Shown here: piece by piece, positions 1 to 64,000 of the stretch | Layout of the letters: every line of letters starts with the position of its first letter | Numbering within the stretch: the first letter of the stretch is position 1 | Virus record (IMG/VR): IMGVR_UViG_3300031957_002677 | Span: 25,836 to 89,835 of that record | Length of the DNA: 64,000 nucleotides | Direction: 5' to 3' (one strand) | Origin: a virus | The notes under the pieces: generated by a model | What the model saw: the letters and a program-made list of their open reading frames with translations, nothing else | Databases searched by the model: none | Told to the model about the DNA's origin: nothing | Program-made: the position numbers and the translations under genes

Positions 1-156
1 ACGATTGTCTAATGCAACATATTCTGGATTACCATCATCATCAGTCAAATAGCAATCTTCAGCAGTGTAAATCCATGCCGAACAGGGTGCATCTTCTCCC
101 TGAACTTCGATCAGTTTGTTGACACGTTCTTGAAGTTGCTTGAGAGTGTAATTCAT
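1..156 (-). CDS. hypothetical early protein (partial, runs off window start)
   Basis: Manual translation from ATG at 156: MNYTLKQLQERVNKLIEVQGEDAPCSAWIYTAEDC..., open to position 1. Confidence 0.7.
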   Translation of the reverse strand, partial: MNYTLKQLQERVNKLIEVQGEDAPCSAWIYTAEDCYLTDDDGNPEYVALDNR

Positions 157-198
157 GATTTAGTCCTAATTTGGATGAGATTTGGAGTTAGTTAGGAG

Positions 199-366
199 TT
201 AAAAGACGTTTGTCCATCTTTCGTGCTGTATTCTGGTGATTCTACCATCATCAAGTAGATTATCACAGACACGACAGAAAACATCGAACTTTTCTAATCT
301 TGTCATGTTAGAGTCAATGCCAGTTGCAGTTTTTCCAACGACTTTGAGAACTTGATGTTTGAGCAT
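199..366 (-). CDS. small hypothetical early protein
   Basis: ORF 199..402; likely start ATG at 366 (MLKHQVLKVV...), just after the upstream stop. Confidence 0.7.
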   Translation of the reverse strand: MLKHQVLKVVGKTATGIDSNMTRLEKFDVFCRVCDNLLDDGRITRIQHERWTNVF

Positions 367-370
367 GATG

Positions 371-550
371 TTAGTTAGTGACGTAGGTTTGTGCGATTGC
401 ATCAGACTTGAATCGTCTGCATAACTTAAACAACAGTTTTAAGTCATCCTTAATCACATATCGGAACGAGGATGATTCAATCACAAAGTTACCATCTTCC
501 AACCATACTTGTGGGAGTTTCTTTTTGTAGATCGGGAAGTCAGTTGGCAT
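371..550 (-). CDS. small hypothetical early protein
   Basis: ORF 371..589; likely start ATG at 550 (MPTDFPIYKK...). Confidence 0.7.
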   Translation of the reverse strand: MPTDFPIYKKKLPQVWLEDGNFVIESSSFRYVIKDDLKLLFKLCRRFKSDAIAQTYVTN

Positions 551-554
551 GATG

Positions 555-722
555 TTAGTTGATGGGGAAGTTGGTGCAGACTGCATCACATAGAATGCGA
601 GTTAAATCATCACGTTCTCCCTGATATTGTTCAAGATGATCGTTGAAAAATCCATCAACAATAGCATCAATGTCTTCCATCAATTGTTCTCTTTGTGATA
701 ACATTTCGAGTTGATCGTTCAT
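555..722 (-). CDS. small acidic hypothetical protein (55 aa, missed by ORF track)
   Basis: Manual translation MNDQLEMLSQREQLMEDIDAIVDGFFNDHLEQYQGERDDLTRILCDAVCTNFPIN*; fills the gap in the operon. Confidence 0.7.
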   Translation of the reverse strand: MNDQLEMLSQREQLMEDIDAIVDGFFNDHLEQYQGERDDLTRILCDAVCTNFPIN

Positions 723-759
723 TTGAAGAGTGTGGAATAGGATTTGATAAGTGACATAA

Positions 760-1014
760 TCACCAACGAGTTTGAATCAGTGCAGAGTTGAAAAGTTGTG
801 GTTCTGTATGAAGATCAGTCACTTCATAGTTGTAACCATAAACACGATTGTCAACCTCTTTTTCAAACGATTCTTTGTTGATGTAGGACTTAGATTGCAT
901 GTCATTAGCAAATGTAACCGTCTTATACATTAGACGCTCACTGATACTTCCATCAGCATATTTGACGGGGTAGAAGTCAACAACCATGTTTCCGTGCTGT
1001 GCTGTGAGTTGCAT
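760..1014 (-). CDS. hypothetical early protein
   Basis: 84-aa ORF directly downstream of a repeated early promoter element. Confidence 0.75.
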   Translation of the reverse strand: MQLTAQHGNMVVDFYPVKYADGSISERLMYKTVTFANDMQSKSYINKESFEKEVDNRVYGYNYEVTDLHTEPQLFNSALIQTRW

Positions 1015-1030
1015 CGGGTTGAATCCGTTT

Positions 1031-1100
1031 CTTTGACTCTTTAATAATACACGAGATCGGGGTCAAATCAAGCAATGGTGGACACTTTGACCAACTGTCA
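1031..1100 (-). promoter_or_regulatory. repeated early promoter element (inverted repeat + sigma70-like -35/-10)
   Basis: Minus strand GACAGTTGGTCAAAGTGTCCAC...TTGATT-N16-TATTAT-TAAAGAGTCAAAG; close copies at 2356, 3255, 4696, 5657. Confidence 0.8.
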
Positions 1101-1655
1101 CAAGGGCAGCACTGCTCTTGATTGTTGTTGTTTTGGAACTTGAAGTTCTTCCATTATAATTTGCTTGGGTAAAAAGTTCCAACAATAGTAACTACTACTG
1201 AATGTAATCTTGTCGTTTGGTCTACCATCAGGAGAGTGAAACTTCATCCTCTTATCAAACATCAACAGTTGTAGATCCTTATCCTTAAACAACTGTTTCG
1301 GTGCAGAATCATTCAACCAAGTGTTAGTCATAATCAACGCAAATGGTTTATTAAATGATAATGCACGTTCAAAAAACTTACGTTTGTTTGTGAATGGTGG
1401 ATTGGATACAATCACATCCCAATGCACTTCAGGTTCCCAAGTTAGGAAGTCTTGACCAGTATCAAGATGTGACATTACAATTTGATTAGTCTGACCAATT
1501 TGCTGAACAAACTGACTCTCAACTTTATCGAATGGACACCAAACAATAGCATCCTCTGGGATGTACTTCAGGATGGGAGTAACACCATATTCAGGTGTAT
1601 ATGCTTCATCACCACCACCGTGACCATATGCCAGTTTTTTACTATCAATACTCAT
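1098..1655 (-). CDS. minimal DNA amino (N6-adenine type) methyltransferase
   Basis: DEAYTP (motif X-like), IVWCPFD (motif I-like), catalytic VIVSNPPF (motif IV). Confidence 0.7.
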   Translation of the reverse strand: MSIDSKKLAYGHGGGDEAYTPEYGVTPILKYIPEDAIVWCPFDKVESQFVQQIGQTNQIVMSHLDTGQDFLTWEPEVHWDVIVSNPPFTNKRKFFERALSFNKPFALIMTNTWLNDSAPKQLFKDKDLQLLMFDKRMKFHSPDGRPNDKITFSSSYYCWNFLPKQIIMEELQVPKQQQSRAVLPL

Positions 1656-1656
1656 A

Positions 1657-2166
1657 TCAACCTAAAATACATGTGCCAACAGCATAAATCTCTTTCTTAC
1701 TAATTGTAGCAGAAAGACGGGGATCTTTGTGGTTTCCATTGATTTTTCTAGTCCAATCTTTCTTCAACTTAGGAAGAAGAATTGAAAGAACGTCATCACC
1801 ACTTAATCTCCACACTTCTACCACTTTACCGTCCTCATATCGTGCAATGAAGTGATTATCATACTTACCAATTTTATTGTTGATAAGATAATCTTCCTGA
1901 TCTTCCCAAGTGTCTTGAACACTAATACCATTATATGTGCCATTGATGTTTTTGGCAATAGTAGATTTATATTCTAAAGGTTTGCCATCTTTATCAAAAG
2001 CATCCGCACCACTGTAATCATCTGCTACAGTATGACCCAGCAATCCTGCTAAGTGAATCTCACGGGATCGAGCATATGAGAAAGGATCACCCCAACCTTG
2101 TTCTCCACAAAGTGAATACATCTCTTCAAACAGTTGTTGAAACTTTTGTTCGGGTGTCATAATCAA
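1657..2166 (-). CDS. putative PD-(D/E)xK nuclease-fold protein
   Basis: E...GADAFDKDGKPLEYKST fits the E...D-x(n)-ExK pattern; abuts the methyltransferase gene. Confidence 0.5.
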   Translation of the reverse strand: MIMTPEQKFQQLFEEMYSLCGEQGWGDPFSYARSREIHLAGLLGHTVADDYSGADAFDKDGKPLEYKSTIAKNINGTYNGISVQDTWEDQEDYLINNKIGKYDNHFIARYEDGKVVEVWRLSGDDVLSILLPKLKKDWTRKINGNHKDPRLSATISKKEIYAVGTCILG

Positions 2167-2345
2167 TAAGAATAGGTTGAGAGGTTACGAGCAGGAACGT
2201 GATAACTATTGTCAGGTTTGTTTGCATCGAAAACCCATACTAGTTCATCATCGGATGCTTTGTAAACATCCATGGCAAACATAGGAACAAGTTTGACCAT
2301 CAGAGCACCCCAGTGGTATTCGGTTTCAAAGTCGAGAGTCAGCAT
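2163..2345 (-). CDS. small hypothetical early protein
   Basis: ORF 2163..2426; the part upstream of ATG 2345 overlaps the promoter repeat. Confidence 0.65.
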   Translation of the reverse strand: MLTLDFETEYHWGALMVKLVPMFAMDVYKASDDELVWVFDANKPDNSYHVPARNLSTYSY

Positions 2346-2355
2346 AGGTCTGTTG

Positions 2356-2426
2356 CTTTGACTCTTTAATAATACACGATTTTGGGGTGCTGTGGTGGTT
2401 TGGTGGACACTTTGACCAACTGGCAC
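2356..2426 (-). promoter_or_regulatory. repeated early promoter element
   Basis: GTGCCAGTTGGTCAAAGTGTCCAC...CGTGTATTATTAAAGAGTCAAAG; -10/leader identical to the 1031 and 4696 copies. Confidence 0.8.
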
Positions 2427-2441
2427 ACCCAGACTTTAATT

Positions 2442-2672
2442 CTATTCTCTTTCGAGTGTAAGATCGGGTGCGAAGAATATCTCTACACCACCATCTTGAG
2501 GGTCTTGACCATCAACAATCCACTCTTCATAGCAAGCAATTGCATCAAAGTTGCGGTTATCTGCTGCACAAGTTGTCATTGCTTTGAAGTAAGTCTCTCC
2601 CATAGCATCAATCAATTCATCATTATCATTGCTCTGGTTGAATGTGAAAAGGTCCAAAGTGGTGTTAAACAT
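2442..2672 (-). CDS. acidic hypothetical protein
   Basis: 76-aa ORF in operon context. Confidence 0.7.
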   Translation of the reverse strand: MFNTTLDLFTFNQSNDNDELIDAMGETYFKAMTTCAADNRNFDAIACYEEWIVDGQDPQDGGVEIFFAPDLTLERE

Positions 2673-2674
2673 GT

Positions 2675-3001
2675 TTAGTTAGTGAATTGGTTGAAGAGAA
2701 TAGATTCTAAAGAATATGCTTCGTTTTCTCTCTCTTCGTCATCAAATTGTCCACTCTCATTTTGAACAACGTGAACTAATTCGTGCAGCAATGTGGTGAT
2801 ATAGTCCTTTTCATTCAGATCATTGTGAATCTGAACAAATTGCTCATCACCATTAACCTCAGTAAATCCAAAGGCATTATCATCACTTAGGTCAGTGTGA
2901 TAAACCTCAACGTCACTGTCAATCTCGTATTTGGTTGTAAAGAATTCAAACACACTTTGAGTGAGGTGAGTGTGTTGAGACTTGCCAGAGGTGAATAACA
3001 T
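2675..3001 (-). CDS. small HExxH zinc metallopeptidase-like protein
   Basis: TLLHELVH followed by a downstream ENEAY third-ligand segment. Confidence 0.7.
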   Translation of the reverse strand: MLFTSGKSQHTHLTQSVFEFFTTKYEIDSDVEVYHTDLSDDNAFGFTEVNGDEQFVQIHNDLNEKDYITTLLHELVHVVQNESGQFDDEERENEAYSLESILFNQFTN

Positions 3002-3243
3002 CAGTAGGAAACTGCGAAAGTGTTGTTAAGTTTGTCTTGAGTTACTGTCTCCTTGCCAGACAACATGCTGAATTGATCATACAAAATCCAGGCATCTGCG
3101 TCTTCTGAAATAACAGCAAAACCGAAACATCCTGCCATTGGCATCATGTATTTGCCATGATTTTCTGCCTGTTTGAGTGATGAAAATCCACGGGCAGTGA
3201 TTGTCCAATCCTTACCAAAGTAAGCACAGATGAAGTCTTGCAT
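3001..3243 (-). CDS. hypothetical early protein
   Basis: 80-aa ORF directly after a promoter repeat. Confidence 0.7.
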   Translation of the reverse strand: MQDFICAYFGKDWTITARGFSSLKQAENHGKYMMPMAGCFGFAVISEDADAWILYDQFSMLSGKETVTQDKLNNTFAVSY

Positions 3244-3254
3244 GGGTTGAATTC

Positions 3255-3326
3255 CTTTGACTCCTATAGAATACAGGAAAACGAGTCCAGATCAACCGAT
3301 AGTGGACACTTCGACCAACTGTCCAC
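3255..3326 (-). promoter_or_regulatory. repeated early promoter element with near-perfect 25-bp inverted repeat
   Basis: GTGGACACTT-CGACC-AACTGTCCAC (3302-3326), then TTGATC...TATTCT and GAGTCAAAG on the minus strand. Confidence 0.8.
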
Positions 3327-3351
3327 CAGTCAGAGCAAGGGATCTCAAGGT

Positions 3352-3440
3352 GATATAAACTGATTTTTCCATATTTTAATCTGAAATGGGCATCAGGTCA
3401 TCCCCAACAACAAAACTATGGAAAAATCAATTTACTTATC
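3352..3440. repeat. intergenic inverted repeat (13-bp perfect core arms, 43-nt spacer)
   Basis: TGATTTTTCCATA (3361-3373) is the reverse complement of TATGGAAAAATCA (3417-3429); arms extend imperfectly. Confidence 0.65.
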
Positions 3441-3767
3441 CCACCAGTGTCGAGTTTTGTCTGCAATCCACCCCAAACCACAAATTGCTGCGATGGGTAC
3501 AATAATCCACCAGAACTCCATGATCAACCAAGTTACAAAAACTATGCAACCAAGTATAAACCATCCACCCATATCTCCTGCGGAAGATATAAAGGAAGAA
3601 CTCTGACCATCTTCAAGTGAACCTACTTCTACAAGATTAGAAATAGATTCTGCACCATAAATGTATCTAAATTGTTTTTCAGCACCAGAATAACTACTAG
3701 AATTAACTTCTAAAGTTTGATATCCACCTTCAGACCCCAACCAACATTTTGCACGATAAGTTGCCAT
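3432..3767 (-). CDS. hypothetical membrane protein
   Basis: C-terminal hydrophobic Trp-rich helices (GWFILGCIVFVTWLIMEFWWIIVPIAAICGLGW). Confidence 0.75.
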   Translation of the reverse strand: MATYRAKCWLGSEGGYQTLEVNSSSYSGAEKQFRYIYGAESISNLVEVGSLEDGQSSSFISSAGDMGGWFILGCIVFVTWLIMEFWWIIVPIAAICGLGWIADKTRHWWDK

Positions 3768-3770
3768 CAG

Positions 3771-4157
3771 TCAATCCTCCCAATGTTCATAAGACCATTT
3801 GTTATTAGTGACAGAGTAGTAAACATCTTTGATGCCACATTCTCTGAGGTATGCTTCGCAAATTGGGCAAGGTCTTGCCATCCTAAGTTCAGTTTGATTA
3901 CGACCTCCCAAACGTGCAACAATAATTTTATCCCCATCTTCTTTAGATTTAACTAAAGCAGATAATTCTGCGTGAAGATAGATTTTTTGTGGTCGTCCTA
4001 CTTTTCGTGCCCAATGTGCTTGAAGTGGATGAGTTTTCTTCTCATTGTTAGTTGCACAGACAAGAACACGATTCTTTTTAAGTAGAATAGCACCAACCTT
4101 TTTCTTTGAAGGTGATGATTCTGCGACCTCAGTTGCAAGTTTGAAAAGATTTTCCAT
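3771..4157 (-). CDS. zinc-dependent cytidine/dCMP deaminase-fold protein
   Basis: VGAILL, LHAE and RPCPIC motifs. Confidence 0.85.
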   Translation of the reverse strand: MENLFKLATEVAESSPSKKKVGAILLKKNRVLVCATNNEKKTHPLQAHWARKVGRPQKIYLHAELSALVKSKEDGDKIIVARLGGRNQTELRMARPCPICEAYLRECGIKDVYYSVTNNKWSYEHWED

Positions 4158-4468
4158 CAGCAGTCTTCCGACGAGGTTTCTTCTTCAGAGTTCCAAAAAT
4201 CTTCCCAATCTGCATCATCTGCATCTCTGACTGCATTGAATTTTTCAAGCAGTCGTGAACACTTTTGCTCATATCTTGCAAAGTATTCATGACTACCACG
4301 GACCTCTGCAATAATATCATCAAATAGTTCTTCCATTGATGTTTCTTCATCTGAAATGTAGTCAAAGATGACATCATTCAGACGTTCACGACGTTGCTCA
4401 GAGTAAGACATATTAAGAAATCTGTTTTTATCGTAGTCCATAAGTGATTGAATAGTAGGATAACACAT
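4157..4468 (-). CDS. acidic hypothetical protein
   Basis: 103-aa ORF whose stop overlaps the deaminase start; exact start uncertain. Confidence 0.65.
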   Translation of the reverse strand: MCYPTIQSLMDYDKNRFLNMSYSEQRRERLNDVIFDYISDEETSMEELFDDIIAEVRGSHEYFARYEQKCSRLLEKFNAVRDADDADWEDFWNSEEETSSEDC

Positions 4469-4499
4469 TGTAATTTAGTAGGTAAATGCTTCAGAAAAA

Positions 4500-4685
4500 T
4501 TACTCAAAGCATGGAATCTTTGATTTTGCCTCTGCTTCATACTTTTCAGCATAAACACCAGCAATCCATTCAGTTTCGAGTTGTGTTGGTTGCTCACCGT
4601 ATCCAATTTGTGGACCTAAATCGGATTTACGACCGACCCAGATACGTTGCCGAGTTTGAAGATTTGATGCTTGTGAGAGGATCAT
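4500..4685 (-). CDS. small hypothetical early protein
   Basis: ORF 4500..4730; ATG at 4685 lies just after the promoter repeat. Confidence 0.65.
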   Translation of the reverse strand: MILSQASNLQTRQRIWVGRKSDLGPQIGYGEQPTQLETEWIAGVYAEKYEAEAKSKIPCFE

Positions 4686-4695
4686 GGTTGTGTTC

Positions 4696-4766
4696 CTTTG
4701 ACTCTTTAATAATACACGACTGAGAGGCATCTACAAGGGTCTGTGTGCCACTTGTTTCATCGTCCA
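4696..4766 (-). promoter_or_regulatory. repeated early promoter element (degenerate inverted repeat)
   Basis: TGGACGATGAAACAAGTGGCACAC...TTGTAG...CGTGTATTATTAAAGAGTCAAAG. Confidence 0.7.
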
Positions 4767-5656
4767 GGTGTCTCCCAACGTTTCGGCATATTAAAGTTGA
4801 ACATCGAGAAAATTTCACGATCTACAAGTTTAACAACCTGACCAGATTCATCAGCAATAGTGAAACCTTCCTGCTTGATTTGCAGAGACCCAATGAAAGA
4901 CTTGGGACAATTTGTGATCTTGATACTATCCATCAGATCCTCTTTCATCTCAATCACAGTGAGATAAAGACTTGCAAGTTTAGGACAATCAAACACCAAC
5001 GTAAGCAATTCATGCGTCAGTTCTTTTTGTTCTCGAATGAAAGCATTGATGATTTTCTTACAGCAATCTGATGTACGTTTGTCCAGGAACTTAACATCAC
5101 TAACATCAATTTGTGGTGTTTTTGGTCCTGGCATCCAATCGACGCAAGGTTGAACCCACTTAACCTTTTGATTGTCAACAAAATGCTCTTTAAGTGGAGA
5201 TGCTACAGCATTGCGAAGATCATCTTCTGCAAAGTATTCAGTATGAGGTGCAACAATAAACTTTTGTGTTACATACTCGGGAAATTCATAAGAGATTGTA
5301 TTCTGAGTGAAAATACGTTCAGCACCCCAACCAAGAAAGTCACCTTGAAAGATTCGATCAGTGCGAGGGAGAAATTGATAAGCAAGATGAAGAATCTCTG
5401 CCATCTCACCATCATAGAAGAAATCAATTTCTTCAGATGAGTGTGCAATACGAATCTTTTTCTTGTTGAAAACTGCTTTGTTACCAACGAAAAATGTGCC
5501 AGTGGCAGGATCTTTACCCCAAACAATAGCAATACCATCCATCTTCACACTTGCATGTGTGAAATTGTAAAGTAGATCAATGGCAGAAAGATCACCAGTC
5601 AGGATGCAATCTTCTGGATGTTCTTGGTGCTTGTTTTGCATTGTTGTGTTTTTCAT
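4757..5656 (-). CDS. ligase-like nucleotidyltransferase-fold protein
   Basis: HQEHPED, VKMDG (KxDG motif I-like), FQGD, QEGF, VKLVDR; start probably 5656 because 5657-5723 is the promoter repeat. Confidence 0.55.
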   Translation of the reverse strand: MKNTTMQNKHQEHPEDCILTGDLSAIDLLYNFTHASVKMDGIAIVWGKDPATGTFFVGNKAVFNKKKIRIAHSSEEIDFFYDGEMAEILHLAYQFLPRTDRIFQGDFLGWGAERIFTQNTISYEFPEYVTQKFIVAPHTEYFAEDDLRNAVASPLKEHFVDNQKVKWVQPCVDWMPGPKTPQIDVSDVKFLDKRTSDCCKKIINAFIREQKELTHELLTLVFDCPKLASLYLTVIEMKEDLMDSIKITNCPKSFIGSLQIKQEGFTIADESGQVVKLVDREIFSMFNFNMPKRWETPGR

Positions 5657-5723
5657 ACTGTTAGTATGGCACGGAACGACAGGGAAATCAAGTGATAGTG
5701 GACACTTCAACCAACTGGCACAC
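5657..5723 (-). promoter_or_regulatory. repeated early promoter element
   Basis: GTGCCAGTTGGTTGAAGTGTCCAC...TTGATT...TGCCATACT. Confidence 0.75.
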
Positions 5724-5819
5724 TCAAAAACCACTCAGCAGAGAATAAGTTAATCGAGTTCCCCAATTCATAATGATGAAGAATGAACCCACGAATATAA
5801 GTTTTTCTTTAGAAGTCAT
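5724..5819 (-). CDS. 31-aa hydrophobic microprotein (missed by ORF track)
   Basis: MTSKEKLIFVGSFFIIMNWGTRLTYSLLSGF*; ATGA overlap with the upstream stop. Confidence 0.6.
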   Translation of the reverse strand: MTSKEKLIFVGSFFIIMNWGTRLTYSLLSGF

Positions 5820-6094
5820 CGGGAAAGTCTAACATTTGAACCAACACAATGTAGTTGTTCACCAGTCCACACGTTGTGGGTACGATAATTGATTGAAGTT
5901 TCACTTTCAATGGTCCATCCATCATTAAGGTACTTTCGCAACCCATTAACATCTGTGTCAAACTCACAAAATAACCAACCAAAGGTATCTGCGGTTTTCA
6001 CTGATAGATACATATATTCTTTTTCTCTTGCCTCAGAAGAACAACCAGAGAGAAGAAAAATTGCAGTAGCAGAAAGAAGAAATAGTTTTTTCAT
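5816..6094 (-). CDS. putative lipoprotein, paralog of 6154..6438
   Basis: MKK + hydrophobic stretch + LSGC lipobox; shares TFG..C..D...KYL..GW...SET...C.G..V with its neighbour. Confidence 0.75.
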   Translation of the reverse strand: MKKLFLLSATAIFLLSGCSSEAREKEYMYLSVKTADTFGWLFCEFDTDVNGLRKYLNDGWTIESETSINYRTHNVWTGEQLHCVGSNVRLSR

Positions 6095-6097
6095 TGT

Positions 6098-6154
6098 TTA
6101 GAAGTCATCGATGATAATGTATGGTATTTGTTCATTAAAATACTGAATTTCCAT
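6098..6154 (-). pseudogene. 18-codon ORF, possible relic N-terminus of a 2OG-Fe(II) oxygenase gene
   Basis: MEIQYFNEQIPYIIIDDF* resembles oxygenase N-termini in this window (MNYQINTEPFSHVIIEETF); coupled to the upstream stop. Confidence 0.35.
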
Positions 6155-6438
6155 CACTCATGCTTTACAAGAACAACAGAAGCACCAATACAATTAATAA
6201 CTTGTGTTCCTTGATTACCAAAACCTCTTGTTTGGAATTGCATTGGAGTTTCACTTACAAATTCCCATCCATTTGCAAGATACTTTTTGATATCTTTAAT
6301 GGAAGAGTCCCATCCACAATAAGCATAACCAAACGTACTTCTGGTCATAACTTTAAATTGCTTGTAACGTGGTTTTGCTTCAACAGATGCAGGAAGGAGA
6401 ATTAGTGCGGCAGCAGCAAGAGGAAGTAGTTTTTTCAT
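6154..6438 (-). CDS. putative secreted protein with signal peptide
   Basis: MKKLLPLAAAALILLPASVEA signal peptide; two Cys conserved with paralog 5816..6094. Confidence 0.75.
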   Translation of the reverse strand: MKKLLPLAAAALILLPASVEAKPRYKQFKVMTRSTFGYAYCGWDSSIKDIKKYLANGWEFVSETPMQFQTRGFGNQGTQVINCIGASVVLVKHE

Positions 6439-6441
6439 TGT

Positions 6442-6993
6442 TCAGAAGTTTAGATAGTTTTCGATTGCTTTGTTGATAGCATCAGATAAGAATGATGGTG
6501 GTTGAATAACATCAAACTCACCTAGATCGCACTCATAATAGTCACCCAATTTAAGTTCAATCATGGCACCGTCAGCACCTTCCTGATAGAGAGATCGTGC
6601 TGTTTCATCTTCAACAATCACCACACGACGTGCGGTAAGATCCATCACCATCATGTAGTCAAATGTTTTTATTTGCTTGAAATCTTCTACAGTTTTAGTC
6701 TCACTCAGGAAAGATTTGACTTTAAACTTTTTTGTGGCATTGACATCTTTACGTTTATAGAATAAATTCTTACCCATCTTCAGTTCTACTTTCTTATCAC
6801 CAAAGAGAAAATCATATCCAGTTTGATCAACACGGACCAGATCTGAGAACTTTGCGATTGCTTTCTCAACAGCAGTTGCACGGGCAAAGTTATCAGCATT
6901 TGAGGTGAATCCTTTGTCACTGTAGAGAGAATCTACAACACCAAAGATCTTACCCCAGTCAGTTTTTGTTTCGAGAGAGTCAATCAGGTGCAT
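6442..6993 (-). CDS. putative PD-(D/E)xK nuclease-fold protein
   Basis: AVE...GYDFLFGDKKVELKM pattern; likely start at 6993 (MHLIDS). Confidence 0.5.
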   Translation of the reverse strand: MHLIDSLETKTDWGKIFGVVDSLYSDKGFTSNADNFARATAVEKAIAKFSDLVRVDQTGYDFLFGDKKVELKMGKNLFYKRKDVNATKKFKVKSFLSETKTVEDFKQIKTFDYMMVMDLTARRVVIVEDETARSLYQEGADGAMIELKLGDYYECDLGEFDVIQPPSFLSDAINKAIENYLNF

Positions 6994-7201
6994 CGTTTTG
7001 TTGAGAAAAAGTTTTTTCTGTGATAGAGTGCATATCACTCAGAATCTGTAACTCTTTAAGATGCCATGAAGAAAGATTTGAGATAGCATGATTCATACAG
7101 TGCTGAAGAACCTCTGCTCCATCATCATACTCACACAATTCGCAGATTGTGTCCGCAAACCACGTTTCGTAATCTTTCTTAACCTTATCTGGAGTTTTCA
7201 T
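6980..7201 (-). CDS. hypothetical protein
   Basis: 73-aa ORF in overlapping operon. Confidence 0.65.
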   Translation of the reverse strand: MKTPDKVKKDYETWFADTICELCEYDDGAEVLQHCMNHAISNLSSWHLKELQILSDMHSITEKTFSQQNDAPD

Positions 7202-7394
7202 CGTTCCTAGTAAGTTGCTCCACTATTTCAATGTTAGCATATGTTTCATAATATGCCAAATCCCACAATTCATTAAGAATTGCATCATATTCTTTGTAAG
7301 ATGATCCGTTTACGATACTATTCACCTGTTGTTTGCGAACAGCATCATAAACAAGTTTCCACTGATGATGATTCAAATTCATAATATCTATCAA
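7185..7394 (-). CDS. hypothetical protein
   Basis: 69-aa ORF in overlapping operon. Confidence 0.65.
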   Translation of the reverse strand: MIDIMNLNHHQWKLVYDAVRKQQVNSIVNGSSYKEYDAILNELWDLAYYETYANIEIVEQLTRNDENSR

Positions 7395-7783
7395 CCCTGA
7401 TAGTATGCGTTACGATACAAATAACCACCAGTCCATTCACAATTCTCCAATAAAAATTCACGTTCTTGAATGATCAAGAGATTGAAACGAACACCTTTTG
7501 CAGGTGATTTGTATGATGCTGCCTTGTATACTTCACCAGTCTTCTTGTCAATAAAGGCATGAACTGAATCGTTTTTGCCATTTTTAGTCATGAAGATCTT
7601 GTGATACTTACGACCCATAGAATCAAGATAGAAACCAATGTTACTACCAGTTTGTGGAGCAGTTTGAGTCAGTGCATCACATAAAATGAGGCAAAACTTA
7701 GTGACATTCAACTGAATAGTGTTTCGTGCATCTTGTGTGGCAACGAAATCAGAAAATTCTTTGTTCACTGGTGTGGTGGTCAA
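7391..7783 (-). CDS. conserved phage early hypothetical protein
   Basis: GRKYHKI, SVHAFIDKKTGEVYKAASYKSPAKGVRFNL and WTGGYLY motifs typical of a widespread phage family. Confidence 0.75.
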   Translation of the reverse strand: MTTTPVNKEFSDFVATQDARNTIQLNVTKFCLILCDALTQTAPQTGSNIGFYLDSMGRKYHKIFMTKNGKNDSVHAFIDKKTGEVYKAASYKSPAKGVRFNLLIIQEREFLLENCEWTGGYLYRNAYYQG

Positions 7784-7799
7784 CTGCTTTCTTCAGAAC

Positions 7800-7865
7800 A
7801 AATATAATATAGAGCATTTCTAAGGCAAAGTCAAGACCTAGTGTACAGTTCACTTACTGGCACAG
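7800..7865 (-). promoter_or_regulatory. early promoter element variant
   Basis: GTGCCAGTAAGTGAACTGTACAC then TTGACT...TATATT/TATTAT on the minus strand. Confidence 0.65.
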
Positions 7866-8443
7866 TGTACAAACTTTGTGATGGCATATCTATCATTCTC
7901 AAGAACATCTGTAACACTATGCTCAATCCAACCAGGAAAAATTACGGTTTTATTATTCTTCGTTTCAATTTCATGATCATATCTTGGGAAATATAAATTT
8001 CCTCCAGCATCTTCTTTATGACAAAGTGTTGTGGTTATTAACACATGCACCCAAGTATCTGAGTGTGGTTCATATCCATCCCCAGGAAAATATCTTCTAA
8101 TTTTAGTATAATCTTCACTAGATCTCTGGTATGTAATCCAATAATCATCTTTTGCGATTAAATCATCATAAAACTTATCATTATTGAAAAACATATTCTC
8201 ACAAATCGTTAAGATGTCAGAAATATTACGATAATCATTATGATACACTGAATCTAATGATAAACCTTTTGCTGTTGTTAGATATTTTCCTTCATCATCT
8301 TTTGCTGCCATATATCCTGCAGGATCCTTGAATTTATTCAAAAGAAAATCAAGTTCTCTCCAAATCATGTCATATTGATCTTCATCAAATGTTTCTTCTA
8401 TGATAACATGAGAGAAAGGTTCAGTGTTAATCTGGTAGTTCAT
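7850..8443 (-). CDS. 2OG-Fe(II) oxygenase
   Basis: HxD (PHSD), distal H (WIEHSV), R (DRYAIT); likely start ~8443. Confidence 0.85.
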   Translation of the reverse strand: MNYQINTEPFSHVIIEETFDEDQYDMIWRELDFLLNKFKDPAGYMAAKDDEGKYLTTAKGLSLDSVYHNDYRNISDILTICENMFFNNDKFYDDLIAKDDYWITYQRSSEDYTKIRRYFPGDGYEPHSDTWVHVLITTTLCHKEDAGGNLYFPRYDHEIETKNNKTVIFPGWIEHSVTDVLENDRYAITKFVHCASK

Positions 8444-8636
8444 CATTTTTTTCCAAGAGTTCTTGCATCGTATCCATAAAATCATCTGCTGAAGATAGAG
8501 TATCTAAGGCATGAATCATTTCACCCAATGCTTTAATAAAAAAAGGTTTCTCATTTCTTGCAGCAAATGCTAATGCTTCACGAAGATGTGTTTGAGCAGA
8601 GTCTATTTCTACCCTTACTTGATCAGATAGTGCCAT
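8427..8636 (-). CDS. small helical hypothetical protein
   Basis: 69-aa ORF with LREALAFAARNEKP, translationally coupled. Confidence 0.75.
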   Translation of the reverse strand: MALSDQVRVEIDSAQTHLREALAFAARNEKPFFIKALGEMIHALDTLSSADDFMDTMQELLEKNDELPD

Positions 8637-9283
8637 TAGTTTTTTCTTCCTGTGTAAATTTTTAGGTCTTCTTCATATTCAAAATAATCTTCAAGTTCAC
8701 TATCATCGCAAAAATAGTTTCCCCAACCAGTTGCAATATATTTACTCTTTGAATATACAGGATTTCCACGATGAGTATGAGTGTAAAATGCGGGCCAAAT
8801 TAACATCGTCCCTGCTTTTGGTTGTACTCTAAGACCTTGCCAAAGAAACTCACTTTCACCCTCACCTTCAGGAATGTCATTCAAATATAACATCCAAGCA
8901 ACACATCTATCAACAGCACCCAAATCAGTAATCTCACAGTGCCAGTCATGAAATCCACCTCTAGGTGGAGTTTTTTGAAGTTTTACCTCATCAAAGTTTA
9001 TAGAAACATAATTAGAAACCCAAAAGATTTTTTGATACTTTTCCCAGCAATACTCTACTGTTTTAATAATAAGATCAAATGCTGGACTATGATCCAGATA
9101 CCACTGATAATCATGCCTAGTTAGATGACCCATTACAGTGCCATCTATTCCCTTCCCAGTTCTAAGATTGTTGCTTGGATCATCTGGATCCTTATAATTG
9201 GAATCAAATAGTGATACTAAAGAATCACAAACATCAATATCCATTACATTTTCATAAAGACCAATAAAATCATTATGTTTCAT
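8636..9283 (-). CDS. 2OG-Fe(II) oxygenase
   Basis: FHDWHCE, AWMLYLND, WPAFYTHTHRGNP, KYIATGW. Confidence 0.88.
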   Translation of the reverse strand: MKHNDFIGLYENVMDIDVCDSLVSLFDSNYKDPDDPSNNLRTGKGIDGTVMGHLTRHDYQWYLDHSPAFDLIIKTVEYCWEKYQKIFWVSNYVSINFDEVKLQKTPPRGGFHDWHCEITDLGAVDRCVAWMLYLNDIPEGEGESEFLWQGLRVQPKAGTMLIWPAFYTHTHRGNPVYSKSKYIATGWGNYFCDDSELEDYFEYEEDLKIYTGRKN

Positions 9284-10677
9284 ACGACCCAAGTAATGAT
9301 AGAAAATCTTGTTCCAGATTTAACTGGCATAATTTCATGTGGGTACATAAAATTAGATGGGAACATGATCACATCACCAGCATCCAGTTTATATACCAGT
9401 TCACGATTGAATAGTGCAACTTCTCCACCTTCATAAGCATTATTCATTGACACAATCACTGTCAATGCTCTAGGTTGTTCTTTGAATGAATCTGTATGTT
9501 CAATATAAAAGTCACCCTCTTCATATTTGAGCAGTTCATAACCACTATCCTCCTGGATTTCTAGTTCAAACTCTGGATGTGCTTCTTGATAAAGTCCGAT
9601 TAAGTTTTGAACAACCTCAAACATTTGATCATCTAATTGCTTCCTAACCTCAGAATTTTCTTCAGCAATGATTGATTGTTCAGAGATACAAATTTGTTCA
9701 CATCTTCTTGCTTCTGGATCGTGACCACTTCCAGTTAATGTTGCTTCCCAATAGTTTGTATTTGCATACTCATCTAGGATTTTATCGCATAGTTCAGGAT
9801 CAACAACTTCTTCACCATACCATACAAAGTCGGCAAGAGATTTAGATGATAATTTGCCAGATGGTTTTGATTTCTCTTCTACTTTAGGTTCGTTAATCAA
9901 CTCTGGAGTATCCTTCTTTGTCAAGAACTTTTCATATTTGCTATTAACAATGACTACATCATCAAAGTCAATATAATCAGTATCATTTACAGGATCTTGC
10001 ACAATTTCAACTGTTGAAGAGTCTTCATTTTGTTGCTGTTGCTGTCTATACTTCCGAGGAAGAATTGTCATGTCACTTACATTAGAAAAGTTTCTCATTT
10101 GTTCATACTCCTGTAATAGTTCTTCAGTGTTAATATCTCTAAATTTATTTTTATCAAAGTATGCAGGACTACACATACCACGACTTCTTACATAATGCAA
10201 GAAAAATTGAGTGTACTCTTCACCCTCAAATTCATCTCTCCAATGTGGAGCAATACACCCCAAGTATAGCATAGCATCACCAGGATTCAAGTTAACTGAT
10301 CTATTCTTTCCTTCTGGTGTTTCAATCCAAATTGCCCAAGGTTTATCACTACCAAGGTGCAATGTCATTGAAATTTCACATCCAGGACGATCAGTATGTC
10401 TATGGAGAATACTTCCGTTTCGATATATTCTAGAATAAACGTAAGTGGGAAGAACGGTTTCACCAATTAGTTTAGAAACTTCTGGAGTTTTATTTGCCAG
10501 AAGTTCTAATGCTGGAAGATAATCATATACTGCTGATGATTTTGGTGCCTGTTCATCACCATTGAAATCAAAGATTTCATCAGTAACAAAAAACTCTTTC
10601 TCTAATTGTGCTGCATGTTGTGGATCAATAAAATTTGGAACAACAATATAGTTGTTCTTCAATAATTCAATATTCAT
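9280..10677 (-). CDS. tandem two-domain 2OG-Fe(II) oxygenase
   Basis: Domain 1: RHTDRP, PHWRD, FLHYV; domain 2: EHTDS, GGE, FPSNFMYPHEI, GTRFSI. Confidence 0.88.
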   Translation of the reverse strand: MNIELLKNNYIVVPNFIDPQHAAQLEKEFFVTDEIFDFNGDEQAPKSSAVYDYLPALELLANKTPEVSKLIGETVLPTYVYSRIYRNGSILHRHTDRPGCEISMTLHLGSDKPWAIWIETPEGKNRSVNLNPGDAMLYLGCIAPHWRDEFEGEEYTQFFLHYVRSRGMCSPAYFDKNKFRDINTEELLQEYEQMRNFSNVSDMTILPRKYRQQQQQNEDSSTVEIVQDPVNDTDYIDFDDVVIVNSKYEKFLTKKDTPELINEPKVEEKSKPSGKLSSKSLADFVWYGEEVVDPELCDKILDEYANTNYWEATLTGSGHDPEARRCEQICISEQSIIAEENSEVRKQLDDQMFEVVQNLIGLYQEAHPEFELEIQEDSGYELLKYEEGDFYIEHTDSFKEQPRALTVIVSMNNAYEGGEVALFNRELVYKLDAGDVIMFPSNFMYPHEIMPVKSGTRFSIITWVV

Positions 10678-10686
10678 TTCATTCTA

Positions 10687-12021
10687 TCAACTATTCTTAT
10701 CTAGTACGTCTTTAAGAGCAGCAAACCACTTGACTGCTTTTTCTGCTGGGAATGAATTATCATCTCTCTCATTATCAGTTAGTGTAGTATAAAGTTGCTC
10801 TGGATCAATACCATCCATAAGTGTTAGGATTTCATCAATAGATTTGTCTTCACCACTTTCAATTTCCTGACGTTCAATGTTAGTCCTAATAAGTTTTTCT
10901 TGCTCAGCAGCATAACCACTACTATAAGATGATTCAAGTTTTTGTTTCTGAACTTTTTTATACTCAACTTCTGCTTTTTCAAATTCACGTTCTACAGCAT
11001 CATCAAGTTCGTCATATGCTTCTTCTTGAGACATTTTATTGAGAAGATCTTCATGTGCCCTCATAATAATATCTAGTTCTTGTTCCTTCTGAATCTCAAA
11101 TTGAGTTCTTTCTCTCTCCAGTTCTCTCTGAATCCTCTCCCTATTCAAGTTAATTTGATCTTGAACTTCTCTATTCTCTAATTCAATAATCTCTAGAACT
11201 TGTTTCTGCGATTCAATTTCTATCTTAGAAATATCGAGTTGTTCTTCCTCAAGCAACCTTACTTTTGCTATCATTTCTTCTCTCATTGCTCTTTCTTTAT
11301 CTTCGAGAGCAAGATTTTTCTCAGAGTCATCAATTTCACGTTCTATCTTGTCACGTTCCATTTGAAGCAGTTCTTGATACTGCTTTCGTTCTTCCACAAA
11401 GTGTTCCTTTTCTTTCTCAAAATCATGATAAAGTTCATCATATTTTTTAGAAAGTTCTAGAGACTTTTTCTCGAAGAACTCATCTGCTTTTTGTGCTTCT
11501 AACCCTGCTTTTTCGGACTCACGTGCTGCTTTTTCACGTTCAAGTTGAATATTAGCATTTTGTTTTTCATATTCTAATGCTTGCTCTTTCTTAGACTTTT
11601 CATCGTAAAGATTCTCTCTCTCATCACGAAGTTCTTTGTTCTGCCTCTGAAGATCTTCAATAATAACAAGTTGTGCTTCTTTCTCCAGTTTATCTAGATT
11701 TAATTCCTCGATCTGAGCAGCAAGATTTTCCTCTTCTTTTAGTGCAGATTCAAGTTCTTTTTTCTCATATACATCCAAAAATGTATTGAAATAATCTAAG
11801 TATGGTTGAATAATAGTATTAAATTCATCTTCACCAAAAACTTTATTGGGTGCAGGATCTTCACCAGGAGTATCTTCATACTCTAGTTCACCTCTACCAT
11901 CTCTCCATTGAATAGCATGAATAGTCTCGTCATCAAAATCCCAAGGTGCATCATCCTCAAGATCTACAGTACGACCATCTACGATAATTTTTTTATCTTC
12001 TGGAATAATAGAAATTCTCAT
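10687..12021 (-). CDS. fibre-assembly-like N-terminal domain fused to a long acidic coiled coil
   Basis: N-terminal ~85 aa (IIPED..IIVDG...IHAIQW..G.GELEY) resemble small proteins found next to cyanophage fibre genes; followed by ~350 aa of E-rich helical sequence. Confidence 0.6.
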   Translation of the reverse strand: MRISIIPEDKKIIVDGRTVDLEDDAPWDFDDETIHAIQWRDGRGELEYEDTPGEDPAPNKVFGEDEFNTIIQPYLDYFNTFLDVYEKKELESALKEEENLAAQIEELNLDKLEKEAQLVIIEDLQRQNKELRDERENLYDEKSKKEQALEYEKQNANIQLEREKAARESEKAGLEAQKADEFFEKKSLELSKKYDELYHDFEKEKEHFVEERKQYQELLQMERDKIEREIDDSEKNLALEDKERAMREEMIAKVRLLEEEQLDISKIEIESQKQVLEIIELENREVQDQINLNRERIQRELERERTQFEIQKEQELDIIMRAHEDLLNKMSQEEAYDELDDAVEREFEKAEVEYKKVQKQKLESSYSSGYAAEQEKLIRTNIERQEIESGEDKSIDEILTLMDGIDPEQLYTTLTDNERDDNSFPAEKAVKWFAALKDVLDKNS

Positions 12022-12398
12022 TGTTGATCCTCTTCAGATTTTGGTAGTAAGTTACTTTCTTCAGTATTATCTAGTTGTTCGATGTATTCGGAAACATTGA
12101 CACCCTGATCTTCACACATATCAAGATACATATTACCAACAGCATCTAGCATATTCTGATTGGTTTCATGTGCTTTCACCATTTCATTTCTAAATGACTC
12201 AACAGCAGAACTGGTAGATCTTTGTTGCTGACTGTTTTCAATCATAAGCATTGGCATCCATTGAATTGCACACGACCAATGATCTACTTGCTGACCAGTA
12301 TTAGGATCTTGCCCAGCAATATGTGTGTACCATGCACACTTATGTTCGACACAATCCTTTTTAATAAGAGGACACCACTTGCCAGATGCTTTAGTCAT
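12018..12398 (-). CDS. Cys-rich fibre-associated protein
   Basis: WCPLIKKDCVEHKCAWY...WSCAI (4 Cys, putative metal site), AVESFRNEMV helix, acidic tail. Confidence 0.65.
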   Translation of the reverse strand: MTKASGKWCPLIKKDCVEHKCAWYTHIAGQDPNTGQQVDHWSCAIQWMPMLMIENSQQQRSTSSAVESFRNEMVKAHETNQNMLDAVGNMYLDMCEDQGVNVSEYIEQLDNTEESNLLPKSEEDQQ

Positions 12399-12417
12399 AA
12401 GATGAAATTCAGTGTAT

Positions 12418-12450
12418 TATTTATTATAGCACGATCAATCCAAAGTGCAA
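12418..12450 (-). promoter_or_regulatory. overlapping sigma70-type and T4 late-type promoters
   Basis: TTGCAC-N16-TATAAT with extended TG (TGCTATAAT), immediately followed by ATAAATA (12418-12424). Confidence 0.55.
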
Positions 12451-13697
12451 AGGATCACATCGATATATTGAACTCTCAATGGTGATAATGAAGCAACAAA
12501 ACTAACAGGACTTCCACTAAATGGATGACTATGTGGTTGACCACCACCAGTTGATGATGTTGCTGGACCTTGAGTATTGCTATTTCTAATAGTACCACCA
12601 GGAGTCAAAATTCTCTGTGTTACCCTCACACTTGTAGTTTGTGGATATCTTTGAGGTGTACGATATGCTCTTGGTTGCCTATAAGCTGCAGGATTTCTTT
12701 GAGGAACTGTAACTCTGAATGGAATATTCACTCGGAAAGAATTTCTCTGTCTGAATGAATATCTCACTCTGAATGATCTAGGTTGCCTCTGTCTAAATGA
12801 TCTCCTCTGCCTAACATTTCTAGGTTGTCTAGTATTACGAGGTTGACGGAAAGATCTTCTCTGCCTAGAAGATACAGGTCTCCTAAACTGCCTTCTCTGT
12901 CTCCACCAACTTACTCTAGGTTGTCTTCTATCTGCTCTTCTTGGGATTCTATCATTTCTCCTTCTCCTACCCCATCTTCTTCTAGGTGTTCTGTCATTAT
13001 TTCTGACACTTGCTCTCCAAGATTGACCAATAGGGTTTCTCCATCTTCCACCATCAACACGGAAACTGAACGGTCTTCGTGATCTTAAAGGAACACGAAA
13101 AGCAATAGGAACTCTGAAACTGATTGGTCTTCTAGAACGTGTAGGGTATCTAACTCTTTGGTTTCTTGGTTGTCTCTGTCTGAGTGGAACTCTTTGTCTT
13201 CGTGGTTGTCTATAGTTACGAGGTTGCCTTACATTAGTTGGTTGTCTAAAGTTGACAATAACACGGTTATTGATCTGGACTCTTCTTGCCGCTCTAATAT
13301 TATATCCACGTGGTTGCCTATTACTGGTTCTAAATGGTGAAGAACCAGCAGATGATCTATATGAGTTTGGATTACTTCCCGTATTATGTGTATGTGCTGG
13401 TAATTGTTGAGTGGTAAGTGTAGTACCACCCGAAGAACCTGCAATGGTCGAACTACAATTTGCATCTGCACCTGCATCAGCAAATACTGCACTAAAATCA
13501 AGTGCTCCAGATGATAATCCACCAGTACCATCTACAACTCTAAGTGATTGATCATTTGCCTGTGTTTCTTTGGACCATCCAGTTGGTGCTGATGCTTGAT
13601 AAAACACCATTGTAGAGGATTGTGGAATGATCCCATAAAATGTTGATAATTGAGTACCATTGCCAAATTCGATCCCATCTGCTCTTAAAATAGACAT
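12435..13697 (-). CDS. HxH fibre-tip-like protein with ~240-aa Arg-rich hexapeptide-repeat insertion
   Basis: N- and C-termini align with paralog 13708..14244 (FYQASAPxGW, TTLTTQQxPxHTH, PATSxTGGGxxHxHPF, LRVxYIDVI); insert lies between the two HxH motifs. Confidence 0.75.
   Translation of the reverse strand: MSILRADGIEFGNGTQLSTFYGIIPQSSTMVFYQASAPTGWSKETQANDQSLRVVDGTGGLSSGALDFSAVFADAGADANCSSTIAGSSGGTTLTTQQLPAHTHNTGSNPNSYRSSAGSSPFRTSNRQPRGYNIRAARRVQINNRVIVNFRQPTNVRQPRNYRQPRRQRVPLRQRQPRNQRVRYPTRSRRPISFRVPIAFRVPLRSRRPFSFRVDGGRWRNPIGQSWRASVRNNDRTPRRRWGRRRRNDRIPRRADRRQPRVSWWRQRRQFRRPVSSRQRRSFRQPRNTRQPRNVRQRRSFRQRQPRSFRVRYSFRQRNSFRVNIPFRVTVPQRNPAAYRQPRAYRTPQRYPQTTSVRVTQRILTPGGTIRNSNTQGPATSSTGGGQPHSHPFSGSPVSFVASLSPLRVQYIDVILCTLD
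12570..13360 (-). repeat. coding 6-aa (18-nt) period Arg-initiated repeats
   Basis: RQPRNY/RQPRRQ/RVPLRQ/RQPRNQ...RQRRSF/RQPRNT/RQPRNV/RQRRSF/RVRYSF/RQRNSF/RVNIPF/RQPRAY. Confidence 0.85.
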
Positions 13698-13707
13698 ATA
13701 TTATACC

Positions 13708-14244
13708 TCAACTAAAACGACAGATAATGACATCAATATACTTAACTCTTAGATCAATATTTCCAGTATATGGTGATGCTCCACCATTAAATGGGTGAGT
13801 ATGTGCTGCACCTCCACCAGTTGGTGATGTTGCTGGAGCACTGGTATTTACAGCACGACCACCAATACCAGGAGATCCAGGACTTACATTAACCTGAGAA
13901 CCAGCATTATGAGTATGCCCAGGAATTTGTTGAGTTGTCAATGTTGTAGGTCCTAATGAACCAGCAGCAGTTACAGTTCCACTAATTGGACGAGTTGATG
14001 TGGGAAATATTGTGGAGAATGGTTGTCCACCAGGACCAGCAGTTCCACCAGAACCAAATCCACCACCAGTTCCAGATACAACTCTAAGTGCCTTATTATT
14101 ATGAGAAGTTACTTGTGCCCATCCACTAGGTGCCGATGCCTGATAAAATACTGCAACACTATTTTGAGGGATAATTCCATATTTAGAGTTCAGAACGGTA
14201 TTATCAGATCCAAATTGTATACCACTCGTTTGTAAAATAGACAT
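13708..14244 (-). CDS. short tail fibre tip / collar-domain protein
   Basis: FYQASAPSGW collar motif, TTLTTQQIPGHTH and AAHTHPF HxH motifs, YIDVIIC C-terminus. Confidence 0.75.
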   Translation of the reverse strand: MSILQTSGIQFGSDNTVLNSKYGIIPQNSVAVFYQASAPSGWAQVTSHNNKALRVVSGTGGGFGSGGTAGPGGQPFSTIFPTSTRPISGTVTAAGSLGPTTLTTQQIPGHTHNAGSQVNVSPGSPGIGGRAVNTSAPATSPTGGGAAHTHPFNGGASPYTGNIDLRVKYIDVIICRFS

Positions 14245-14278
14245 ATTATACCAATTACTAACAACAGATAACGTGTAT

Positions 14279-14285
14279 TATTTAT
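14279..14285 (-). promoter_or_regulatory. T4-type late promoter
   Basis: ATAAATA 35 nt upstream of the fibre-tip gene pair. Confidence 0.55.
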
Positions 14286-14962
14286 CCAATATTAAATGCG
14301 ATGGATATTCTTTCTTCTTGACTAAAGTGTGGTGTAACATAATGTGCGACTGTAGATGGCATTAAATAGAAAACATCTTCCTTAGGTTCAATTACCCACT
14401 CACAATTCCCAGGAATATCAGCAAAACAAGCATTGTGATTTGATGGATCAGTTCTTAGTAAAGTGAGTTTACCTTCCTGTTCATTTAGGTTCTTAGGAAT
14501 TTTTGGATAATAAAGTCCAATAACAGTACATCCAGGATGAGTATGATAAACATTATATCCCATTCCCTTGTTAATGTTAATCCACCATCCAATTTGATTA
14601 TCATCTACCCTATAAGTTGCACCAAAGTCTTCCAGCATTTCATTTGTTAGATCGATGGCATTTCTTGCTAAATTTTGAACAGCAGGAGTTGTTGTTCTTT
14701 TGATTGTGGGTAATTCATAAACCTGACTTTGCCATCCTTCACCAAAATTAGATTTTTTCACTCCATTAGGAAACTTTCTCATTAGATCATAACATTCATG
14801 GATAAGAGATTCGTTATCAATATCTAAAGTGAAAGTATATAGTGGTGTGATGAAGAGGTCATCACGACTTTTGTCAGAAACAGTAATCTCTGAGAAATTA
14901 TCATCGTTTGGACTAATCTCAGCTCTAAATCTGTGCATATCAATCTTGCTCCTCAGTTTCAT
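14282..14962 (-). CDS. 2OG-Fe(II) oxygenase-like protein (TIGR02466-like, HxH)
   Basis: SNFGEGWQS, WININ, HTHPG, VAHYVTP, ERISIAFN. Confidence 0.8.
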   Translation of the reverse strand: MKLRSKIDMHRFRAEISPNDDNFSEITVSDKSRDDLFITPLYTFTLDIDNESLIHECYDLMRKFPNGVKKSNFGEGWQSQVYELPTIKRTTTPAVQNLARNAIDLTNEMLEDFGATYRVDDNQIGWWININKGMGYNVYHTHPGCTVIGLYYPKIPKNLNEQEGKLTLLRTDPSNHNACFADIPGNCEWVIEPKEDVFYLMPSTVAHYVTPHFSQEERISIAFNIG

Positions 14963-15677
14963 TCATCATAAAAAATACTTGATTAATTCTATATTCAGCA
15001 TCACTATAGTGATCACCAAAATAATGTTCACCAGTTAAGTTCATACTATGATAATAATATGATCCTTCAAACATTGCAAATCTATTAAATTTTGAACGAA
15101 AACTAACTACAATTTCCCATAAGTTTTTTGGTGTCCATGGTATTGCATGTTCATCTCTAACACCATTATTTTCATCCAGAGGTAAGAGGTCTGGATTATC
15201 AGTAATTAATGGTTTATATAAGTTAGTCCCTATCTCATCATTCGTGGATAAGTAACAGATACCATTATATCCTCCATCATGATGAGGCCACCAGTAATGA
15301 CTTTCATATGGATTATCATCAATTCGTGAGAATCTTGTAAAATTAGTTACTATTTCATCCACATCTGCCGATTCTTGATTACAAATACCTGAGATCTTAT
15401 TGTATAGTGAAGACATACCAGGATGCTTCATCATATGTCTACGATCCTCAAAGTTCTTGGTGTTGAGTGTACCTCTACCAAGTTCCCAATCTTCTCCCAT
15501 TTTCCACAATGGTGGTTCAATAGACAGAAGATATTCATAGACATCATATGGTCTTTTATAAAAATTATCCATCCAATAAAAATTGGAAACCTTATCACCA
15601 TCATAAAACTCAATGATATTCATATTAGAAAAATCATTGGTATCAAACAATGAATGATCATTTGCAAAATTTTTCAT
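14940..15677 (-). CDS. 2OG-Fe(II) oxygenase-like protein
   Basis: MDNFYKRP, WPHHD, ICYL, GTNLY, KFNR, YYHSM, YRINQVFF. Confidence 0.7.
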   Translation of the reverse strand: MKNFANDHSLFDTNDFSNMNIIEFYDGDKVSNFYWMDNFYKRPYDVYEYLLSIEPPLWKMGEDWELGRGTLNTKNFEDRRHMMKHPGMSSLYNKISGICNQESADVDEIVTNFTRFSRIDDNPYESHYWWPHHDGGYNGICYLSTNDEIGTNLYKPLITDNPDLLPLDENNGVRDEHAIPWTPKNLWEIVVSFRSKFNRFAMFEGSYYYHSMNLTGEHYFGDHYSDAEYRINQVFFMMNETEEQD

Positions 15678-16285
15678 AAAAATATCTCCTGTATTTTTTC
15701 ATCATCTAAACAAAATCCAAAAACCCATAATATTCTAGGAGTATCACCTTTAGTCGGAGTTACTTCATGATGAATCTCAGATACTTGATATATCAAAAGG
15801 TCTGTAGAATTTATGTCTTTATATTCTACACCACCAATGATAGTATGTCCACCCACATCTGCCTGTTGTGTGATAGCATTGAAGTGAACTGTTTTAGTAT
15901 TTGGATAATATGTAGGGTCAATATGATTATCTATTCTACCACCTTCATATCCAATTCCATTTACGATTCCATGACTATATGATGGTGGACTTTTATACCA
16001 TTCTAGATGAAAATAATTGATTATTCTTTGCCTGACAATATGTGCAGCATTAGGATATTGTATATCTGGAGCAACTGATTCATTTGGAAACCGAGTTGTA
16101 AATCTCGTTCCAGGATTATCAGGATCCATGTTAGCATCCTCAAAGAATTCTTGATTACAATTATCAAGAGTCCATTGATTAAGTGCCTTTACATCATCTT
16201 TGAATATAAAATTGCGAAGAATAAATGATTTAGACATCTTGGGTGCAATACTCACCACCACCCTTTTCTTCATCTGCAAAAGCAA
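15674..16285 (-). CDS. 2OG-Fe(II) oxygenase
   Basis: NHIDP, GG, IHHEVTP, PRILWVFGF; true start may be the downstream MSKSF. Confidence 0.8.
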   Translation of the reverse strand: MLLQMKKRVVVSIAPKMSKSFILRNFIFKDDVKALNQWTLDNCNQEFFEDANMDPDNPGTRFTTRFPNESVAPDIQYPNAAHIVRQRIINYFHLEWYKSPPSYSHGIVNGIGYEGGRIDNHIDPTYYPNTKTVHFNAITQQADVGGHTIIGGVEYKDINSTDLLIYQVSEIHHEVTPTKGDTPRILWVFGFCLDDEKIQEIFL

Positions 16286-16898
16286 AACTCTCGTATTCTG
16301 TATTCAAATTAAATGAAAGAATAATTCTGTCCTCATCACTTTCATTTGGAGCAGTGTAATGAAGAACATATGATGGGAAGAAAAGAATAGATCCTTCTCT
16401 AATTCCTGGTGGAAGAGTATTACAAATCTCAGTATCTGCTAGATTGGGATTTAGAAATATGGTTGGTGTGTGTTTATTAGGATCAAATTTAATGAAACAA
16501 ACAGCACTAAATCCCTGCGATCCATGATTATGAACCTGATGAAACTTACTATGAGTTGCTCTCTCAAACCAAGACGTACATACTTCTACAGCACACTCAA
16601 AGGTATCCGAAAAAGATTCTAATTCTGATTGAAGAATCTGCGTAATCTCTCTATCATAAGTTTCTCCAGTATCATGATTATGATGATAGTCAGTTTCCAC
16701 ATCTAGAGAAGATTCTGAACCTGTAGCAATCTTAAATTTATCTCTTTCATCCCTTCTCCGTTCAAACATATCAAGGAGAATTGCTTTCTTTTCCTCCCAG
16801 TCTTCTACTTTAAGATGTAGAAGTGGAACAGAAAACATAGGAATCAAGTATTCACTATGCCCTTCAGGAACTTCACAGTATAAATGAAAATTTGACAT
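16230..16898 (-). CDS. 2OG-Fe(II) oxygenase-like protein (TIGR02466-like, HxH)
   Basis: MFSVP, HQVHNHG, FSAVCFI, EGSILFFPSYVLHY, RIILSFN. Confidence 0.8.
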   Translation of the reverse strand: MSNFHLYCEVPEGHSEYLIPMFSVPLLHLKVEDWEEKKAILLDMFERRRDERDKFKIATGSESSLDVETDYHHNHDTGETYDREITQILQSELESFSDTFECAVEVCTSWFERATHSKFHQVHNHGSQGFSAVCFIKFDPNKHTPTIFLNPNLADTEICNTLPPGIREGSILFFPSYVLHYTAPNESDEDRIILSFNLNTEYESFAFADEEKGGGEYCTQDV

Positions 16899-16903
16899 AC
16901 TAA

Positions 16904-17128
16904 TTACTTTTTCGTTTTCTTTTTATATCTTTTTTGTAATTTTAACACATCTTTCATTGCTGTGTCAAATTTACGGTAAAGTTTACCTGTTGGTTTTCCT
17001 TCAGCAATAATTGTGTATTTAACACCATTTCCTGCCATCGGAATCACAACAAAGTTTCCATCATCAGAGCAGAATTGTTTGTAATGAGTAGATTCTAACA
17101 CTGATGAGTTAGTATATGTATACTTCAT
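16904..17128 (-). CDS. small basic hypothetical protein
   Basis: 74-aa ORF in operon. Confidence 0.7.
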   Translation of the reverse strand: MKYTYTNSSVLESTHYKQFCSDDGNFVVIPMAGNGVKYTIIAEGKPTGKLYRKFDTAMKDVLKLQKRYKKKTKK

Positions 17129-17131
17129 AAA

Positions 17132-18391
17132 TTACTTCTTAATTACAGAAACAGCAGCATCACCTTGCTCAAACACAATGTCAACAACATTCTGAATCTT
17201 TTGTGCAGTCTGAATACCAACTTTGTTGTAAGCAGGAATACAAACCAAACCATAAGATTTAGTGTATTGATCAAGTTTACCTGGAACAATAGTTCCATTG
17301 CGAAGACCAGCAGCATCATCTTTATGCAATCGAATCACACGACCGATAGTCTGACTGATGCCAATATAATTCATTGACCTCATAAAGATCACAGAATTGA
17401 GACCAGAGACGTTAATACCTTCTGAGAGGATGCTGTGATGAAGCACAACAAACTTCTTCTCATCATCCCTACCCCAAGCACTCAAAGTCTCAAAGAACTT
17501 CTCACGATTGACCTTACGACCATCAATCACTGCACCAGTCTTGGCAGTGATATACATGTAAGAATAACCACGTACTTCCAGTTGAAAAGTAAAATCAGAC
17601 TGACCAATCAGGTTGATGATATTCTTAGTAGATTTTGAGCAGATCAGTGCTTTATCAGCACCAGTCTCATCAATAGTCTTGATTAGATGTGCAGAATCAC
17701 GGACAGGAACATCAGGATAAAGATCTGCATTATCTAGTTGATTGACAACAACCTTAGGAGGAATGATGAAACCGTTGTTGACCAGTTCGGGTGCAGGAAC
17801 CTGACAAATAACCTGACCGTAAACTTCAGGATCATTCATGCCAGGTTTCATTACCGTAATAGAATGCTTCGGAGTTGCAGTAAAGAAATAGCAACGATCA
17901 GCATCATGACTGAAAAACTCAGTAGGAGGAAAGAAGTTACGGGTAACGGAATTGTGTGCCTCATCAAAATATATTGTATTGACTTCAATATCTGCTTCCA
18001 TCACACGATGAAGAGAATGATAAGTAGTGAAGATGATCATGTTCTCACCCATGCTACGAGCAGTGCCAGCATATAGATGAATCTGATCTGGTTTAGTAGA
18101 ACTAAAGTAATGAGTCTCACCACTATGAACGTGCATTACATGCAAATATGGATCACTGTTATTAGGATCAATAAGTTCCATAAACTCACTACAGAGTTGC
18201 TCAGCAAGAAGAATGCGAGGAGCAACAACAACAGTAGTGGTGCCACTGTTGATTGCATCGTGTGTTGTAATAGTATCTTGAATCATGGTGATAGTCTTAC
18301 CACCACCAGTCGGAACGATTACTTGTCCAAGATCGTGCTTCAACATAGCATCGCAAGCACGTTGCTGATGAGGACGAAGAGAAATGGTCAA
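17132..18391 (-). CDS. superfamily 2 (DEAH) helicase-like ATPase
   Basis: LRPHQ Q-motif, PTGGGKT Walker A, FDEAH, FTATP, LSEGIN, QTIGRVIR. Confidence 0.9.
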   Translation of the reverse strand: MTISLRPHQQRACDAMLKHDLGQVIVPTGGGKTITMIQDTITTHDAINSGTTTVVVAPRILLAEQLCSEFMELIDPNNSDPYLHVMHVHSGETHYFSSTKPDQIHLYAGTARSMGENMIIFTTYHSLHRVMEADIEVNTIYFDEAHNSVTRNFFPPTEFFSHDADRCYFFTATPKHSITVMKPGMNDPEVYGQVICQVPAPELVNNGFIIPPKVVVNQLDNADLYPDVPVRDSAHLIKTIDETGADKALICSKSTKNIINLIGQSDFTFQLEVRGYSYMYITAKTGAVIDGRKVNREKFFETLSAWGRDDEKKFVVLHHSILSEGINVSGLNSVIFMRSMNYIGISQTIGRVIRLHKDDAAGLRNGTIVPGKLDQYTKSYGLVCIPAYNKVGIQTAQKIQNVVDIVFEQGDAAVSVIKK

Positions 18392-18409
18392 GTGCTTTCC
18401 GTATCAATG

Positions 18410-18472
18410 AATATACTATAAAGCACCCAGACCCTAAAGTCAAGGTGCTTGTGACAGTTCGCAAACTGGTTC
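18410..18472 (-). promoter_or_regulatory. early promoter element variant
   Basis: CCAGTTTGCGAACTGTCAC...TTGACT-N17-TATAGT upstream of the helicase operon. Confidence 0.65.
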
Positions 18473-18474
18473 TA

Positions 18475-18639
18475 TCAGATCATTTTCATCGTCTCTTGTT
18501 GTTTGAAATATAATTTTACATATGATTTAAGCATCGTTCGTAGACCCTCAATATCTTCAATCTTATCAATATCTCTTGAAAGTCTTTCATACTCAAAAGA
18601 TTTTGATGGTGTTTGTAATGAAATCTCAGATGGGTCCAT
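18475..18639 (-). CDS. 54-aa NblA-like (phycobilisome degradation adaptor-like) microprotein, missed by ORF track
   Basis: MDPSEISLQTPSKSFEYERLSRDIDKIEDIEGLRTMLKSYVKLYFKQQETMKMI*; AAGGAG RBS; two-helix pattern with an L.T....F motif. The ORF is solid; the family call is tentative. Confidence 0.5.
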   Translation of the reverse strand: MDPSEISLQTPSKSFEYERLSRDIDKIEDIEGLRTMLKSYVKLYFKQQETMKMI

Positions 18640-18748
18640 AAAGATACTCCTTTAGCAATTTTCTAGCATTATATAGACGTGTCAAGGTCTTAAAGCTATT
18701 TCCTTTCTAACCCCAACAGAGAGATTGTAGCAACTTTTAGGTATCTTG

Positions 18749-21700
18749 TCAATACAACCCAGCATCAATCTCAACATTTACAACATTTAGAACTTCTTTT
18801 ACCTCTACTCCTGTGTCAATAGTATTTGCTTCAAAGATTGTAGTGATTCCAAGAGTGTTGCTTATGTTGATATAGAGATTTTGTAACTCTATCTCAGATG
18901 GAAGTCCTTGAGGTAGGAGATAACGATCTCTTCCAACTTCACCAGTGCCAGGATCAATATTTACATCGGTGCGGATTGCAACTCTTCCAGCAGATTGATC
19001 ATAGAAAATACCAGCATACTTATGAGTTGAAAGTCCAACATCATAACGTGCCATCAAAATACCAGCATCACCAGTATTTCCTACTGCTACATTAGGTGGA
19101 ATAAGTGTTCCTTGATTAAGTGGATCTTCAATGAGACCAAGTGTGAGAAGGTTATCTCTAATGTTAACATCTTCAACATTCAGTCTTGCTTCATTACCAT
19201 TGAAGAATGCACTATTAGCAGTAACATCACTTGAAATTGCAACATTACCAGTGCCATCATCCATTGCAATACAGATTGTTCCACCACCAGCACGCATAGT
19301 GCCTGTGCCTACTTGTAAATCACCTGTGACAGTTGTCAATATATCACTATCCATTGTGATATTATCTTGACCATTACTTGCACGAATGATGTTACCACCG
19401 ACTTGAATTGGTCCAGCAAATATGGTATTATTATTTGCTACCATAGTGATATTAGTATCACCAGTACCTGCTAGAATATTATTTCCTTCAACTCTGATGT
19501 CACCAGTGAAACTTGTTAGTTCCTGAGCATCAAACATCAAGATATTAACTGTACTATCAGATGCTAGAATTTGATTTCCACGAACTTCTAGATCACCATA
19601 AAGAATAGTTTTAGAATCACCTTCTATTGTAATGTTAGTAACACCAATACCATCTTGAATATCTCTTCCACCAACAACTAAATCACCAGTAATTTCAGTA
19701 TATGTTGCACCAAGACCAATTTGAATTGCAGTAAATTCGTCAGATGATTGAATAACATTCTTACCAAGTCTCAAGAAACCAGTAAGTTCTGTGACATTAT
19801 TCCTAATGGTAGCAATACCAATATCATCTGCACCAATAACAACATCTTCTCCAGATTTGAATAAGTCTGCTCTTTGTGATGTATCAGCAATATCAATAAC
19901 ATTAGAGTCGCACTTAATATGAGTACCACCAATCTGAACGAAACCTGCAAATGCTGTTGAAGTAGCACTATCAAGTGTGATATTTACTTGCCTATCACTT
20001 GCTTTAATTTCATTTTGTGATAGAATCAGTCTTGTAAGTTCTGTATTTTCACTTCTAATTGATGTAATAGATCCTGCCTGTTCACCTTGACCCATGTCAA
20101 TGAATTGTGCTCCACCTGCAAAATTCAGTTCAGTAACACCATAATTTAATAGGTCAAATCTTAATTCTGGATTTTCTACTGATGCATTGATTGCAGTGCC
20201 AAGAACACTTAAGTTATTGTGTACGAATAGACTTGTACTAAATGCATCCAGATAGAAACCTGGATTAACAAACATTTGTGCTCCAGCATCAGTCTGAGAA
20301 GTTCCAGCATTTGCCATTGCTGGATAGAAGAACTCAGGATTTGTGCTATTATTTACATCTTGCTTATAAACGTCTACATTATTTGCTTGGAAAGCAGTAG
20401 AAACGAATGCATTATTGAAATTATCACTAATAACGTTTAAGAATCCATTGATTGTTGCAACACCAACATGATTAAAGAAACCAGCACTATCAACATTAGC
20501 AAACCTCGACTTACCTGGACCAACATCTAGGTATATTTCATTTTCATCCGTATTACCAACTCCAGCAACATTTAGATATGCAATCGTTGCACCCAAACCA
20601 ACGTCTAGGTTCACCAAATTTGCTTGACTGTCAGTTCCCTCAGGACCAACATCTAAGAAGTTACTAAAAATAGTATTCCAACGACCACCGTCACTACCAA
20701 TACCACCAGTTGGAATGTTATTAGTATTTGGTAATAAATTTGAGAATACTGCACCATCAGTATTAACCTCAGTTTTTCCCAATGGAGCAAATGATGATTG
20801 TTTAGAAGATGGTGTCATACCAATCGAAAGGATTGGCATCTCCAAATTCATATTTCCGTAAAATCTACTGAGTACATCATCACCGAGATGATCTTCAGAT
20901 CCACTAGTTCCACCTAATCCATAACCAACTTCAATATATTCGGAAACACTAAATCCATAACCAACTTGTCCAAATTGACGAACCTCCATACCACCAGTGG
21001 TGAAAATGGCGGCAGAAGCTGCTTCTGTATCAATACCTGCTTGTGCCCAGTCACCTTCACGTTGATCATTAAATACTCTCAACCTTGCTTTTTCTGAATT
21101 ACCTGGTTCACGGACGATATTAATGTCCTCCATACAAGTGATGGTGTCATAAAATAGGGATTCGGGAACAACAACGAACTCAGTTCCTAAACCAGTCTCA
21201 CCACCATTTATAGGATCAGTGATAAGTGGATCACCACCATTAAAGTGAACTCTACCAGAAACATATAGTGCTACTTCTTTGGGATCTGCTGCACCAACAT
21301 TATCAATTACAACTAAACCGTGTGCTGTAAAATCATCATCCGCAGAACCATTGATAGTACCACCAGGACCAGTGACTGCGATACCAATATCAGCATTACT
21401 ATTTGCCGCATTACCACCTTGTGCTCCAGCAACAGGAACATTTGGTTGTCCAATATAAACCGTTCCCATTCCTGAGTCACGGGCAAGCGTAGTAACTCCA
21501 GTAACTACAAGATCCCTAGTTGTTGTGAGTCCACCTACGTTTAACTTGGGGAATGTTGCTCCGAAACCAGTTACAGAACCACTAGATCCATTATCAACAT
21601 TTAAGTTTCCTTCAATATAAACATCGTCTAGTAAATATGTCTCATTAAAGTTAATCAGTGAATCATCAGCAGTAGAACCTCTTGCTGTTCTCTCTGTTAG

Positions 21701-21835
21701 ATAGTCACCGACTGTGCTACCGATACCAACACCACCCAACATGACTAAAGATGTTGATAATCCTATGTTTTGATTGGCATCTCTAATTTCAACAAAAGAT
21801 GCAAATTGAGATAATTCTCTACTATTTCTAGTCAT
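18749..21835 (-). CDS. large tail fibre / virion structural protein
   Basis: 1028 aa, G/T/I-rich beta repeats (TGDLxVGG.xI.xSDG), C-terminal IDAGLY; late promoter upstream. Confidence 0.75.
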   Translation of the reverse strand: MTRNSRELSQFASFVEIRDANQNIGLSTSLVMLGGVGIGSTVGDYLTERTARGSTADDSLINFNETYLLDDVYIEGNLNVDNGSSGSVTGFGATFPKLNVGGLTTTRDLVVTGVTTLARDSGMGTVYIGQPNVPVAGAQGGNAANSNADIGIAVTGPGGTINGSADDDFTAHGLVVIDNVGAADPKEVALYVSGRVHFNGGDPLITDPINGGETGLGTEFVVVPESLFYDTITCMEDINIVREPGNSEKARLRVFNDQREGDWAQAGIDTEAASAAIFTTGGMEVRQFGQVGYGFSVSEYIEVGYGLGGTSGSEDHLGDDVLSRFYGNMNLEMPILSIGMTPSSKQSSFAPLGKTEVNTDGAVFSNLLPNTNNIPTGGIGSDGGRWNTIFSNFLDVGPEGTDSQANLVNLDVGLGATIAYLNVAGVGNTDENEIYLDVGPGKSRFANVDSAGFFNHVGVATINGFLNVISDNFNNAFVSTAFQANNVDVYKQDVNNSTNPEFFYPAMANAGTSQTDAGAQMFVNPGFYLDAFSTSLFVHNNLSVLGTAINASVENPELRFDLLNYGVTELNFAGGAQFIDMGQGEQAGSITSIRSENTELTRLILSQNEIKASDRQVNITLDSATSTAFAGFVQIGGTHIKCDSNVIDIADTSQRADLFKSGEDVVIGADDIGIATIRNNVTELTGFLRLGKNVIQSSDEFTAIQIGLGATYTEITGDLVVGGRDIQDGIGVTNITIEGDSKTILYGDLEVRGNQILASDSTVNILMFDAQELTSFTGDIRVEGNNILAGTGDTNITMVANNNTIFAGPIQVGGNIIRASNGQDNITMDSDILTTVTGDLQVGTGTMRAGGGTICIAMDDGTGNVAISSDVTANSAFFNGNEARLNVEDVNIRDNLLTLGLIEDPLNQGTLIPPNVAVGNTGDAGILMARYDVGLSTHKYAGIFYDQSAGRVAIRTDVNIDPGTGEVGRDRYLLPQGLPSEIELQNLYINISNTLGITTIFEANTIDTGVEVKEVLNVVNVEIDAGLY

Positions 21836-21867
21836 CTATTTCTTTAGCTAGGTGGATCTCTTAAGAG

Positions 21868-21896
21868 TATTTAGTTTCTCACAATCTCCTATTTAT
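21868..21896 (-). promoter_or_regulatory. T4-type late promoter(s)
   Basis: ATAAATA (21890-21896) and CTAAATA (21868-21874). Confidence 0.5.
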
Positions 21897-22237
21897 CCCA
21901 TAGTAATTGTTGTGGATAATGCACCAACAGTAATGACTAAATTATTACCAATAACATTTAATGAAACTGCTGTACCAATTCCATTTGTACTAATACCACC
22001 AGTTACTAGAATCTCACCAGTCACATCAAGTGCTTTCTGTGGTTGAGTGCTACCAATACCTACAGAATATCCAGTTCCTACAATTACGTCAGACTGAACT
22101 TTACCACCAATAGTAACATCTGTGCTAATAGCAACAGTATTTGCATCTAGATTGAGATTTGTGGGACTAGTTAATTTGGGTACTCCAGAAGAACCAATCA
22201 GTTCTATTTTCTTTACACCAAAATTTTTATCTGCCAT
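21893..22237 (-). CDS. small tail-fibre-like structural protein
   Basis: VGIGSTQPQKALDVTG fibre repeat; ATAAATA at 22250-22256. Confidence 0.65.
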   Translation of the reverse strand: MADKNFGVKKIELIGSSGVPKLTSPTNLNLDANTVAISTDVTIGGKVQSDVIVGTGYSVGIGSTQPQKALDVTGEILVTGGISTNGIGTAVSLNVIGNNLVITVGALSTTITMG

Positions 22238-22252
22238 GGTTTTTTTAGTTAT

Positions 22253-24187
22253 TTATTCGTATGATATAGTTATTCCTTCAAGAGTTATATTTTCCATAGA
22301 AACTTTATCATCATTAGCATATGGGTTATAAGTAACTCTTGGATCTGCACCTCTTAAATTATAACTTCCAGTCCAATAATTTGTTTGAGTGTCGTCATTA
22401 ATTGCAGAATAAAAACCATCACCAGAACCAGAAGTTGTAGTTACTGGTAAAATAGTAGTGCCATGATCTTTTAACCAATTATGAACTGCTCTAGAATCTG
22501 CAGTTGGATTTGCTTCTAAAAATAATGCAATCAAACCACATGCAACGGGAGATGCAGCAGAAGTTCCATTGAAAGATGCATCATAAAAATTAGAATCATC
22601 ATATCTTTCATAATCATTATATCCACCATCAGAAAAAACTCCACCAGCAGCAAGAGTTTCATCTGCTGGAGCCCAAACATCAATACCAGGACCATTGTTT
22701 GAATATGATGCCTGATATTCTGCACCAGGAGTAGTCAAAGTATCTTCTAATGCACCAACACATACAACAGGATGAAAGTCTTTTGACTCATCAAATCCAA
22801 TTCCCTGAGGATTCATCCAATCACGATGATTGCAAGGAACTGTAGTTGATGGAAATTCATCTCTAGGGTCCGTTGTACTAAAGTAATCATCTTCCAAATA
22901 ATTTAATCTATCTGGATCAGTTGCACCAATACCTAGTCTTTGATTATTATTTCCTGCTGCTGCAACATAAATGACACCTTCTAACATCAATTCATTTGCA
23001 GCAGCATCAGTTGAATTGGAACGTGAAGAAGATGACCAAGATTTATATGCACCATTGACTTGATTACTCAATCCACTTTTCATTGCAGTAACTTGATCTG
23101 TTACTGATGCATCTCCAATAAATGAACCTGTTGAACCTCTAAAATTATAAATTACGGTATCACTAGATGAGAATGCTGCTTGATATCCCCAACTACCATT
23201 AATAATCGTTGGATTCTTTCTACCAGTTGATGAATTAACTGGTTTTAGACGTTGCCAAAGTTTCATCGCATCATAATTAGTTTCAATACCCATTGAAACA
23301 TTGTCACCAATACCAGGCATGTTCCAAATATTTGCTTCAAAAGCATTACCAAAGTTTTTACCTGCTACTAATGATGCACATGCAGTTCCGTGTCCACTTG
23401 TTAAACTATTAGTACCATCTAAAGATCCACCCATAGATCTTGCTTCAGTATAATTTGCAGATACTGTAATAGTTCCTTCTGATTGAAACTGTGCAGATCT
23501 ATTTAAACTGTTTGTCCACCAATCTCTAGATGCTGATTCTTGTCCTGTTACTCTACCATCTGCTCTTGTAGTTGTATATCCATTAGAGATAAAGTAATCT
23601 GGATCAATATAATATGGACCATCAAGAATAATATCTCTTACTCTAGATTGACTATTTCCATCCATAAACTCTGGATGATATTGTAAAACTCCAGAGTCAT
23701 GAATAATTACATCCACATTCCTACCAGTTAGAGTGAAAGAAACGTCACCTTCTTGAACTGCAACAGTACCACTATTATCTGAAAAAAATGTGCCAGTTTG
23801 CCTGACTGTTGGCCTTGCTACACCATAATTAGATCTATCTAGTTCTACATCAGTTGGATTAGTTGCAGGTATGCTTGCAGAAAGTACATCACGATAGAAC
23901 TTTACATTCTTCTTAAATCTTTTTGTGGCAAATTGAGGTTCTGGATATGAATCTGGATTATCAATAGGTGATAATTCTATCCATTTAATATGAGGATGAG
24001 CAGCAATCTCTGCTGCTTCCTCTTCTGTCAGTTCATAAGTTCCACGAGTAGAACTATGTTCTTTAAAATCTGTACATGCTACTTGTCTATCAGGAATACC
24101 ATCTTGATTAGAGTCTACAATTAATGCATCATGAATCTCAGTCCAATATTCTGGACTTGTAACGGATAATTCGTATCTTTGCATCAA
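22253..24187 (-). CDS. S8 (subtilisin-like) serine peptidase in the fibre cluster
   Basis: Catalytic triad motifs IIHDSG, GHGTACAS, FNGTSAASP; oxyanion AAAGN; N-terminal prodomain-like segment. Confidence 0.9.
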   Translation of the reverse strand: MMQRYELSVTSPEYWTEIHDALIVDSNQDGIPDRQVACTDFKEHSSTRGTYELTEEEAAEIAAHPHIKWIELSPIDNPDSYPEPQFATKRFKKNVKFYRDVLSASIPATNPTDVELDRSNYGVARPTVRQTGTFFSDNSGTVAVQEGDVSFTLTGRNVDVIIHDSGVLQYHPEFMDGNSQSRVRDIILDGPYYIDPDYFISNGYTTTRADGRVTGQESASRDWWTNSLNRSAQFQSEGTITVSANYTEARSMGGSLDGTNSLTSGHGTACASLVAGKNFGNAFEANIWNMPGIGDNVSMGIETNYDAMKLWQRLKPVNSSTGRKNPTIINGSWGYQAAFSSSDTVIYNFRGSTGSFIGDASVTDQVTAMKSGLSNQVNGAYKSWSSSSRSNSTDAAANELMLEGVIYVAAAGNNNQRLGIGATDPDRLNYLEDDYFSTTDPRDEFPSTTVPCNHRDWMNPQGIGFDESKDFHPVVCVGALEDTLTTPGAEYQASYSNNGPGIDVWAPADETLAAGGVFSDGGYNDYERYDDSNFYDASFNGTSAASPVACGLIALFLEANPTADSRAVHNWLKDHGTTILPVTTTSGSGDGFYSAINDDTQTNYWTGSYNLRGADPRVTYNPYANDDKVSMENITLEGITISYE

Positions 24188-26286
24188 AGCATGGTCTCCC
24201 TTACTACTCTATATGTAACAATTCCACTCACCCCAGTTTCTGGTGTCCATTGTAATTCACAAGTTCCAGCATTTACAGTTGCACCAACAGAAACTAGAAG
24301 ATCATTATTATACATGATCGCATATTCTTGAGCATATGCTGTAGTTCCATCATTCATCACAAGAACTTTTTGAGATTGAATTCCAGATGAATGTTGGAAA
24401 TATAATGTATATTCTGCAGTCTTAAAGTCATCAGTTGCAATTACCCAACCAGCGTCACCTGTTGTAGTAACACCTGCTGTTGCGGTGAATGATCCATAGT
24501 CAGTGTAAACACCATAGACTTCTTCAACTTGTAGAGGTGTTCTTGGATTTATAGTTCCAACACCAACCGAACTTACCGTAATATTAGGAGAACCACTCAG
24601 TCCCGTTGAATTGCCAGTTACATCACCAGTTAACGGACCATTAAATGATGTCGCATAAAGTGTTCCAGTTACAGTAGCACCTGTACTAATAGTTTCAAAC
24701 TTCTTAGAGTTATTATAGAAAAGACTTACACCAGCACCCACTCTAAAGGATGCCATCTCTGCAGTAGTTCCATATTGTCCAATAGTAACGGATGGATTTG
24801 CGTCAATGTTAAGACCACCACCACCTTGATCTTGGATATAACTATTTGTACCATCAAAGTAAATTCTTAGGTCATTACCTGCACCAAAGATTGCCTGATC
24901 ATTATTTCCAAGTTGAATATTATTCTGGAATGTTACTTCATCAGTAAATGTAGAAATTCCAGTTGATTGTAATCCACGTGTACTCGTAACACCAGCATTA
25001 GAGAGTTGACCAGTAGAAGGATTATATTGTAGTTTTCCACTCAGATCATATCTATTAAATGTATGACCACCTTGGGTTGGATCAAGGAATAGTGCAAGAT
25101 CATAATCATCACTATTAGATACACCTGCAGTAAAGACTTTGTGCTGACCAACTAAGTCACCATCAAATCCAGATGCAGTAACAATACCAGCATATTGTGC
25201 TCCACCATCAGAAGTAATCGTAAGAGATGTACCAATTCTAATTTCATCATTAATACCATCAATTGTAATACTGGATGAACCAACTGTTAAAATTCCAGTA
25301 ATTCTTGCGTCTCCATTGACCCAAAGTTGAGTTCCAGCAGCACCTACAGGACCAATTTCTGTTTGGAATCTTGGATTTGTTGTCCCCAAACCAACTGCAG
25401 CAGTATCAGTAAAGATACCGACAGCAGCATCACCATTGAGTAATCCAAATACTCCTGATGGACCACCAGAACCTTCACCTAGTCCAACACCATAATCTAC
25501 AATATTGAGAGTAGAAATACCAGTGATATTGGAACCATCACCATGAAATTCTGTTGCAGTAATGACACCTACACCTGCAATACCTCTATTGTTTAGATCT
25601 AAGTATCCACCAAGTTGTGGTGATGGATCAGAAAGAACATCTGTTAGACCACCAGAGTCAATGTATGCAGTGACCAGACCTGATGTTCCATCTAGAGTAA
25701 CACCTAGACCAACAAAGTCGAGGATTTGAATTCTGCCAGCAGTTCCACTATCAATACCTGCCTTTCTAACAGAAACACCAAGAATACCAGTGTTTCCTGC
25801 ACCGACAGATGCAACACCGTGACCAATAAGTTCTACCTCTTCACCACCAAATGCTGCAGCAAACAGTGTGATAGATCCACCACCAGGATTAATTGCATAA
25901 TCACCAGCAGTAAGTTTTACACCATCAAGGAATACACTGGTTAGATCCGTTTCTGTAAGTATGAATGAACCAAAAGTTCCAGTGGCAGGAAGTCTAGTTT
26001 GTCCTGCAGTAAGTGTAAATATTTCTGTTTGTCTAGAGACTGGAAATGATTCCCATCTCCACTTATCTCCAGTAGATTGTAAATATTGACCAGTTACACC
26101 ACTAGTGCCACCAGTTGATACGGGTGAAAATAATGCACCATCAATAGCAGCATCACCGATGACATCCAATTCATGTTCAGGTGTTCCTGAGTTAATACCA
26201 ACACGATTAGTTTCATCATTTGCATATAACAAGGTATTCGCAACTTCAATACCATTGCGAACGACAAAATTCTTGTTAATACCCAT
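24184..26286 (-). CDS. tail fibre protein
   Basis: VGINSGTP, VGLGTTNP and VGVGTINP fibre repeats; DPSPQLGGYLDLN motif. Confidence 0.8.
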   Translation of the reverse strand: MGINKNFVVRNGIEVANTLLYANDETNRVGINSGTPEHELDVIGDAAIDGALFSPVSTGGTSGVTGQYLQSTGDKWRWESFPVSRQTEIFTLTAGQTRLPATGTFGSFILTETDLTSVFLDGVKLTAGDYAINPGGGSITLFAAAFGGEEVELIGHGVASVGAGNTGILGVSVRKAGIDSGTAGRIQILDFVGLGVTLDGTSGLVTAYIDSGGLTDVLSDPSPQLGGYLDLNNRGIAGVGVITATEFHGDGSNITGISTLNIVDYGVGLGEGSGGPSGVFGLLNGDAAVGIFTDTAAVGLGTTNPRFQTEIGPVGAAGTQLWVNGDARITGILTVGSSSITIDGINDEIRIGTSLTITSDGGAQYAGIVTASGFDGDLVGQHKVFTAGVSNSDDYDLALFLDPTQGGHTFNRYDLSGKLQYNPSTGQLSNAGVTSTRGLQSTGISTFTDEVTFQNNIQLGNNDQAIFGAGNDLRIYFDGTNSYIQDQGGGGLNIDANPSVTIGQYGTTAEMASFRVGAGVSLFYNNSKKFETISTGATVTGTLYATSFNGPLTGDVTGNSTGLSGSPNITVSSVGVGTINPRTPLQVEEVYGVYTDYGSFTATAGVTTTGDAGWVIATDDFKTAEYTLYFQHSSGIQSQKVLVMNDGTTAYAQEYAIMYNNDLLVSVGATVNAGTCELQWTPETGVSGIVTYRVVRETML

Positions 26287-26334
26287 CGATTCTCCTGGGG
26301 TTCACTCTCCCCCCAATTTATTTTTTACTAATCC

Positions 26335-26341
26335 TATTTAT
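26335..26341 (-). promoter_or_regulatory. T4-type late promoter
   Basis: ATAAATA ~50 nt upstream of 26286. Confidence 0.5.
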
Positions 26342-29300
26342 GTATATCTTGGATACGCATTTCCACAGTTGTCTCTTGGATTTCCACCACTTCTTGATCC
26401 ACCAAGATTACTTTTGATAGTATTGTACATACTGTCTAGAGTGGGATATCCTGCAGGATTATCTTTAAATCGATTATACCAAACTTTGACTTCATCACCA
26501 GTTGCTGGCCTCGCTTGATCATCCCAATATGCTCTATTAATTCTTCTCATAACATCAACTTTATTTGCTCTTGCAAATTCAATATAATATTTAATAACTA
26601 CAAGTCCATCTGCACCTCTGCCACCACCATTACCACATCCACCACCAGATCCACCTCCACCATAGGTGTTTCCAGACGCACCTTCTTCTGTTCCTTTTTC
26701 TTGTCTATTACTTCCTCCACATCCACCACCAGCATCAGTGCCTTGTCCTGGTCCACCTTGATCGCATGGTTTTGAACCAGGATCTGCCTGTCCAGAAGAA
26801 CATTGCCCACCATTCATCCTAGCGGCACCACCACCATGCCCACCTTCATCACCTCTTCTACCACCACCAGAACGTCCAGATGAACCACTACCTTGGCCAC
26901 CTCCACCACCTCCTCCATTATTTTCACCACCACCACCACCACCACCACAACTTGCTCTGCTGCGTTGTCGAGCTCCTCTAATTTCGATGAAAGAAGATTC
27001 TCCAGGATCTCCAGAACCAGCATTACCACCCTTACCATTACCACCTCTACCGGCCCAGAATGTAACTACATCTCCACCCTCTGCTTGATTCCATTCGACA
27101 TTAAAGGATCCAGCTCCTCCTCCTCCACCACCACCTTCATTTTGATCTTTTCCACCACCACCTCCACCAGCAACTCCTTTTGCTTCTATTCTTGCAGTTC
27201 CTTGAGGTAGAGTAAATGTTGAATTCTTTTGATTTGAAAATCTATCTACAGTTCCTGAAGTACTCTGTTCTCTAGCTCCTCCAGTTGTTCCACTACAATT
27301 ACTAAGACCCATGAAACCCATGATATTAACACCATAATTGTTGAGGAATCTCCTAGTTTTTAATGTACATCCAGCAAGACCATATGTACCATTTTCTACT
27401 GTACAACTTTTTGTTCTTACTGAGAAGGTTTTACTAACTCCACCAATGTTCATTGTGGCAGTTTTTGTAGAGCTGAAAGAACTAGATGCATTCATCTTAA
27501 TTCTTAGATCGTTACAAGAAGTTCCATTCGATACAATTTTTGTGGTTCTTCCATTAAGGAATGTAGCACCACCACCACTAACTTTAGCAGTTACACTTAC
27601 ACCAGGAGATAGACCATGAACAAAGTTTACGGGAGAAGAAGTAAATCTTGGTTGAGATTCTCTTCTTTCACCAAGATTTCGGTTAGTTTCACTTGATGGA
27701 TTCATATTATAATTATCAACAGTTGTATCATCAATTACTGTTACTGTGTCACTTGCGGTATCACTCTCACCACTTCCATTATCCTTAACCGTAATAGACC
27801 AAGTATAATTTCCATCTTGACTCATAGTTGTGGTTTTTGAACCACTTAGAGCACTAATATTATTAAAATCTTGACCACTACTAGAAGTTACTAAATCAGC
27901 ATCAGTAGCAGACCATGTGATGGTTACAGGATTGCCAGTAATTACATTTGCAGGTGTTACATTTAAAGTAACTGTTGGTTTAAATCTAAAAATAATAGTT
28001 TTGGTAACTGTTTGAGGACTTACTCCAGCACCAGTTGCTTTTGCAGTATAAACTTCACCATCAGACGCAGGAGTTACTGAGTCACTACCACTTTGTTTAT
28101 TGGAAGTATTAAATCCACTTCCACTAGTAGCTTCTACTTTAATTGCATTAGTTGATGACCAATATAAAGTTGCATTACCACCTCTCTGAATATTAAATGA
28201 TGTGGGACAACCACTTGTGGGAGGATTTCTATTAACACAGAAGAATAATGTCGGTGCTGGTGGAGTTCCAGTAATAACATTAATTTGATCTGTTGCGCTT
28301 CCAGTACAATTAGAAACAGTTAATTTAAATGTACTTTGCCCACTTGCTAGATCTGATACTGCCCTACTTCCACTCTTTGTTTGATCACCAAGAGTCGTAA
28401 CTGGAATACTACTCAAATTACTAAATCCACCAGGACCAGTGGCAGTTACTGAACTGTTAGTAACATGTGTATATGAATATCTAATTGTAGTGCTTCCTCC
28501 ATCTGGGAAGACAAACGGTGGATTAAGATTATCTGCAGTTAGATTTAATGTTGGTAGTGGAGGTGCTTTTGGTGATATTGTCCAATTAGCACTTTTAACA
28601 GAACCAGGTGTTGTGAATGCTGCAGATAAACTTACTGTTGTAGTTCTAGTGCTACAATAGTATGGAGTTGTCATGTAGACTTGAACGACATCTCCAGCAA
28701 CAAGATTACTTAATGTTGTGCCTTGCTGAGTAGTTCCTTTCTTCTTAAGGAATGAGTTGGCATTAGATGTAGTTGCAGAAATATTACAATCAAATTCAAA
28801 ACTTCCATTAACTGTAAATTCTGTACTTGCCTGTTGACCAGGATTTAGTGTAGATGATGCTTCTGGTATATTTGGGAGACTAAAACTTGTGACTCCACAA
28901 TCTCTTGCTTTTGATGTTACATTCCAAGTGTCTGATGTGGATCCATTAACTCCAGTAATAACATTAAATGTATTTGTTCCAGCAATAGTAAATGTAGCAC
29001 TTCTCGTTCCTTGAGATGCTGTTGCTGACAATAGTCTTAATTGAATTTGATCACCAAGTTGAACTCCAAATGAATTCTTAGTCCAACTTCTTACTACTGA
29101 TCCATTTCTAGTAACTTGATATTGTGAAGACTCATTTCCACCAATACTAGCAGTGCCTTCATCACCAAACGCAGTCATACCTGCTAAGGTAATTGTATTA
29201 CTATAAATTAATTCATTTCTGAGTACGTTATTTTGATCAGTAAAAGTAAATTGATTTGGGATTGTATCAATCGGTCTTGGTCGAGTTGTTACAGAATAAG

Positions 29301-30342
29301 TGTCTGACCGATTTGCAACGGTTAGTGTTGCATCAGTTTTTGCAAGATAATTGCCAGATGCTGTTTGCTTTAAGGTAATTACATCACCATTATTGCAACT
29401 GGATGGTGATGTATCTGTATAGTCTTGTACTGTAGAACCACCTCTGGTGATTTTATACTGACCATTACCACTAAAAGTGAGAGGTAGTGGGTTATTCCCA
29501 TTTAAGTTCTCATCAGCACCACTGATAGTGATTGAATTGCTTTCATGAATTGTATTAATATCTACATCAACAATGTCATTAAACGTAAAATCGTTGATTG
29601 TAGTATCTGCTGCCCTACTTTGGATTATCCAATTAGCCTGGAAAATGCCAATTTGAACAACTGTTTCTACTTGGGTGGAATAAAAATTTGATGTAGTATT
29701 TCTTAACTGTAGTGTCTGTCCATCAAAAATCTTTGCCGTTTGAGTCCAGACTCCATTTCCATTTACTTGGAGTTGTCCTGTACCAACGATAAAAATATCT
29801 ACACCAATCGTATTGTCGATGTCATCAACTGTTACGACATCACTATTGGTAAGAGTGTTAATCTCAAGATTATTAAGATCGACGAAATCGAATGGGATGG
29901 GATCGTCATCTAACAGTCTTGTTTTAGCAAACCAACCTTCTGGACCTCTTTTACCAATAGTAACGTTTACGGGATATGTTCTATTAAATGCATCTCTACC
30001 AAGTACAGCAGGTGCTTCAGTTACTACTTGAATTTCAATTTTATCTTTATTTCGGATGATGACGGGGTTATTATCTACATCATCACCAGGTAGGAATGGT
30101 CCTACTGGTCCATAAGAATCAGTTTCTTCAATATATGGAGTAACTCTAACTGAAGCTCCAGCACCAGTTGCTGTTACTAGTGCCTTATAGTTGATACCCG
30201 TAATAGTTTCTGGAGAACACGTTGCCGCTGTTCCAGGAAATACCTCAGTAACTTCTACAAAACTAAAGGAATCTGGATATTCATCAAGATTACCTCTCCA
30301 TGATATATTAGATCCAGGACCCTGAGCACCAATTAAAGGCAT
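26338..30342 (-). CDS. large adhesin / fibre protein with Ig-like beta repeats and Gly-rich C-terminal domain
   Basis: Repeated D..P..F.F.D ~100-aa modules, T/S-rich W.. beta modules, C-terminal GGGGGG-rich domain ending GADGLVVIKY. Confidence 0.75.
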   Translation of the reverse strand: MPLIGAQGPGSNISWRGNLDEYPDSFSFVEVTEVFPGTAATCSPETITGINYKALVTATGAGASVRVTPYIEETDSYGPVGPFLPGDDVDNNPVIIRNKDKIEIQVVTEAPAVLGRDAFNRTYPVNVTIGKRGPEGWFAKTRLLDDDPIPFDFVDLNNLEINTLTNSDVVTVDDIDNTIGVDIFIVGTGQLQVNGNGVWTQTAKIFDGQTLQLRNTTSNFYSTQVETVVQIGIFQANWIIQSRAADTTINDFTFNDIVDVDINTIHESNSITISGADENLNGNNPLPLTFSGNGQYKITRGGSTVQDYTDTSPSSCNNGDVITLKQTASGNYLAKTDATLTVANRSDTYSVTTRPRPIDTIPNQFTFTDQNNVLRNELIYSNTITLAGMTAFGDEGTASIGGNESSQYQVTRNGSVVRSWTKNSFGVQLGDQIQLRLLSATASQGTRSATFTIAGTNTFNVITGVNGSTSDTWNVTSKARDCGVTSFSLPNIPEASSTLNPGQQASTEFTVNGSFEFDCNISATTSNANSFLKKKGTTQQGTTLSNLVAGDVVQVYMTTPYYCSTRTTTVSLSAAFTTPGSVKSANWTISPKAPPLPTLNLTADNLNPPFVFPDGGSTTIRYSYTHVTNSSVTATGPGGFSNLSSIPVTTLGDQTKSGSRAVSDLASGQSTFKLTVSNCTGSATDQINVITGTPPAPTLFFCVNRNPPTSGCPTSFNIQRGGNATLYWSSTNAIKVEATSGSGFNTSNKQSGSDSVTPASDGEVYTAKATGAGVSPQTVTKTIIFRFKPTVTLNVTPANVITGNPVTITWSATDADLVTSSSGQDFNNISALSGSKTTTMSQDGNYTWSITVKDNGSGESDTASDTVTVIDDTTVDNYNMNPSSETNRNLGERRESQPRFTSSPVNFVHGLSPGVSVTAKVSGGGATFLNGRTTKIVSNGTSCNDLRIKMNASSSFSSTKTATMNIGGVSKTFSVRTKSCTVENGTYGLAGCTLKTRRFLNNYGVNIMGFMGLSNCSGTTGGAREQSTSGTVDRFSNQKNSTFTLPQGTARIEAKGVAGGGGGGKDQNEGGGGGGGAGSFNVEWNQAEGGDVVTFWAGRGGNGKGGNAGSGDPGESSFIEIRGARQRSRASCGGGGGGGENNGGGGGGGQGSGSSGRSGGGRRGDEGGHGGGAARMNGGQCSSGQADPGSKPCDQGGPGQGTDAGGGCGGSNRQEKGTEEGASGNTYGGGGSGGGCGNGGGRGADGLVVIKYYIEFARANKVDVMRRINRAYWDDQARPATGDEVKVWYNRFKDNPAGYPTLDSMYNTIKSNLGGSRSGGNPRDNCGNAYPRYT

Positions 30343-30362
30343 TTACCAAAACCTCCGAAATA

Positions 30363-33300
30363 TTACTGATATTGAGATTGTGAGTACAGAACATCAAAGT
30401 CAGTTACTGGATCACCAGTATTTGATTTCCTGACCAACACATAAGTATATAGATCTATACTGTTCGCATTTCCAGTATTTATAGCTAATGAACCATAGTA
30501 TCTTGGAGACATTCTAATGTCATCAATATAAACTTCATCATTATAATATGGTGTCGGACCCTGTTTTGTAGTGATCGCAACTGTGATAGACTCACTAACT
30601 TCTAAGAATTCAGTCAGTGCAAGTCCCGCACGTGCTCTCATATTCACTGCCCAGTTATCACCAGCATCTTGTGTGAAGTAGTAGATAGAAGATTTATCTA
30701 GATCAGCATGAACAATTGTAGTGCCGATACCAATGACTGTAGAGTTGTCTAGAGTAGTGTTTTCAATGATTTCAAACACCTTCATGGTGCCTCTAATCTC
30801 TGCGTTTCCTTCAACATACATGGAAACGTCTGCTTTGGAACTATTTGTAGAACCAAAACCTACATTACGAGTAGTGTGAATACCTGTTGCATCGATTGCC
30901 CAGATATCAGACACGTCATAGAGACCAGATCCATCACCAGTAAATGTACCAATGAAGTATCCACCAATCTCAAACACATCTGTTTTATTGGAAATAGCAC
31001 CCCAAGGATACCAATCATTATCAGTAGTATAAACCCAACCAGCATTTTGACCTTTGAATGGGTTGCCGTTAAAGATAATATCACCTGGGTTTCCTGCACC
31101 CTCTCCGACAAGTTCAACAGAAGATGCTGGTTGAGTAACACCTACAGTATACTTCCTAGAAACCGTCTCTTCACCTTGTAGGAATAGACTTGGAGATTCT
31201 AATCCTTTATTTGATGTAACAGTAAGTTTATTATTAACAAGAAGTGGACCATCAAACTGTGAAATAGTAGTTTTACTATCACCACCATCAACTCTTACAG
31301 CATCAGAGACATTAACTTCGGATGCTTTGATGACATTGAATCCAAGTTTAGTATCTGGAATCTGCTTAGATTCACCTCTAAATCTAGGACGTGGTGTGGA
31401 GAATACTTCTTCATCACCTGCAGTAGTAATGACTCTCTTATTGGAGATATAGAAGTCACCATCACTATTCATACCAGTGTAAACAACAAATCCACCTTCT
31501 TCTTGGAATGATTGGGAAAGAACTTCTTCCGAAGCACTCAGTTGACGATCATGACGATCTGGGAACGCAGTAGAATAGTTACCAGGACCATAACCAAGAT
31601 ATTCAAATGTATGACCAGAAGCACGAATAATAGAATGCCTTCTTAGTTCTACTGGTTTTGCATCAATCCTTCTGAATGCGGATCCACTGATATGTGATTC
31701 TGCTTGTGTTCCTAAGAGACCTCTGTAAACCTGAACTGGATTTCCAGTCACAGTTTGCTTGACTCTCATGATTTCACTATCAATAAGAATAAAGTCACCA
31801 ATTTTCAAATCAAGATCATCAAGATCGGTAATATTCATCGTACTATCAAGTTTTGTCATTGCTAATGCAAGACTTCCATAAAGATTACCATATGGAATTG
31901 AAAGTCTGCTGCTGAAACTTTCATCACCTATAGTAATTTCTCCACCTTTAGCACCCAACGTAGTGGGATATACTGCTGGTGATCCACCAAGAGTAACAGT
32001 TGCTAATGTTGAAATTCCGACATTGACAACAAGTTCAGTTAGTGAATCAACTCTCTGAATTAAGAATTCTCCATTGAATGCTTCACTATCTCCAGTTGCA
32101 CCACCAATCAAAACACGATCATTAACTTGCAATCCGTGTGGATTAATTCCTGTTGTAAATGTAGCAATACCAGTTGCTGGTGTGAAATCAGAATTGGTGA
32201 TATTAAATGCTGGTCCGTTTAGATATGCAAATGCGTCTGATGCATTTAATTCACCAATTCCACTGATTGTAGAACCAATACCAACTGAAGTAGCAGATAT
32301 TACGTCAAAACTATTAGTTTCTCCAACACTAAGATCATTGATTTGGTATGTGGTATTATAATCCTGATAAAGGTCACTAACTCTTTCAATACTAATAGAG
32401 TCACCAATGTTATTGTAGACTTTAGTTACTCTTACAGAACCTGCAGTATGACCTGTTGTTGTCGCAATACCAACAACAGACATAGTGTTTCCTACACCAT
32501 ATGCAGAACCACCATCAATAATTTGAATACTGGCAAGTGTACCAGCAGATGATACCTGAACTCTTGCAGTTGCTTTATCACCAGTAACTGATCCACCATA
32601 TCCAATCAATTCTGCATTATAAAGGTTTTCAGTTACACCAATACCAGATCCATAATTGGATCCTGGATCAACAATCTCAACCTCTATAATTCTATTAAGT
32701 CCGTGATCAGATTTTGTAAAGATCGTATGTCTATAACCATTAACCTCATCTTGAGATAAGATATCAGTAATTCCAATACCAATACCATTATTTTCTAATT
32801 TGGAAATTACTGTTTCTTTAGTAATACTCTTTTCTGGATCATTGATAACAACCTTACCAATCGGATCCGCAACAGCAAAACATCTTGCAGGATCTGGATC
32901 AGATTTTGGATTATCTCTATCATACTCTGGATATAAGTTATCAAGAGGTTGTGATAGTTTTACACCAGTAAATGGTGAAACATTTGGTGTATTTGATGAG
33001 TTAATGATAGTTAAGTGATATACACCATCCTGCTCATTCTGTACATATCTTTGAATCTCATCTGATTTGTATACAACAAAAGTTCCATTGTGCTTTTTCT
33101 TCTTAAGTTTTGGAAGATTTTGATTACGAATAGATGTATCACTCGTAAAATCACCTGGATTTGTTAAAATATCAATTTTAAATTCTTTTCTAGATACAAT
33201 ATTATCTACAATAAATGTACCATTAAATCCTAGATTTGCTTTTCCTGTGGTGTTAAATCCACTAATTGTATTGATGATTTCTACTTGAGAACCAGCAGTC

Positions 33301-35924
33301 AAATTATGCGGTATTTCTGTTCTAATTGTTGCTTTACTATCAACAGAACTCCATTCAGCATCTGCAATAAACTTAAAGTTTCTGAACTCAGTTGAATTTG
33401 ACAGTGTTTCACTATCAAAACTTAGGTATTTTGCGACTTCAGTATCGGAAGCACCATCAATATTATTTGATTCTTGGATAATAAATCCATCAACAGGAGG
33501 TCTACCTAGTGTTGGAGAATCCTTTGGTAGAACATAACGCATTTTATAAATGCTTGCTTCAATATTCCTATCAGATGGTTTTCTGAGTACAAATGTTCTT
33601 GGAGTCGTTTCACCTAGTTGTGCAACACCTCTATCATAAAGTTGCTTATAAATGCTTGCATCAGTGCTACCAGTAGATACATTAATATACCATTGACTTT
33701 GTGTTCCATCCCATTGAACTGGATGTCCAAGATCTCCAGCAGATTTATCAGATACTCTACTTACAATATTAAGAATACCACCAGTATTGTTGAGAGTGAT
33801 TGGGATATCATTGTTTGCGTCGTTTAGAGTTGCGGCAAGTTTTAATTGATTTGCTCCAAGTGCTGGATTGGGAGCAATTGCCGTAGTAATTGCATAATAT
33901 ACTCTTTCTTCCTCAACACCATCAGGTAGTCCACCATTTTCACTAATAACTCTAACAGTTTCACCATTTAGGAAAGTGTGATTTCCTTGTAGAGTGAGTG
34001 TATTAGATAGAATGACGTTTACACCAGCAGTTTGTTTTACTTTGTGAATTTTTTCAGATATCTTTTCATTTACAGTGCCTTCAGTGTTAGGCATTACAAC
34101 TTTAGAATGGTAGGTTGTAATTTCATTGCCTTCAGCAAGAAGAACCTTCAATGCTTCATCTTTATTTGAACCAACACGATATCCATCAATGACTGTTGCT
34201 GGTGGAATATCGAAGTTATTCTCTTCATATAGGAATAGTTTGCTGGTTGTTGCAATACCTACAGCAGTAGTAACACCAACATCAATACCTAAGAATTCAA
34301 TACCTGCCTCAACAGACTCAATTTCTTTTGGTGAAACTACGTGTGAAATATAACCAATATCGTCTCTTGCGAATGCATCTGGACGGAATCCTCTAGAAAC
34401 AAGAGCTTTAGCACCAAAGTTAGAGTTGGAGTTAGTGATAGACGCATCACCACCAGACTCTAATAAGAAGTGGTTATTGAAACCAATTGCGAAGACCGAA
34501 ACGATCTGTAGTAGTGAATTGTTACTACACTTAATATGGAAGTTTTCGTATGATGGTTTAAATCTTGCTTCGGAGTCTGTATGAATATTTTCATTACCTG
34601 CAGCAAGAGTTCCTTCATATAATCCAGTAGTTGAATTATACTTAACAAACGCATTATCATCCTTCTGAAGTCCAATTCCCGTGAATTGAGCTAGAACCAT
34701 AGACTTAAATCCAGTTGCCTTTGATCCATCTGCATGGAGACCACACATACCAAAAACAGATCTCAATGATATGTTAAAGATATATGGTGATGCGGATGTG
34801 ACAGTATCAACAGAAATATTCAGTGTTGAACCAGAAGTTGATGCTGGTAGAGGATTATTTGGTGGAACAGATACTTGATATTTAATCTCTGTTGGTGATA
34901 GAACTTCAAATACGGCAAATTGTCCATCATAACCCTCATCAGCAATACCTTCAATACGAATTGGAGTATTTACATCTAGTCCAGGAACTTCAGTCTCTAA
35001 GGTGACTGTAATTTCTGTTGTAGCAATAGTACCATCACCAGACTTGATACTAGTAATACCTACTTCAGCACCAGTAGAACCAACAATACGGTATTCGTCA
35101 ACCTTTGGTTCAATATCTAGAGTATCGGAAGGATAGTCTGGTGAAACTTCTCTTCCAGATGGTTTACCATATGCAAAACCAACCTTTTGATAATACATCT
35201 CAAGGTCAGTATTTGTATCATTATAGACTAAGAAGTCATCATTAATAGATACTGGATTTACACCATCAGCATATTCAAATACTGTGAGTTTATGGTGTGA
35301 GAAGTTGGGAACGAATGCGTTAGTTGTATAGTCTTTATATACAGTACCAGTCTGATCACCATCAAAGACGGAGAACTGCCACATGTAACATGCTCCCGTT
35401 ACACGAAAAATTGCAGATCTTTCGATTTGGTCGTTTTCTGGGTTGGGAATGTACTTGGGAATAATTTTGGTCTTTCTAAGATCAAGACCTACGAGTGATG
35501 TACCTCTAGGAATGATAACACCACCATTAATACTATTAATTTTATATAGTGCGTTATTGGGACTATCTAGATCGAAGTTACTGTTGACATCTAGTGGTGG
35601 GAAGTCATCAGAAGTTGTACCAGATCTAAGTCTGTACGTGTTTGGTACTTGATCATGAATTGGTATCCATCCTGGTCTATTATCTACGACGTGCTCACCA
35701 GGATAGAGTAAAATAGTTGTTTTACCAAACCTATCATTATTTTCTCCTGCTTGGTAGGAGAAACGAGCTGCCTCTAGCAGTGCTCTTTGAATTGTTTTAA
35801 ATGGTCTTGCTAAAGAGTTACCCTTATTCTCAATGCTATCTGTAGAATCAAGACTTGAGGGATCTACATAAAGAATCTCACCTTTGGTACTCTTTAGAAA
35901 ATTATCCAGACGACTAAGACCCAT
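30363..35924 (-). CDS. very large conserved cyanomyovirus virion / tail-spike-like protein
   Basis: MGLSRLDNFLK, ILYVDP, G.SLARPFKTIQRAL (beta-helix cap-like), IIPRGTSLVG, SIIRASGHTFEYLGYGPGNYSTA; late promoter upstream. Confidence 0.8.
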   Translation of the reverse strand: MGLSRLDNFLKSTKGEILYVDPSSLDSTDSIENKGNSLARPFKTIQRALLEAARFSYQAGENNDRFGKTTILLYPGEHVVDNRPGWIPIHDQVPNTYRLRSGTTSDDFPPLDVNSNFDLDSPNNALYKINSINGGVIIPRGTSLVGLDLRKTKIIPKYIPNPENDQIERSAIFRVTGACYMWQFSVFDGDQTGTVYKDYTTNAFVPNFSHHKLTVFEYADGVNPVSINDDFLVYNDTNTDLEMYYQKVGFAYGKPSGREVSPDYPSDTLDIEPKVDEYRIVGSTGAEVGITSIKSGDGTIATTEITVTLETEVPGLDVNTPIRIEGIADEGYDGQFAVFEVLSPTEIKYQVSVPPNNPLPASTSGSTLNISVDTVTSASPYIFNISLRSVFGMCGLHADGSKATGFKSMVLAQFTGIGLQKDDNAFVKYNSTTGLYEGTLAAGNENIHTDSEARFKPSYENFHIKCSNNSLLQIVSVFAIGFNNHFLLESGGDASITNSNSNFGAKALVSRGFRPDAFARDDIGYISHVVSPKEIESVEAGIEFLGIDVGVTTAVGIATTSKLFLYEENNFDIPPATVIDGYRVGSNKDEALKVLLAEGNEITTYHSKVVMPNTEGTVNEKISEKIHKVKQTAGVNVILSNTLTLQGNHTFLNGETVRVISENGGLPDGVEEERVYYAITTAIAPNPALGANQLKLAATLNDANNDIPITLNNTGGILNIVSRVSDKSAGDLGHPVQWDGTQSQWYINVSTGSTDASIYKQLYDRGVAQLGETTPRTFVLRKPSDRNIEASIYKMRYVLPKDSPTLGRPPVDGFIIQESNNIDGASDTEVAKYLSFDSETLSNSTEFRNFKFIADAEWSSVDSKATIRTEIPHNLTAGSQVEIINTISGFNTTGKANLGFNGTFIVDNIVSRKEFKIDILTNPGDFTSDTSIRNQNLPKLKKKKHNGTFVVYKSDEIQRYVQNEQDGVYHLTIINSSNTPNVSPFTGVKLSQPLDNLYPEYDRDNPKSDPDPARCFAVADPIGKVVINDPEKSITKETVISKLENNGIGIGITDILSQDEVNGYRHTIFTKSDHGLNRIIEVEIVDPGSNYGSGIGVTENLYNAELIGYGGSVTGDKATARVQVSSAGTLASIQIIDGGSAYGVGNTMSVVGIATTTGHTAGSVRVTKVYNNIGDSISIERVSDLYQDYNTTYQINDLSVGETNSFDVISATSVGIGSTISGIGELNASDAFAYLNGPAFNITNSDFTPATGIATFTTGINPHGLQVNDRVLIGGATGDSEAFNGEFLIQRVDSLTELVVNVGISTLATVTLGGSPAVYPTTLGAKGGEITIGDESFSSRLSIPYGNLYGSLALAMTKLDSTMNITDLDDLDLKIGDFILIDSEIMRVKQTVTGNPVQVYRGLLGTQAESHISGSAFRRIDAKPVELRRHSIIRASGHTFEYLGYGPGNYSTAFPDRHDRQLSASEEVLSQSFQEEGGFVVYTGMNSDGDFYISNKRVITTAGDEEVFSTPRPRFRGESKQIPDTKLGFNVIKASEVNVSDAVRVDGGDSKTTISQFDGPLLVNNKLTVTSNKGLESPSLFLQGEETVSRKYTVGVTQPASSVELVGEGAGNPGDIIFNGNPFKGQNAGWVYTTDNDWYPWGAISNKTDVFEIGGYFIGTFTGDGSGLYDVSDIWAIDATGIHTTRNVGFGSTNSSKADVSMYVEGNAEIRGTMKVFEIIENTTLDNSTVIGIGTTIVHADLDKSSIYYFTQDAGDNWAVNMRARAGLALTEFLEVSESITVAITTKQGPTPYYNDEVYIDDIRMSPRYYGSLAINTGNANSIDLYTYVLVRKSNTGDPVTDFDVLYSQSQYQ

Positions 35925-35953
35925 TGTATTAACGCGTTAAATTCCTATAGGTC

Positions 35954-35960
35954 TATTTAT
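35954..35960 (-). promoter_or_regulatory. T4-type late promoter
   Basis: ATAAATA 30 nt upstream of 35924. Confidence 0.55.
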
Positions 35961-35985
35961 CAATATAATTATAGTAATAATTTGA

Positions 35986-36078
35986 TGGAAGTGGTGGGAC
36001 TCGAACCCACAACCGCGCACTAATCTGGTGCATACAGAAGGTATAAGCTTCTCGCTCTGCCAATTGAGCTACACTTCC
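35986..36078 (-). tRNA. tRNA with anticodon UAU (nominally Ile) and 25-nt variable arm; CCA not encoded
   Basis: Acceptor GGAAGTG/CACTTCC, D stem GCTC/GAGC, anticodon stem AGAAG/CTTCT with loop CT-TAT-AC, T arm GTGGG-TTCGAGT-CCCAC, discriminator A. Confidence 0.9.
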
Positions 36079-36083
36079 GAAAT

Positions 36084-36656
36084 TTATTTAAATGGTGGTC
36101 CTCCCATCCAACCAACTAATGAAAACCTTTTTCCCGATTTAATTGGTCTTACTCTATGTTGCAATATTGATGGAAACACTATAACTTCACCACAATCAAG
36201 TTTAATTGTTTCTTTCATTGTTGATGATGGCCAATATAGTTCAAATTCACCACCTTCATAATCATCCTTTGATGATAAGCACATAACAATACTAAGTTTT
36301 CTAGTAAGTTTTTCAGATAAAGATTCGTTATCCACATCAATATGCCATCCATAATAATCACCTTCAGAATCATATACAGTAAATTGAATATGTTTTCTAA
36401 ATCCATCTATATCAAAATTAAAATATAATGAATTTGCACTATTGGCAAAATGTGCCAACATTCCCGCAATCCAAGTATCATTATTAATCCAAAATACTTT
36501 TGATTTTCTATATTTGTAATTTACCGAATTGACTCCTCCATTTTTTCCCACTTCGGCAATATTTAATTCATCTTCATTATAATACTTCTTTATAATTTCA
36601 TCACAAATAATCTTAGGTATCTCTGAAGGAATTCTATAGTAGTTCAGTAGTGTCAT
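36084..36656 (-). CDS. 2OG-Fe(II) oxygenase (prolyl-hydroxylase-like)
   Basis: YGWHID, RKLSI, YEGGEF, FPSILQHRVRP, KRFSLVGW. Confidence 0.9.
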   Translation of the reverse strand: MTLLNYYRIPSEIPKIICDEIIKKYYNEDELNIAEVGKNGGVNSVNYKYRKSKVFWINNDTWIAGMLAHFANSANSLYFNFDIDGFRKHIQFTVYDSEGDYYGWHIDVDNESLSEKLTRKLSIVMCLSSKDDYEGGEFELYWPSSTMKETIKLDCGEVIVFPSILQHRVRPIKSGKRFSLVGWMGGPPFK

Positions 36657-36840
36657 CTAATTGCCAAGTGGGTGGATGAAAAACGCAGTATTCGTTAAAT
36701 GTTATTTTCATTTCCTTTTCTGTCAATCCACAATTCTTTGCAGCTTTTGGTAAATTCCATTTTGCGGAAAATAGCATTTCCATTGACTCTCGTGTTTTTG
36801 GTCGCATAATTTTAAAATCCGTTTTCCTTTTGGAGTTCAT
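36634..36840 (-). CDS. conserved cyanophage small hypothetical protein
   Basis: MRPKTRESMEMLFSAKWNLPKAAKNCGLT.KEMKITFNEY; start probably the internal MRPK. Confidence 0.7.
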   Translation of the reverse strand: MNSKRKTDFKIMRPKTRESMEMLFSAKWNLPKAAKNCGLTEKEMKITFNEYCVFHPPTWQLDDTTELL

Positions 36841-37270
36841 AATATGTCAATGAACCCCACTCAAGTTTGCTACCTTTCCATCCTTGATCCATACTACGAT
36901 AGGTATACCCATCAAATTCTACGAAACTTTTAAGTGATGTTTCACGAATGATTGGATCTGGATGAATTAGTTCACCTTTATAGAATGTGTCTATGAGTGT
37001 GAACCTCATATCGAATGCAGGACTATGAGTCCAATCAGTCCCCCAGTTTTCAACAACGATAGAGTTATCTTTTACTAAGACCTTATGGCATCTAGCACGA
37101 TAAGGACTTGATTCACCCTCATGATCATACCATTGCTTGATGGTCATTCTACCTTCATCACGAAGGTTTGTCCACACAATATGAACATGAGAATGATCTC
37201 GGGGACTTGATTGTGCTTGCTTTAAATTATTATACTTTCCTGCTAATTTTGATACAAACTCTTCAATCAT
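36812..37270 (-). CDS. cpeT: CpeT/CpcT-type phycobiliprotein lyase
   Basis: GKYNNLKQAQSSP..HVHIVW, QWY, PYR, SMDQG...WGS signature of T-type lyases. Confidence 0.8.
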   Translation of the reverse strand: MIEEFVSKLAGKYNNLKQAQSSPRDHSHVHIVWTNLRDEGRMTIKQWYDHEGESSPYRARCHKVLVKDNSIVVENWGTDWTHSPAFDMRFTLIDTFYKGELIHPDPIIRETSLKSFVEFDGYTYRSMDQGWKGSKLEWGSLTYYELQKENGF

Positions 37271-37476
37271 GCTGCTACATTTGGTTTGGTATAGAAGATC
37301 ATTTCCTCATCAACTTTATCACGAACAACTTTGAAGACGTTCATGAACTCATCATAAGTATCACACTTGACAACTTTCTCATTGCCTTGAGTTGAGAACA
37401 ACGTGAACTGCCTCTTGCTCATATTGATGAGGACTGAATTAACGTACTCTTCCATGGTGTTCCCTGGTTTACCCAC
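37267..37476 (-). CDS. conserved cyanophage small hypothetical protein
   Basis: KRQFTLFSTQGNEKVVKCDTYDEFMNV. Confidence 0.7.
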   Translation of the reverse strand: MGKPGNTMEEYVNSVLINMSKRQFTLFSTQGNEKVVKCDTYDEFMNVFKVVRDKVDEEMIFYTKPNVAA

Positions 37477-37503
37477 GTATTATAGCAGGATCAGAGACCC
37501 GTG

Positions 37504-38118
37504 TCAACCCTCTTCGTCTTGCTCGATTACCAGTGGATCGATGTCCTTACGTTCTCCATAAATGTGATAGAAGCAATCGATTGGCATACCACCCTGTGCT
37601 TGAAGATATACTTTTTCAGCATCAAGTCTCTTTACAATAACATTCTGATGAGCACCAATAGGTGTCAGTGAAACAGTCATTGTCCTAACATCTACAAGAT
37701 CTTTCCAATATGCAGGAAGATTAATTTCTTTCTGATTAGTTACTCTTCCACGAACATATACTGCATGTTCTGGTCCTTCAAGACATCCGTGCCATAACCG
37801 AACACCTTCTTTATCTGGTGATGGGTGTGGAATATTAAATGCTTTCGAGTTTGCACTGAACGATCCTGCAGAAACCAAACCAGAAAATGCTGCGGTTGTT
37901 CCTGTTAAAGGACCAGCAAGAGTTAGTGATGTAGTGACTGTAAAGTTATCAATCTTTGCAGTGGAATAATATCTATTTGGACAAGCCTCTGTTGGATAAT
38001 CCTCTTCTGCAAGTAGAAACTGTTTAGTAATGTACTGATCAAGAGCAGATGGAACTCCATATGCTGCTCTATCTGCACAATCGGGACCATCAGGTCTGCT
38101 TCCTGGTGTAAATGTCAT
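37504..38118 (-). CDS. virion structural protein with F.IPHP...LEGPE domain
   Basis: KAFNIPHP, RLWHGCLEGPE, VYVRG, LPAYW; downstream of gp5. Confidence 0.7.
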   Translation of the reverse strand: MTFTPGSRPDGPDCADRAAYGVPSALDQYITKQFLLAEEDYPTEACPNRYYSTAKIDNFTVTTSLTLAGPLTGTTAAFSGLVSAGSFSANSKAFNIPHPSPDKEGVRLWHGCLEGPEHAVYVRGRVTNQKEINLPAYWKDLVDVRTMTVSLTPIGAHQNVIVKRLDAEKVYLQAQGGMPIDCFYHIYGERKDIDPLVIEQDEEG

Positions 38119-38951
38119 TATTTTTCCTCAATGTTGTTTAGATTTTCTTTAACCATGTCTTTAATCAATCCTTCAACATAGTTATGTTCAAAGTTGAAGG
38201 AGTACCCTTCATTTCCTCCAGGATAATCTTCATGTGATTCACCCTCATATTCTACAATAAGATCATCATCTAGTCTACGGGCAACAATGTGGTAATCACC
38301 ACCAATAGGTCCACCAAGATTATTTCTTACGATAACTTGTTTTCCCCATCTAATCTCTTGAACAAATAGTTCTTGCCAAGTTCCAAATGGTGTTAGATTA
38401 ATGGACATATCTTCTTTATTGACGAGACCATCCCAAAAAGATGGAAGTTCAATAACACCATTTGGTGGAATCTTTCCTCTACAATATACAGCAATCTCTG
38501 GACCTTCTATACAGACATGTCTCAATCTCCACCCATCCTTATTTGGATGGGGCATGTCAAATGGGAGATCTTTTTTAAGTGCAAGAACATGTCTTCCACA
38601 ACTACCTATAACCATGCCTTGTGCTAAAACATTAGCACCTACGACTGCATTGGTAGCAACATTAAGATCACCCAGAATACCAACACTACCCAAGACTGCT
38701 AATGAGAATGGATTTGCGGGTGGTCCATAGCAGAACCCACCAGGAATGAATGGTGGTGGTGAGTCTGGATTGATTAGAGGTCCAATATTAACTGCACCAA
38801 AACAAAGAGGGAATGGTGTACCAACATTCATTGGTCCTTCAATATACGCAGCACCACGTACTTTTGCAGGACCAACTCCAAAAAATGGAACGACACCTAA
38901 ACCAATATTGAGTTGGTGTTGAATAGTTAAATCATCGAATGACCATGCCAT
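38118..38951 (-). CDS. virion structural protein with F.MPHP...IEGPE domain
   Basis: FDMPHP, RLRHVCIEGPE, LPSFW; paralogous domain to 37504..38118. Confidence 0.7.
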   Translation of the reverse strand: MAWSFDDLTIQHQLNIGLGVVPFFGVGPAKVRGAAYIEGPMNVGTPFPLCFGAVNIGPLINPDSPPPFIPGGFCYGPPANPFSLAVLGSVGILGDLNVATNAVVGANVLAQGMVIGSCGRHVLALKKDLPFDMPHPNKDGWRLRHVCIEGPEIAVYCRGKIPPNGVIELPSFWDGLVNKEDMSINLTPFGTWQELFVQEIRWGKQVIVRNNLGGPIGGDYHIVARRLDDDLIVEYEGESHEDYPGGNEGYSFNFEHNYVEGLIKDMVKENLNNIEEK

Positions 38952-38957
38952 AATTAT

Positions 38958-39548
38958 TTAAACGTAAGATGATAATGTTGTGAAATCTGTGACATTCAAG
39001 AGATCTGTTTTACCGACTAGTTTGGAAGATGCACATGATAATCCTTTGATAAAGTTTGATACAATTTTCATTTCGGTATTTGCCACAATCTTTCCTACAT
39101 GAGGTGTAAAAAGTCTATATCCAACTTCTGCTTTTAGATCAAATGATCCATCGGCTTTAAGTTTGATATCTTGGTTTGCTTCTATTTTGACATGACCACG
39201 GCCTGTAGTTTCACCATTTGCTAGAATGTCAATATCTCTAGCAACCAGTCTAATACGACCATTGTCTGCTGTCAAGTTTATATCACCATTAAGACAATGA
39301 ATATCAATTCCAGGTTCTCTACCATTTACAGTATCACCACATTTTATCTGAAATACACCAGGATTTCTTAGAGAAGTCCATCCTGCTCTATTTCCATCAT
39401 TATCCATATGCAGATAATGTAATGGGTGGAAAGCTTCAAATCCACATCCAGTAATTACACCGTCAGCACACTGAGTTCCAAGCAACATATCACCCTGAGG
39501 ATTAGTTTTTCTTACCTGGAAATGTTTTAACTGCTTTGTCTCTGACAT
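38958..39548 (-). CDS. gp5 C-terminal-like central spike protein
   Basis: Beta-helix-like repeats NGDINLTADNGRIRLVARDIDILA; next to gp5. Confidence 0.6.
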   Translation of the reverse strand: MSETKQLKHFQVRKTNPQGDMLLGTQCADGVITGCGFEAFHPLHYLHMDNDGNRAGWTSLRNPGVFQIKCGDTVNGREPGIDIHCLNGDINLTADNGRIRLVARDIDILANGETTGRGHVKIEANQDIKLKADGSFDLKAEVGYRLFTPHVGKIVANTEMKIVSNFIKGLSCASSKLVGKTDLLNVTDFTTLSSYV

Positions 39549-39567
39549 ACTGTGTTTTTATTTGTAT

Positions 39568-42378
39568 TTAGTACCCTGATCCACCACTTCCACCACTACT
39601 GTATCCAGAACTTCCTCCACTAGATGGTGGTGGTGTTGGTGTTGATATGATTGTAGGAGTTTGTGTCGGTGTTGATTGTTCCACTACAACACTTTCATCA
39701 GAAGAAACTTCTGTTTCATCAACTGGAACAGTTGGTTCTGCAATATAAACCTTTGAAGTTTGATTTGAATATGGATCTCTCAAACTTTCTTCTGGTGTAT
39801 CGTAAATATATGCATGTTTCGTTGGAGTGTGAAATCTTCCAACCATTTTTCTTCCTTCATGTTTATGGTATGGTCCATAGTATGGTTGACCATTTACATA
39901 ACCTATAATTAATCTACCAATACAATCATCGACGGAAATAATTCTGTCTCCAGAAAGAATTCTCGCATTTGCGTCAGGATCTTCATCTTCAGTCCTAACT
40001 TTAAATATCGGTAAGATTTTAGCATTAATTCCAGTCACTGATTTAATGTAAATTTCTGGATAAGAACTATATGTTGACCCAGGATCTTGAATTGTAACAT
40101 CAGTCAATTGACCAATATCATTAAATGTTGGAATCAATCGAAGACCTGTATCACCTTCAACTACAATGACATCACCTTGTTGATAATTATATCCAGGATT
40201 GTAAATATACACTCCATCTAATATAATATCTGCTTTTTCTCCACCACTATTAGGTCTATTATCACGTGGTTCTTTTATAAGTCTCCATTCTTCACCATCC
40301 CAAATTGCTCTATCACCAGTTCTAACATCCTCACCAACAAATCCTTCCCAGTTACCAGTACCATTTGTAATATTAGTATATGGGGAATTGATTTCAGGAT
40401 CTACAGGTGCAGTTCTAGTGAAATCTGCAGGACCTTGTTCATCTTCAAATGTATTTGGGGGAGTTGGAACTGTAATTGTCCCACCATTACACATTGGAAG
40501 TGGAGTTGTTGGTCCTTGACCAGTAAGAACTTGAATTACATTTCCACTTGGATCAAATACTTGAGCTTCTGTATCTACTGGCATAGCAATAGTAGGACAA
40601 TTATCATATCCGTCTTCTTTATAAGGTATCTCAACTACATCATTGGGTTTTTTAACTTCCCATTTACCATTTTCATCTCTAATAATTGATTCTTCTGGTT
40701 TACTGATATTTGTAGAACCATCTGGTGTATCTAGATAACCAGAACCAGGTTGAACTACAACAGCACCAACAACTTGAATGTCATCTCCTTCTTTTAAACT
40801 TGTATCTGAATTTGTTCCATCACTAGTAATAAGTTCAATTTTATATCCACCACCATTTCCACAACCATCCGTAACACTAAGGGTTGGTGTGTATGAATAC
40901 CCACTACCGAAACTGGAGAAATCAACACCCATGATTTGTCCAGCAGACATTATCAGATTACCAGCAAGACCAGATCCACCTCCACCACTGAAGGAAAGAC
41001 CTGGAGGACCACAAGGTAGTTGATCAGTGTTACATCCTCCACCAGCACCTCCTCCTCCACCACCGAGAGCATTATCAACTCCCTGTGAGATATCTTTCAT
41101 AATATTTGCAATTCCATCAGACACATCTGCCGATAGACTAGAACCGTTCCAGAAACTCCACTGATCTTTATACTCACAATCTGGAGTAGCATCACATTTT
41201 AAGAAATTGAGAAGACCTTGAATAATTTCAAGAACAGAAAATGCTTGGTCTACAATAGCAGATCCCGAGTCAACTAATCCAGCAATACCACTTATCGCAC
41301 CATCAACAGCATCAGTGATCTCACCTAGAATATTTCCAATCATATCACCGACCATCTTTTCGGCAGCACATAATGGTGCCGTCACATAACTATCAACCAA
41401 CTGCTCAAACAAATCCTTTGCCATCTGAAAGAGTGTACCCATAATTTTTTGGAATACACAGGCAAGTGTGTCGGTCGTAGTCGAAGCACCAGCAGAAAAT
41501 GCTTGTCTCAAACTTGGTGGTAACAATTCTCCAACATCTTTAAGACCAGCATTGATTTTATTGAGGATAAATCCTCTCATCTTACCAACAATCATCTTAA
41601 AGAGACTTGCAACTGCACCAGCAACTTGATTTGTAATGTTCGATGCAGTTGCTAAGATGCTGTTAATTGTGTTCTGTGCTGTTGATTTGAACAGTTTTAG
41701 TTTTTGGATAGTGGCAAGAGCTCTTTGGATAAATCCTTGAATACCTTTTATTGGTCCAGAACCACCTTCACACTCAATATTTCTTTTTCTTGGTGATACC
41801 TCACTACCATCCACTGATTGTATAGGATCTGCGGAGGTTATTTCACTAGGATCTGCACTTTTTGATTCGATAGCAGGCAATGTATCACTTGCAGTGCCAG
41901 AAAGTATATCTTCTTCTTTTATCGGTTTTGGTCCAGTTAGACCATTCATACCAGTTCTACCAATATATCCTTCTGGTGGATCTCCACCAAAAAGTGAAGT
42001 ATCTGGATTATTGGGGAGAGAACCTAAAATAACTGGTTGTCTACCTTCAGCACCATCCCAAAACCATCCTGTAACCCAGGATCCTTGAGATAAGACGACA
42101 GTCTCAGAATAACAACCATGACCAGAACCTGCAGTTACAGGGACAATGACATCTGCCATATCCAGTTGTTGATCTGGGACAATTTTGACCTCAGAATCTC
42201 TACTGAATATTCTAACACGATATCGTTTTCCATGACCTTTTGCAGCACCTTTTGGGTGGTTTGGCGTAAGTTCATTATCAAGCCAGGTAGACTCATCAAC
42301 TACTTGACCAGTCCACCAATACATTACATTTTTTTCAACACCTGTCCTGTTATACTGACTTGTTATTCTTCTGGCCAT
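39568..42378 (-). CDS. gp5: baseplate hub subunit gp5-like
   Basis: N-terminal OB fold (WWTGQVVD, RYRVRI, WVTGWFWDG.E..QPVILG), helical middle, GSGY/PG.Y repeats. Confidence 0.75.
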   Translation of the reverse strand: MARRITSQYNRTGVEKNVMYWWTGQVVDESTWLDNELTPNHPKGAAKGHGKRYRVRIFSRDSEVKIVPDQQLDMADVIVPVTAGSGHGCYSETVVLSQGSWVTGWFWDGAEGRQPVILGSLPNNPDTSLFGGDPPEGYIGRTGMNGLTGPKPIKEEDILSGTASDTLPAIESKSADPSEITSADPIQSVDGSEVSPRKRNIECEGGSGPIKGIQGFIQRALATIQKLKLFKSTAQNTINSILATASNITNQVAGAVASLFKMIVGKMRGFILNKINAGLKDVGELLPPSLRQAFSAGASTTTDTLACVFQKIMGTLFQMAKDLFEQLVDSYVTAPLCAAEKMVGDMIGNILGEITDAVDGAISGIAGLVDSGSAIVDQAFSVLEIIQGLLNFLKCDATPDCEYKDQWSFWNGSSLSADVSDGIANIMKDISQGVDNALGGGGGGAGGGCNTDQLPCGPPGLSFSGGGGSGLAGNLIMSAGQIMGVDFSSFGSGYSYTPTLSVTDGCGNGGGYKIELITSDGTNSDTSLKEGDDIQVVGAVVVQPGSGYLDTPDGSTNISKPEESIIRDENGKWEVKKPNDVVEIPYKEDGYDNCPTIAMPVDTEAQVFDPSGNVIQVLTGQGPTTPLPMCNGGTITVPTPPNTFEDEQGPADFTRTAPVDPEINSPYTNITNGTGNWEGFVGEDVRTGDRAIWDGEEWRLIKEPRDNRPNSGGEKADIILDGVYIYNPGYNYQQGDVIVVEGDTGLRLIPTFNDIGQLTDVTIQDPGSTYSSYPEIYIKSVTGINAKILPIFKVRTEDEDPDANARILSGDRIISVDDCIGRLIIGYVNGQPYYGPYHKHEGRKMVGRFHTPTKHAYIYDTPEESLRDPYSNQTSKVYIAEPTVPVDETEVSSDESVVVEQSTPTQTPTIISTPTPPPSSGGSSGYSSGGSGGSGY

Positions 42379-42385
42379 TGCTTAT

Positions 42386-42613
42386 TCAGTCCTCATAAAC
42401 CAAACATTCGGGTTCTGAAGGATTTTGGTCGCAGAAAAGTTCTAGATATGTGGGATCATGATGATCTCCTGCTTCAATCTCTTTCTTATGGTGCTCTACA
42501 TACTCTTCCAACTCATGCAACTCACCTTCAATGTGACGACGTTGATTGGGAGAGATCATAGGATTATCAAGAATCTCTTTGTCCTTTTCAATATGTTGCT
42601 CGATACTGTCCAT
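42386..42613 (-). CDS. cp12: CP12 Calvin-cycle inhibitor (cyanophage type)
   Basis: C-terminal ELFCDQNPSEPECLVYED CP12 signature. Confidence 0.92.
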   Translation of the reverse strand: MDSIEQHIEKDKEILDNPMISPNQRRHIEGELHELEEYVEHHKKEIEAGDHHDPTYLELFCDQNPSEPECLVYED

Positions 42614-42614
42614 T

Positions 42615-43919
42615 TTACTCCTCTTCTACTATTGAGTCTCTGATCATATTTAGCTTAGTATAACAACCTTCTGGACATATTAAATGTGCCACGTCTGCTA
42701 CTAAGTATTTTCCAGATTTTTTCTTTGAAATTTTCTTTGAAGTTTGTTCGGCAGAAATTTCTGGAAAGTCGCAGTATATTACATCACCAGGAAAAATGCC
42801 AAAATCACCGTATAATTTAATATTTACAGTATACAACCTAGACTGATAATATCTTTTTATTGCTAATTGGGGAATCGTATCATGATCAAATGTAGGTTCT
42901 TGTGCAAATGGAAGTTGTGCATCTAAGTCTTCTCCAGGTGGGTGGACACCAGTATTACGAATTTGATTTATAACTCTACTAGATTTTGTTGGAAGTTGTA
43001 AGTGATCTCCAACTACTGGTTTTACATCCTTTAGATTATTGTCTCCCAAATAAAGTGAATCACTATTATGGTTATTTTGTGCATATGTATGATAATTTGG
43101 ATCTAGTGTCCTCATCTTATCGTTTTGCAATGCACCATATCTTAAACTATCAAGAACATTCATAGTGTTACTAAATTCGACATTTAATATTTTATTACTA
43201 TATCCTGGAGGAAGTCTTGGAGTTTCATTCAATATCATTCTCCTCTTAGGTTCCTGACTAAACATAACATCAATAGATCTAAAGTTTAGTCCATTATAAG
43301 TATCAAAAAGAAGATATCCTGCTGACGTTGGAAACTTTTCTGGTTGTGCTTTTGGGCATAATGTTGTAACAAAATCAAAAGGTCTTTCAGTACATCCTTT
43401 TATTGGCAGTTCTGTCACTGTTGAATCAACAAATACAGGTCGTTCAGTTATAGTAGAAAGAACTTCATTGGCAGTAGCACTTATTTTTTGATCAAATCTT
43501 TTAACGACAAAATTTTCCTCCAATTCATTCTTTATATAATCATTCAAACACATTTCAATCTTAAAGTTTTCTTTCATAGTGTTCGTCATTGACGTTTTCA
43601 CTTCTGATATTGTAAATACTCTTCCTTCAATAAATTCTAATTTTTGTTTTCTTTCATCTTCAATTACAAGTTCAACCTTTTCACCAGCAGTTAGATTAAA
43701 TGACTCTGTTTCTTCAATAGATTTAGTTTTCTTTTCTTCCTGTCTTATACCACTATCAAACATTTCAAATGTTGCACGAACAGAATGATCGTAGATGCTT
43801 TGAAATATTAGAACATGTGAAAAAGCACCCTCTCCAAGCAAACTAAGATCCTTTCCATAGTTTGAGTGAAGTTTAAACTTCGTTATATTATGTACTTCTA
43901 GTGCTTTGTTTGTTGTCAT
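42615..43919 (-). CDS. baseplate hub protein (gp27 / late-control-D-like)
   Basis: Lies between tape-measure-like genes and gp5; YLLFDTYNGLNFRSID, SGKYLVADVAH, LNMIRDS. Confidence 0.6.
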   Translation of the reverse strand: MTTNKALEVHNITKFKLHSNYGKDLSLLGEGAFSHVLIFQSIYDHSVRATFEMFDSGIRQEEKKTKSIEETESFNLTAGEKVELVIEDERKQKLEFIEGRVFTISEVKTSMTNTMKENFKIEMCLNDYIKNELEENFVVKRFDQKISATANEVLSTITERPVFVDSTVTELPIKGCTERPFDFVTTLCPKAQPEKFPTSAGYLLFDTYNGLNFRSIDVMFSQEPKRRMILNETPRLPPGYSNKILNVEFSNTMNVLDSLRYGALQNDKMRTLDPNYHTYAQNNHNSDSLYLGDNNLKDVKPVVGDHLQLPTKSSRVINQIRNTGVHPPGEDLDAQLPFAQEPTFDHDTIPQLAIKRYYQSRLYTVNIKLYGDFGIFPGDVIYCDFPEISAEQTSKKISKKKSGKYLVADVAHLICPEGCYTKLNMIRDSIVEEE

Positions 43920-46900
43920 TTACGAATAGAATTTACTTCCAGATGAACTTGCCATTTGTTGCTCATCACGATTACCAGTAGCAATTATATATGGTTGATT
44001 TAGTATAATTGTTTTACTACCTTCCTGTTCATAACTTGCTTGATCTCGTAAAGCAGTATCCCTATTTAGTTGCTCAGGTCTCATAATAGTAGAAGATGGA
44101 CCTACTGATGACAAGCTACTTCTTGCTCCAGCAAAAACATCAGTAAATCCAGAAGTTCCTCTTAGATCTGAAAAATCTATGCCTGCTAAAGGTGATTTTT
44201 CTAACTGCTTTGATGTATCCGTTGTTGTTATTTTTTCTTCTTTTCGTTTCGCATCTTGGGCATCCAAAGCAGCATTCTGTTCTTGTAAAGAAGCTGCTCT
44301 TTTTCCAGGAAGACCTGCACCTTTCTTAGTCCTTCCTTTTTCATTTATAATTTGATCGGATACCAACTTTGGATAATTTCTTTCAAGGTATGTTCTAATT
44401 TTTACTATACCTTTTATTTGTCCATTTTTGTCTTTAAATTCCTTAGCACCAGGATATAAGAATAACTTGTCATAAGGTGTTCCTCCAAACATTGTCCCTC
44501 TAACATAATTTCCAACTCCTGTCATATTATATGCTTCTCCACTACCTGCAGGAGTGGTATTGAGCCACTTTTCTAATCCAGATGCATTTGGAATGTTTCT
44601 ATTACCTGCTCCTGCAGGTGCCGTTGCTTCTGGACCTTCAGCATCACTATTTCCTCTTTTACTTTCTTCTTCCTTAAAGTTTTTAAAATGTTTCTTGATC
44701 ATGTCACGGGCAACACTACCTCCAGTACCCATTTTTGCACCTTCGGTAACATTCAATAAGTCCCATCTTGCTACAGATCCACCCCACATGCTTGGACCAT
44801 AGTTATCTGGACTTCCATCTCCATTCTTGTCTAGGTGGCCACTCAATCCTCTTGGATCTTTACCAGAACCTGCCTCAGCATGAGTCCAAACATTTTTATC
44901 AATATCACCTTCACTCCATCCCCATTTGATTGCAAGTCTTGCTGCTTCTGCAGTCATTGCATTTAATTGTTCATGAGTGACTGGGTATGATCCAAATCTA
45001 TCCCAATCCACACCTTCTCCACCCATAGCAGCAAGTGATAGTCCTATTGAATCATAGTTCTTTCCTTCAGTGTGTTTTCCAGTAACATCATAGTCCTTAT
45101 TTCTATGAATACTACCATCACCAGCAAAAATAGAATGGTATCCATAACTTGCACTAGTATCATTATAAGTTCCACCAGTCCAATGCAGATAAATTTGTGT
45201 GGACTTACCTCTTGTTTTACCTGGACTAAAGTTTGGATCACCAAATGGCACTTTGGTAATTGATCCATTTCCAGAAGGAATTGAACGTTTACCACCACCT
45301 GATGTTACAGTCGGTTTCGATCCACCACTCCTACTTTCGTCACCCTCAGAATCACTATTTCCTCTCCCATCATTATTTTGAGTTTTAACATAAGTTGTTG
45401 AACCTTCACCCATTTTATCTGATTCTGAGAAGAATGCTTTTCTTAAAACATCAAACTTTTTAAGTAGATTCATCTCTAAAGGATTTAATAGAGTAGCCCA
45501 ACCACCAAGTCTTATCTTACCAAGGTTTGAAAAAGGAACCCATGATAAATCAAGTTCTGGTCCATCTTGCTTTTGGATATTGGTAATACCTTTCAGCATC
45601 CACTCAGAAAATAATTTAGCACCATCTACAATTTTTAAAATATCTTTTTTCAGTCTATTACCAACCGCAGATGCACCACCACCACGTATTAGTTCATACA
45701 TCAGATCACCGACATATTCACCAGCAAGTGTTCCAATGAGTGTTCCTAAGAATGGAATTGGGATAAATGATCCAAGGAAACCACCAAGTGCAGAACCACC
45801 TACCTTGAACAATGCTCTATCAAGTTTACCATCTTCCATATAGGAAGCAATACCAACCATAAGTGGACCTATAATTGGTAATCTACCTAGAGGTCCAGAA
45901 CCAATTCTGGCAAATTTACTTGCAAGTCTTGCTCCTGTTCTATTCAAACCAAGTCTTGCACCACGACCCATAATTCTGGTCTGAAGACGACTTCCAGATC
46001 TTCCAAGTCCTCTTCTGAAAACACCACCCATTCTTCCAGATGCTGCTCTTCCTCCAGTACCTGATGAAAGACCAGGACCTGCAGGTTTAACTGTCGTCAT
46101 ACGACCCTTATTTTTTCTTATCAACCTTTCTACACTTGTCTTTGCTGATCGTGAAGCTTGAGTTGGAGTCTGACCAGATTTTATAGCATCATCATATGAA
46201 TTCTGAAATTGTCTAGCAGCATCATTGCCATACTTTCTCTCAAATAATTTTGCCTGCCGATTACGATTCATATACTCTGCAGTCTTATTATTTCCAGTAC
46301 CAAAACCTTTCTTTGATGTTGGTATTGGTTTTCCATTAGGTAATGTTTTAGGTTTTCCTCCAGGAGTCATACCTCCACCAGCAGAAATAGGAACACCTGA
46401 CATTGCCAAGATCATTGCAATGTTGATAAATTTATTAAAACTTCCTAAGAATTTGTTATATTCTTTTCCAGCATCCTCACCACCAACACCTTCAATCTCT
46501 TTTCCTATTGCATCAGTAATGTTATAAGCACCATCAACTAGAGATATAATTCCGTCTAGAACTTTTCCTCCTAGAGTTATAACAAATTCTGTAGCAGCAG
46601 CAAGACCTTTTACAATATTAAATACTGTCTCTCTATTCTCAAATAAAAATATTAATATCTTTCCAGCAATGATACTGAATATAAAGTTTTGGATGGCACC
46701 AATAATTCCACCACTGGGAAGAATTTTTGAAAGTGCTGGTCCACCAAGTCCAGCGCCAATTTTAGATTTACTTTCTAGTTTTGTCTCTTTAGACTGTCTT
46801 CGTTCTTTTTCAAATAATTTTTTCTTATTATTTACATCTTTCTTCTCTTCTTTTATTGACTTACCAAGTAACTTTCTAATCTCAAGAACTTCTTTATCAA

Positions 46901-47162
46901 TACGTTCGAGTGTTCCTGGACCAGACTTTGATGGTCCAGATACTGTTGTATTATTTCTTGCTGGAATAGTTGATGCTGGTATAAGTACAGACTTTGGTCT
47001 TATTACAACCCCACCACTTTTTCCCTGTTCTTGACCTTGGGTTGGACGTTTGATAAGTTGAGATTGTTTTTTATTTTTACCACCAAATGCTTTTTTTGCA
47101 GCACCTTTTGCTAGTTGACCACCAACTGCTCTTGTGATTGAACCTCCCAGTAGTCCAATCAT
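43920..47162 (-). CDS. tape-measure-like tail protein with N-acetylmuramoyl-L-alanine amidase domain
   Basis: Helical Gly/Ala-rich N-half; Amidase_2-like IYLHWTGG, YH, GKHT..N.DSIG, VWTHAE, RWD. Confidence 0.7.
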   Translation of the reverse strand: MIGLLGGSITRAVGGQLAKGAAKKAFGGKNKKQSQLIKRPTQGQEQGKSGGVVIRPKSVLIPASTIPARNNTTVSGPSKSGPGTLERIDKEVLEIRKLLGKSIKEEKKDVNNKKKLFEKERRQSKETKLESKSKIGAGLGGPALSKILPSGGIIGAIQNFIFSIIAGKILIFLFENRETVFNIVKGLAAATEFVITLGGKVLDGIISLVDGAYNITDAIGKEIEGVGGEDAGKEYNKFLGSFNKFINIAMILAMSGVPISAGGGMTPGGKPKTLPNGKPIPTSKKGFGTGNNKTAEYMNRNRQAKLFERKYGNDAARQFQNSYDDAIKSGQTPTQASRSAKTSVERLIRKNKGRMTTVKPAGPGLSSGTGGRAASGRMGGVFRRGLGRSGSRLQTRIMGRGARLGLNRTGARLASKFARIGSGPLGRLPIIGPLMVGIASYMEDGKLDRALFKVGGSALGGFLGSFIPIPFLGTLIGTLAGEYVGDLMYELIRGGGASAVGNRLKKDILKIVDGAKLFSEWMLKGITNIQKQDGPELDLSWVPFSNLGKIRLGGWATLLNPLEMNLLKKFDVLRKAFFSESDKMGEGSTTYVKTQNNDGRGNSDSEGDESRSGGSKPTVTSGGGKRSIPSGNGSITKVPFGDPNFSPGKTRGKSTQIYLHWTGGTYNDTSASYGYHSIFAGDGSIHRNKDYDVTGKHTEGKNYDSIGLSLAAMGGEGVDWDRFGSYPVTHEQLNAMTAEAARLAIKWGWSEGDIDKNVWTHAEAGSGKDPRGLSGHLDKNGDGSPDNYGPSMWGGSVARWDLLNVTEGAKMGTGGSVARDMIKKHFKNFKEEESKRGNSDAEGPEATAPAGAGNRNIPNASGLEKWLNTTPAGSGEAYNMTGVGNYVRGTMFGGTPYDKLFLYPGAKEFKDKNGQIKGIVKIRTYLERNYPKLVSDQIINEKGRTKKGAGLPGKRAASLQEQNAALDAQDAKRKEEKITTTDTSKQLEKSPLAGIDFSDLRGTSGFTDVFAGARSSLSSVGPSSTIMRPEQLNRDTALRDQASYEQEGSKTIILNQPYIIATGNRDEQQMASSSGSKFYS
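44121..44185. repeat. 65-bp direct repeat, copy 1 (copy 2 at 47498-47562)
   Basis: 62/65 identical; encodes GIDFSDLRGTS(G/A)F(T/S)DVFAGAR. Confidence 0.9.
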
Positions 47163-49558
47163 TCTCCATCACCCCCAAGAGTGTTTAGAAGAACGATTTC
47201 TCTCACATTTATCGACTCTTTGCATCCTGAAATTGTTGGAAATTCTGGATCATGTGGTGAGTTTGTGGGATTTGGAGATGGTGGTCCAAATGCCGATGTA
47301 ATTGGATCAAGATTTATAGTTTCAACTGAATTTAGAGGTTGAGGTTTTAATTGCTCGATTGGAGAAAGTTGCTCCAAAGGAAATGGGATGATTTGTTGTC
47401 TAGTATCTAAGATAGAAAGGTTATTATTATTATTTTGAATTGACGTACTTGATGAATTATTTGGGGTAAACGTTGGTTCTACTGTTCCTAAACTCTGTCT
47501 TGCTCCAGCAAAAACATCACTAAATGCAGAAGTTCCTCTTAGATCTGAAAAATCTATACCTGATATATTTAAATTAGTTCTGACACCCGATTCCTGATAA
47601 CTGGAGGCAGATTTACCAGTTACAGTATTTGAAACAGTTCCTTGAGATGTTGCTGATCTTGAATCCTTAGCATCTGCCCATCCAAATCCATCAAATATCA
47701 TAATTTTATTGCCAGATCCAGGCTTATTTTTCACAAGATCACCAGTTTTATATCCTCTAGTATTATCCTTTTCTTGATTATAATTTGGAATCTTATCGAG
47801 ATTAGGAAGAGAATAACCACCATAACTTCTCAGTCCATCAAAAGAGAGTGTATAGTTTGAAATCGTTTCATCTTTAATTGGACCCAATGGAGAATTATTC
47901 TTTGCCATATGGATAGTAAATCCACTACTTCCAGTTCCTAGATAATTTTTAGTAGCAACACTAAAATCTAGCATATGGTTATCGGAATGTCCTGCAACTC
48001 CAGGACCAACATCATTAACACGTACAACTGCCTTTTTGTCACCTTTGGTGACAACAACCTGGAATGGTTGTTTTAATGTTCTGCCTCCAGGGAAATTCTT
48101 TGCAGGAACTGTCATGTCTTTGGGAAGGAGTTTTAATAATGGTGGAAATGCTGCAGCAGAAAATACTTCAGGTCTATATCCTTCACCAGTAGAAGTAGCA
48201 GGTAGTCCATCAGCAGTTTTATATCCACTAGCATTTATTCCACCAAGTGATGGATCATAATAACTTGTCTTAGCATCAGACGCAATAACACTACCACCAC
48301 CTTGTGCATATGTGGTTCCACTCACTATTTTTGGTTTATTTGTACCACCACCAGCAGCATTGATAGATTCCATAAAATCACTACCAAACTTATCAACAGC
48401 ACCACGACTCATTACAAACTCACCTGGAGTGAGCATGGCAGGAACAGTGTCAGTTCCACGAGCCATACCACCACCAGAAAATCCTTCTCGTTCATTCAAA
48501 GAAGGTAGTAGACCTCTAGTAAATGTTTCCATAATACTACCAGGTTTTGATAGTTCATCTACTTGCTGCTTTGGAGTAGCATCAGTCAGACCTTTATCTT
48601 CTAGTTGCTGTTCAGTGCTATCCTTAGCCCTGAATGCTAAAGCACCAGCACCGATGGCAGTGGCAACCGCAGCAGCTGCAAGCGGATTCTTTGCTGCAAA
48701 TCTTATTAATGCAGGTATTGCTCTTCGTACTAAGAACGCAGTAAGTCTTGCCATTCCACTTACTACGGTTCTAATAAAATTACCCAATGGTGTAGCAAAC
48801 AATACAAATGCTGCAGTAAGTGCTGGCCACCAATCCTTCAAGAATCTACCAAGAGTATCAAGTTTTTTCTTATTCTTTGGATCTGACATCCAATCAATGA
48901 TCTTGATAAGAATTCTGCCCATAACCACATTCTTGATCCAATTAAATATTGCATCAAATATACTCAATTGAGGTAAAGCACCTTTTAATTTTTTAAGGAA
49001 ACCTTTTCCTTTCTTATCTTTTTCTAAAGAATCTTCTTTTGCTTTTCTTTTTTGCTTCTGAAGGTTCTTTCTTTCAATATCTCTGATACTCTTAGTTACA
49101 TTAAGTCTTTCCTTAATAAGACCTTTTATTGCAATAATATTCTTCAAGATACTTTCAAGAAGTCCTTGCGATTTATCTGCTTTTAATATATTTTGCTTCT
49201 GCTCAGTCTTAGATTCTTCTGCAGGTTCTTCTGCAGGTTTCTGATATGGAACAAGAGCAGAAGATGGACGTGCCTTTGCTCCAGATAATTTTGCTTTAGG
49301 TTTAAAAGAACTCTTGGATATTTTTGCTGTTTTTGCTCTGAACTTTGGATCTGCTGCTTTTCTTTTCTTTCTTACTGCTATAATTTCCTTTCTAAGAGCA
49401 GCACTACGTTCATCACCACTTCCTTTTGTCTGGAATTCAATAGTTGCTGCTGCCTCCATCAAGGCACTAAGATAATCTTCCTCACCAGAGAGGTTATCTA
49501 GGTCTACACCCATCTCTAAGAGTATTTCTAGTGGATCGGTAGTAGTCCTAGATGCCAT
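47159..49558 (-). CDS. tape-measure-like tail protein with RlpA-like (double-psi beta-barrel) lytic domain
   Basis: Coiled-coil N-half, GTDTVPAMLTPGEFVM, then TSYYDP...SAAA...VVRVNDVGP...LDFS. Confidence 0.7.
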   Translation of the reverse strand: MASRTTTDPLEILLEMGVDLDNLSGEEDYLSALMEAAATIEFQTKGSGDERSAALRKEIIAVRKKRKAADPKFRAKTAKISKSSFKPKAKLSGAKARPSSALVPYQKPAEEPAEESKTEQKQNILKADKSQGLLESILKNIIAIKGLIKERLNVTKSIRDIERKNLQKQKRKAKEDSLEKDKKGKGFLKKLKGALPQLSIFDAIFNWIKNVVMGRILIKIIDWMSDPKNKKKLDTLGRFLKDWWPALTAAFVLFATPLGNFIRTVVSGMARLTAFLVRRAIPALIRFAAKNPLAAAAVATAIGAGALAFRAKDSTEQQLEDKGLTDATPKQQVDELSKPGSIMETFTRGLLPSLNEREGFSGGGMARGTDTVPAMLTPGEFVMSRGAVDKFGSDFMESINAAGGGTNKPKIVSGTTYAQGGGSVIASDAKTSYYDPSLGGINASGYKTADGLPATSTGEGYRPEVFSAAAFPPLLKLLPKDMTVPAKNFPGGRTLKQPFQVVVTKGDKKAVVRVNDVGPGVAGHSDNHMLDFSVATKNYLGTGSSGFTIHMAKNNSPLGPIKDETISNYTLSFDGLRSYGGYSLPNLDKIPNYNQEKDNTRGYKTGDLVKNKPGSGNKIMIFDGFGWADAKDSRSATSQGTVSNTVTGKSASSYQESGVRTNLNISGIDFSDLRGTSAFSDVFAGARQSLGTVEPTFTPNNSSSTSIQNNNNNLSILDTRQQIIPFPLEQLSPIEQLKPQPLNSVETINLDPITSAFGPPSPNPTNSPHDPEFPTISGCKESINVREIVLLNTLGGDGE
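47498..47562. repeat. 65-bp direct repeat, copy 2
   Basis: Near-identical to 44121-44185. Confidence 0.9.
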
Positions 49559-49727
49559 TTGCTGTCTGCTGTTTTAACTTCTCTTCATCAAGATGTTGTT
49601 GAAGAAGCATAACATAGATGTCACGTTCGATCGGAATCATATTCTCGATCTCTGTTAATGAGTATTTATGGTACTGCATCAAGGCAAAATTGAGACGGAA
49701 ATAATTCTCAAGATCCATATGGATCAT
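49548..49727 (-). CDS. gp51: gp51-like baseplate hub assembly protein (59 aa, missed by ORF track)
   Basis: MIHMDLENYFRLNFALMQYHKYSLTEIENMIPIERDIYVMLLQQHLDEE...*. Confidence 0.8.
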   Translation of the reverse strand: MIHMDLENYFRLNFALMQYHKYSLTEIENMIPIERDIYVMLLQQHLDEEKLKQQTANGI

Positions 49728-49729
49728 GC

Positions 49730-50443
49730 CTATGCGAAAAAAGATGCTAGACCCTCAAGTACGACTTCACTTTCAACTTTTGTATTGGGATTTGTAATCT
49801 TTACGGTATGAGTTAGTTTGGGCATACTAGTAAAGAAATCTTCAATCTTTTTAAATTGTGTTGAATTCATTTGCTCAACGAACTCTAGAATTTCTTTCTT
49901 AGTGCAGTTTGCAGTTTCCCAAACTTCGTCTTCAGTATAAACTTTGTCAATACATGTTGCAATTAGATCAAAAGATCTATCTGCTTCAGTTTCGGTATCA
50001 AAGTTATCTTTAACGAACTGTGTTAGAGATGGATATGACATCTCAATCATAATAGTATCATCTAATCTAATCTGGGTATCATGACCCTTTTCCTTATGAA
50101 CTTCAATGTCCTCAACATTAATTTGGACAGTGACAGTACTCTCACCATCATCAGGACAAATCAAATTAACCTCAATATCTTCTCCAACAGACTTTCCACG
50201 AATGTTTAAGAATAGGTATTCAATATCAAAAGTTGGAAGTTTTTCAACTTTAATACCTTTTGTTTTGATACAGTTTTTAATAACAGTCTTCACTGCATTA
50301 CTAATCTGCTTCTGACTTTCAGATTCCAATGCATATAATAGGACCTTTTCTTCTTTAACTAGAAATGGTCTGTATTCAATCGTTTGTCCTGTTGAAGGCA
50401 ATTCCAACTCAAATGTTGGTGTAGCAATTGTTGGTAAAGGCAT
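49730..50443 (-). CDS. gp26: gp26-like baseplate hub / tail assembly chaperone
   Basis: MPLPTIATPTFELELPS, YRPFLVKEEK, FDIEYLFLNIRGKSVGE, LEGLASFF. Confidence 0.85.
   Translation of the reverse strand: MPLPTIATPTFELELPSTGQTIEYRPFLVKEEKVLLYALESESQKQISNAVKTVIKNCIKTKGIKVEKLPTFDIEYLFLNIRGKSVGEDIEVNLICPDDGESTVTVQINVEDIEVHKEKGHDTQIRLDDTIMIEMSYPSLTQFVKDNFDTETEADRSFDLIATCIDKVYTEDEVWETANCTKKEILEFVEQMNSTQFKKIEDFFTSMPKLTHTVKITNPNTKVESEVVLEGLASFFA
49736..49742 (-). other. candidate -1 ribosomal frameshift slippery site T TTT TTC
   Basis: ...GCA TCT TTT TTC GCA TAG; the -1 frame reads TTT CGC ATA GGC ATG into the gp51-like ORF. Confidence 0.6.
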
Positions 50444-50487
50444 AATAATCCAATAAAAAATTCAGGTTATATTTATTTATTATAGTT

Positions 50488-51270
50488 TTAGAAAAGTTGA
50501 ATCCCTGTGTCATCATTCCAAATGTTACTTGTAGCCCATTCTGGATTTAGATCAAAACTTGGAATCGAATAATCGTAATCAGAATTAGAATCGGACGATT
50601 TCGGTTTCTCTTGACCAGGAGAACTAGAATTACCTTGAATAGGTGTGGTGAAGTATTTTTGATAATCCATCGTTACAGTCATTGTCAATAAATCAGTTGG
50701 TCCCTGAGATATTGGAATACTTGTAATAGCAATCGGAAATGCATTTAAAAAAGTATATTGTAGTGTTTTTTTAGATCCCGATGAAGAGAAACTATCCTTT
50801 TCATACTTAACAATGGATAAATTTTGACACATATAATCATTTGTAAAAGGGACTCTATAACTTTCGTTGATCTGATCCCTATTATAAAAGTTTTGTGTAT
50901 CATTTTCACCACCAATATATCCCATCCATCCTTCAAATAATCTTAAGAGAGTGTATTCTCTATCAATAGCAAACGTAAAATCAATTCTACCATCAAATTG
51001 TCTACGATATACATGTCTCTCAGTAATTCCAGAATAATCATTAGTAATTTCATGAGTTACAAGACTAGAACCTGGCAACGTTGTATCAATACAAGAGATT
51101 TCTACTAAATTTTGATACTGAAATCTATCAACTCCATACTTTGATTTTACAAAATTTTCTGCTACCGCGGGCATTGTAAAGAATACATGATAAAAATTAG
51201 TGGATGCGTAATTACCCATCCTGGCTTTAACATCAGCCATACTAAATTTTTTTGGTCCAGTGGCTGCCAT
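50488..51270 (-). CDS. tail-tube-fold protein (gp54/gp19-like tube initiator)
   Basis: LPGSSL, FEGWM, YTFLNAFPIAITSIPI tube-protein motifs. Confidence 0.65.
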   Translation of the reverse strand: MAATGPKKFSMADVKARMGNYASTNFYHVFFTMPAVAENFVKSKYGVDRFQYQNLVEISCIDTTLPGSSLVTHEITNDYSGITERHVYRRQFDGRIDFTFAIDREYTLLRLFEGWMGYIGGENDTQNFYNRDQINESYRVPFTNDYMCQNLSIVKYEKDSFSSSGSKKTLQYTFLNAFPIAITSIPISQGPTDLLTMTVTMDYQKYFTTPIQGNSSSPGQEKPKSSDSNSDYDYSIPSFDLNPEWATSNIWNDDTGIQLF

Positions 51271-51275
51271 TACAC

Positions 51276-51283
51276 TATAAATA
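51276..51283 (+). promoter_or_regulatory. T4 late promoter (perfect TATAAATA)
   Basis: TATAAATA 30 nt upstream of gp4. Confidence 0.8.
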
Positions 51284-51312
51284 AAGATACTTCGTTATAC
51301 TATGTATAAGAG

Positions 51313-51762
51313 ATGTCTAAAAGCATCAAGAGCAGATATAAACCTTCCAACCCACAAAAATATGTAGGTGATGTAAATAATATAATTTGTAGAAGTTCAT
51401 GGGAAAGAAGATTCTGCAATTGGTGTGATAGTAATGAAAGTATTTTAGAATGGGGTAGTGAAGAGTTTTGGATACCCTATCGTTCTCCCGTTGATAATCG
51501 AGTTCACAAATACTTCCCAGATTTTTTCGTTAAGGTTCGTGAAAGAAACGGAATGATTAAAAAGTATGTGATTGAAGTGAAACCACATAAACAAACACAA
51601 CAACCTAACCCAAAACCAAAACGTAAGACTAAATCATGGTTGTATGAAGTAAAGACATACGCAGTAAACCAAGCAAAGTGGAGAGCAGCAACAGAATTTT
51701 GTGCTGATCGTTTACTTGAATTCAAAATCATAACAGAAAACGAACTTGGCATTAAGAGATGA
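51313..51762 (+). CDS. gp4: head completion nuclease gp4
   Basis: NPQKYVGD, RSSWE, WGSEE, YFPDF, IEVKP, NQAKW, FKIITE. Confidence 0.9.
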   Translation: MSKSIKSRYKPSNPQKYVGDVNNIICRSSWERRFCNWCDSNESILEWGSEEFWIPYRSPVDNRVHKYFPDFFVKVRERNGMIKKYVIEVKPHKQTQQPNPKPKRKTKSWLYEVKTYAVNQAKWRAATEFCADRLLEFKIITENELGIKR

Positions 51763-52106
51763 ACCGAACCGCAGAATTGGGAGAACTAATCGATACTTTT
51801 TCTGATCCCGATGATTATATGACTGCCGTTCTTGAAGTATTCACTGAGTCTGACTATATTCCAGAAGCAGGAAATTATTATACATTTGTTTATCTCGCAA
51901 AAACTCCCAACATTATTTACGATCAGCATCCATTAATTGCCTGTACTTCTGTTCAGTCTTGGGGATTCACTGGTTTGAACTTTCATTTAGGTATGCCAAG
52001 ACGATATACTTGGCAAGAAGTTATTGGTAAAGTTCATCGGGTATATAATGAAGAGATTGAATATATGAAATCAATTCCATATCAAAAAACAATCCTAAAT
52101 AGCTGA
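51759..52106 (+). CDS. short gp2-like (DNA end protector-like) protein
   Basis: YTFVYLAKT, YDQHPLI, GFTGLNFH; position after gp4. Confidence 0.5.
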   Translation: MNRTAELGELIDTFSDPDDYMTAVLEVFTESDYIPEAGNYYTFVYLAKTPNIIYDQHPLIACTSVQSWGFTGLNFHLGMPRRYTWQEVIGKVHRVYNEEIEYMKSIPYQKTILNS

Positions 52107-52123
52107 ATAACAGCATCCACTAG

Positions 52124-53563
52124 ATGACATACCAAGAGAAAAAACAACATACTCTTAGTCTCGATATTGATGTGGGCAAGGGTTCTAAAGTACAAAATAA
52201 AAAATTTAATATACCAATAACCTATAAGTTTCCAACTTCAACTGATGGTGGAGCAGATCAACTAGTAAAACAAGATGGTGGATATGAAATTTATACAACT
52301 ATTGATGGTACAGAAACATTAATTGGAACGGGTGGATCAGTTAAAGCTAACGGGCAGATTACTATTACAGACAAAGAAGCATTACTACAATCTACACAAG
52401 AACTTCCTGGTGGTCAGGATGTAACTCAGTCAAACTTAAATTATGCGATGGCTAATGGTGGGAATCAAAATTTGCAAACAAATGGGAAAGAAAAAAGAAA
52501 TGATAATTTAACACTTGAACAACAGACAAAATTAGTAACTAGTAGTGCATTAGATGAAGGAGAAATAGAAGCAAACGGTTTAACTGTTACAGATGTTAAA
52601 TCTTCAGAAGAAATTGATAGTACTGGTTCTGATACGGATACTGATGGTGAAACAAATGAAGGTGCAAATCAGGAAACTGCATCTTCTGGTCTAAATCCAA
52701 TAAAATTCCAAACAAGTTCTCAGGATTTTGGTACGATGCAGTTTCCTGAAAAAATGGATAGACTGGAGCAAGATTATATAAAATTTAGAACTTATAGGTA
52801 TGAACCACAGACATTTAAAAATGCCGCGCAGATTGGTTTTTCCGATGTAGTCCCTGGTAAATTAGAAGGCACGTGCTATTTGTCAGTATCAGGTGGTGCT
52901 GAAGATGCCAATGCTGTTGGTTGGGGAAATAATGAAGTAAATCCTTTAAAAGCATTTGCATATGAGGCAGCTTATAATGCCATTATTGATGGTGGAAATG
53001 GTCTTGGCAAATCTTTAGAAAATGCAAAAAACACTCTTGCAGGTAAGAGTACAGAAGCAAAGAAATTTATTGCGATGCAGGCTGCTCAAGGAGCATCTCA
53101 AACAACAAATATGCTCTCTAGAACTAGTGGTGGTATTTTAAATCCAAATATGGTTTTACTATTCCAAAAACCAGAGTTAAGAAATTTTTCGTTCACATAT
53201 CAATTACGTCCAAGAAACTCTGCTGAGGCAGTGATGGTTAGAAGAATTATTAGAATGTTTAAGCAATCAATGTCAGTGAGAAAAGAATCAACAAATCTTT
53301 TCTTGCTGGCACCAAACGTATACAAGATTTCTTATCATCGAGGTGGAACGTCAGATAGTGGGAATCACCCATCAATTGGGAGACCTAAAATTTGTGCTTT
53401 AAAATCTGTAAATGTTAATTATATTCCTGATGGAAGTTATATGACTTTCAACGATTCTGCAGCAACGATGACTGCATACTCTATGTCATTATCGTTTACC
53501 GAAATGGAACCACTATTTTATGACGATTACGACGGCATACCTACAGACCAAATAGGATTCTAA
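52124..53563 (+). CDS. gp48: baseplate tail-tube cap gp48
   Basis: NPNMVLLFQKPELRNFSFTYQLRPRN.AEA, VNYIPDG, LSFTEMEP; CTAAATA at 52095. Confidence 0.85.
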   Translation: MTYQEKKQHTLSLDIDVGKGSKVQNKKFNIPITYKFPTSTDGGADQLVKQDGGYEIYTTIDGTETLIGTGGSVKANGQITITDKEALLQSTQELPGGQDVTQSNLNYAMANGGNQNLQTNGKEKRNDNLTLEQQTKLVTSSALDEGEIEANGLTVTDVKSSEEIDSTGSDTDTDGETNEGANQETASSGLNPIKFQTSSQDFGTMQFPEKMDRLEQDYIKFRTYRYEPQTFKNAAQIGFSDVVPGKLEGTCYLSVSGGAEDANAVGWGNNEVNPLKAFAYEAAYNAIIDGGNGLGKSLENAKNTLAGKSTEAKKFIAMQAAQGASQTTNMLSRTSGGILNPNMVLLFQKPELRNFSFTYQLRPRNSAEAVMVRRIIRMFKQSMSVRKESTNLFLLAPNVYKISYHRGGTSDSGNHPSIGRPKICALKSVNVNYIPDGSYMTFNDSAATMTAYSMSLSFTEMEPLFYDDYDGIPTDQIGF

Positions 53564-53565
53564 TC

Positions 53566-54219
53566 ATGGCAAACTACTTTAAAAGACTACCAAACATAAA
53601 GTATCAAAATCTTTTGGAATTAGATTCTCCAGGATTAAAAGTTGATGCTAAAAATATTTTTAGAAGAGCAAAACTTAGAGAGGACATTTTAAGTCAAACA
53701 ACTTTCTTTGAAGATTATTTTATTGTTGGTGATGAAAGACCAGACAATGTTGCACAAAAAGTTTATGGTGATTCTGATTTAGACTGGGTAGTTTTAATTA
53801 CTAATAATATTTTAAATATCCAGAACGAATGGCCAATGCCGACAAATTTATATAATGATTACCTATTAGAAAAATATGGAAGTTATGAAGAAATATATGA
53901 AATTCATCATTATGAATCTAAGAGAATAAAAAATTCTAATGGCACAATAGTTTTTCCAGAAAAACTTATTGTTCAAGAAAACCATACAGTTGAATATTAT
54001 GATGGCAATTTAGATCAACACGTAACTATTTCTGACTGTTCTTCTCCAATAACAAACTACACATATGAAGAAAGAATCCAAGAACAAAAAAGAGTAATCA
54101 GGATACTAAAACCATTATACTTAAATATTGTATTTGAAGATATTGATGAGATTATGTCATATAGAAAGGGTTCCACTGGTTTTATCAGCAGAACCCTTAA
54201 AGATACAGAATCTATTTAA
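53566..54219 (+). CDS. gp53: baseplate wedge subunit gp53
   Basis: YFKRLPNI, DERPDNVAQKVYGD..LDWVVL..N, EWP, HHYE, IRILKP. Confidence 0.9.
   Translation: MANYFKRLPNIKYQNLLELDSPGLKVDAKNIFRRAKLREDILSQTTFFEDYFIVGDERPDNVAQKVYGDSDLDWVVLITNNILNIQNEWPMPTNLYNDYLLEKYGSYEEIYEIHHYESKRIKNSNGTIVFPEKLIVQENHTVEYYDGNLDQHVTISDCSSPITNYTYEERIQEQKRVIRILKPLYLNIVFEDIDEIMSYRKGSTGFISRTLKDTESI
54161..54200 (-). terminator. intrinsic terminator for the gp32 transcript, embedded in the gp53 3' end
   Basis: Minus strand AAGGGTTC-TGCTGATAAAACCAGTG-GAACCCTT followed by TTCTAT. Confidence 0.5.
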
Positions 54220-54249
54220 ATATTAGACCATAATAAGTTGCAACAACTA

Positions 54250-54270
54250 AGAGGGTTAAGCAAACCCTCT
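54250..54270. terminator. hairpin between convergent gp53 and gp32
   Basis: AGAGGGTT-AAGCA-AACCCTCT. Confidence 0.45.
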
Positions 54271-54282
54271 CATAAGTCCACC

Positions 54283-55212
54283 TCAATCTTCTTCAGCAAG
54301 TTTCTGGAAGAATGAGAGTGCATCATCCTCTTCTGTGGTTGTTTCCAGAGACGGTTCAGGTGCAGGAGTTGGAGCAGAATTGAACTTAGGAGTGAAAGAA
54401 GGTTCTGCTACACGGTTCTGAGCACGGAAGTCTTCCTCTTCCTCTACAGTTTCCTGATCTTGGAAACGAGGAGTACCTTTGTTACCTAGAACGTAGTCAA
54501 GACGCTTCTTTAGATCCTCATAAGTCTTGAACTGATCTGCTGCAACCAATGCGGAAAGAGAATATTCTTTCTTCCAGATTGCTTCTAGTGCATCATCATC
54601 ATTTAGTAGGGCACCAGGACGATCAAACTCAGAAGAATCATAGTTCCAGTAACCTGCAACTTTCTTGATCTTCAGTTTGAAGTTGGCACCCTGCCAGAAA
54701 TCAAAAGGATTGATGGGTTGCTCATCTTCAAACTCGGGTTGCATTGCTTCCATGATCTTATCAAAGATCTTCTTACCGAACTTATAGAGGAAGACTTGAC
54801 CTTCGTTAGAAGGATTTGCAGTGTCCTTGACAACATAGATGTTGGCATAGTAGGACAATTTACGTTTTTGCTTACGGACAGTTTCCTTATCTGCTTCATT
54901 ACCACTGTTCCAGAGTTCACGATTATACTCAGAGACAGGATCCTTCTGACCGATAGTAGTGAGAGAGTTTTCAATAAACCATCCACCAGGACCTTGGAAA
55001 GCATGTGAATACATCTTTGCCCATGGGAGATCTTCACCATCAGGTGCAGGAAGAAAACGAATTACGGCATAACCATTACCAGACTTATCAAGTTCTGGTT
55101 TCCAGAGACGGTCATCTCCACCACTTTTGGTGCTCATTTTTTCTACTTCCTTGACCAGTTTAGAGGTCAGAGAACCAAGAGATGATTGCTTTTTTAGATT
55201 TGAAAAGGACAT
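54283..55212 (-). CDS. gp32: single-stranded DNA-binding protein gp32
   Basis: DDRLWKP.LDKSGNGYAVIRFLP, HAFQGPGGWFIEN, KRKLSYYANI, GKKIFDKI, acidic C-tail. Confidence 0.97.
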   Translation of the reverse strand: MSFSNLKKQSSLGSLTSKLVKEVEKMSTKSGGDDRLWKPELDKSGNGYAVIRFLPAPDGEDLPWAKMYSHAFQGPGGWFIENSLTTIGQKDPVSEYNRELWNSGNEADKETVRKQKRKLSYYANIYVVKDTANPSNEGQVFLYKFGKKIFDKIMEAMQPEFEDEQPINPFDFWQGANFKLKIKKVAGYWNYDSSEFDRPGALLNDDDALEAIWKKEYSLSALVAADQFKTYEDLKKRLDYVLGNKGTPRFQDQETVEEEEDFRAQNRVAEPSFTPKFNSAPTPAPEPSLETTTEEDDALSFFQKLAEED

Positions 55213-55282
55213 TTGGATTACCTCGGTGTGTTTGTATTGTGGCTTGTGTGCTCTGCTATTATAGCAGGCATCTTATTTAGTG

Positions 55283-55621
55283 TCAATCGATTTCCTTAAT
55301 CAATTGCTCCTTGAGATTGCCAATCAACTGAGACATATTAGCAAAGAGTGCGTTCATGTCAACGTCTTCAGGCAGACCCATCATCGTTGCAGAGTCCTGA
55401 ATTCTTAGTTTCATATTCAATGCATCTGGATCGTCCGATAATGCAAGTCTCATATAAAGAATTTTCTGCTTCTCCATAAGCATCTCAAGATCATTAATAT
55501 GTCTTAGTTTATATTCTCTATCCAGACTTGGAAAAGTAAATACGTTTGAATAAACTTGTTCTTGCAACTTAGAGATCTCTTTCATCTCATTTTGCACAAG
55601 TTCTGAGTCAAAGAAAGTCAT
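55283..55621 (-). CDS. DUF1825-like cyanobacterial/cyanophage protein
   Basis: FFDSELVQ.E, KQKILYMRLALSDDPDA. Confidence 0.75.
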   Translation of the reverse strand: MTFFDSELVQNEMKEISKLQEQVYSNVFTFPSLDREYKLRHINDLEMLMEKQKILYMRLALSDDPDALNMKLRIQDSATMMGLPEDVDMNALFANMSQLIGNLKEQLIKEID

Positions 55622-56214
55622 AGTACTATCTCCTTTAGTATTTTTTTATATTTAAAGATATCGATATTTAGGAAAGGAATATACTTTTTGATCCGCAAAC
55701 TAGTCAATTCCCATACTGGATCTTTCAAAGACTTGTCAAAGTGCTTCTTATATCCTAAGATCTTTTCTAAAATTACTAGTGATTCAATAGAAATATCACC
55801 ACACAAATGCTTCTTTAGAATGATTGGATGACCATTCTTTACAGAAAACAATGAGTCAAAGTCTTTATTCTCAACGAGACCTTGAACTTCCTCCCTGAAA
55901 ATATATGACAGAGATTGATTCCTCTTCTGCCACTTATTATAGTTTGTCTGACCAGAACGAATAATCTCACCTATCCATAAAGTTTGTGGATCATCACACG
56001 AAATGAAGTTAGAGACAAAAAAGTCCCTAACTTCATCATCATCTTTCTGTCTAGAAATTTTTTCAAACCAGTATCTGTCTTTCCTTTTATAGAAGGAGTT
56101 TAGAGTTGCTCTAGTCTTTCCACAATATTTGTGATAGTCGAAACTATCTTTTGTGAAATGATTCTTCAGAGCAACATAGGTTTTATAACAATCAAATGGA
56201 GTCATCTTTATCAT
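55618..56214 (-). CDS. gp59: helicase loader gp59
   Basis: YKTYVALKNHFT..SFDYHKY.GK, FYKRKDRYWFEK; upstream of gp32. Confidence 0.9.
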   Translation of the reverse strand: MIKMTPFDCYKTYVALKNHFTKDSFDYHKYCGKTRATLNSFYKRKDRYWFEKISRQKDDDEVRDFFVSNFISCDDPQTLWIGEIIRSGQTNYNKWQKRNQSLSYIFREEVQGLVENKDFDSLFSVKNGHPIILKKHLCGDISIESLVILEKILGYKKHFDKSLKDPVWELTSLRIKKYIPFLNIDIFKYKKILKEIVL

Positions 56215-56287
56215 TTTATAAAAAACCCGACGCGTGAAAAATTTTGGGGATTTTTTTGCGACCTTTTTTGGATTTAAAAGTCGATTT

Positions 56288-56581
56288 TCAAATTGAGAGT
56301 TTAGCTCTACTAGTTCTCTTTAGGAAGTTAAGTTCCATTGCTTCGTATTTAATTTTTTCTTTTAACGGTTTTGAGATTAGTTTAGGAATAGATTCAACAT
56401 CTATCTTATTAAGTTCACAGAAATGCATTACACTATCAATGTAACTCATATCAGAATTCTTGGTATAGATTTCTTCAATATCCTGCGACACTTTTGCCTG
56501 AGAATAGAATTTATTTTCTAATTCCTTATTTAACTCTTCGTTTTCTTTCTTCGGCATAACATCGGAAAAGATCGATAACAT
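56288..56581 (-). CDS. gp33: late transcription coactivator gp33
   Basis: YIDSVMHFCE.N.IDVESIPKLISKPLKEKIKYEAMELNFL; start probably the internal MPKK. Confidence 0.9.
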   Translation of the reverse strand: MLSIFSDVMPKKENEELNKELENKFYSQAKVSQDIEEIYTKNSDMSYIDSVMHFCELNKIDVESIPKLISKPLKEKIKYEAMELNFLKRTSRAKLSI

Positions 56582-56630
56582 ATAATAAAATTAAGTCGTG
56601 GGTATATTATAACATTAGATATACTAAAGG

Positions 56631-57305
56631 TCAAGAAAGTTTATCTTCAACAAACTTTTTAATATACTTAGCTAATAGACGAATATATTTTTCTTTATTG
56701 TACTCTTCATATACTTCCACTTCACCATTCTCACACGACATAATGATTACGAACTTCTTGACTGAGAGACCAGTCAATTCATGAAGCATACACGCATATG
56801 CACAACACTGCACGAAGTAGTTTTCAATCCAACCTCTAGGTTTGGGTTTCTTAGATGTCTTGAAGTCTATGATCGAAAGCTCACCGTCAAACTCTGCAAT
56901 ACAATCGACGGTTCCTGCAATACCTAAGTACTGACTATATAGGGACCTTTCAAGAGCATGAATATTATCTATTCGTTTTAGATCATCCTTTGCAAGTAAG
57001 TATAAAAACTCGGACAATGGTTGAACAGAACCAGATGGCATCTCCTGATTACGAAGAAAGTTCTCTACAAGAGTGTGCATGTCAGTACCACGACTTGTAG
57101 ATTGTTTGGTTACTTTATTAGCTTCTGCCTCACCAACTCTCTTCCTCCACTTCACAAAAATTTCACGATTGAAGTGACTGGTGATTGATGTGACAGATAC
57201 CAACTTCAATGGACCTTCGTGAGTTGGTACTGTATAATATCTCACTCCATCAATAGTTTCTCTACTTAATTCTGGTAGATCTAGGTCAATGTGGTTAAAC
57301 GTCAT
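56631..57305 (-). CDS. PD-(D/E)xK exonuclease (cyanophage exonuclease A-like)
   Basis: SVTSI, RGTDMH, AGTVDCIAE...IIDFKTS, YFVQ..AY. Confidence 0.85.
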   Translation of the reverse strand: MTFNHIDLDLPELSRETIDGVRYYTVPTHEGPLKLVSVTSITSHFNREIFVKWRKRVGEAEANKVTKQSTSRGTDMHTLVENFLRNQEMPSGSVQPLSEFLYLLAKDDLKRIDNIHALERSLYSQYLGIAGTVDCIAEFDGELSIIDFKTSKKPKPRGWIENYFVQCCAYACMLHELTGLSVKKFVIIMSCENGEVEVYEEYNKEKYIRLLAKYIKKFVEDKLS

Positions 57306-57999
57306 GATAAGGGCATTTTCCTCTTAGGTTTTTGTCAAATAAAACTTCTTTTAAGAACTTTGAATCTTCAGATAAAACTTCTCTTCGATTTTCGAGAGCA
57401 TCAAACATACTATCCGTTGATTTTTTCTTCTTAAGAATTGGTTTGTCGTTCATATTATCCGTATAAAAACGAACTCGATAGAGTGGATCACCTCTCTCGA
57501 TCATAACTCCATTTGAGTTTGCTTCATATTTAATACCAAGAGAAGTTGTTCTTGGATGATTAGCAAGATTAAACCATCCACCAATAGCAACAAAGTTATT
57601 ATCAGCAAACGTTTGTGGGTGATCTAAAAATTCAAACCACAAGTATTCTTGATTATAAGATGTCCAGAAAAATGAATTGATGAACGATAATTGAATGACA
57701 TGAATATCAGTATCCAGATCACTTAGTGTGAAGAAAATATTTTCATCACCATATTCTTCATCAATATCATTTAAATTAATAATAACGCAAGGTTCTTCAT
57801 TAATTTGATACTTTAGAATATCACCATCATATTGTAGTGAAAAATCTACGGGAGAATAACCAACAAAAGTTCGATCAAACATATGTCCCCAAACAGGACA
57901 TTGACTATAAGTATAATCTAAATGAGAACTACGATCCTCATGCTCAATTATATTTTCATCATAAAAATTTATAGGATCATAGTAAACATCATACTTCAT
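57295..57999 (-). CDS. hypothetical protein
   Basis: 234 aa; QCPVW, IERGDPLYRVRF, terminal KCPYH; function not recognisable. Confidence 0.65.
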   Translation of the reverse strand: MKYDVYYDPINFYDENIIEHEDRSSHLDYTYSQCPVWGHMFDRTFVGYSPVDFSLQYDGDILKYQINEEPCVIINLNDIDEEYGDENIFFTLSDLDTDIHVIQLSFINSFFWTSYNQEYLWFEFLDHPQTFADNNFVAIGGWFNLANHPRTTSLGIKYEANSNGVMIERGDPLYRVRFYTDNMNDKPILKKKKSTDSMFDALENRREVLSEDSKFLKEVLFDKNLRGKCPYHDV

Positions 58000-58757
58000 A
58001 GAATACCTAATTCATTTTTGGCAACAATATATTCTCTACACAGACCAGATCTTACAATATCATCAGCATCAAACTCAACGATATCTACTGAAGGCATTTG
58101 CTCTAGGATTTTCATAAAGTCAACGATACCATTCTTTTCGTTAGTCTTTACTAAATCACTTTGACTTGCATCACCGCAGAACATAATCTTACAGTTGTCA
58201 CCAACCCGTGTAATAATACTATCGAGTTCATGATAGTTCAAGTTTTGGAATTCGTCAATAAGAAGAATAGAATTGTCAAATGTAGTACCACGAATGAATG
58301 ATGTACTCCAAAAACTAACTGTTCCTTGAGTCTTGAGATTGCCATAGAGCATTTCAAACTCAGCATCAGAAGGCATTTGAAACATGTACTTAACCATGTT
58401 CTTGTATGGAATCTGATAGAGATTGGATTTGTCATCATGATCTCCTGGAAGAAAACCAATCTCTCTGGTTGCCACAAGAGATCTAATCACATATACCTTT
58501 TCATATGGTGTGAATTGATCTAAAGCTTCTTTGATTGCATGATATAAAGTAATGAATGTTTTACCTGTACCAGCAGTTCCGTAGGCAACAATATGCTTTC
58601 CTTCTTCATAAGATTTGAACAACTTCTTCTGATTTTCAGTGAGTGGTTAAATATTTAAAAGATGATCAGTATTGATTGGTTTCTTACCTTTAAGTGCTTG
58701 ACGATGATACTCCGAATTAATACCAACGTTATTGTTGTTTCTTTTCCTTCTAGCCAT
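57996..58757 (-). pseudogene. phoH: PhoH-like ATPase interrupted by in-frame TAA at codon 37 (or a sequence error)
   Basis: ATG 58757 MARRKR...KKPINTDHLLNI*PLTENQKKLF; Walker A GTAGTGKT, IGFLPG, RGTTFD, DEFQN, GDASQSDL, IVRSGL. Confidence 0.85.
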
Positions 58758-58758
58758 G

Positions 58759-59019
58759 TCAGATTTTTAGGTTTTGTGCTCCAGGTTGTTTTGATGCTCG
58801 TTCAAGAACTTCATTCCAACCTGGTTTTGATTTAACGAGTTTGTCTTTCCACTCACCAATTGGTTCTAGTCCCAATCCAGGTGAATTTTCTGGAGTATAG
58901 AACCTTTCCCAGTCTGGGTTATCTTGTTTCCACTGATCCCATTCGTGAATACTCATTTTCACTTCTTTGGTCTCACCAGTCTCCCTATTTTTTACAGGAT
59001 ATGTTGCCATGATTATCAC
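58759..59019 (-). CDS. conserved small cyanophage protein upstream of phoH
   Basis: MATYPVKNRETGE.KE..MS..EW.QW..DNPDW; CTAAATA at 59031-59037. Confidence 0.75.
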   Translation of the reverse strand: MIIMATYPVKNRETGETKEVKMSIHEWDQWKQDNPDWERFYTPENSPGLGLEPIGEWKDKLVKSKPGWNEVLERASKQPGAQNLKI

Positions 59020-59033
59020 TCAGTGTAGTTTAT

Positions 59034-60062
59034 TTAGATCTTAATCCAACGTTCGTTTGCGAGAGTCCATTGAACAACTTCTTTGACACGATCACGAATA
59101 TCTTTAGGTTCCCATCCCATTGCCTTCATCTTTTCACCAGATAATGCATAACGTAAGTCATGACCAGGACGTGCAGAGTGGAAGTCAACCATCTCATACT
59201 TAAGTTCCTTGCCCTGAGCATCAGCAATCATCTGTGCAAGTTGAAGATTGTTGAGTTCTTCTGCACCAACGATGTTAAACTTAGGACACCTTGCACCACC
59301 CCAAGTGTAAGACTCTACGTCCTTACCAAGTAGGAATAGAAGTGCATCTGCAACGTCTTCGGCATGAATGTAGTGTCGTGATCCAGGAATTTCCTTAGTT
59401 GGATCACTGTGAATGGTAATTGTCTCACCATCACGGGCACGTTTAATGCACATGGGAATGAACTTCTCTGGGTGTTGACGTTGCCCGAAGACATTCATTG
59501 TGTGAGTAATGTATACAGGTACTCCATAAGTGTTGTGGAAAGCAACTGCTAGTTCTTCACCACCTGCCTTGGTTGCACTGTATGGGTTAGTAGAATTGTA
59601 ACGATCGTTCTCTTCATACAGAATACCATCTGGTGCAGGACCAAAGACTTCATCAGTACCAAAGTAAACAAATCTTTCTAGATGATCTAGACTACGGGCA
59701 TAGTCAAGGATGTTGCAGGTTGCCACAACATTATCCATGACGAATTCCATAGGATATTCAATGCTGCGATCAACATGAGAACCAGCAGCAAGATGAAGAA
59801 TGTAATCAACCTTACCAATGTCCGCAGCAATCAGTGGATTCACTGCTGCCTTCAGATCATGGAATACAATCCTCACCCGAGAACGATCTTCAGCAGAAAA
59901 ATCTTTTAGAACGTCTTCAAGACGATTAAGATTTCCACTGAAGTCTAGACGATCTAGCGTAACTACTTCCCAGTCTGTATTTTTCAAAATCTGGGAAATT
60001 AAATGGTGGGCAATAAAACCTGCACCACCTGTAATTAACGCTCTTTTCATGTTTTTTCTCAA
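59034..60062 (-). CDS. NAD-dependent NDP-sugar dehydratase (dTDP-glucose 4,6-dehydratase-like)
   Basis: ITGGAGFIA, HLAAGSHVDRSI, TDEVFG, YSATK, HPEKFIP, RPGHDLRY. Confidence 0.9.
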   Translation of the reverse strand: MRKNMKRALITGGAGFIAHHLISQILKNTDWEVVTLDRLDFSGNLNRLEDVLKDFSAEDRSRVRIVFHDLKAAVNPLIAADIGKVDYILHLAAGSHVDRSIEYPMEFVMDNVVATCNILDYARSLDHLERFVYFGTDEVFGPAPDGILYEENDRYNSTNPYSATKAGGEELAVAFHNTYGVPVYITHTMNVFGQRQHPEKFIPMCIKRARDGETITIHSDPTKEIPGSRHYIHAEDVADALLFLLGKDVESYTWGGARCPKFNIVGAEELNNLQLAQMIADAQGKELKYEMVDFHSARPGHDLRYALSGEKMKAMGWEPKDIRDRVKEVVQWTLANERWIKI

Positions 60063-60069
60063 ATACTCT

Positions 60070-61293
60070 TTAATTATAACTCAAATTGTTCTGTCTTGCA
60101 ACCTCTAGTTCAATTTGCTTCTTTAAAATGCTGTTTGGTGGTTGGTGAATTCCTTGATAAATTGACTTTAAAGGTTTAATATCAGTTGATTGAGTTCTTT
60201 CATGATGGAATATTTTTGCCGCACCAAATGATTGACATGCATCACCAGCAATAGGATCAACATAAAAATTAATATTAGGATACTCTTCTTGAACTACTGA
60301 GTTTGCACATATATTCAATGCACATCCACCAGAGAATACAATATTCTTAGTATCTGGTTTCAGTTCTAGAGACTGTTCAATTCTCATTCTTAAAACATCT
60401 TCCATACATTGTTGGACTTCCCATGCCAAATCTGCTTTCTTCTGAAAATCATTATGATGTCTAAGAACTGGAAAGTTTGTTGTGTTGAATAGTCTATTAC
60501 TATAAAACACATTCATATTTGCCATTCCATTATCAAGAATGAATGGTGGGAAATCATCATTTTTATTCCCGTATGCAGCAAGTCCCATTGTCTTACCACA
60601 TTCATCACGATGCCATCCTAGATGATATGTAACTGTTCCATACATAATGCCAATATCATAACATGAGTTGACATCAATCCTATCGTTTGCAGTCATCATT
60701 TCAAAGAAGTCATTTGGGAAATTGACTTGAATGAATCCTCTAGGTTGTGGTGATGGAACGATGAAATTTTTCCACAATGGTATAAAACCATGTGGATATT
60801 GTGCAGAATATATTGATGTGCTCTCTAGGAACATAACGTCATCCCACTGTTGGGCCTCCTTTAATTCAGCATCAGTTAATTCAATACCTGCTAGTTGCAT
60901 TAGAGTATCAACTCTATAATCTGCACCCCATCCATCAATAACAATACAAACAGCCTCATCAAACCCTGAAGCATAAAATGCAGAAGAAGCATGGTACAAA
61001 TGGTGCTCTTGAACTTCTTGCACTCTTTTAATATGGTTAAGTTTGTATTTCTCTAACATGTCAATCATGTCTTGAAATTCTCCATCCTCACCATTAATTA
61101 AAACAATTTCATCAAGACCATATTGTTCATGAAACTTTTTAATATGGTCAAAAATATGGTATAAAAAATTATCATGTTTTTTACCAGACAATCTTTCTTC
61201 TAAAATAATTTCATAGACTTCACCATTATGAAGCATAGTCACACCTGCTTCATGACCACTACAAGATAGAGAAGCTACATTATAATCTTTCAT
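60070..61293 (-). CDS. carbamoyltransferase N-terminal (Kae1-like) domain, stand-alone, copy B
   Basis: GHEAG, EERLS, HHLYHA, DGWG, GKTMGLAAYG, SGGCALN, GDACQSFGAA. Confidence 0.88.
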   Translation of the reverse strand: MKDYNVASLSCSGHEAGVTMLHNGEVYEIILEERLSGKKHDNFLYHIFDHIKKFHEQYGLDEIVLINGEDGEFQDMIDMLEKYKLNHIKRVQEVQEHHLYHASSAFYASGFDEAVCIVIDGWGADYRVDTLMQLAGIELTDAELKEAQQWDDVMFLESTSIYSAQYPHGFIPLWKNFIVPSPQPRGFIQVNFPNDFFEMMTANDRIDVNSCYDIGIMYGTVTYHLGWHRDECGKTMGLAAYGNKNDDFPPFILDNGMANMNVFYSNRLFNTTNFPVLRHHNDFQKKADLAWEVQQCMEDVLRMRIEQSLELKPDTKNIVFSGGCALNICANSVVQEEYPNINFYVDPIAGDACQSFGAAKIFHHERTQSTDIKPLKSIYQGIHQPPNSILKKQIELEVARQNNLSYN

Positions 61294-61847
61294 TTTACCA
61301 CCAACATACTAACATCTGCGAAATAAACATAATGAAGTTCGGATTTTTGTAAAGAATCTATTGCTTGCCCTACAGTTTCTACTATTGCATCACCAGCAAG
61401 ATTGAATGATGTATTTAATAAGATTGGAACCTGTGTATTAATATAAAAAGTTTTAATCAGATTATAATAATGAAAATTCTCTTCTTTATTTACGGTTTGA
61501 ATTCTACAAGTTCCATCTACATGAGTAATTGAAGGAATGTATTCTGACATTCCATCCTTTACTCTAAGATTGAATGTCATATGAGGAGAACTCTTCAGAC
61601 CAATCATATCAAACCATTTATCAGCATGTTCTTCCAAAACAGAACCAGCAAACGGTCTAAAACTTTCTCTCTTTTTTACAGTGTTGACTATATCTTTTCC
61701 ATCAGGAACTCTTGGATCAAAAATAATTGATCTATTTCCCAATGCTCTGGGACCAACTTCGGATCTTCCTTGATGTATTGCTCCGATTTTTTTATCTAAA
61801 ATCAATTCAACAACGTCATCATATGTAACATCATATTTTATTTTCAT
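61290..61847 (-). CDS. carbamoyltransferase C-terminal (YrdC-like) domain, stand-alone, copy B
   Basis: GRSEVGPRALGNRSI, KKRESFRPFA, HVDGTCRIQTV, LNTSFN. Confidence 0.9.
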   Translation of the reverse strand: MKIKYDVTYDDVVELILDKKIGAIHQGRSEVGPRALGNRSIIFDPRVPDGKDIVNTVKKRESFRPFAGSVLEEHADKWFDMIGLKSSPHMTFNLRVKDGMSEYIPSITHVDGTCRIQTVNKEENFHYYNLIKTFYINTQVPILLNTSFNLAGDAIVETVGQAIDSLQKSELHYVYFADVSMLVVK

Positions 61848-63109
61848 GCACTAGGTCCAAAATAAAGGTGTTTGAATGGGAATTTATCTTTACTCTTGGT
61901 CATTCCATACCATAAGTATTTTGCTGCTCCGATTGCTGTTCCCGCGTCGTGTGCAATAGGGTCTACAAAGAATTCTACATTTGGAAATGCCTTTGTATAT
62001 TTATAGTTGTTCACACAATTTAAAAAGTAACCTCCAGAAAGTACAATCTTATTTTTTCCAGTTATATCTAATGCTTTCTTAATTAGATTGCATGTATGAA
62101 TGAAAGTTACAGTCTGAAGTTTATCGGCAAGAGATGCACAAATATAAAAGTCGAGTGTAGGATTATTAAACTCGGTATTGATTCCTCTTGAACCCATTGC
62201 CGCATCATATTCATCTGGATCAATCCCAGCAATAAATTCTTCAAAATGTTTGAAGAGGTCATATACAGTTATATCTACACCTTCGTTCTCCATAAACCAA
62301 TCTTTAATAAAGATTGATTTTTCCTTTTCATAATTTCTAAAGACATGCTTATTCTCTTCAAGATTATCTGATGACAATCGATGACCAGATAATCCCATAA
62401 CTTTTCCCGCTTCAGTTCCACCGTGCATCTCAAAGAGACCACAAATCATATTAAACAAATCCCCACAACTTCGTGTACGGGAGTAGATCTCATTTTTACT
62501 TCTCTTCCAAAAAATTTCTTCCTCCCCACTCATCTCATCACCTAAAGCGTCTAAGATAGAACAATGTTTAAACTTAGTCTCAAAGAATGGAAAATCATAA
62601 GAACAATTAAAGATACTCTCAATTTCTCTGAATGGATATTCATATTTTTCAGAAGTCACTTCTTCTCTATATTTTGTATCGAAAGCACCACCACCATCAA
62701 GAACTAGTGCTGCTGCATCATCAAATCCAGATGCAAAGAAAGCATTTGCAGCATGATAAATGTGATGGTTATCGGAATAAAACATAGAGGTGTTGAAGTT
62801 TACACCACCATTCTGCAGTCCTCTAAGGAAACTGTTACGAACGACATCATCATCGTCCTGTCTATCTCTACCGTAAGAGGAAAAAATAATATAATCAATC
62901 CAAGTTGTATATTTTTTGATGGCATCAACTTGATGGCAAATTTCTAGAATTTTACCACTATCATCATATTCTGCAAAAATTTCATCAACGGATCCCTCAG
63001 GGTTTTTAATACCCGTTAATCTTTCTTCCTCAGAAAAATATACAACTTCACCATCTTTCAAGAGACATGCTGATGGTTCATGTGATATGTTTACACCTAA
63101 GATGTACAT
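61844..63109 (-). CDS. carbamoyltransferase N-terminal (Kae1-like) domain, stand-alone, copy A
   Basis: ILGVNISHEPSAC, EEERL, HHIYHA, DGGG, GKVMGL, SGGYFLN, HDAGTAIGAA. Confidence 0.88.
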   Translation of the reverse strand: MYILGVNISHEPSACLLKDGEVVYFSEEERLTGIKNPEGSVDEIFAEYDDSGKILEICHQVDAIKKYTTWIDYIIFSSYGRDRQDDDDVVRNSFLRGLQNGGVNFNTSMFYSDNHHIYHAANAFFASGFDDAAALVLDGGGAFDTKYREEVTSEKYEYPFREIESIFNCSYDFPFFETKFKHCSILDALGDEMSGEEEIFWKRSKNEIYSRTRSCGDLFNMICGLFEMHGGTEAGKVMGLSGHRLSSDNLEENKHVFRNYEKEKSIFIKDWFMENEGVDITVYDLFKHFEEFIAGIDPDEYDAAMGSRGINTEFNNPTLDFYICASLADKLQTVTFIHTCNLIKKALDITGKNKIVLSGGYFLNCVNNYKYTKAFPNVEFFVDPIAHDAGTAIGAAKYLWYGMTKSKDKFPFKHLYFGPSA

Positions 63110-63110
63110 A

Positions 63111-63680
63111 TTAAACCTCGTTCTTTGAATAGACTAGTGTTTGCTTTTCTGGAAGATAAAGATATTCAAATGATGACTCTTCCAAAGTACTAAGAGCATC
63201 TTTTAAATTGTGGACAATTGGTTTTCCACTCACGTTAAATGAAGTATTACCAATAATGGGAACTCCAGTTAAATCCTTAAATGCTTTAATTAAATTATAA
63301 TAGTGCAAGTTTTGATCTTCAGTTACAGTTTGGATTCTGCAGGTCTTATTCTTATGTACAATTGCAGGTATCTTTTTTACTTTATCCTTTTTCACATCAA
63401 TGGCATAAGTCATAAAAGGTGATTCTTTAATTGACCCATTATCAAACCACTCAGAAAAGTCTTCCAATAAAATAGAACCAGCTACAGGTCTATACCATTC
63501 TCTACCTTTATGTAAGTTTACATGACCCCACATTTCAAACATAGATGGATTAAACAGAAAAGATCTGTTTCCTAATGCACGTGGTCCACCCTCATCAGCA
63601 CCCTGAAAGATTGCTACAATATGGTTGTCATTTATTAATTTTGCAACGGTAAAATAACTTACCTTTGGTATTACTTTCAT
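63111..63680 (-). CDS. carbamoyltransferase C-terminal (YrdC-like) domain, stand-alone, copy A
   Basis: EGGPRALGNRS, KGREWYRPVA, TCRIQTV, NTSFN. Confidence 0.88.
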   Translation of the reverse strand: MKVIPKVSYFTVAKLINDNHIVAIFQGADEGGPRALGNRSFLFNPSMFEMWGHVNLHKGREWYRPVAGSILLEDFSEWFDNGSIKESPFMTYAIDVKKDKVKKIPAIVHKNKTCRIQTVTEDQNLHYYNLIKAFKDLTGVPIIGNTSFNVSGKPIVHNLKDALSTLEESSFEYLYLPEKQTLVYSKNEV

Positions 63681-63700
63681 CTGAAGAACTACTGTATGTT

Positions 63701-64000
63701 TTATTTATTATGCTCTGCCCACCCAAGTGCTTCAGAAATCACTGGGAACTGTCCAGCAAAGATACACTTACACTCATTAGCAATGTCCATATGCTCTTTC
63801 TGCGTTCCGTTAGCAGACCTCAGATCGATATAATGAATCCATGAACGAACTGAGCCACTCATGTAAATTTTGGTGGGTACTGCTAAAGGAAGCACAAAAC
63901 GAGCACATTCCTTTGCCACACCATGATCAAGCATAGTCTGATATAGATCCATAGCAGAAGCAAAATGCCTTTCAATAGCAATCTCAAACTCTTGCTTATG
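63701..64000 (-). CDS. thyX: flavin-dependent thymidylate synthase (3' part; 5' end outside window)
   Basis: GVAKECARFVLP, GSVRSWIHYIDLRS, TQKEH; frame open to position 64000. Confidence 0.9.
   Translation of the reverse strand, partial: HKQEFEIAIERHFASAMDLYQTMLDHGVAKECARFVLPLAVPTKIYMSGSVRSWIHYIDLRSANGTQKEHMDIANECKCIFAGQFPVISEALGWAEHNK

Follow-up and report, generated by a model that had tools for sequence, protein, structure and literature searches.

Our best reading of this locus is that it encodes the distal tip of the tail fibre in a marine cyanomyovirus of the S-SCSM1 type: one tip protein, F, carries an arginine-coated hairpin needle, G and H are assembly partners and the surrounding 2OG-Fe(II) oxygenase genes are neighbours. 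We assign this reading a probability of roughly 0.6. The window, a stretch of 64,000 nucleotides, derives from such a phage.

Layout of the locus

The genes lie on the minus strand and are transcribed in the order A, B, C, D, E, F, G, H, I, J, K, L. Every gene described in an earlier, sequence-only reading was recovered on that strand with its coordinates unchanged and in the same order, namely four oxygenase genes, an HxH tip gene, its paralog with an Arg-rich insert, a Cys-rich protein, a protein with an acidic coiled coil and a further three oxygenase genes; K, between J and L, is an additional gene absent from that list.

16939..16968, minus strand: immediately ahead of A, sigma-70-like promoter with TG (TTGACA-18-TAAAAT); 11/12 matches, consensus match only
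16230..16898, minus strand: A, 2OG-Fe(II) oxygenase of the PF13759/TIGR02466 type, HxH...H; Pfam 2OG-FeII_Oxy_5 above cut-off
15674..16285, minus strand: B, divergent 2OG-Fe(II) oxygenase-like protein, invariant HxD...H...R, without Pfam match; likely start 16210 (MSKSF)
14940..15677, minus strand: C, DUF6445-like 2OG-Fe(II) oxygenase-like protein, invariant HxD...H...R, without Pfam match; PHROG label 'minor coat protein'
14282..14962, minus strand: D, 2OG-Fe(II) oxygenase of the PF13759/TIGR02466 type; Pfam 2OG-FeII_Oxy_5 above cut-off
14275..14285, minus strand: T4-type late-promoter-like motif ATAAATAATAC, ~30 nt upstream of E and kept there in relatives; consensus match only
13708..14244, minus strand: E, 178-aa fibre-tip protein of the gp37/gp12 type, stand-alone; 35 residues separate its two HxH motifs (profile, alignment)
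12435..13697, minus strand: F, 420-aa paralog of E with an Arg-rich excursion (alignment, composition)
12534..13385, minus strand: inter-HxH excursion of F (aa 105-388, ~285 aa), hexad repeats with an Arg/Pro face alternating with a hydrophobic face; predicted out-and-back beta-hairpin (strands 123-178 and 309-364)
12912..12992, minus strand: poly-Arg apex of F (aa 236-262, RRRWGRRRRNDR...), located exactly halfway between both HxH motifs
12414..12451, minus strand: ahead of G, promoter region in which a late-like ATAAATAATAC (12414-12424) and a sigma-70-like TTTGCA-17-TATAAT overlap; consensus matches only
12018..12398, minus strand: G, protein of 126 aa whose tail is acidic and in which Cys is invariant at four positions (C9, C16, C21, C43)
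10687..12021, minus strand: H, tail-fibre-chaperone-type N-domain (aa 1-~80), ~300 aa acidic helical/coiled-coil region and a short C-terminal domain
9280..10677, minus strand: I, two-domain oxygenase; N-domain with invariant HxD...H, C-domain PF13640, PiuC/YbiX-like (C-domain: Pfam 2OG-FeII_Oxy_3 above cut-off)
8636..9292, minus strand: J, 2OG-Fe(II) oxygenase, PF13640, HxE...H; Pfam 2OG-FeII_Oxy_3 above cut-off
8427..8636, minus strand: K, 69-aa protein, phrog_1179, conserved partner of I
7850..8485, minus strand: L, 2OG-Fe(II) oxygenase, PF13640, HxD; true start probably ~40 nt inside the longest ORF; Pfam 2OG-FeII_Oxy_3 above cut-off

Consensus matches place a late-promoter-like motif precisely upstream of E and of G, conserved in relatives, and an early-type (sigma-70-like) promoter ahead of A-D, which lie upstream of the motif preceding E. 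A consensus scan of the stretch comprising G, H, I, J, K and L found no strong promoter in between, and these genes may form one transcription unit.

Fibre-tip proteins and their probable partners

The assignment of E and F as fibre-tip proteins, already made in the sequence-only reading, and to the T4 gp37/gp12 type is supported by matches of the E profile to the solved tail fibres 9qgo_A (E=2e-5, profile positions 7-163) and 9nxk_A (E=1e-3), the matched part of the latter being described as gp37-tip-like. Collagen-like long fibres end in the same domain, and the ortholog of E (ORF244) in S-SCSM1, a phage whose virion proteome has been measured, carries the GenBank note 'virion protein'; the S-SCSM1 supplement lists HHpred/Phyre matches to gp12, gp37 and gp10. 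A Pfam search with E and F gave no match to PF07484, and a fold search with their AF2 monomer models, weak overall (mean pLDDT 63.6 for E and 49.0 for F), returned no match. With ~50% identity outside the insert, E and F are paralogs. Their HxH histidines are invariant, H110/H112 and H148/H150 in E (38 sequences) and H102/H104 and H389/H391 in F (28 sequences), and F keeps all invariant tip-domain residues, among them both HxH pairs and the N-terminal segment common to the virion protein E.

F contains 82 Arg (20%) and 1 Lys, with a pI of 12 and a net charge of about +69, and its excursion is Lys-free. Autocorrelation reveals Arg periods of 6, 12 and 18 and a commonest Pro spacing of 6. Relative to S-SCSM1, the insert shows 77% identity with zero indels; its dN/dS is 0.23-0.32 and 94-99% of its Arg are conserved; judged from these comparisons, it is under purifying selection. 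Its homologs among 5.8 billion sequences are solely F-like proteins of 411-477 aa. In 26 of 32 variants, Arg density peaks no more than 6 residues from the midpoint between the HxH motifs, and the arms of the excursion remain balanced as its span varies from 278 to 369 aa. The AF2 monomer of F contains two 56-residue strands (123-178 and 309-364; block-mean pLDDT 56-79 there, below 50 in the centre, aa 195-292). One phase of these strands has 12 Arg per 28 residues, the other 12 and 17 hydrophobic residues per 28, and Pro and Arg occupy fixed hexad positions on the predicted exposed face. The needle excursion of gp37 and the F insert between its invariant HxH pairs have the same topology. We read the insert as a long cationic amphipathic out-and-back beta-hairpin needle.

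Downstream, G is also found after fibre genes in P-SSM2 (myovirus) and a Roseobacter podovirus. The N-domain of H resembles that of tail assembly chaperones which bear PF16778 and whose genes occupy the same place behind G (BLASTP E=8e-9 and 2e-5); H itself gave no Pfam match, to the APC domain (PF16778) or any other, and the N-domain alone is common to the APC-bearing proteins. In phylogenetic contrasts, the length of H co-varies with that of F (r=0.57, p=0.002), in agreement with the suggested link between the acidic extension and the insert, whereas the control neighbours G, I, E, C and D gave no significant correlation. H lengthens at merely about half the rate of F, so a simple ruler model does not fit. 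A role of H as partner or chaperone of F is plausible, and the earlier proposal that it chaperones the polycation is consistent with its N-domain and with the length co-variation. H (pI 4.45, net charge -59) has homologs beside neutral, insert-less tips that are already strongly acidic (net -29 to -80), so adaptation to the polycation does not by itself account for its acidity. Added together, the net charges of F and H come to +2.9 +/- 9.8, and the correlation with F charge is unspecific, extending besides H to G (r=-0.73) and oxygenase C (r=-0.48).

Based on these observations, we propose the following hypothetical architecture, in which (i) E and F would each be a small, stand-alone receptor-binding tip that follows the 'collar plus HxH needle' plan of T4 gp37/gp12; (ii) in F, the short loop between both HxH motifs would be expanded to ~285 residues, forming the amphipathic hairpin; (iii) in the putative F trimer, hydrophobic and aromatic faces would pack into a thin six-stranded needle of at least 18 nm, possibly ~40 nm, with a ladder of Arg and Pro on its outer face and a poly-Arg/Gly cluster at its distal apex; (iv) this needle would contact polyanionic cell-surface material; (v) G, with its four Cys, and H, with its chaperone-type N-domain and acidic coiled coil, would be assembly partners of the tip, the helical region of H having lengthened along with the needle; and (vi) the oxygenase genes would be neighbours in a hyperplastic island whose substrates need not be the fibre, I and K being ancestral neighbours of the tip module and A-D, J and L clade-specific additions.

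The flanking oxygenase genes

The sequence-only reading counted seven oxygenase genes with eight catalytic domains. A and D (PF13759) and the I C-domain, J and L (PF13640) pass the Pfam gathering score and stand as such. B, C and the I N-domain have no Pfam match but carry invariant HxD...H motifs: HxD...H...R is invariant in B and in C across 13 orthologs, and the I N-domain has an invariant H94-x-D96...H145. The nearest ESM-Atlas clusters of B and C carry PF13640 and DUF6445, and hhalign alignments are weak, yet in the right register. The I N-domain is likely an eighth catalytic domain.

It had been suggested that the locus is a self-contained fibre-maturation system, with the hexad repeats as a substrate that is hydroxylated on Pro, Arg, Asn or other residues by the flanking oxygenases and chaperoned by H, in the manner of a RiPP cluster. 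Among the loci fetched, B, C, D, J and L do adjoin only insert-bearing tips (~30 distinct loci, down to ~30% F identity), and the adjacency C-D-E-F is invariant in the insert-bearing clade. The possible G-L transcription unit, the exposed Pro and Arg at fixed hexad positions and the PF13640 domains, a family of the prolyl-4-hydroxylase type, would also suit such a system. However, all insert-bearing loci fall into one clade of the tip tree, so the insert has a single origin and its co-occurrence with the oxygenases amounts to one event in evolution. Insert-less tips and the collagen-like fibre of P-SSM2 likewise have I and K beside them, I being conserved beside G-H in insert-less phages too; B-like and C-like genes also occur in unrelated contexts, away from any tip gene; some insert-bearing loci (L014, L019, L111) lack J and/or L; and in L197 an RNA-repair cassette (RNA ligase, polynucleotide kinase, HNH) separates A-B from C-D. 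In S-SCSM1, 24 such oxygenases are scattered genome-wide, and further ones lie elsewhere on the source contig. Insert-less phages have a different enzyme set at the same place (radical SAM, carbamoyltransferase), and A-D stand behind the early-type promoter, ahead of the late-like motif. In a RiPP-like arrangement, enzymes and substrate gene would co-occur in independent lineages and not apart; we found one clade, B-like and C-like genes on their own, dispensable J and L and a split block. These findings do not support a self-contained locus in which each oxygenase modifies the insert, and a maturation system in general appears unlikely. It is likewise improbable that the enzymes specific to the clade (B, C, D, J and L, perhaps joined by I) act on the needle repeats by hydroxylating exposed Pro, Arg or Asn, and present evidence does not favour a link between oxygenases and needle.

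We consider it very unlikely that F is instead an intracellular polycation on a retained fibre-tip scaffold, for instance an anti-host factor or a protein that binds or condenses nucleic acid, neutralised by the acidic H (and G). The charges of F and H are near 1:1, and the F ortholog (ORF245), which trypsin would shred, has no virion note in the S-SCSM1 GenBank record, unlike the E ortholog; however, F retains the full set of invariant tip residues, a structural needle would agree with its strictly two-faced beta pattern and with the position of the apex in the centre, and a late-promoter-like motif stands ahead of E-F. There is also little to recommend the insert as an intrinsically disordered low-complexity spacer or slippage product without defined structure or specific function, for which its biased composition, the low pLDDT of its centre and the detection of only one short DNA tandem repeat might speak, since the indel-free conservation under a low dN/dS, the alternation of hydrophobic and Arg/Pro faces along 56 residues per arm and the balanced arms all argue against it.

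Significance and comparison with known systems

Receptor-binding tips determine which cyanobacteria a phage infects. If the fibre-tip reading is correct, a Lys-free beta-needle of ~285 residues, coated with Arg and ending in a poly-Arg apex, would represent a new design for a gp37-type tip and would suggest that polyanionic envelope material of Synechococcus or Prochlorococcus is captured electrostatically, and the lengthened chaperone-like H would provide a natural case of fibre/chaperone co-evolution. Since S-SCSM1 is in culture, the oxygenase-substrate question is testable directly on F, which offers one defined candidate substrate for cyanophage 2OG-Fe(II) oxygenases. Should they modify the needle, a phage receptor-binding fibre would be the substrate of a multi-enzyme post-translational maturation pathway, and the first substrate for the expansion of these enzymes in cyanophages.

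Viral prolyl-4-hydroxylases, such as PBCV-1 P4H and the mimivirus collagen hydroxylase, act on Pro-rich repeats. As in those viruses, PF13640-type oxygenases and repeat-rich structural proteins are combined here in one virus; in contrast, the conserved oxygenase I also occurs beside tips without Pro-bearing repeats. H resembles the Phage_tail_APC (PF16778) chaperones P-SSM2_030 and CRP-361 gp41 in its N-terminal domain (IHA[IV]QW motif) and in being encoded after a fibre gene and the four-Cys G gene, but where these have the APC domain, H has an acidic coiled coil of ~300 aa and a different C-terminal domain. Synechococcus phage S-SCSM1 has the same gene order in ORF240-251 (MK867354; PMC9602691), with ORF245 as the F ortholog and ORF244 as the virion protein. 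In the corresponding paper, the oxygenases are listed among 24 AMG-type genes and ORF245 is named 'short tail fiber'; the Arg-rich insert and the acidic partner are unmentioned, and the main text has 0 occurrences of 'arginine' and 'tail fiber' (PMC9602691).

The closest structural parallel that we draw is with the T4 gp37 tip (PDB 2XGF), in which the collar D10 (residues 811-881 and 1010-1026) is interrupted by the needle D11 (excursion 882-1009). Unlike gp37, E and F are small stand-alone proteins without a shaft, the excursion of F measures ~285 aa rather than 128 aa, and F has two HxH motifs only, both at the base, whereas gp37 has seven Fe sites along its needle; the F excursion also differs in its Lys-free, strongly cationic Arg/Pro/aromatic hexads. 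Like gp37, taken together with the gp12/gp10 collar domains, F would have a collar interrupted by an out-and-back needle excursion with HxH at the needle base and an apex at the midpoint, receptor-binding in gp37 and poly-Arg in F, and a chaperone-type partner gene lies beside the tip, as gp37 in turn needs the dedicated chaperones gp38 and gp57A.

Gene content and transcription signals

The window is a portion of an 89.8-kb IMG/VR contig. Among named phages its closest relative is Synechococcus phage S-SCSM1 (Kyanoviridae); 96% of the 9-kb cluster aligns to this phage, at about 78% identity, and the gene order (ORF240-251) is kept. All of genes A to L are carried by the minus strand. Both the order of the genes and the unusual insert that the sequence-only reading described are real, and its count of seven oxygenase genes with eight domains stands firmly for five domains and is likely correct for the other three. 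Pfam matches above the curated cut-off were obtained with 2OG-FeII_Oxy_5 for A and D, and with 2OG-FeII_Oxy_3 for J, L and the C-terminal domain of I. B, C and the N-terminal domain of I had no match in Pfam and no meaningful one in PDB profile searches, and hhalign comparison of the B and C families with the A/D and J/L families gave probabilities below 6%. An HxD...H...R signature is invariant in B and in C (13 orthologs each), whose closest ESM-Atlas clusters carry PF13640 and DUF6445, and H94-x-D96...H145 of the I N-domain is kept in 18 sequences. This N-domain showed no similarity to the 'piuC/ferrochelatase' protein of P-SSM2, the counterpart of which is the C-domain of I. K, a 69-aa gene product, is encoded between J and L.

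Promoters were called by consensus matches only. Between 6000 and 22000 of the window the minus strand contains three ATAAATA motifs and no others, each 20-55 nt upstream of a structural-type gene:

21890-21896, minus strand, late-promoter-like ATAAATA motif (consensus match), gene for a 1028-aa virion protein
14275-14285, minus strand, late-promoter-like ATAAATA motif (consensus match), fibre-tip gene E
12414-12424, minus strand, late-promoter-like ATAAATA motif (consensus match), gene G

The 11-mer ATAAATAATAC occurs in exactly two copies in the window, upstream of E and of G, and is kept in relatives; the exact TATAAATA was not found near the cluster, the shorter ATAAATA core being the informative one. 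A sigma-70-like promoter precedes A. The placement of these motifs suggests that A-D may be early genes and that E-F and G-L may form late units.

Nearby lies a 54-aa ORF (18475-18639, minus strand) that has a strong sigma-70-like promoter (18724-18752); by synteny it corresponds to S-SCSM1 ORF237, for which the annotation is nblA (phycobilisome degradation protein). A DUF7717 gene (7391-7783, minus strand) is the conserved downstream border of the module in almost every related locus, whether insert-bearing or insert-less. DNA near-identical to 7850-16898 (at least half of sampled words) is present in 20 runs from 14 studies, mostly metagenomes of marine water, sediment and estuary; three of these runs may be the source sample, and none of the 20 listed is an RNA run.

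Co-occurrence of oxygenases and insert

The sequence-only reading proposed that the oxygenases form a maturation battery for the Arg-rich insert of F, and predicted that the two co-vary. This co-variation is indeed seen among about 170 related loci: insert-bearing loci are arranged A-B-C-D-E-F-G-H-I(-J)-K(-L), whereas insert-less phages carry E-E'-G-H-I-K and have none of B, C, D, J or L within 10 kb. Upstream of E, insert-less phages instead encode a radical SAM enzyme and a carbamoyltransferase. However, in a tree of G, read without three mislabelled truncated rows, all insert-bearing loci fall on one side of a starred branch, so that the insert has one origin and the association amounts to one event. 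I and K also lie next to tips that lack the insert and next to the collagen-like fibre of P-SSM2, some insert-bearing loci are devoid of J and/or L, and B-like and C-like genes are also found with no tip gene nearby. In one insert-bearing locus (L197), a cassette parts A-B from C-D. S-SCSM1 encodes 24 such oxygenases genome-wide (PMC9602691), and further ones lie on the present contig beyond the cluster. We do not favour the maturation-battery idea but keep it as a less probable reading.

In insert-less cyanomyoviruses (L034:5947-8462 and L048:4760-7010) a radical SAM enzyme, a carbamoyltransferase and weak 2OG oxygenases precede the tip module, the slot upstream of the tip genes being filled by differing enzyme sets. 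The genes that part A-B from C-D in L197 (L197:4353-8635) are those for RNA ligase 1, for an HNH endonuclease, for a polynucleotide kinase (AAA_33 and PNKP phosphatase), for another 2OG oxygenase and for a CxxCxxCC protein. A B-like oxygenase with 41% identity (L199:8001-8540) was found on two contigs, and fibre-tip, G and H genes are all absent within 8 kb of it. The 2OG-Fe(II) oxygenase family is expanded across the genome, with additional genes at about 36105-36386 of the window (minus strand; PF13640, 60 bits) and on the same contig upstream of the window (PF13759, 30.6 bits).

Probable partner proteins G and H

G has four invariant Cys residues, and its homologs follow fibre genes in P-SSM2, other cyanomyoviruses and a Roseobacter podovirus. 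The gene after G carries Pfam Phage_tail_APC in P-SSM2, CRP-361 and a related locus (L036); H itself lacks this domain but shares its N-domain with these post-G proteins (BLASTP E=8e-9 and 2e-5). H has a net charge of -59, and its homologs adjoining insert-less tips (149-352 aa) are already acidic, with net charges of -29 to -80. By independent contrasts within the insert-bearing clade, the length of H co-varies with that of F (r=0.57, p=0.002), which was not seen for G, I, E, C or D. The net charges of F and H almost cancel (+2.9 +/- 9.8); their co-evolution was rejected as specific evidence, because the charge contrasts of F correlate similarly with G and with oxygenase C. A role of H as a physical ruler for the proposed needle of F was likewise rejected, since H lengthens by about 40 aa where F lengthens by about 90 aa, which falls short of a 1:1 relation in length.

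The Arg-rich insert and the probable gp37-type tip

F contains 82 Arg and 1 Lys (pI 12). Compared with S-SCSM1 its insert has zero indels, dN/dS against two relatives is 0.23-0.32, similar to the flanking tip domain, and 78 and 74 of 79 Arg are conserved in these two; the insert is under constraint. Pro residues are mostly spaced by six, and Arg occupies positions -2 and +4 relative to them. Of 32 distinct variants (spans of 278-369 aa), 26 have their Arg-density maximum at most six residues from the midpoint between the HxH motifs, indicating that the two arms stay balanced as insert length changes. The AF2 monomer model of F (28-sequence alignment) is poor overall, with a mean pLDDT of 49, and places two 56-residue strands (123-178 and 309-364; block-mean pLDDT 56-79) symmetrically around this midpoint. 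One phase of the strands is Arg/Pro/polar (12 Arg in 28 residues), the other hydrophobic, aromatic or Gln (12/28 and 17/28), from which we infer an amphipathic beta-hairpin. We propose that in a trimer of F the hairpins would form a six-stranded needle in which the core is hydrophobic, Arg and Pro line the surface and poly-Arg makes up the apex. A search of 5.8 billion sequences gave 40 clusters related to the insert, all of them F-like proteins 411-477 aa long. We found no paper describing the insert, and literature searches on Arg-rich fibre repeats and cyanophage oxygenase substrates returned nothing relevant.

E (178 aa) is a paralog of F (420 aa), and collagen-like long fibres encoded on other cyanophage contigs carry their domain at the C-terminus. 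A profile of E homologs (n=38) matches the solved tail fibres 9qgo_A (E=2e-5) and 9nxk_A (Pseudomonas phage Pa223), the matched portion of the latter being described as like the T4 gp37 tip; a Foldseek search of the PDB with the AF2 monomer of E (pLDDT 63.6) gave no match at E <= 0.001. ORF244 and ORF245 are reported in the S-SCSM1 supplement with HHpred/Phyre matches to T4 gp12, gp37 and gp10 (PMC9602691). In gp37, the collar comprises residues 811-881 and 1010-1026, the needle is an excursion (882-1009) with the receptor-binding tip near its middle, and His residues bind iron. E has two invariant HxH motifs spaced by 35 residues, and the same pair is present in F at a spacing of 287. The best-supported reading is a gp37-type tip, the cationic needle of which has been greatly lengthened while its assembly partners co-evolved.

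Follow-up and report, generated by a model that had tools for sequence, protein, structure and literature searches.

A widespread tail-fibre-tip cassette of marine phages and its accessory protein with a long acidic helix

Introduction

The tips of tail fibres decide the host range of phages. To our knowledge, the helper proteins of fibre tips are poorly known outside T4, lambda and P2.

The genes for gp37 and gp38 of T4 are co-transcribed, and gp38 is needed for the trimerization of gp37 (PMC3004832). The helical, oligomerizing protein gp57A is absent from the T4 particle, and has been proposed to stop fibre monomers from aggregating (PMC3004832). Fibritin (gp wac) is a 53-nm coiled coil, both ends of which bind the long fibre; it aids fibre assembly and is also part of the virion (PMC3004832).

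Here we compare with these systems a phage gene designated g444, and its smaller neighbour g126 (Table 1). Like T4 gp38 and the Tfa-type chaperones of lambda, Mu and P2, g444 is placed downstream of a trimeric fibre-tip gene and is probably co-transcribed with it. It has however no sequence relation to them, nor any match to Caudo_TAP (PF02413) at E ≤ 0.01, and the locus has two accessory genes, one of which carries a long rod. The likeness to gp57A is that of a helical helper, except that gp57A has about 79 residues without aromatics, Cys or Pro, whereas g444 has 444 residues, a β domain, and Trp, Phe, Tyr and Pro in its end domains; the two were compared by such features. Fibritin resembles g444 in plan, with an N-terminal anchor and a small C-terminal domain joined by a helical rod of about 50 nm, but g444 has neither a foldon nor a sequence match to it, and its canonical heptads are weak; furthermore, fibritin is located at the neck, and its gene does not follow a tip gene. 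A profile search against all PDB sequences gave one generic coiled-coil match (CCDC153, E 0.005) and no fibritin (1AA0).

The N-domain, gene position and translational coupling of g444 are shared by proteins carrying PF16778 (Phage_tail_APC), such as gp41 of phage CRP-361 and PSSM2_030 of P-SSM2. In place of their APC domain of about 60 residues (DW..P....W..YRQ.LRD), g444 has a helix of about 290 residues, a linker and an unrelated C-domain, and at three times their length it is also much more acidic.

Results

Organization of the locus

The window, that is the whole stretch of 64,000 nucleotides analysed, is part of an 89.8-kb IMG/VR viral record. Its source is assigned, from the sequence, to a marine T4-like cyanophage near Synechococcus phage S-SCSM1 (Kyanoviridae); the S-SCSM1 protein SSCSM1_247 is 69% identical to g444, and the gene order is the same in both. 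All genes of the tip-cassette stretch are on the minus strand, and in the direction of transcription they are four 2OG-Fe(II) oxygenase-like genes, the 178-aa tip, the 420-aa tip, g126, g444, the two-domain oxygenase and two more oxygenases. The 420-aa tip protein was recognized at the outset as a poly-arginine protein with g444 two genes downstream, and it does contain 82 Arg, with a net charge of +69.

Positions 10687-12398 are filled by g126 and g444, whose stop and start codons overlap by 4 nt (ATGA), with GAGGA upstream; the two genes are accordingly annotated as translationally coupled. Two plus-strand ORFs inside g444 (11200-11460 and 11265-11450) were dismissed as antisense artefacts of its GAA/AAG-rich coding sequence. 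The motif ATAAATAATAC occurs only twice within the window (Table 1). Nearly all loci of the window clade keep the copy ahead of g126 in this position, the exception being locus L019. This late-promoter-like motif is thus read as common to the tip pair and the g126-g444 pair, with one copy ahead of each.

Table 1. Features of the tip cassette in the window (positions are those of the window)
Feature	Position	Strand	Evidence
g444, N-domain protein with long acidic helix, 444 aa, net -59	10687-12021	minus	ORF, composition, 69% identity to SSCSM1_247, AlphaFold2
g444 N-domain, residues 1-70, small β domain with IHAIQW motif, family-defining module	11812-12021	minus	78 homologues at E ≤ 1e-3, pLDDT 94.9
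g444 continuous predicted α-helix, residues 72-363, about 43 nm if straight	10933-11808	minus	AlphaFold2; length constancy in relatives
g444 low-confidence linker, residues 364-395, probably disordered	10837-10932	minus	pLDDT 40-48
g444 C-terminal domain, DP..LY..LT....FP.EKAV.WF.ALK	10690-10836	minus	Alignment; kept in all long-class proteins
g126, Cys-rich cassette protein, 126 aa, acidic tail residues 91-126 (12021-12128)	12018-12398	minus	Alignment; at least 594 IMG/VR loci
ATAAATAATAC, T4-late-promoter-like motif, 15 nt upstream of g126 start	12414-12424	minus	Conserved position in relatives
420-aa fibre-tip paralogue and proposed binding partner, net +69 overall; HxH motifs separated by an Arg-rich insert of 284 aa without Lys	12435-13697	minus	ORF, composition
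Insert-less fibre-tip paralogue, 178 aa	13708-14244	minus	Tip profile match to PDB 9qgo
ATAAATAATAC, second exact copy, upstream of 178-aa tip gene	14275-14285	minus	Conserved in relatives
Two-domain 2OG-Fe(II) oxygenase after N-domain gene	9280-10677	minus	Pfam, PHROGs

The tip cassette in other phages

A weak tblastn match led to Roseobacter podophage CRP-361, in which gp39, gp40 and gp41 are consecutive. The first is a 914-aa fibre that ends in the same HxH tip domain as the tip genes of the window, the second is a clear homologue of g126, and the third consists of an N-domain followed by PF16778, ‘Phage tail assembly chaperone’ (E 3e-20). P-SSM2 has the same trio (PSSM2_028, 029 and 030), followed by piuC. 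A profile of the tip domain matched PDB entry 9qgo, the tail fibre of the Photorhabdus PVC (E 4.5e-11), and also 9nxk, and on this basis the domain is taken to be a genuine fibre tip.

At least 594 IMG/VR loci were retrieved with the Cys-rich family as anchor. The best 80 of these were analysed together with 75 loci found with the alignment of the long class described below. In nearly all of about 115 distinct loci, the genes for the HxH tip(s), the Cys-rich protein and the N-domain protein adjoin one another in this order on one strand, as they do in the window; the last member of the cassette is a 2OG oxygenase. g126 and g444 are therefore assigned as the two conserved accessory genes of a widespread, unnamed tail-fibre-tip cassette. 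The Cys gene occurs without the N-domain gene in a few phages, for example S-B05 and a Ralstonia phage. Virion proteins are flagged in the S-SCSM1 record, among them SSCSM1_244 and 236; 245-247 are unflagged.

g126 has five Cys, four of which (C9, C16, C21 and C43) are invariant in the family, as is the sequence AVESFRNE. Its last 36 residues (91-126) carry a net charge of -10, in agreement with the acidic tail noted earlier. The family had no meaningful match in Pfam, PHROGs or NCBIfam and none in PDB sequence profiles, and the ESM Atlas returned for g126 only viral clusters labelled ‘hypothetical protein’.

The N-domain family

An exhaustive phmmer search with residues 1-95 of g444 gave 78 representatives at E ≤ 1e-3. 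The domain is always N-terminal, in proteins of either 60-250 or 420-491 aa. An HMM built from the matches recovers g444 together with proteins of the 115 distinct loci. g444 itself had no meaningful match in Pfam (E ≤ 0.01), PHROGs or NCBIfam, and none was found for the N-domain among PDB sequence profiles. Structural searches with the predicted N-domain fold gave a best E of 0.42 with Foldseek against the PDB, which is not convincing, and a best Z of 3.7 in a wide VIA-align search, in which XRCC4/PAXX-like heads reached just Z 2.6-3.4. In BFVD only uncharacterised phage proteins were found. Both the N-terminal homology and the gene position fit the assignment of g444 to this unnamed family of fibre-tip accessory proteins, here called the N-domain (IHAIQW) family.

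The members fall into three classes. Class (a) proteins have about 90-165 aa and a net charge of about -7 to -15, many with PF16778, and lie beside fibres of 250-1050 aa. Class (b) proteins (145-348 aa, net -24 to -69) consist of the N-domain, a short helix and a D/E-rich tail ending in YYDIEELLKEI or LELLF.EDP..EIEELI, and their neighbours are two or three insert-less tip genes of 170-211 aa. Class (c), the long class, comprises proteins of 420-502 aa with a long helix, including g444. The alignments thus identify the N-domain as the constant module of the family, fused elsewhere to the ‘tail assembly chaperone’ domain PF16778. The first-pass annotation had expected the domain to occur as a short protein beside fibre genes, and it does form the start of short proteins right after fibre genes, in PSSM2_030, CRP-361 gp41 and about 70 metagenomic loci.

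Composition and predicted structure of g444

g444 contains 41 Asp, 86 Glu, 42 Lys and 26 Arg. The excess of D+E over K+R, put at roughly twofold by eye, is indeed 127 against 68, a ratio of 1.87. A ratio of about 2 is not unusual among the proteins of this phage. The density of acidic charge is -13.3 per 100 aa, which is the highest among 47 non-overlapping window ORFs of at least 120 aa (median -3.0, sd 5.2).

AlphaFold2 predicted the structure from 23 homologues. It has β strands within residues 2-62 and a single uninterrupted helix (72-363), with pLDDT above 90 for about residues 120-330, which bears out the earlier description of an N-terminal domain of some 85 aa followed by a long helical region. 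After the helix come the disordered stretch and small helices of low confidence (396-443). The N-domain folded alone (49 homologues) gave the pLDDT listed in Table 1. The DP..LY pattern of the C-domain is conserved throughout the long class. The idea that the C-domain is a diverged PF16778 was rejected: hhalign against the APC domain gave a probability of 0.1%, and the C-terminal 85 aa had no Pfam match at E ≤ 10.

The helical region had been described as an acidic coiled coil of about 350 aa. The acidic helix is there, at a length of about 290 aa, but the heptad contrast of g444 as a single sequence is only z = 2.4 against shuffles, with no peak at 3.5, so that ‘coiled coil’ is an inference for this helix and not an established feature. 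Residues 86-385 are E-rich, contain no Pro and are 27% hydrophobic (LIVMFYW). This hydrophobic content, together with conserved hydrophobic stripes, does not fit an ER/K single α-helix (SAH), in which blocks of E and of K/R alternate and hydrophobic residues are very few. In the second of the two subgroups of the long class (group 2; 472-502 aa, with an extra C-extension of KYNLT type), the averaged profile has a significant hydrophobic period of 3.58, and conserved hydrophobics are spaced 7/4/3. Such a narrow stripe could belong to a sparse coiled coil or to a helix that packs against a partner. A pairwise hint of internal duplication in the rod (score 81 against 54 ± 6 for shuffles) was not confirmed by comparing profiles of the two halves.

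Rod length is nearly invariant

Rod length was counted from the anchor QPY.D in the N-domain to the anchor DP..LY in the C-domain. In group 2 it is exactly 346 aa in 22/22 distinct sequences, whose ungapped identity goes down to 17% (median 24%, shuffled 10%). The lack of any indel over 346 residues at such divergence indicates a strict constraint on the length or register of the rod, and the constraint fits a rod that matches a partner or spans a fixed distance. In group 1, which includes g444, the stretch is 319-334 aa. Insert and rod are longer together between the groups, inserts of 275-297 aa going with rods of 319-334 and inserts of 353-381 with rods of 346. Proportionality of the two lengths is nevertheless unsupported (284 against 331, and about 360 against 346).

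In the lineages with the insert in their second tip paralogue, the alignments thus show an N-domain protein with a nearly length-invariant helical rod of about 320-346 aa and a conserved C-domain of about 40 aa.

The rod accompanies the insert, but acidity does not

Every long-class protein with visible context adjoins an insert-bearing tip (insert 275-381 aa, net charge +36 to +83), while an insert-bearing tip was found beside none of about 70 shorter N-domain proteins. On a tree of the Cys and N-domain proteins, the long and short classes are separated by only about three state changes, and the perfect co-occurrence may reflect very few events.

Acidity is distributed differently. The class (b) protein of locus L079 has 348 aa and a net charge of -69, and stands beside tips of 184 and 187 aa with three to five Arg. 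No ORF with a net charge of +20 or more was found within 5 kb in any class (b) locus. In two records rated as 100% complete (246.5 and 238.9 kb), all tip paralogues are insert-less, yet the N-domain proteins have net charges of -54 and -57. Strongly acidic versions of 145-348 aa therefore do occur beside insert-less tips, an outcome that the first-pass annotation had itself named as a refutation. Since these proteins have neither an insert-bearing tip nor a basic partner, acidity alone is not evidence of neutralization. Acidity is best described, on the distribution of sequences, as a family trait that is older and wider than the insert, with only the rod and the tuning of its charge being specific to the insert.

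The oxygenases follow the same pattern. In insert-less class (b) loci the gene after the N-domain gene is likewise a PF13640 oxygenase, of 382-403 aa, which speaks against the suggestion that the oxygenase is linked specifically to the insert. The linkage is instead a property of the whole cassette, predating the insert and independent of it.

Charge covariation between rod and insert

The first-pass annotation had suggested correlating the length and charge of the N-domain gene with those of the insert across loci. For length there is no proportionality, as described above. For charge, the raw correlation between insert and partner is r = -0.88 (n = 32), with p about 2e-4 against a Brownian-motion null. 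Felsenstein's independent contrasts gave r = -0.63 (27 contrasts, p = 3e-4, signs 21:6), and four alternative trees gave values between -0.63 and -0.72; the marker trees are short and midpoint-rooted, and a high-charge clade gives much of the signal. The contrasts hold inside each subgroup (-0.73 and -0.58). Of the sister pairs close to the tips of the tree, only about 9 agree in sign against 5 that do not, and most of the covariation comes from deeper splits.

The contrasts are driven by the number of D+E (r = +0.62) and not by K+R. Within the protein, the signal is carried by the helix (-0.63) and by the N-part (-0.56); the C-domain lacks it. The neighbouring oxygenase was used as a control for composition and gave a non-significant r = -0.31; the partial correlation between insert and partner charge, controlled for the oxygenase, is -0.66 (p 7e-4). 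The summed net charge of tip and partner lies between -12 and +22 (mean +3, sd 9), where each alone has an sd of 13-15. These comparisons show, at the level of sequence, that the number of acidic residues in g444-type partners tracks the positive charge of the insert across relatives.

The proposal that the acidic extension co-evolved with the insert thus holds for the strict pairing of long helix and insert, and for the covariation of charge after phylogenetic correction. It does not hold for acidity itself, which shows no response to the insert.

Discussion

The observation from which this work started is confirmed, and its interpretation is partly supported. g444 is classed as a fibre-specific accessory gene or putative chaperone, unusual in having a rod of invariant length and a co-evolving charge. 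By likeness to gp38, Tfa and gp57A, its role most likely lies in assembly. The best explanation, to which we give a modest preference as moderately probable, is that g126 and g444 are an accessory pair of the cassette, and that the rod of g444 is a dedicated assembly scaffold or chaperone for the Arg-rich tip. The rod would lie along the Arg-rich arm or arms in a ratio of about one to one. The docking site of its N-domain would be either the Cys-rich protein or the collar part of the tip, which is conserved, and its C-domain would dock at, or cap, the far end of the arm. The arm would thereby be neutralized during folding and trimerization, in a complex that would be roughly charge-neutral at 1:1. 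After assembly, the rod may leave or may stay in the virion.

A more specific form of this idea is possible, and is put forward tentatively. The acidic rod and the Arg-rich insert may form a dedicated polyelectrolyte pair, in which the rod acts as a ‘scabbard’ or ruler of fixed length, in residue register along a poly-arginine needle and docked at both ends. It would be required to build, and perhaps to unsheathe on contact with the host, a highly cationic tip that binds a receptor or is active on membranes.

The strict length invariance of a rod of about 43-51 nm, the conserved modules at both of its ends and the near-zero summed charge at 1:1 could also be expected of a permanent partner, which stays on the needle in the virion as a charge-neutral tip of two proteins, or which makes a fibritin-like whisker of its own, anchored by the two end domains. 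T4 fibritin, being both an assembly aid and a virion part, provides a precedent (PMC3004832). We consider this unlikely, given that there is no foldon or fibritin match and that the short members of the family carry a domain annotated as a chaperone. In addition, the S-SCSM1 record flags other virion proteins but not SSCSM1_247; this is a weak point, as the Arg-rich tip SSCSM1_245 is unflagged too.

More doubtful still is that g444 is a generic helper of the tip cassette, with a rod that is unrelated to the insert and co-inherited with it in few lineages, and a charge correlation that reflects shared drift in composition. The small number of state changes between the classes, the acidity of the whole family and the fact that in the high-charge clade acidity is raised in the neighbouring oxygenases too would all fit such a history. 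On the other hand, the contrasts remain at about -0.66 after control for the oxygenase and hold in both subgroups and on four trees, and an insert-bearing tip accompanies every long-class protein with visible context. That the acidic protein presents the basic insert for modification to the 2OG-Fe(II) oxygenases is very improbable: the cassette is flanked by oxygenase genes, and the two-domain one starts 9 nt past the g444 stop, but the equivalent long PF13640 oxygenase occurs in insert-less cassettes, and in P-SSM2 the position is taken by piuC. We therefore retain the scaffold or chaperone for the Arg-rich tip as the preferred reading.

The cassette defined here (tip, four-Cys protein, N-domain protein, oxygenase) is very common in marine phages, and its two helper families had no Pfam, PHROG or structural assignment. 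An isolated phage carrying this gene pair is S-SCSM1, whose host is Synechococcus WH7803. If rod and insert bind, the pair would be a clean example from nature of how an extreme polycation can be chaperoned or sheathed electrostatically, and the helper would be a practical requirement for expressing such fibres. The scabbard, if true, would mean that fibres are assembled and controlled in a new way, in which charge matching is maintained by co-evolution.

Composition and possible transcription units of the fibre-tip cassette

In S-B05 (L014) and Ralstonia phage PY059YO380 (L015), the Cys-rich gene adjoins fibres with HxH tips, and the N-domain gene is absent; in the Ralstonia phage, the gene for a different protein, of 128 aa, separates the tip gene from the Cys gene. 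The HxH tip domain thus seems to have a more universal partner in the Cys-rich protein than in the N-domain protein.

The window contains only two exact matches to ATAAATAATAC (see table), and both are kept in place in almost every relative within the window clade, the exception being L019, which has no copy before the Cys gene. The two copies look like late promoters of the T4 type, dividing the cassette into two units.

In the GenBank record of S-SCSM1 (MK867354.2), the short tip SSCSM1_244 is labelled as a virion protein, and there is no such label on its Arg-rich paralogue (245), the Cys-rich protein (246) or the rod protein (247). SSCSM1 245 may escape trypsin-based proteomics. Apart from the Arg-rich tip gene, two large ORFs, of 1080 and 799 aa, are the window's only strongly basic ones.

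Features of the cassette and of the window
Feature	Sequence	Position	Strand
Oxygenase, 465 aa	window	9280-10677	
Class (b) oxygenase	L032	6170-7381	
Class (b) oxygenase	L054	4490-5644	
Class (b) oxygenase	L041	2951-4099	
Class (b) oxygenase	L079	3501-4667	
Class (b) oxygenase	L034	5797-6996	
ATAAATAATAC, just upstream of g126 (Cys-rich)	window	12414-12424	minus
ATAAATAATAC, just upstream of 178-aa tip gene	window	14275-14285	minus
ORF, 1080 aa, net charge +51	window	43920-47162	minus
ORF, 799 aa, net charge +21	window	47159-49558	minus
Phe/Leu-rich ORFs antisense to g444 (N-domain)	window	11200-11460, 11265-11450	plus
Class (b) N-domain proteins, D/E-rich tails and shared C-terminal motifs	L034, L041-L048, L051, L071		

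Helical stretch and acidic tails

In group 2 of the long N-domain proteins (L022, L025, L026, L029, L120, L131, L138-L145 and P0018-P0044), all 22 distinct sequences have a helical stretch of exactly 346 residues, with no indels, though ungapped identity falls to 17%. The plus-strand ORFs opposite g444, from group 1, were rejected as genes, being by-products of its GAA/AAG-rich coding sequence.

The D/E-rich tails of class (b) N-domain proteins end, in many insert-less cassettes, in a near-identical motif, YYDIEELLKEI, and in a second subgroup the terminus is LELLF.EDP..EIEELI. Both ends may be short docking motifs for some partner.

The neighbouring oxygenase

Directly 3' of the N-domain gene, in the class (b) loci tabulated and in the long class, is an oxygenase gene with a C-terminal PF13640 domain, whose product is 382-403 aa in those class (b) loci and longer in the window. 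P-SSM2 has a shorter oxygenase, piuC (197 aa), at the same position. The oxygenase may belong to the fibre-tip cassette as its fourth member, and is a candidate for an enzyme that modifies the tip.

Follow-up and report, generated by a model that had tools for sequence, protein, structure and literature searches.

In the T4 gp37 tip (PDB 2XGF), an elongated needle, D11, is inserted in a collar, D10 (PMC6957217). The beta-helix of T4 gp12 has ~6 residues per turn, and this protein binds metal through an HxH on its threefold axis, binds LPS and depends on a chaperone for its folding (PMC3004832). That chaperone, gp57A, is a phage-encoded helical protein which is needed to trimerise gp12, gp34 and gp37 and is absent from the particle (PMC3004832).

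Cyanophages control Synechococcus and Prochlorococcus, and it is their receptor-binding tips that set the host range; their accessory fibres are almost unknown. Here we describe a pair of paralogous genes in a 64,000-nucleotide stretch of viral DNA (the window, meaning this whole stretch), one of which carries a long Arg-rich insert between two HxH motifs (Table 1). New here is that loci bearing the insert pair with a long acidic protein and insert-less loci with a short form of it.

Table 1. Positions of the paralog pair, of the parts of the insert and of the neighbouring features in the window.
Feature	Position	Strand	Basis or remark
Short paralog, 178 aa, putative stand-alone HxH fibre-tip (collar-type) domain	13708..14244	-	ORF, profile and fold matches
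Long paralog, 420 aa, net +69, pI 12, same putative domain split by Arg-rich insert	12435..13697	-	
HxH motif 1, H102-T-H104	13386..13394	-	invariant in family; aligns to HxH of 9qgo and 9nxk
HxH motif 2, H389-S-H391	12525..12533	-	invariant in family; aligned in 9qgo/9nxk profile matches
Arg-rich, Lys-free hexad-repeat insert, 284 aa, residues 105-388	12534..13385	-	composition, omega, family
Outgoing arm, ~residues 124-215, predicted beta	13053..13328	-	AF2 strands 124-157, 163-187; period 2.0; hexad layout
Poly-Arg/Gly centre, residues 239-247, predicted turn at G243	12957..12983	-	AF2 register
Returning arm, ~residues 272-363, predicted beta	12609..12884	-	AF2 strands 300-324, 330-363; period 2.0
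p126, small Cys-containing acidic protein	12018..12398	-	constant module member
Acidic helical protein, 444 aa, net -59, D+E 127	10687..12021	-	two genes downstream of insert protein
Double 2OG-Fe(II) oxygenase, prolyl-4-hydroxylase-type PF13640	9280..10677	-	last gene of tight block
Four 2OG-Fe(II) oxygenase-family genes directly upstream	14282..16898	-	syntenic in insert-bearing loci
T4-type late-promoter-like core ATAAATA	14279..14285	-	41 nt upstream of short paralog

The paralog pair and its HxH motifs

The initial annotation had proposed that the two proteins align at both ends around an extra stretch of ~240 residues between HTH and HSH, and BLASTP bears this out. Residues 1-118 of the long protein match the short one at 49% identity (E 6e-27) and residues 365-417 at 51% (E 2e-13), while the distance between the HxH motifs is 284 residues in the long protein compared with 35 in the short, leaving ~249 extra. 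All four motif histidines of the long protein (H102, H104, H389 and H391) are invariant in an alignment of 36 long-family sequences; in the alignment of 48 short-family sequences, H110, H148 and H150 are invariant and H112 is near-invariant. In solved relatives, the two HxH motifs provide metal ligands on the trimer axis.

Profile comparisons support the assignment of both proteins as paralogs of a putative HxH tail-fibre-tip domain. The short-family profile matched PDB entries 9qgo (E 6e-12) and 9nxk (E 4.8e-8) with both HxH motifs aligned, and 9qgo was also matched from a single sequence (E 7e-4). When the AF2 model of the short paralog (pLDDT 77.6) was compared with the PDB using VIA-align, 11 of the 12 chains at Z>=2 were phage or eCIS fibre or baseplate proteins, among them the gp12 RBD, the gp37 tip (811..1025), gp10 and gp11; the matches to 1ocy, 2xgf and 2fkk are weak (Z 2.7-3.2, with a best overall Z <= 3.5) and compare a monomer model of what is presumably an intertwined trimer. 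Foldseek with the same model returned matches at E >= 0.18 only. In Pfam, the long protein matched no family and the short one had a single unrelated weak match at E <= 1, neither of them matching the tail-collar family PF07484, and a PHROGs search gave a weak 'tail protein' match for the long paralog only. An hhalign comparison of the short-family profile with the single T4 gp37 785-1026 sequence reached a probability of 0.5%, with the HxH motif alone aligned. For the Synechococcus phage S-SCSM1, the authors' HHpred analysis gave gp12, gp10 and gp37 at 96-99.5% (gp12 99.2%), and they also obtained a Phyre2 match to gp37 for the short ortholog.

Forty-five S-SCSM1 proteins are flagged as virion proteins, and the ortholog of the short paralog is one that carries the label '(virion protein)'. 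The ortholog of the long paralog is unflagged, an absence that is weak because the protein offers only 6 usable tryptic peptides (13%). Also unflagged is the ortholog of the acidic protein, despite 26 usable tryptic peptides, which span 71% of the protein.

Composition, selection and predicted fold of the insert

An exact count over the 284 residues between HTH (102-104) and HSH (389-391) gave R79, K0, E0, D4 and W5, in agreement with an earlier manual count of about 79 Arg, no Lys, no Glu and 4 Asp. Arg accounts for 28% of the insert against 3.9% in the window's other genes, where K/(K+R) is 0.59, so the Lys-free excess of Arg lies far beyond chance. The 6-residue periodicity already seen by eye is recovered as peaks in the Arg autocorrelation at lags 6, 12 and 18 (0.28, 0.34 and 0.22). 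Pro recurs every 6 residues, the hexads of the arms are of the type aromatic/aliphatic-R-Q/V-P-R-N, and lag-6 autocorrelation of Arg and Pro is present both in the window's insert and in much of the family; residues 239-247 form the RRRWGRRRR centre. The insert contains 0 His in the window's protein and 0-2 across the family, with no internal HxH metal sites. In this it differs from the gp37 needle, along which HxH iron sites are repeated; with that needle it shares its placement as an elongated insertion between the N-terminal and C-terminal parts of a collar-type domain. A search of the ESM Atlas with the insert produced a weak lead (0.81) to Phage_fiber repeats, below the level that excludes shuffled proteins.

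Comparison with the S-SCSM1 ortholog shows that the insert is conserved, not neutral, which goes against the outcome named initially as a refutation. The two sequences are colinear, with no indels over 284 aa, omega is 0.245 at a dS of 0.63, and 75 of the 79 Arg are conserved, 23 of these through different codons. On this comparison, the insert is real coding sequence under purifying selection. DNA slippage is rejected because TRF finds a single repeat (18-bp x 3.6, at 12712-12776) and the ortholog comparison indicates purifying selection; an artefactual frame is rejected as well, on the basis of omega, the colinearity and the 23 synonymous Arg changes. The initial annotation had also excluded slippage, arguing from diverse codons, and here its conclusion survives but its argument does not, as AGA makes up 71% of the Arg codons of the insert, near the 61% that is usual in the genome.

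Homologs were collected and their inserts compared: ~62 metagenomic clusters share the split-domain architecture of the long protein, with inserts of 275-364 aa and net charges of +35 to +93, and in 53 of the 62 the insert contains 0-1 Lys. Down the series of relatives, identity drops to ~30% for the long protein but stays at 54-68% for the short paralog, and in distant members Arg is partly replaced by Gln. Marine metagenomes commonly contain the insert-bearing family, whose one cultured member is S-SCSM1 (on WH7803).

For the long protein, AF2 gave a poor monomer model (pLDDT 51.6, pTM 0.17), with pLDDT of ~70 in the arm cores and low values especially at residues 213-274, and Foldseek with this low-confidence model gave no PDB match. 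Its strands follow the register i+j=487, which places the midpoint at 243/244, and the strand breaks of the returning arm mirror those of the outgoing one. In 30 clusters with inserts of 283-361 aa, the poly-Arg/Gly centre lies at 0.489 +/- 0.008 of the insert. The lengths of the two arms are correlated across the family (r = 0.95) and stay equal while the insert varies by 78 aa, the main step in length being ~36 residues (6 hexads) added per arm. A hydrophobic period of 2.0 dominates in both arms. The arm-length symmetry, the period-2 hydrophobicity and the AF2 strand register together argue for an out-and-back topology, and these computational results support the prediction of a two-armed beta hairpin with a basic centre. 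They agree with the two arms and basic centre described initially; the Trp residues that were part of that description are not conserved at the apex, since the number of Trp per insert ranges from 0 to 9 in the family and is 1 in S-SCSM1.

The gene block and the acidic neighbour

The two paralogs, p126, the acidic protein and the double oxygenase make up a tight five-gene block. The late-promoter consensus of T4-like cyanophages is NATAAATA. The ATAAATA core is found at -26 to -43 in 16 of the 21 loci listed and CTAAATA in four of the five others, with flanks that are unconserved in some. The exact TATAAATA motif shows no enrichment in the window; what carries weight is solely the conserved position ahead of the short paralog. 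This conserved late-promoter-like motif and the tightness of the block suggest that the long ORF is a late gene.

p126, for which neither Pfam nor PHROG returned a family, follows the collar paralogs in insert-bearing and insert-less loci alike, and insert-less loci likewise have a homolog of the PF13640-type oxygenase after the module. The paralog pair keeps its synteny with four oxygenase genes upstream and three downstream of it down to ~30% identity. The S-SCSM1 genome has 24 genes of the 2OG-Fe(II) oxygenase type.

The acidic protein is built from a conserved N-terminal domain and an acidic helix of ~300 aa, with a helical periodicity of 3.7 and no clear heptad signal in the helix region; searches of Pfam and PHROG found no family for the protein, and the ESM Atlas none for its N-terminal domain. 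It is 431-500 aa long in all insert-bearing loci as against 114-178 aa in insert-less loci, where the short form sits beside neutral collars, and both forms have the same N-terminal domain. The insert-less loci form one clade, and on the tree the joint expansion of insert and acidic protein falls on a single branch and thus represents one evolutionary event; for the same reason, an interpretation of their co-occurrence as many independent events was rejected.

The net charges of insert protein and acidic protein are nearly equal and opposite (+65/-62, +87/-72 and +37/-38). Insert and acidic protein covary after phylogenetically independent contrasts (PIC) in charge (r = -0.65, p ~0.0007) and in length (r = 0.58, p = 0.03). 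However, a PIC charge correlation is also seen for a neighbouring helicase (-0.66), p126 (-0.82) and several oxygenases (~-0.5). Charge complementarity was therefore rejected as proof of specific co-evolution, and the correlation may reflect lineage-wide composition. The acidic protein is a candidate partner or chaperone of the insert protein.

Possible functions and comparison with known systems

The explanation that we propose, and to which we give an even chance of being correct, is that the long ORF encodes a late fibre-tip paralog whose insert forms a polycationic needle and whose acidic neighbour acts as a chaperone. The long protein would be encoded by a late gene and be paralogous to a small fibre-tip protein of the virion, one of the 'collar' kind known from T4 gp12, gp37 and gp10; in one clade of marine T4-like cyanophages, the loop between the HxH motifs of the long protein would have expanded to an out-and-back beta hairpin. 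Each arm would consist of ~140 residues of hexads, with the poly-Arg/Gly centre as the turn. In a trimer, the hairpins would assemble into a thin six-stranded needle that combines the topology of the gp37 needle in its collar with a 6-residue period like that of the gp12 beta-helix, carries ~+70 charge per chain and has no internal metal sites. A trimer with a charge of ~+200 would need counter-ions or strong screening. Such a needle may serve as an accessory polycationic fibre or adhesin on the polyanionic envelope material of Synechococcus or Prochlorococcus. The acidic helical protein, in turn, would be a non-virion, charge-shielding assembly chaperone in the role of gp57A, working perhaps as acidic chaperones do for histones or protamines.

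If the arms were not folded, the insert could be a polycationic tether or brush, intrinsically disordered and looped out from the tip domain, and conserved in composition and charge but not in structure. Although its richness in R, P, Q, N and S, the low AF2 confidence, above all at residues 213-274, the divergence of the long protein relative to its better-kept short paralog and the partial exchange of Arg for Gln would all suit a disordered tether, we consider it unlikely, as the insert lacks indels at a dS of ~0.65 and is conserved position by position, it has a dominant period-2 hydrophobic pattern and a hexad register, its arms stay equal in length as it varies, and the arm cores are modelled with a consistent antiparallel register. 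It is improbable, too, that the long protein acts outside the virion as an intracellular trimeric binder of polyanions such as RNA, DNA or polyphosphate, restrained by the acidic protein: its flanking domain appears to be a fibre-tip domain, its short paralog is a virion protein, and the late-promoter-like motif points to co-transcription of the two. An extreme Arg content is well suited to phosphate binding, a charge-matched acidic neighbour would fit such restraint, and neither the long nor the acidic ortholog carries a flag in the virion proteome of S-SCSM1, but the low number of usable peptides leaves the absence of the long one weak.

The acidic protein might instead be a permanent component of the fibre, with the beta arms clad by length-matched acidic helices in a stable, charge-neutral heteromeric structure. 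We regard this arrangement as very improbable because its ortholog is not among the 45 virion proteins despite its many usable peptides, the short acidic form exists beside neutral collars, the helix region has no clear heptad signal and the charge covariation is not specific; the near-equal, opposite charges, the covarying lengths and a back-of-envelope estimate by which a ~140-residue beta strand and a ~310-residue helix would both span ~46 nm are the points in its favour. Finally, the Pro/Arg/Asn-rich hexads could serve mainly as an array of hydroxylation substrates for the 2OG-Fe(II) oxygenases encoded on either side, stabilising or tuning the fibre, a reading that can be combined with any of the others and that we find decidedly improbable as the chief explanation. 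The synteny of the oxygenase genes, the prolyl-4-hydroxylase-type double oxygenase at the end of the block and the Pro at every sixth residue are consistent with it, yet the same oxygenase follows the insert-less module, so that the link is not insert-specific, and with so many oxygenase genes in S-SCSM1 adjacency can be due to chance.

Returning to the polycationic needle with its acidic chaperone, a bolder version of that proposal is possible and is offered tentatively: a previously undescribed two-protein fibre design, in which a Lys-free Arg-hexad beta needle (~+70 per chain) would depend on a Glu-rich helical protein that co-evolved with it and matches it in charge and length, as a dedicated polyelectrolyte chaperone or transient sheath, might be hydroxylated by the flanking prolyl-hydroxylase-type oxygenases, and would act as an adhesin that attaches electrostatically to the anionic envelope of marine picocyanobacteria. 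A fibre-tip domain with an Arg-only needle of ~280-360 aa would represent a novel means of building a trimeric beta fibre and stabilising it without metal sites, and the locus would offer a natural case of the handling of an extreme polycation by a matched acidic partner.

Among known systems, the T4 gp37 tip offers a similar topology: its collar has a long N-terminal and a short C-terminal part, separated by an elongated insertion that runs out and back and has the tip at its far end (PMC6957217). The HxH motifs are shared, and the short paralog weakly matches the fold of gp37 811..1025 (Z 2.8). However, the gp37 needle has 128 aa and is held by seven His-coordinated irons, whereas the inserts here have 275-364 aa of Arg-rich hexads, ~+70 charge and no internal His; the protein here is a tip domain only, without a shaft, and hhalign against the single gp37 sequence detected no sequence homology. 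With T4 gp12 (1OCY/1H6W) the insert shares the 6-residue period and the beta alternation (hydrophobic period 2.0), and the fold match is again weak (Z 3.2), but gp12 has a long N-terminal shaft, baseplate attachment and ordinary composition, and its helix does not form an insertion that runs out and back. By profile, the closest relatives are the solved tail fibres 9QGO and 9NXK (Pseudomonas phage Pa223), which also have a variable loop between the HxH motifs; these loops are, however, tens of residues long and not Arg-rich, and the domain is at the C-terminus of a longer fibre.

The acidic protein may be compared with the fibre-assembly chaperones gp57A and gp38: its gene lies with that of the putative client, and its S-SCSM1 ortholog is not flagged in the virion. 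gp57A has 79 aa compared with 444 aa here, of which ~300 aa would form the acidic helix, in addition to the conserved N-terminal domain. Protamines and Arg-rich cell-penetrating peptides resemble the insert in that their basic charge comes from Arg only, Lys being avoided, and in having an acidic partner of matching charge. They are, however, short or disordered, and their targets are nucleic acids or membranes, whereas the Arg-rich part here is a long, periodic and apparently beta-structured insertion in a phage fibre domain.

The paralog pair and its gene block

The source viral contig (89.8 kb, estimated completeness 39%) derives from a T4-like cyanomyovirus whose DNA is ~80% identical to that of Synechococcus phage S-SCSM1 (Kyanoviridae, host WH7803). 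BLASTP matches the short paralog to residues 1-118 and 365-417 of the long one at 49-51% identity, which bears out the alignment at both ends proposed in the initial annotation. Relatives of the short paralog (3,060 representatives) occur as stand-alone proteins, as C-termini of long fibre-like proteins, or as triple tandems; many proteins (e.g. P0145, P0159, and P0168; ~580 aa) carry three tandem HxH fibre-tip domains per chain, which could be trimer mimicry inside one polypeptide.

A 48-sequence profile of the short family finds two solved structures of trimeric tail fibres, 9qgo at E 6e-12 and 9nxk, from Pseudomonas phage Pa223, at E 5e-8; in each case the two HxH motifs line up. The short paralog, modelled with AF2 (pLDDT 77.6), has weak structural matches: Z >= 2 was reached by 12 of 48,161 chains, 11 of them phage or eCIS fibre/baseplate proteins, including the T4 gp12 RBD, the gp37 tip (811..1025), gp10, gp11, and the fibres of Pa223 and of cyanophage A-1(L). 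The S-SCSM1 authors' HHpred and Phyre2 searches gave gp12, gp10, and gp37 at 96-99.5%. A Pfam search of the paralogs matched no family, the tail-collar family included, and hhalign against one single gp37 sequence gave no match. By profile and motif, the ends are filed under the HxH fibre-tip domain, an assignment short of proof that the fold is the same.

The block runs from four 2OG-Fe(II) oxygenase genes through the short and then the long paralog, p126, the acidic protein, and a double oxygenase of prolyl-4-hydroxylase type to more oxygenases, and this order is kept in viral contigs where identity drops to 28-31% for the long protein and 54-68% for the short one. A late-promoter-like core, ATAAATA, lies at -26 to -43 upstream of the short paralog in 16 of the 21 loci listed (CTAAATA in four of the other five), and the next four genes follow at spacings of 10, 36, -4, and 9 nt. 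The small protein p126, found after the collar (HxH fibre-tip-type) paralogs in every locus, insert-bearing or insert-less, matches no family in Pfam or PHROG, has a homolog in P-SSM2 (PSSM2_029; S-SCSM1 supplement), and could serve as a small assembly factor that binds metal. The N-terminal half of the double oxygenase matches phrog_3531 and phrog_2954, whose 'ferrochelatase' label looks doubtful.

Features of the block and its surroundings (window positions)
Feature	Position	Strand	Remarks
Double 2OG oxygenase, 465 aa	9280-10677	minus	C-terminal half PF13640 (prolyl-4-hydroxylase type)
p126, 126-aa acidic protein	12018-12398	minus	four Cys in N-terminal 45 residues (CP..C....C ... C)
Long paralog, 420 aa	12435-13697	minus	ORF, 10 nt downstream of short paralog
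18-bp tandem repeat	12712-12776		3.6 copies, 75% match; returning arm of insert (SFRQR-type hexads)
Short paralog, 178 aa	13708-14244	minus	ORF
1028-aa ORF	18749-21835	minus	ortholog of S-SCSM1 ORF236, annotated 'virion protein'; no PHROG family

An arginine-rich insert under selection

The stretch between HTH (102-104) and HSH (389-391) in the long protein is 284 aa long and contains 79 Arg, 4 Asp, and 5 Trp but neither Lys nor Glu; the Arg, Lys, Glu, and Asp counts are exactly those first reported. The short paralog has 35 aa between its HxH motifs. In the long protein the autocorrelation of Arg has peaks at lags 6, 12, and 18. Since Arg makes up 3.9% of residues in the other genes of the window and K/(K+R) is 0.59 there, the Lys-free Arg excess is extreme.

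Sequence comparison shows that the insert is genuine coding sequence under selection, as first proposed, and not a product of slippage. The S-SCSM1 ortholog (ORF245, 421 aa) is colinear across the entire insert, with omega 0.245 at dS 0.63 (Nei-Gojobori; 0.42 for the N-terminal domain), and 75 of the 79 Arg are kept, 23 of these via different codons. Trp is not conserved (one in the ortholog's insert). AGA accounts for 71% of Arg codons, mirroring genome usage (61%), and TRF found only one small tandem repeat (18 bp) in the gene, a trace of hexad-triplet duplication.

Among 5.8 billion proteins searched, ~62 clusters (90% identity level; 411-514 aa) are similar over the full length, down to ~32% identity. 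All have an insert, of 275-364 aa and net charge +35 to +93, with 0 to 9 Trp; Lys numbers 0-1 in 53 clusters and up to 10 in the most distant member. Most members show a six-residue periodicity (lag 6) of Arg and/or Pro, and distant ones carry Gln in place of many Arg (YQQPxx hexads) while retaining the poly-Arg/Gly centre. S-SCSM1 alone has the long form among 50,697 isolate phage genomes; the DNA is present in marine metagenomes of 13 studies.

Three lines of evidence, independent of one another, favour an out-and-back beta hairpin, in agreement with the topology first suggested. In the 30 clusters having an unambiguous poly-Arg centre (inserts of 283 to 361 aa), this centre falls at a fraction of 0.489 +/- 0.008 along the insert and arm lengths correlate (r = 0.95), the main length step being ~36 residues, or 6 hexads extra per arm. 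In both arms the main period of the hydrophobic residues is 2.0, superposed on the hexad register. Finally, the AF2 monomer model of the long protein, poor overall (pLDDT 51.6), predicts strands at 124-157/163-187 and 300-324/330-363; all of their ends and breaks obey i+j = 487, which places the turn at G243 within RRRWGRRRR.

The acidic neighbour and the role of the insert

The acidic protein of the window has 444 aa and net charge -59. Where the downstream gene is present at insert-bearing loci, all 29 (26 distinct pairs) encode a 431-500 aa acidic protein with a shared N-terminal domain; in the 28 insert-less loci where it was found, whose two or three collars measure 170-211 aa, it is always 114-178 aa, with the same domain and without the long acidic helix. 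It was not found in four further insert-less loci. The long and acidic proteins nearly balance each other in net charge (+65/-62, +75/-65, +87/-72, +37/-38), and their charges correlate (Spearman rho -0.78; independent-contrast r -0.65, p about 0.0007). The co-expansion is real; because the insert-less loci form one clade, the presence or absence of the insert with the long acidic form counts as a single event. Specific charge co-evolution is not demonstrated, as a helicase, p126, and several oxygenases give similar contrast correlations, over smaller ranges.

The insert-less form of the module occurs commonly in other viral contigs (L042:8001-10034; L041-L076), with two or three 170-211 aa collars (three in L072, L073, and L076), a homolog of p126, and the acidic protein in its 114-178 aa version. 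S-SCSM2R (PQ898602.1 188955-192419) has three small collar-like proteins, two annotated 'baseplate protein', then a wcaG ncRNA and a 530-aa 2OG oxygenase; its annotation has no obvious p126 or acidic gene.

The most likely reading, at roughly even odds, is that the long protein is a late fibre-tip paralog that forms trimers and whose loop at the tip would have grown into a long polycationic beta needle. It would act as an accessory adhesin that contacts anionic polymers of the envelope, with the acidic protein as a non-virion, charge-shielding chaperone. The insert might instead be a disordered polycationic loop, which we consider unlikely given the arm symmetry and strand periodicity, the low model confidence notwithstanding. 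The '(virion protein)' note in the S-SCSM1 record marks a selective subset, consistent with 45 MS-detected proteins; it is on the short ortholog and absent from the long, p126, and acidic ones. For the long ortholog this is weak evidence, because an in silico digest yields only 6 usable tryptic peptides (13% coverage), and that the long protein is an intracellular polyanion binder seems improbable. The acidic protein has 26 usable peptides (71% coverage) yet is unflagged, so it is probably not structural; a stable heteromeric fibre of the two proteins is the least probable reading. It is slightly more credible, and still a long shot, that the insert is a substrate array for the oxygenases of the block, an idea combinable with the others.

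The favoured needle-and-chaperone reading has precedents in T4. In gp37, needle D11 (882-1009) is inserted in collar D10 (811-881 plus 1010-1026), as the insert would be within its collar domain; the gp37 needle holds seven His-bound irons (PMC6957217), whereas by residue count the window's insert has no internal His. The gp12 beta-helix has ~6 residues per turn and requires a chaperone, gp57A, that the particle lacks (PMC3004832); the acidic protein would play this role here.
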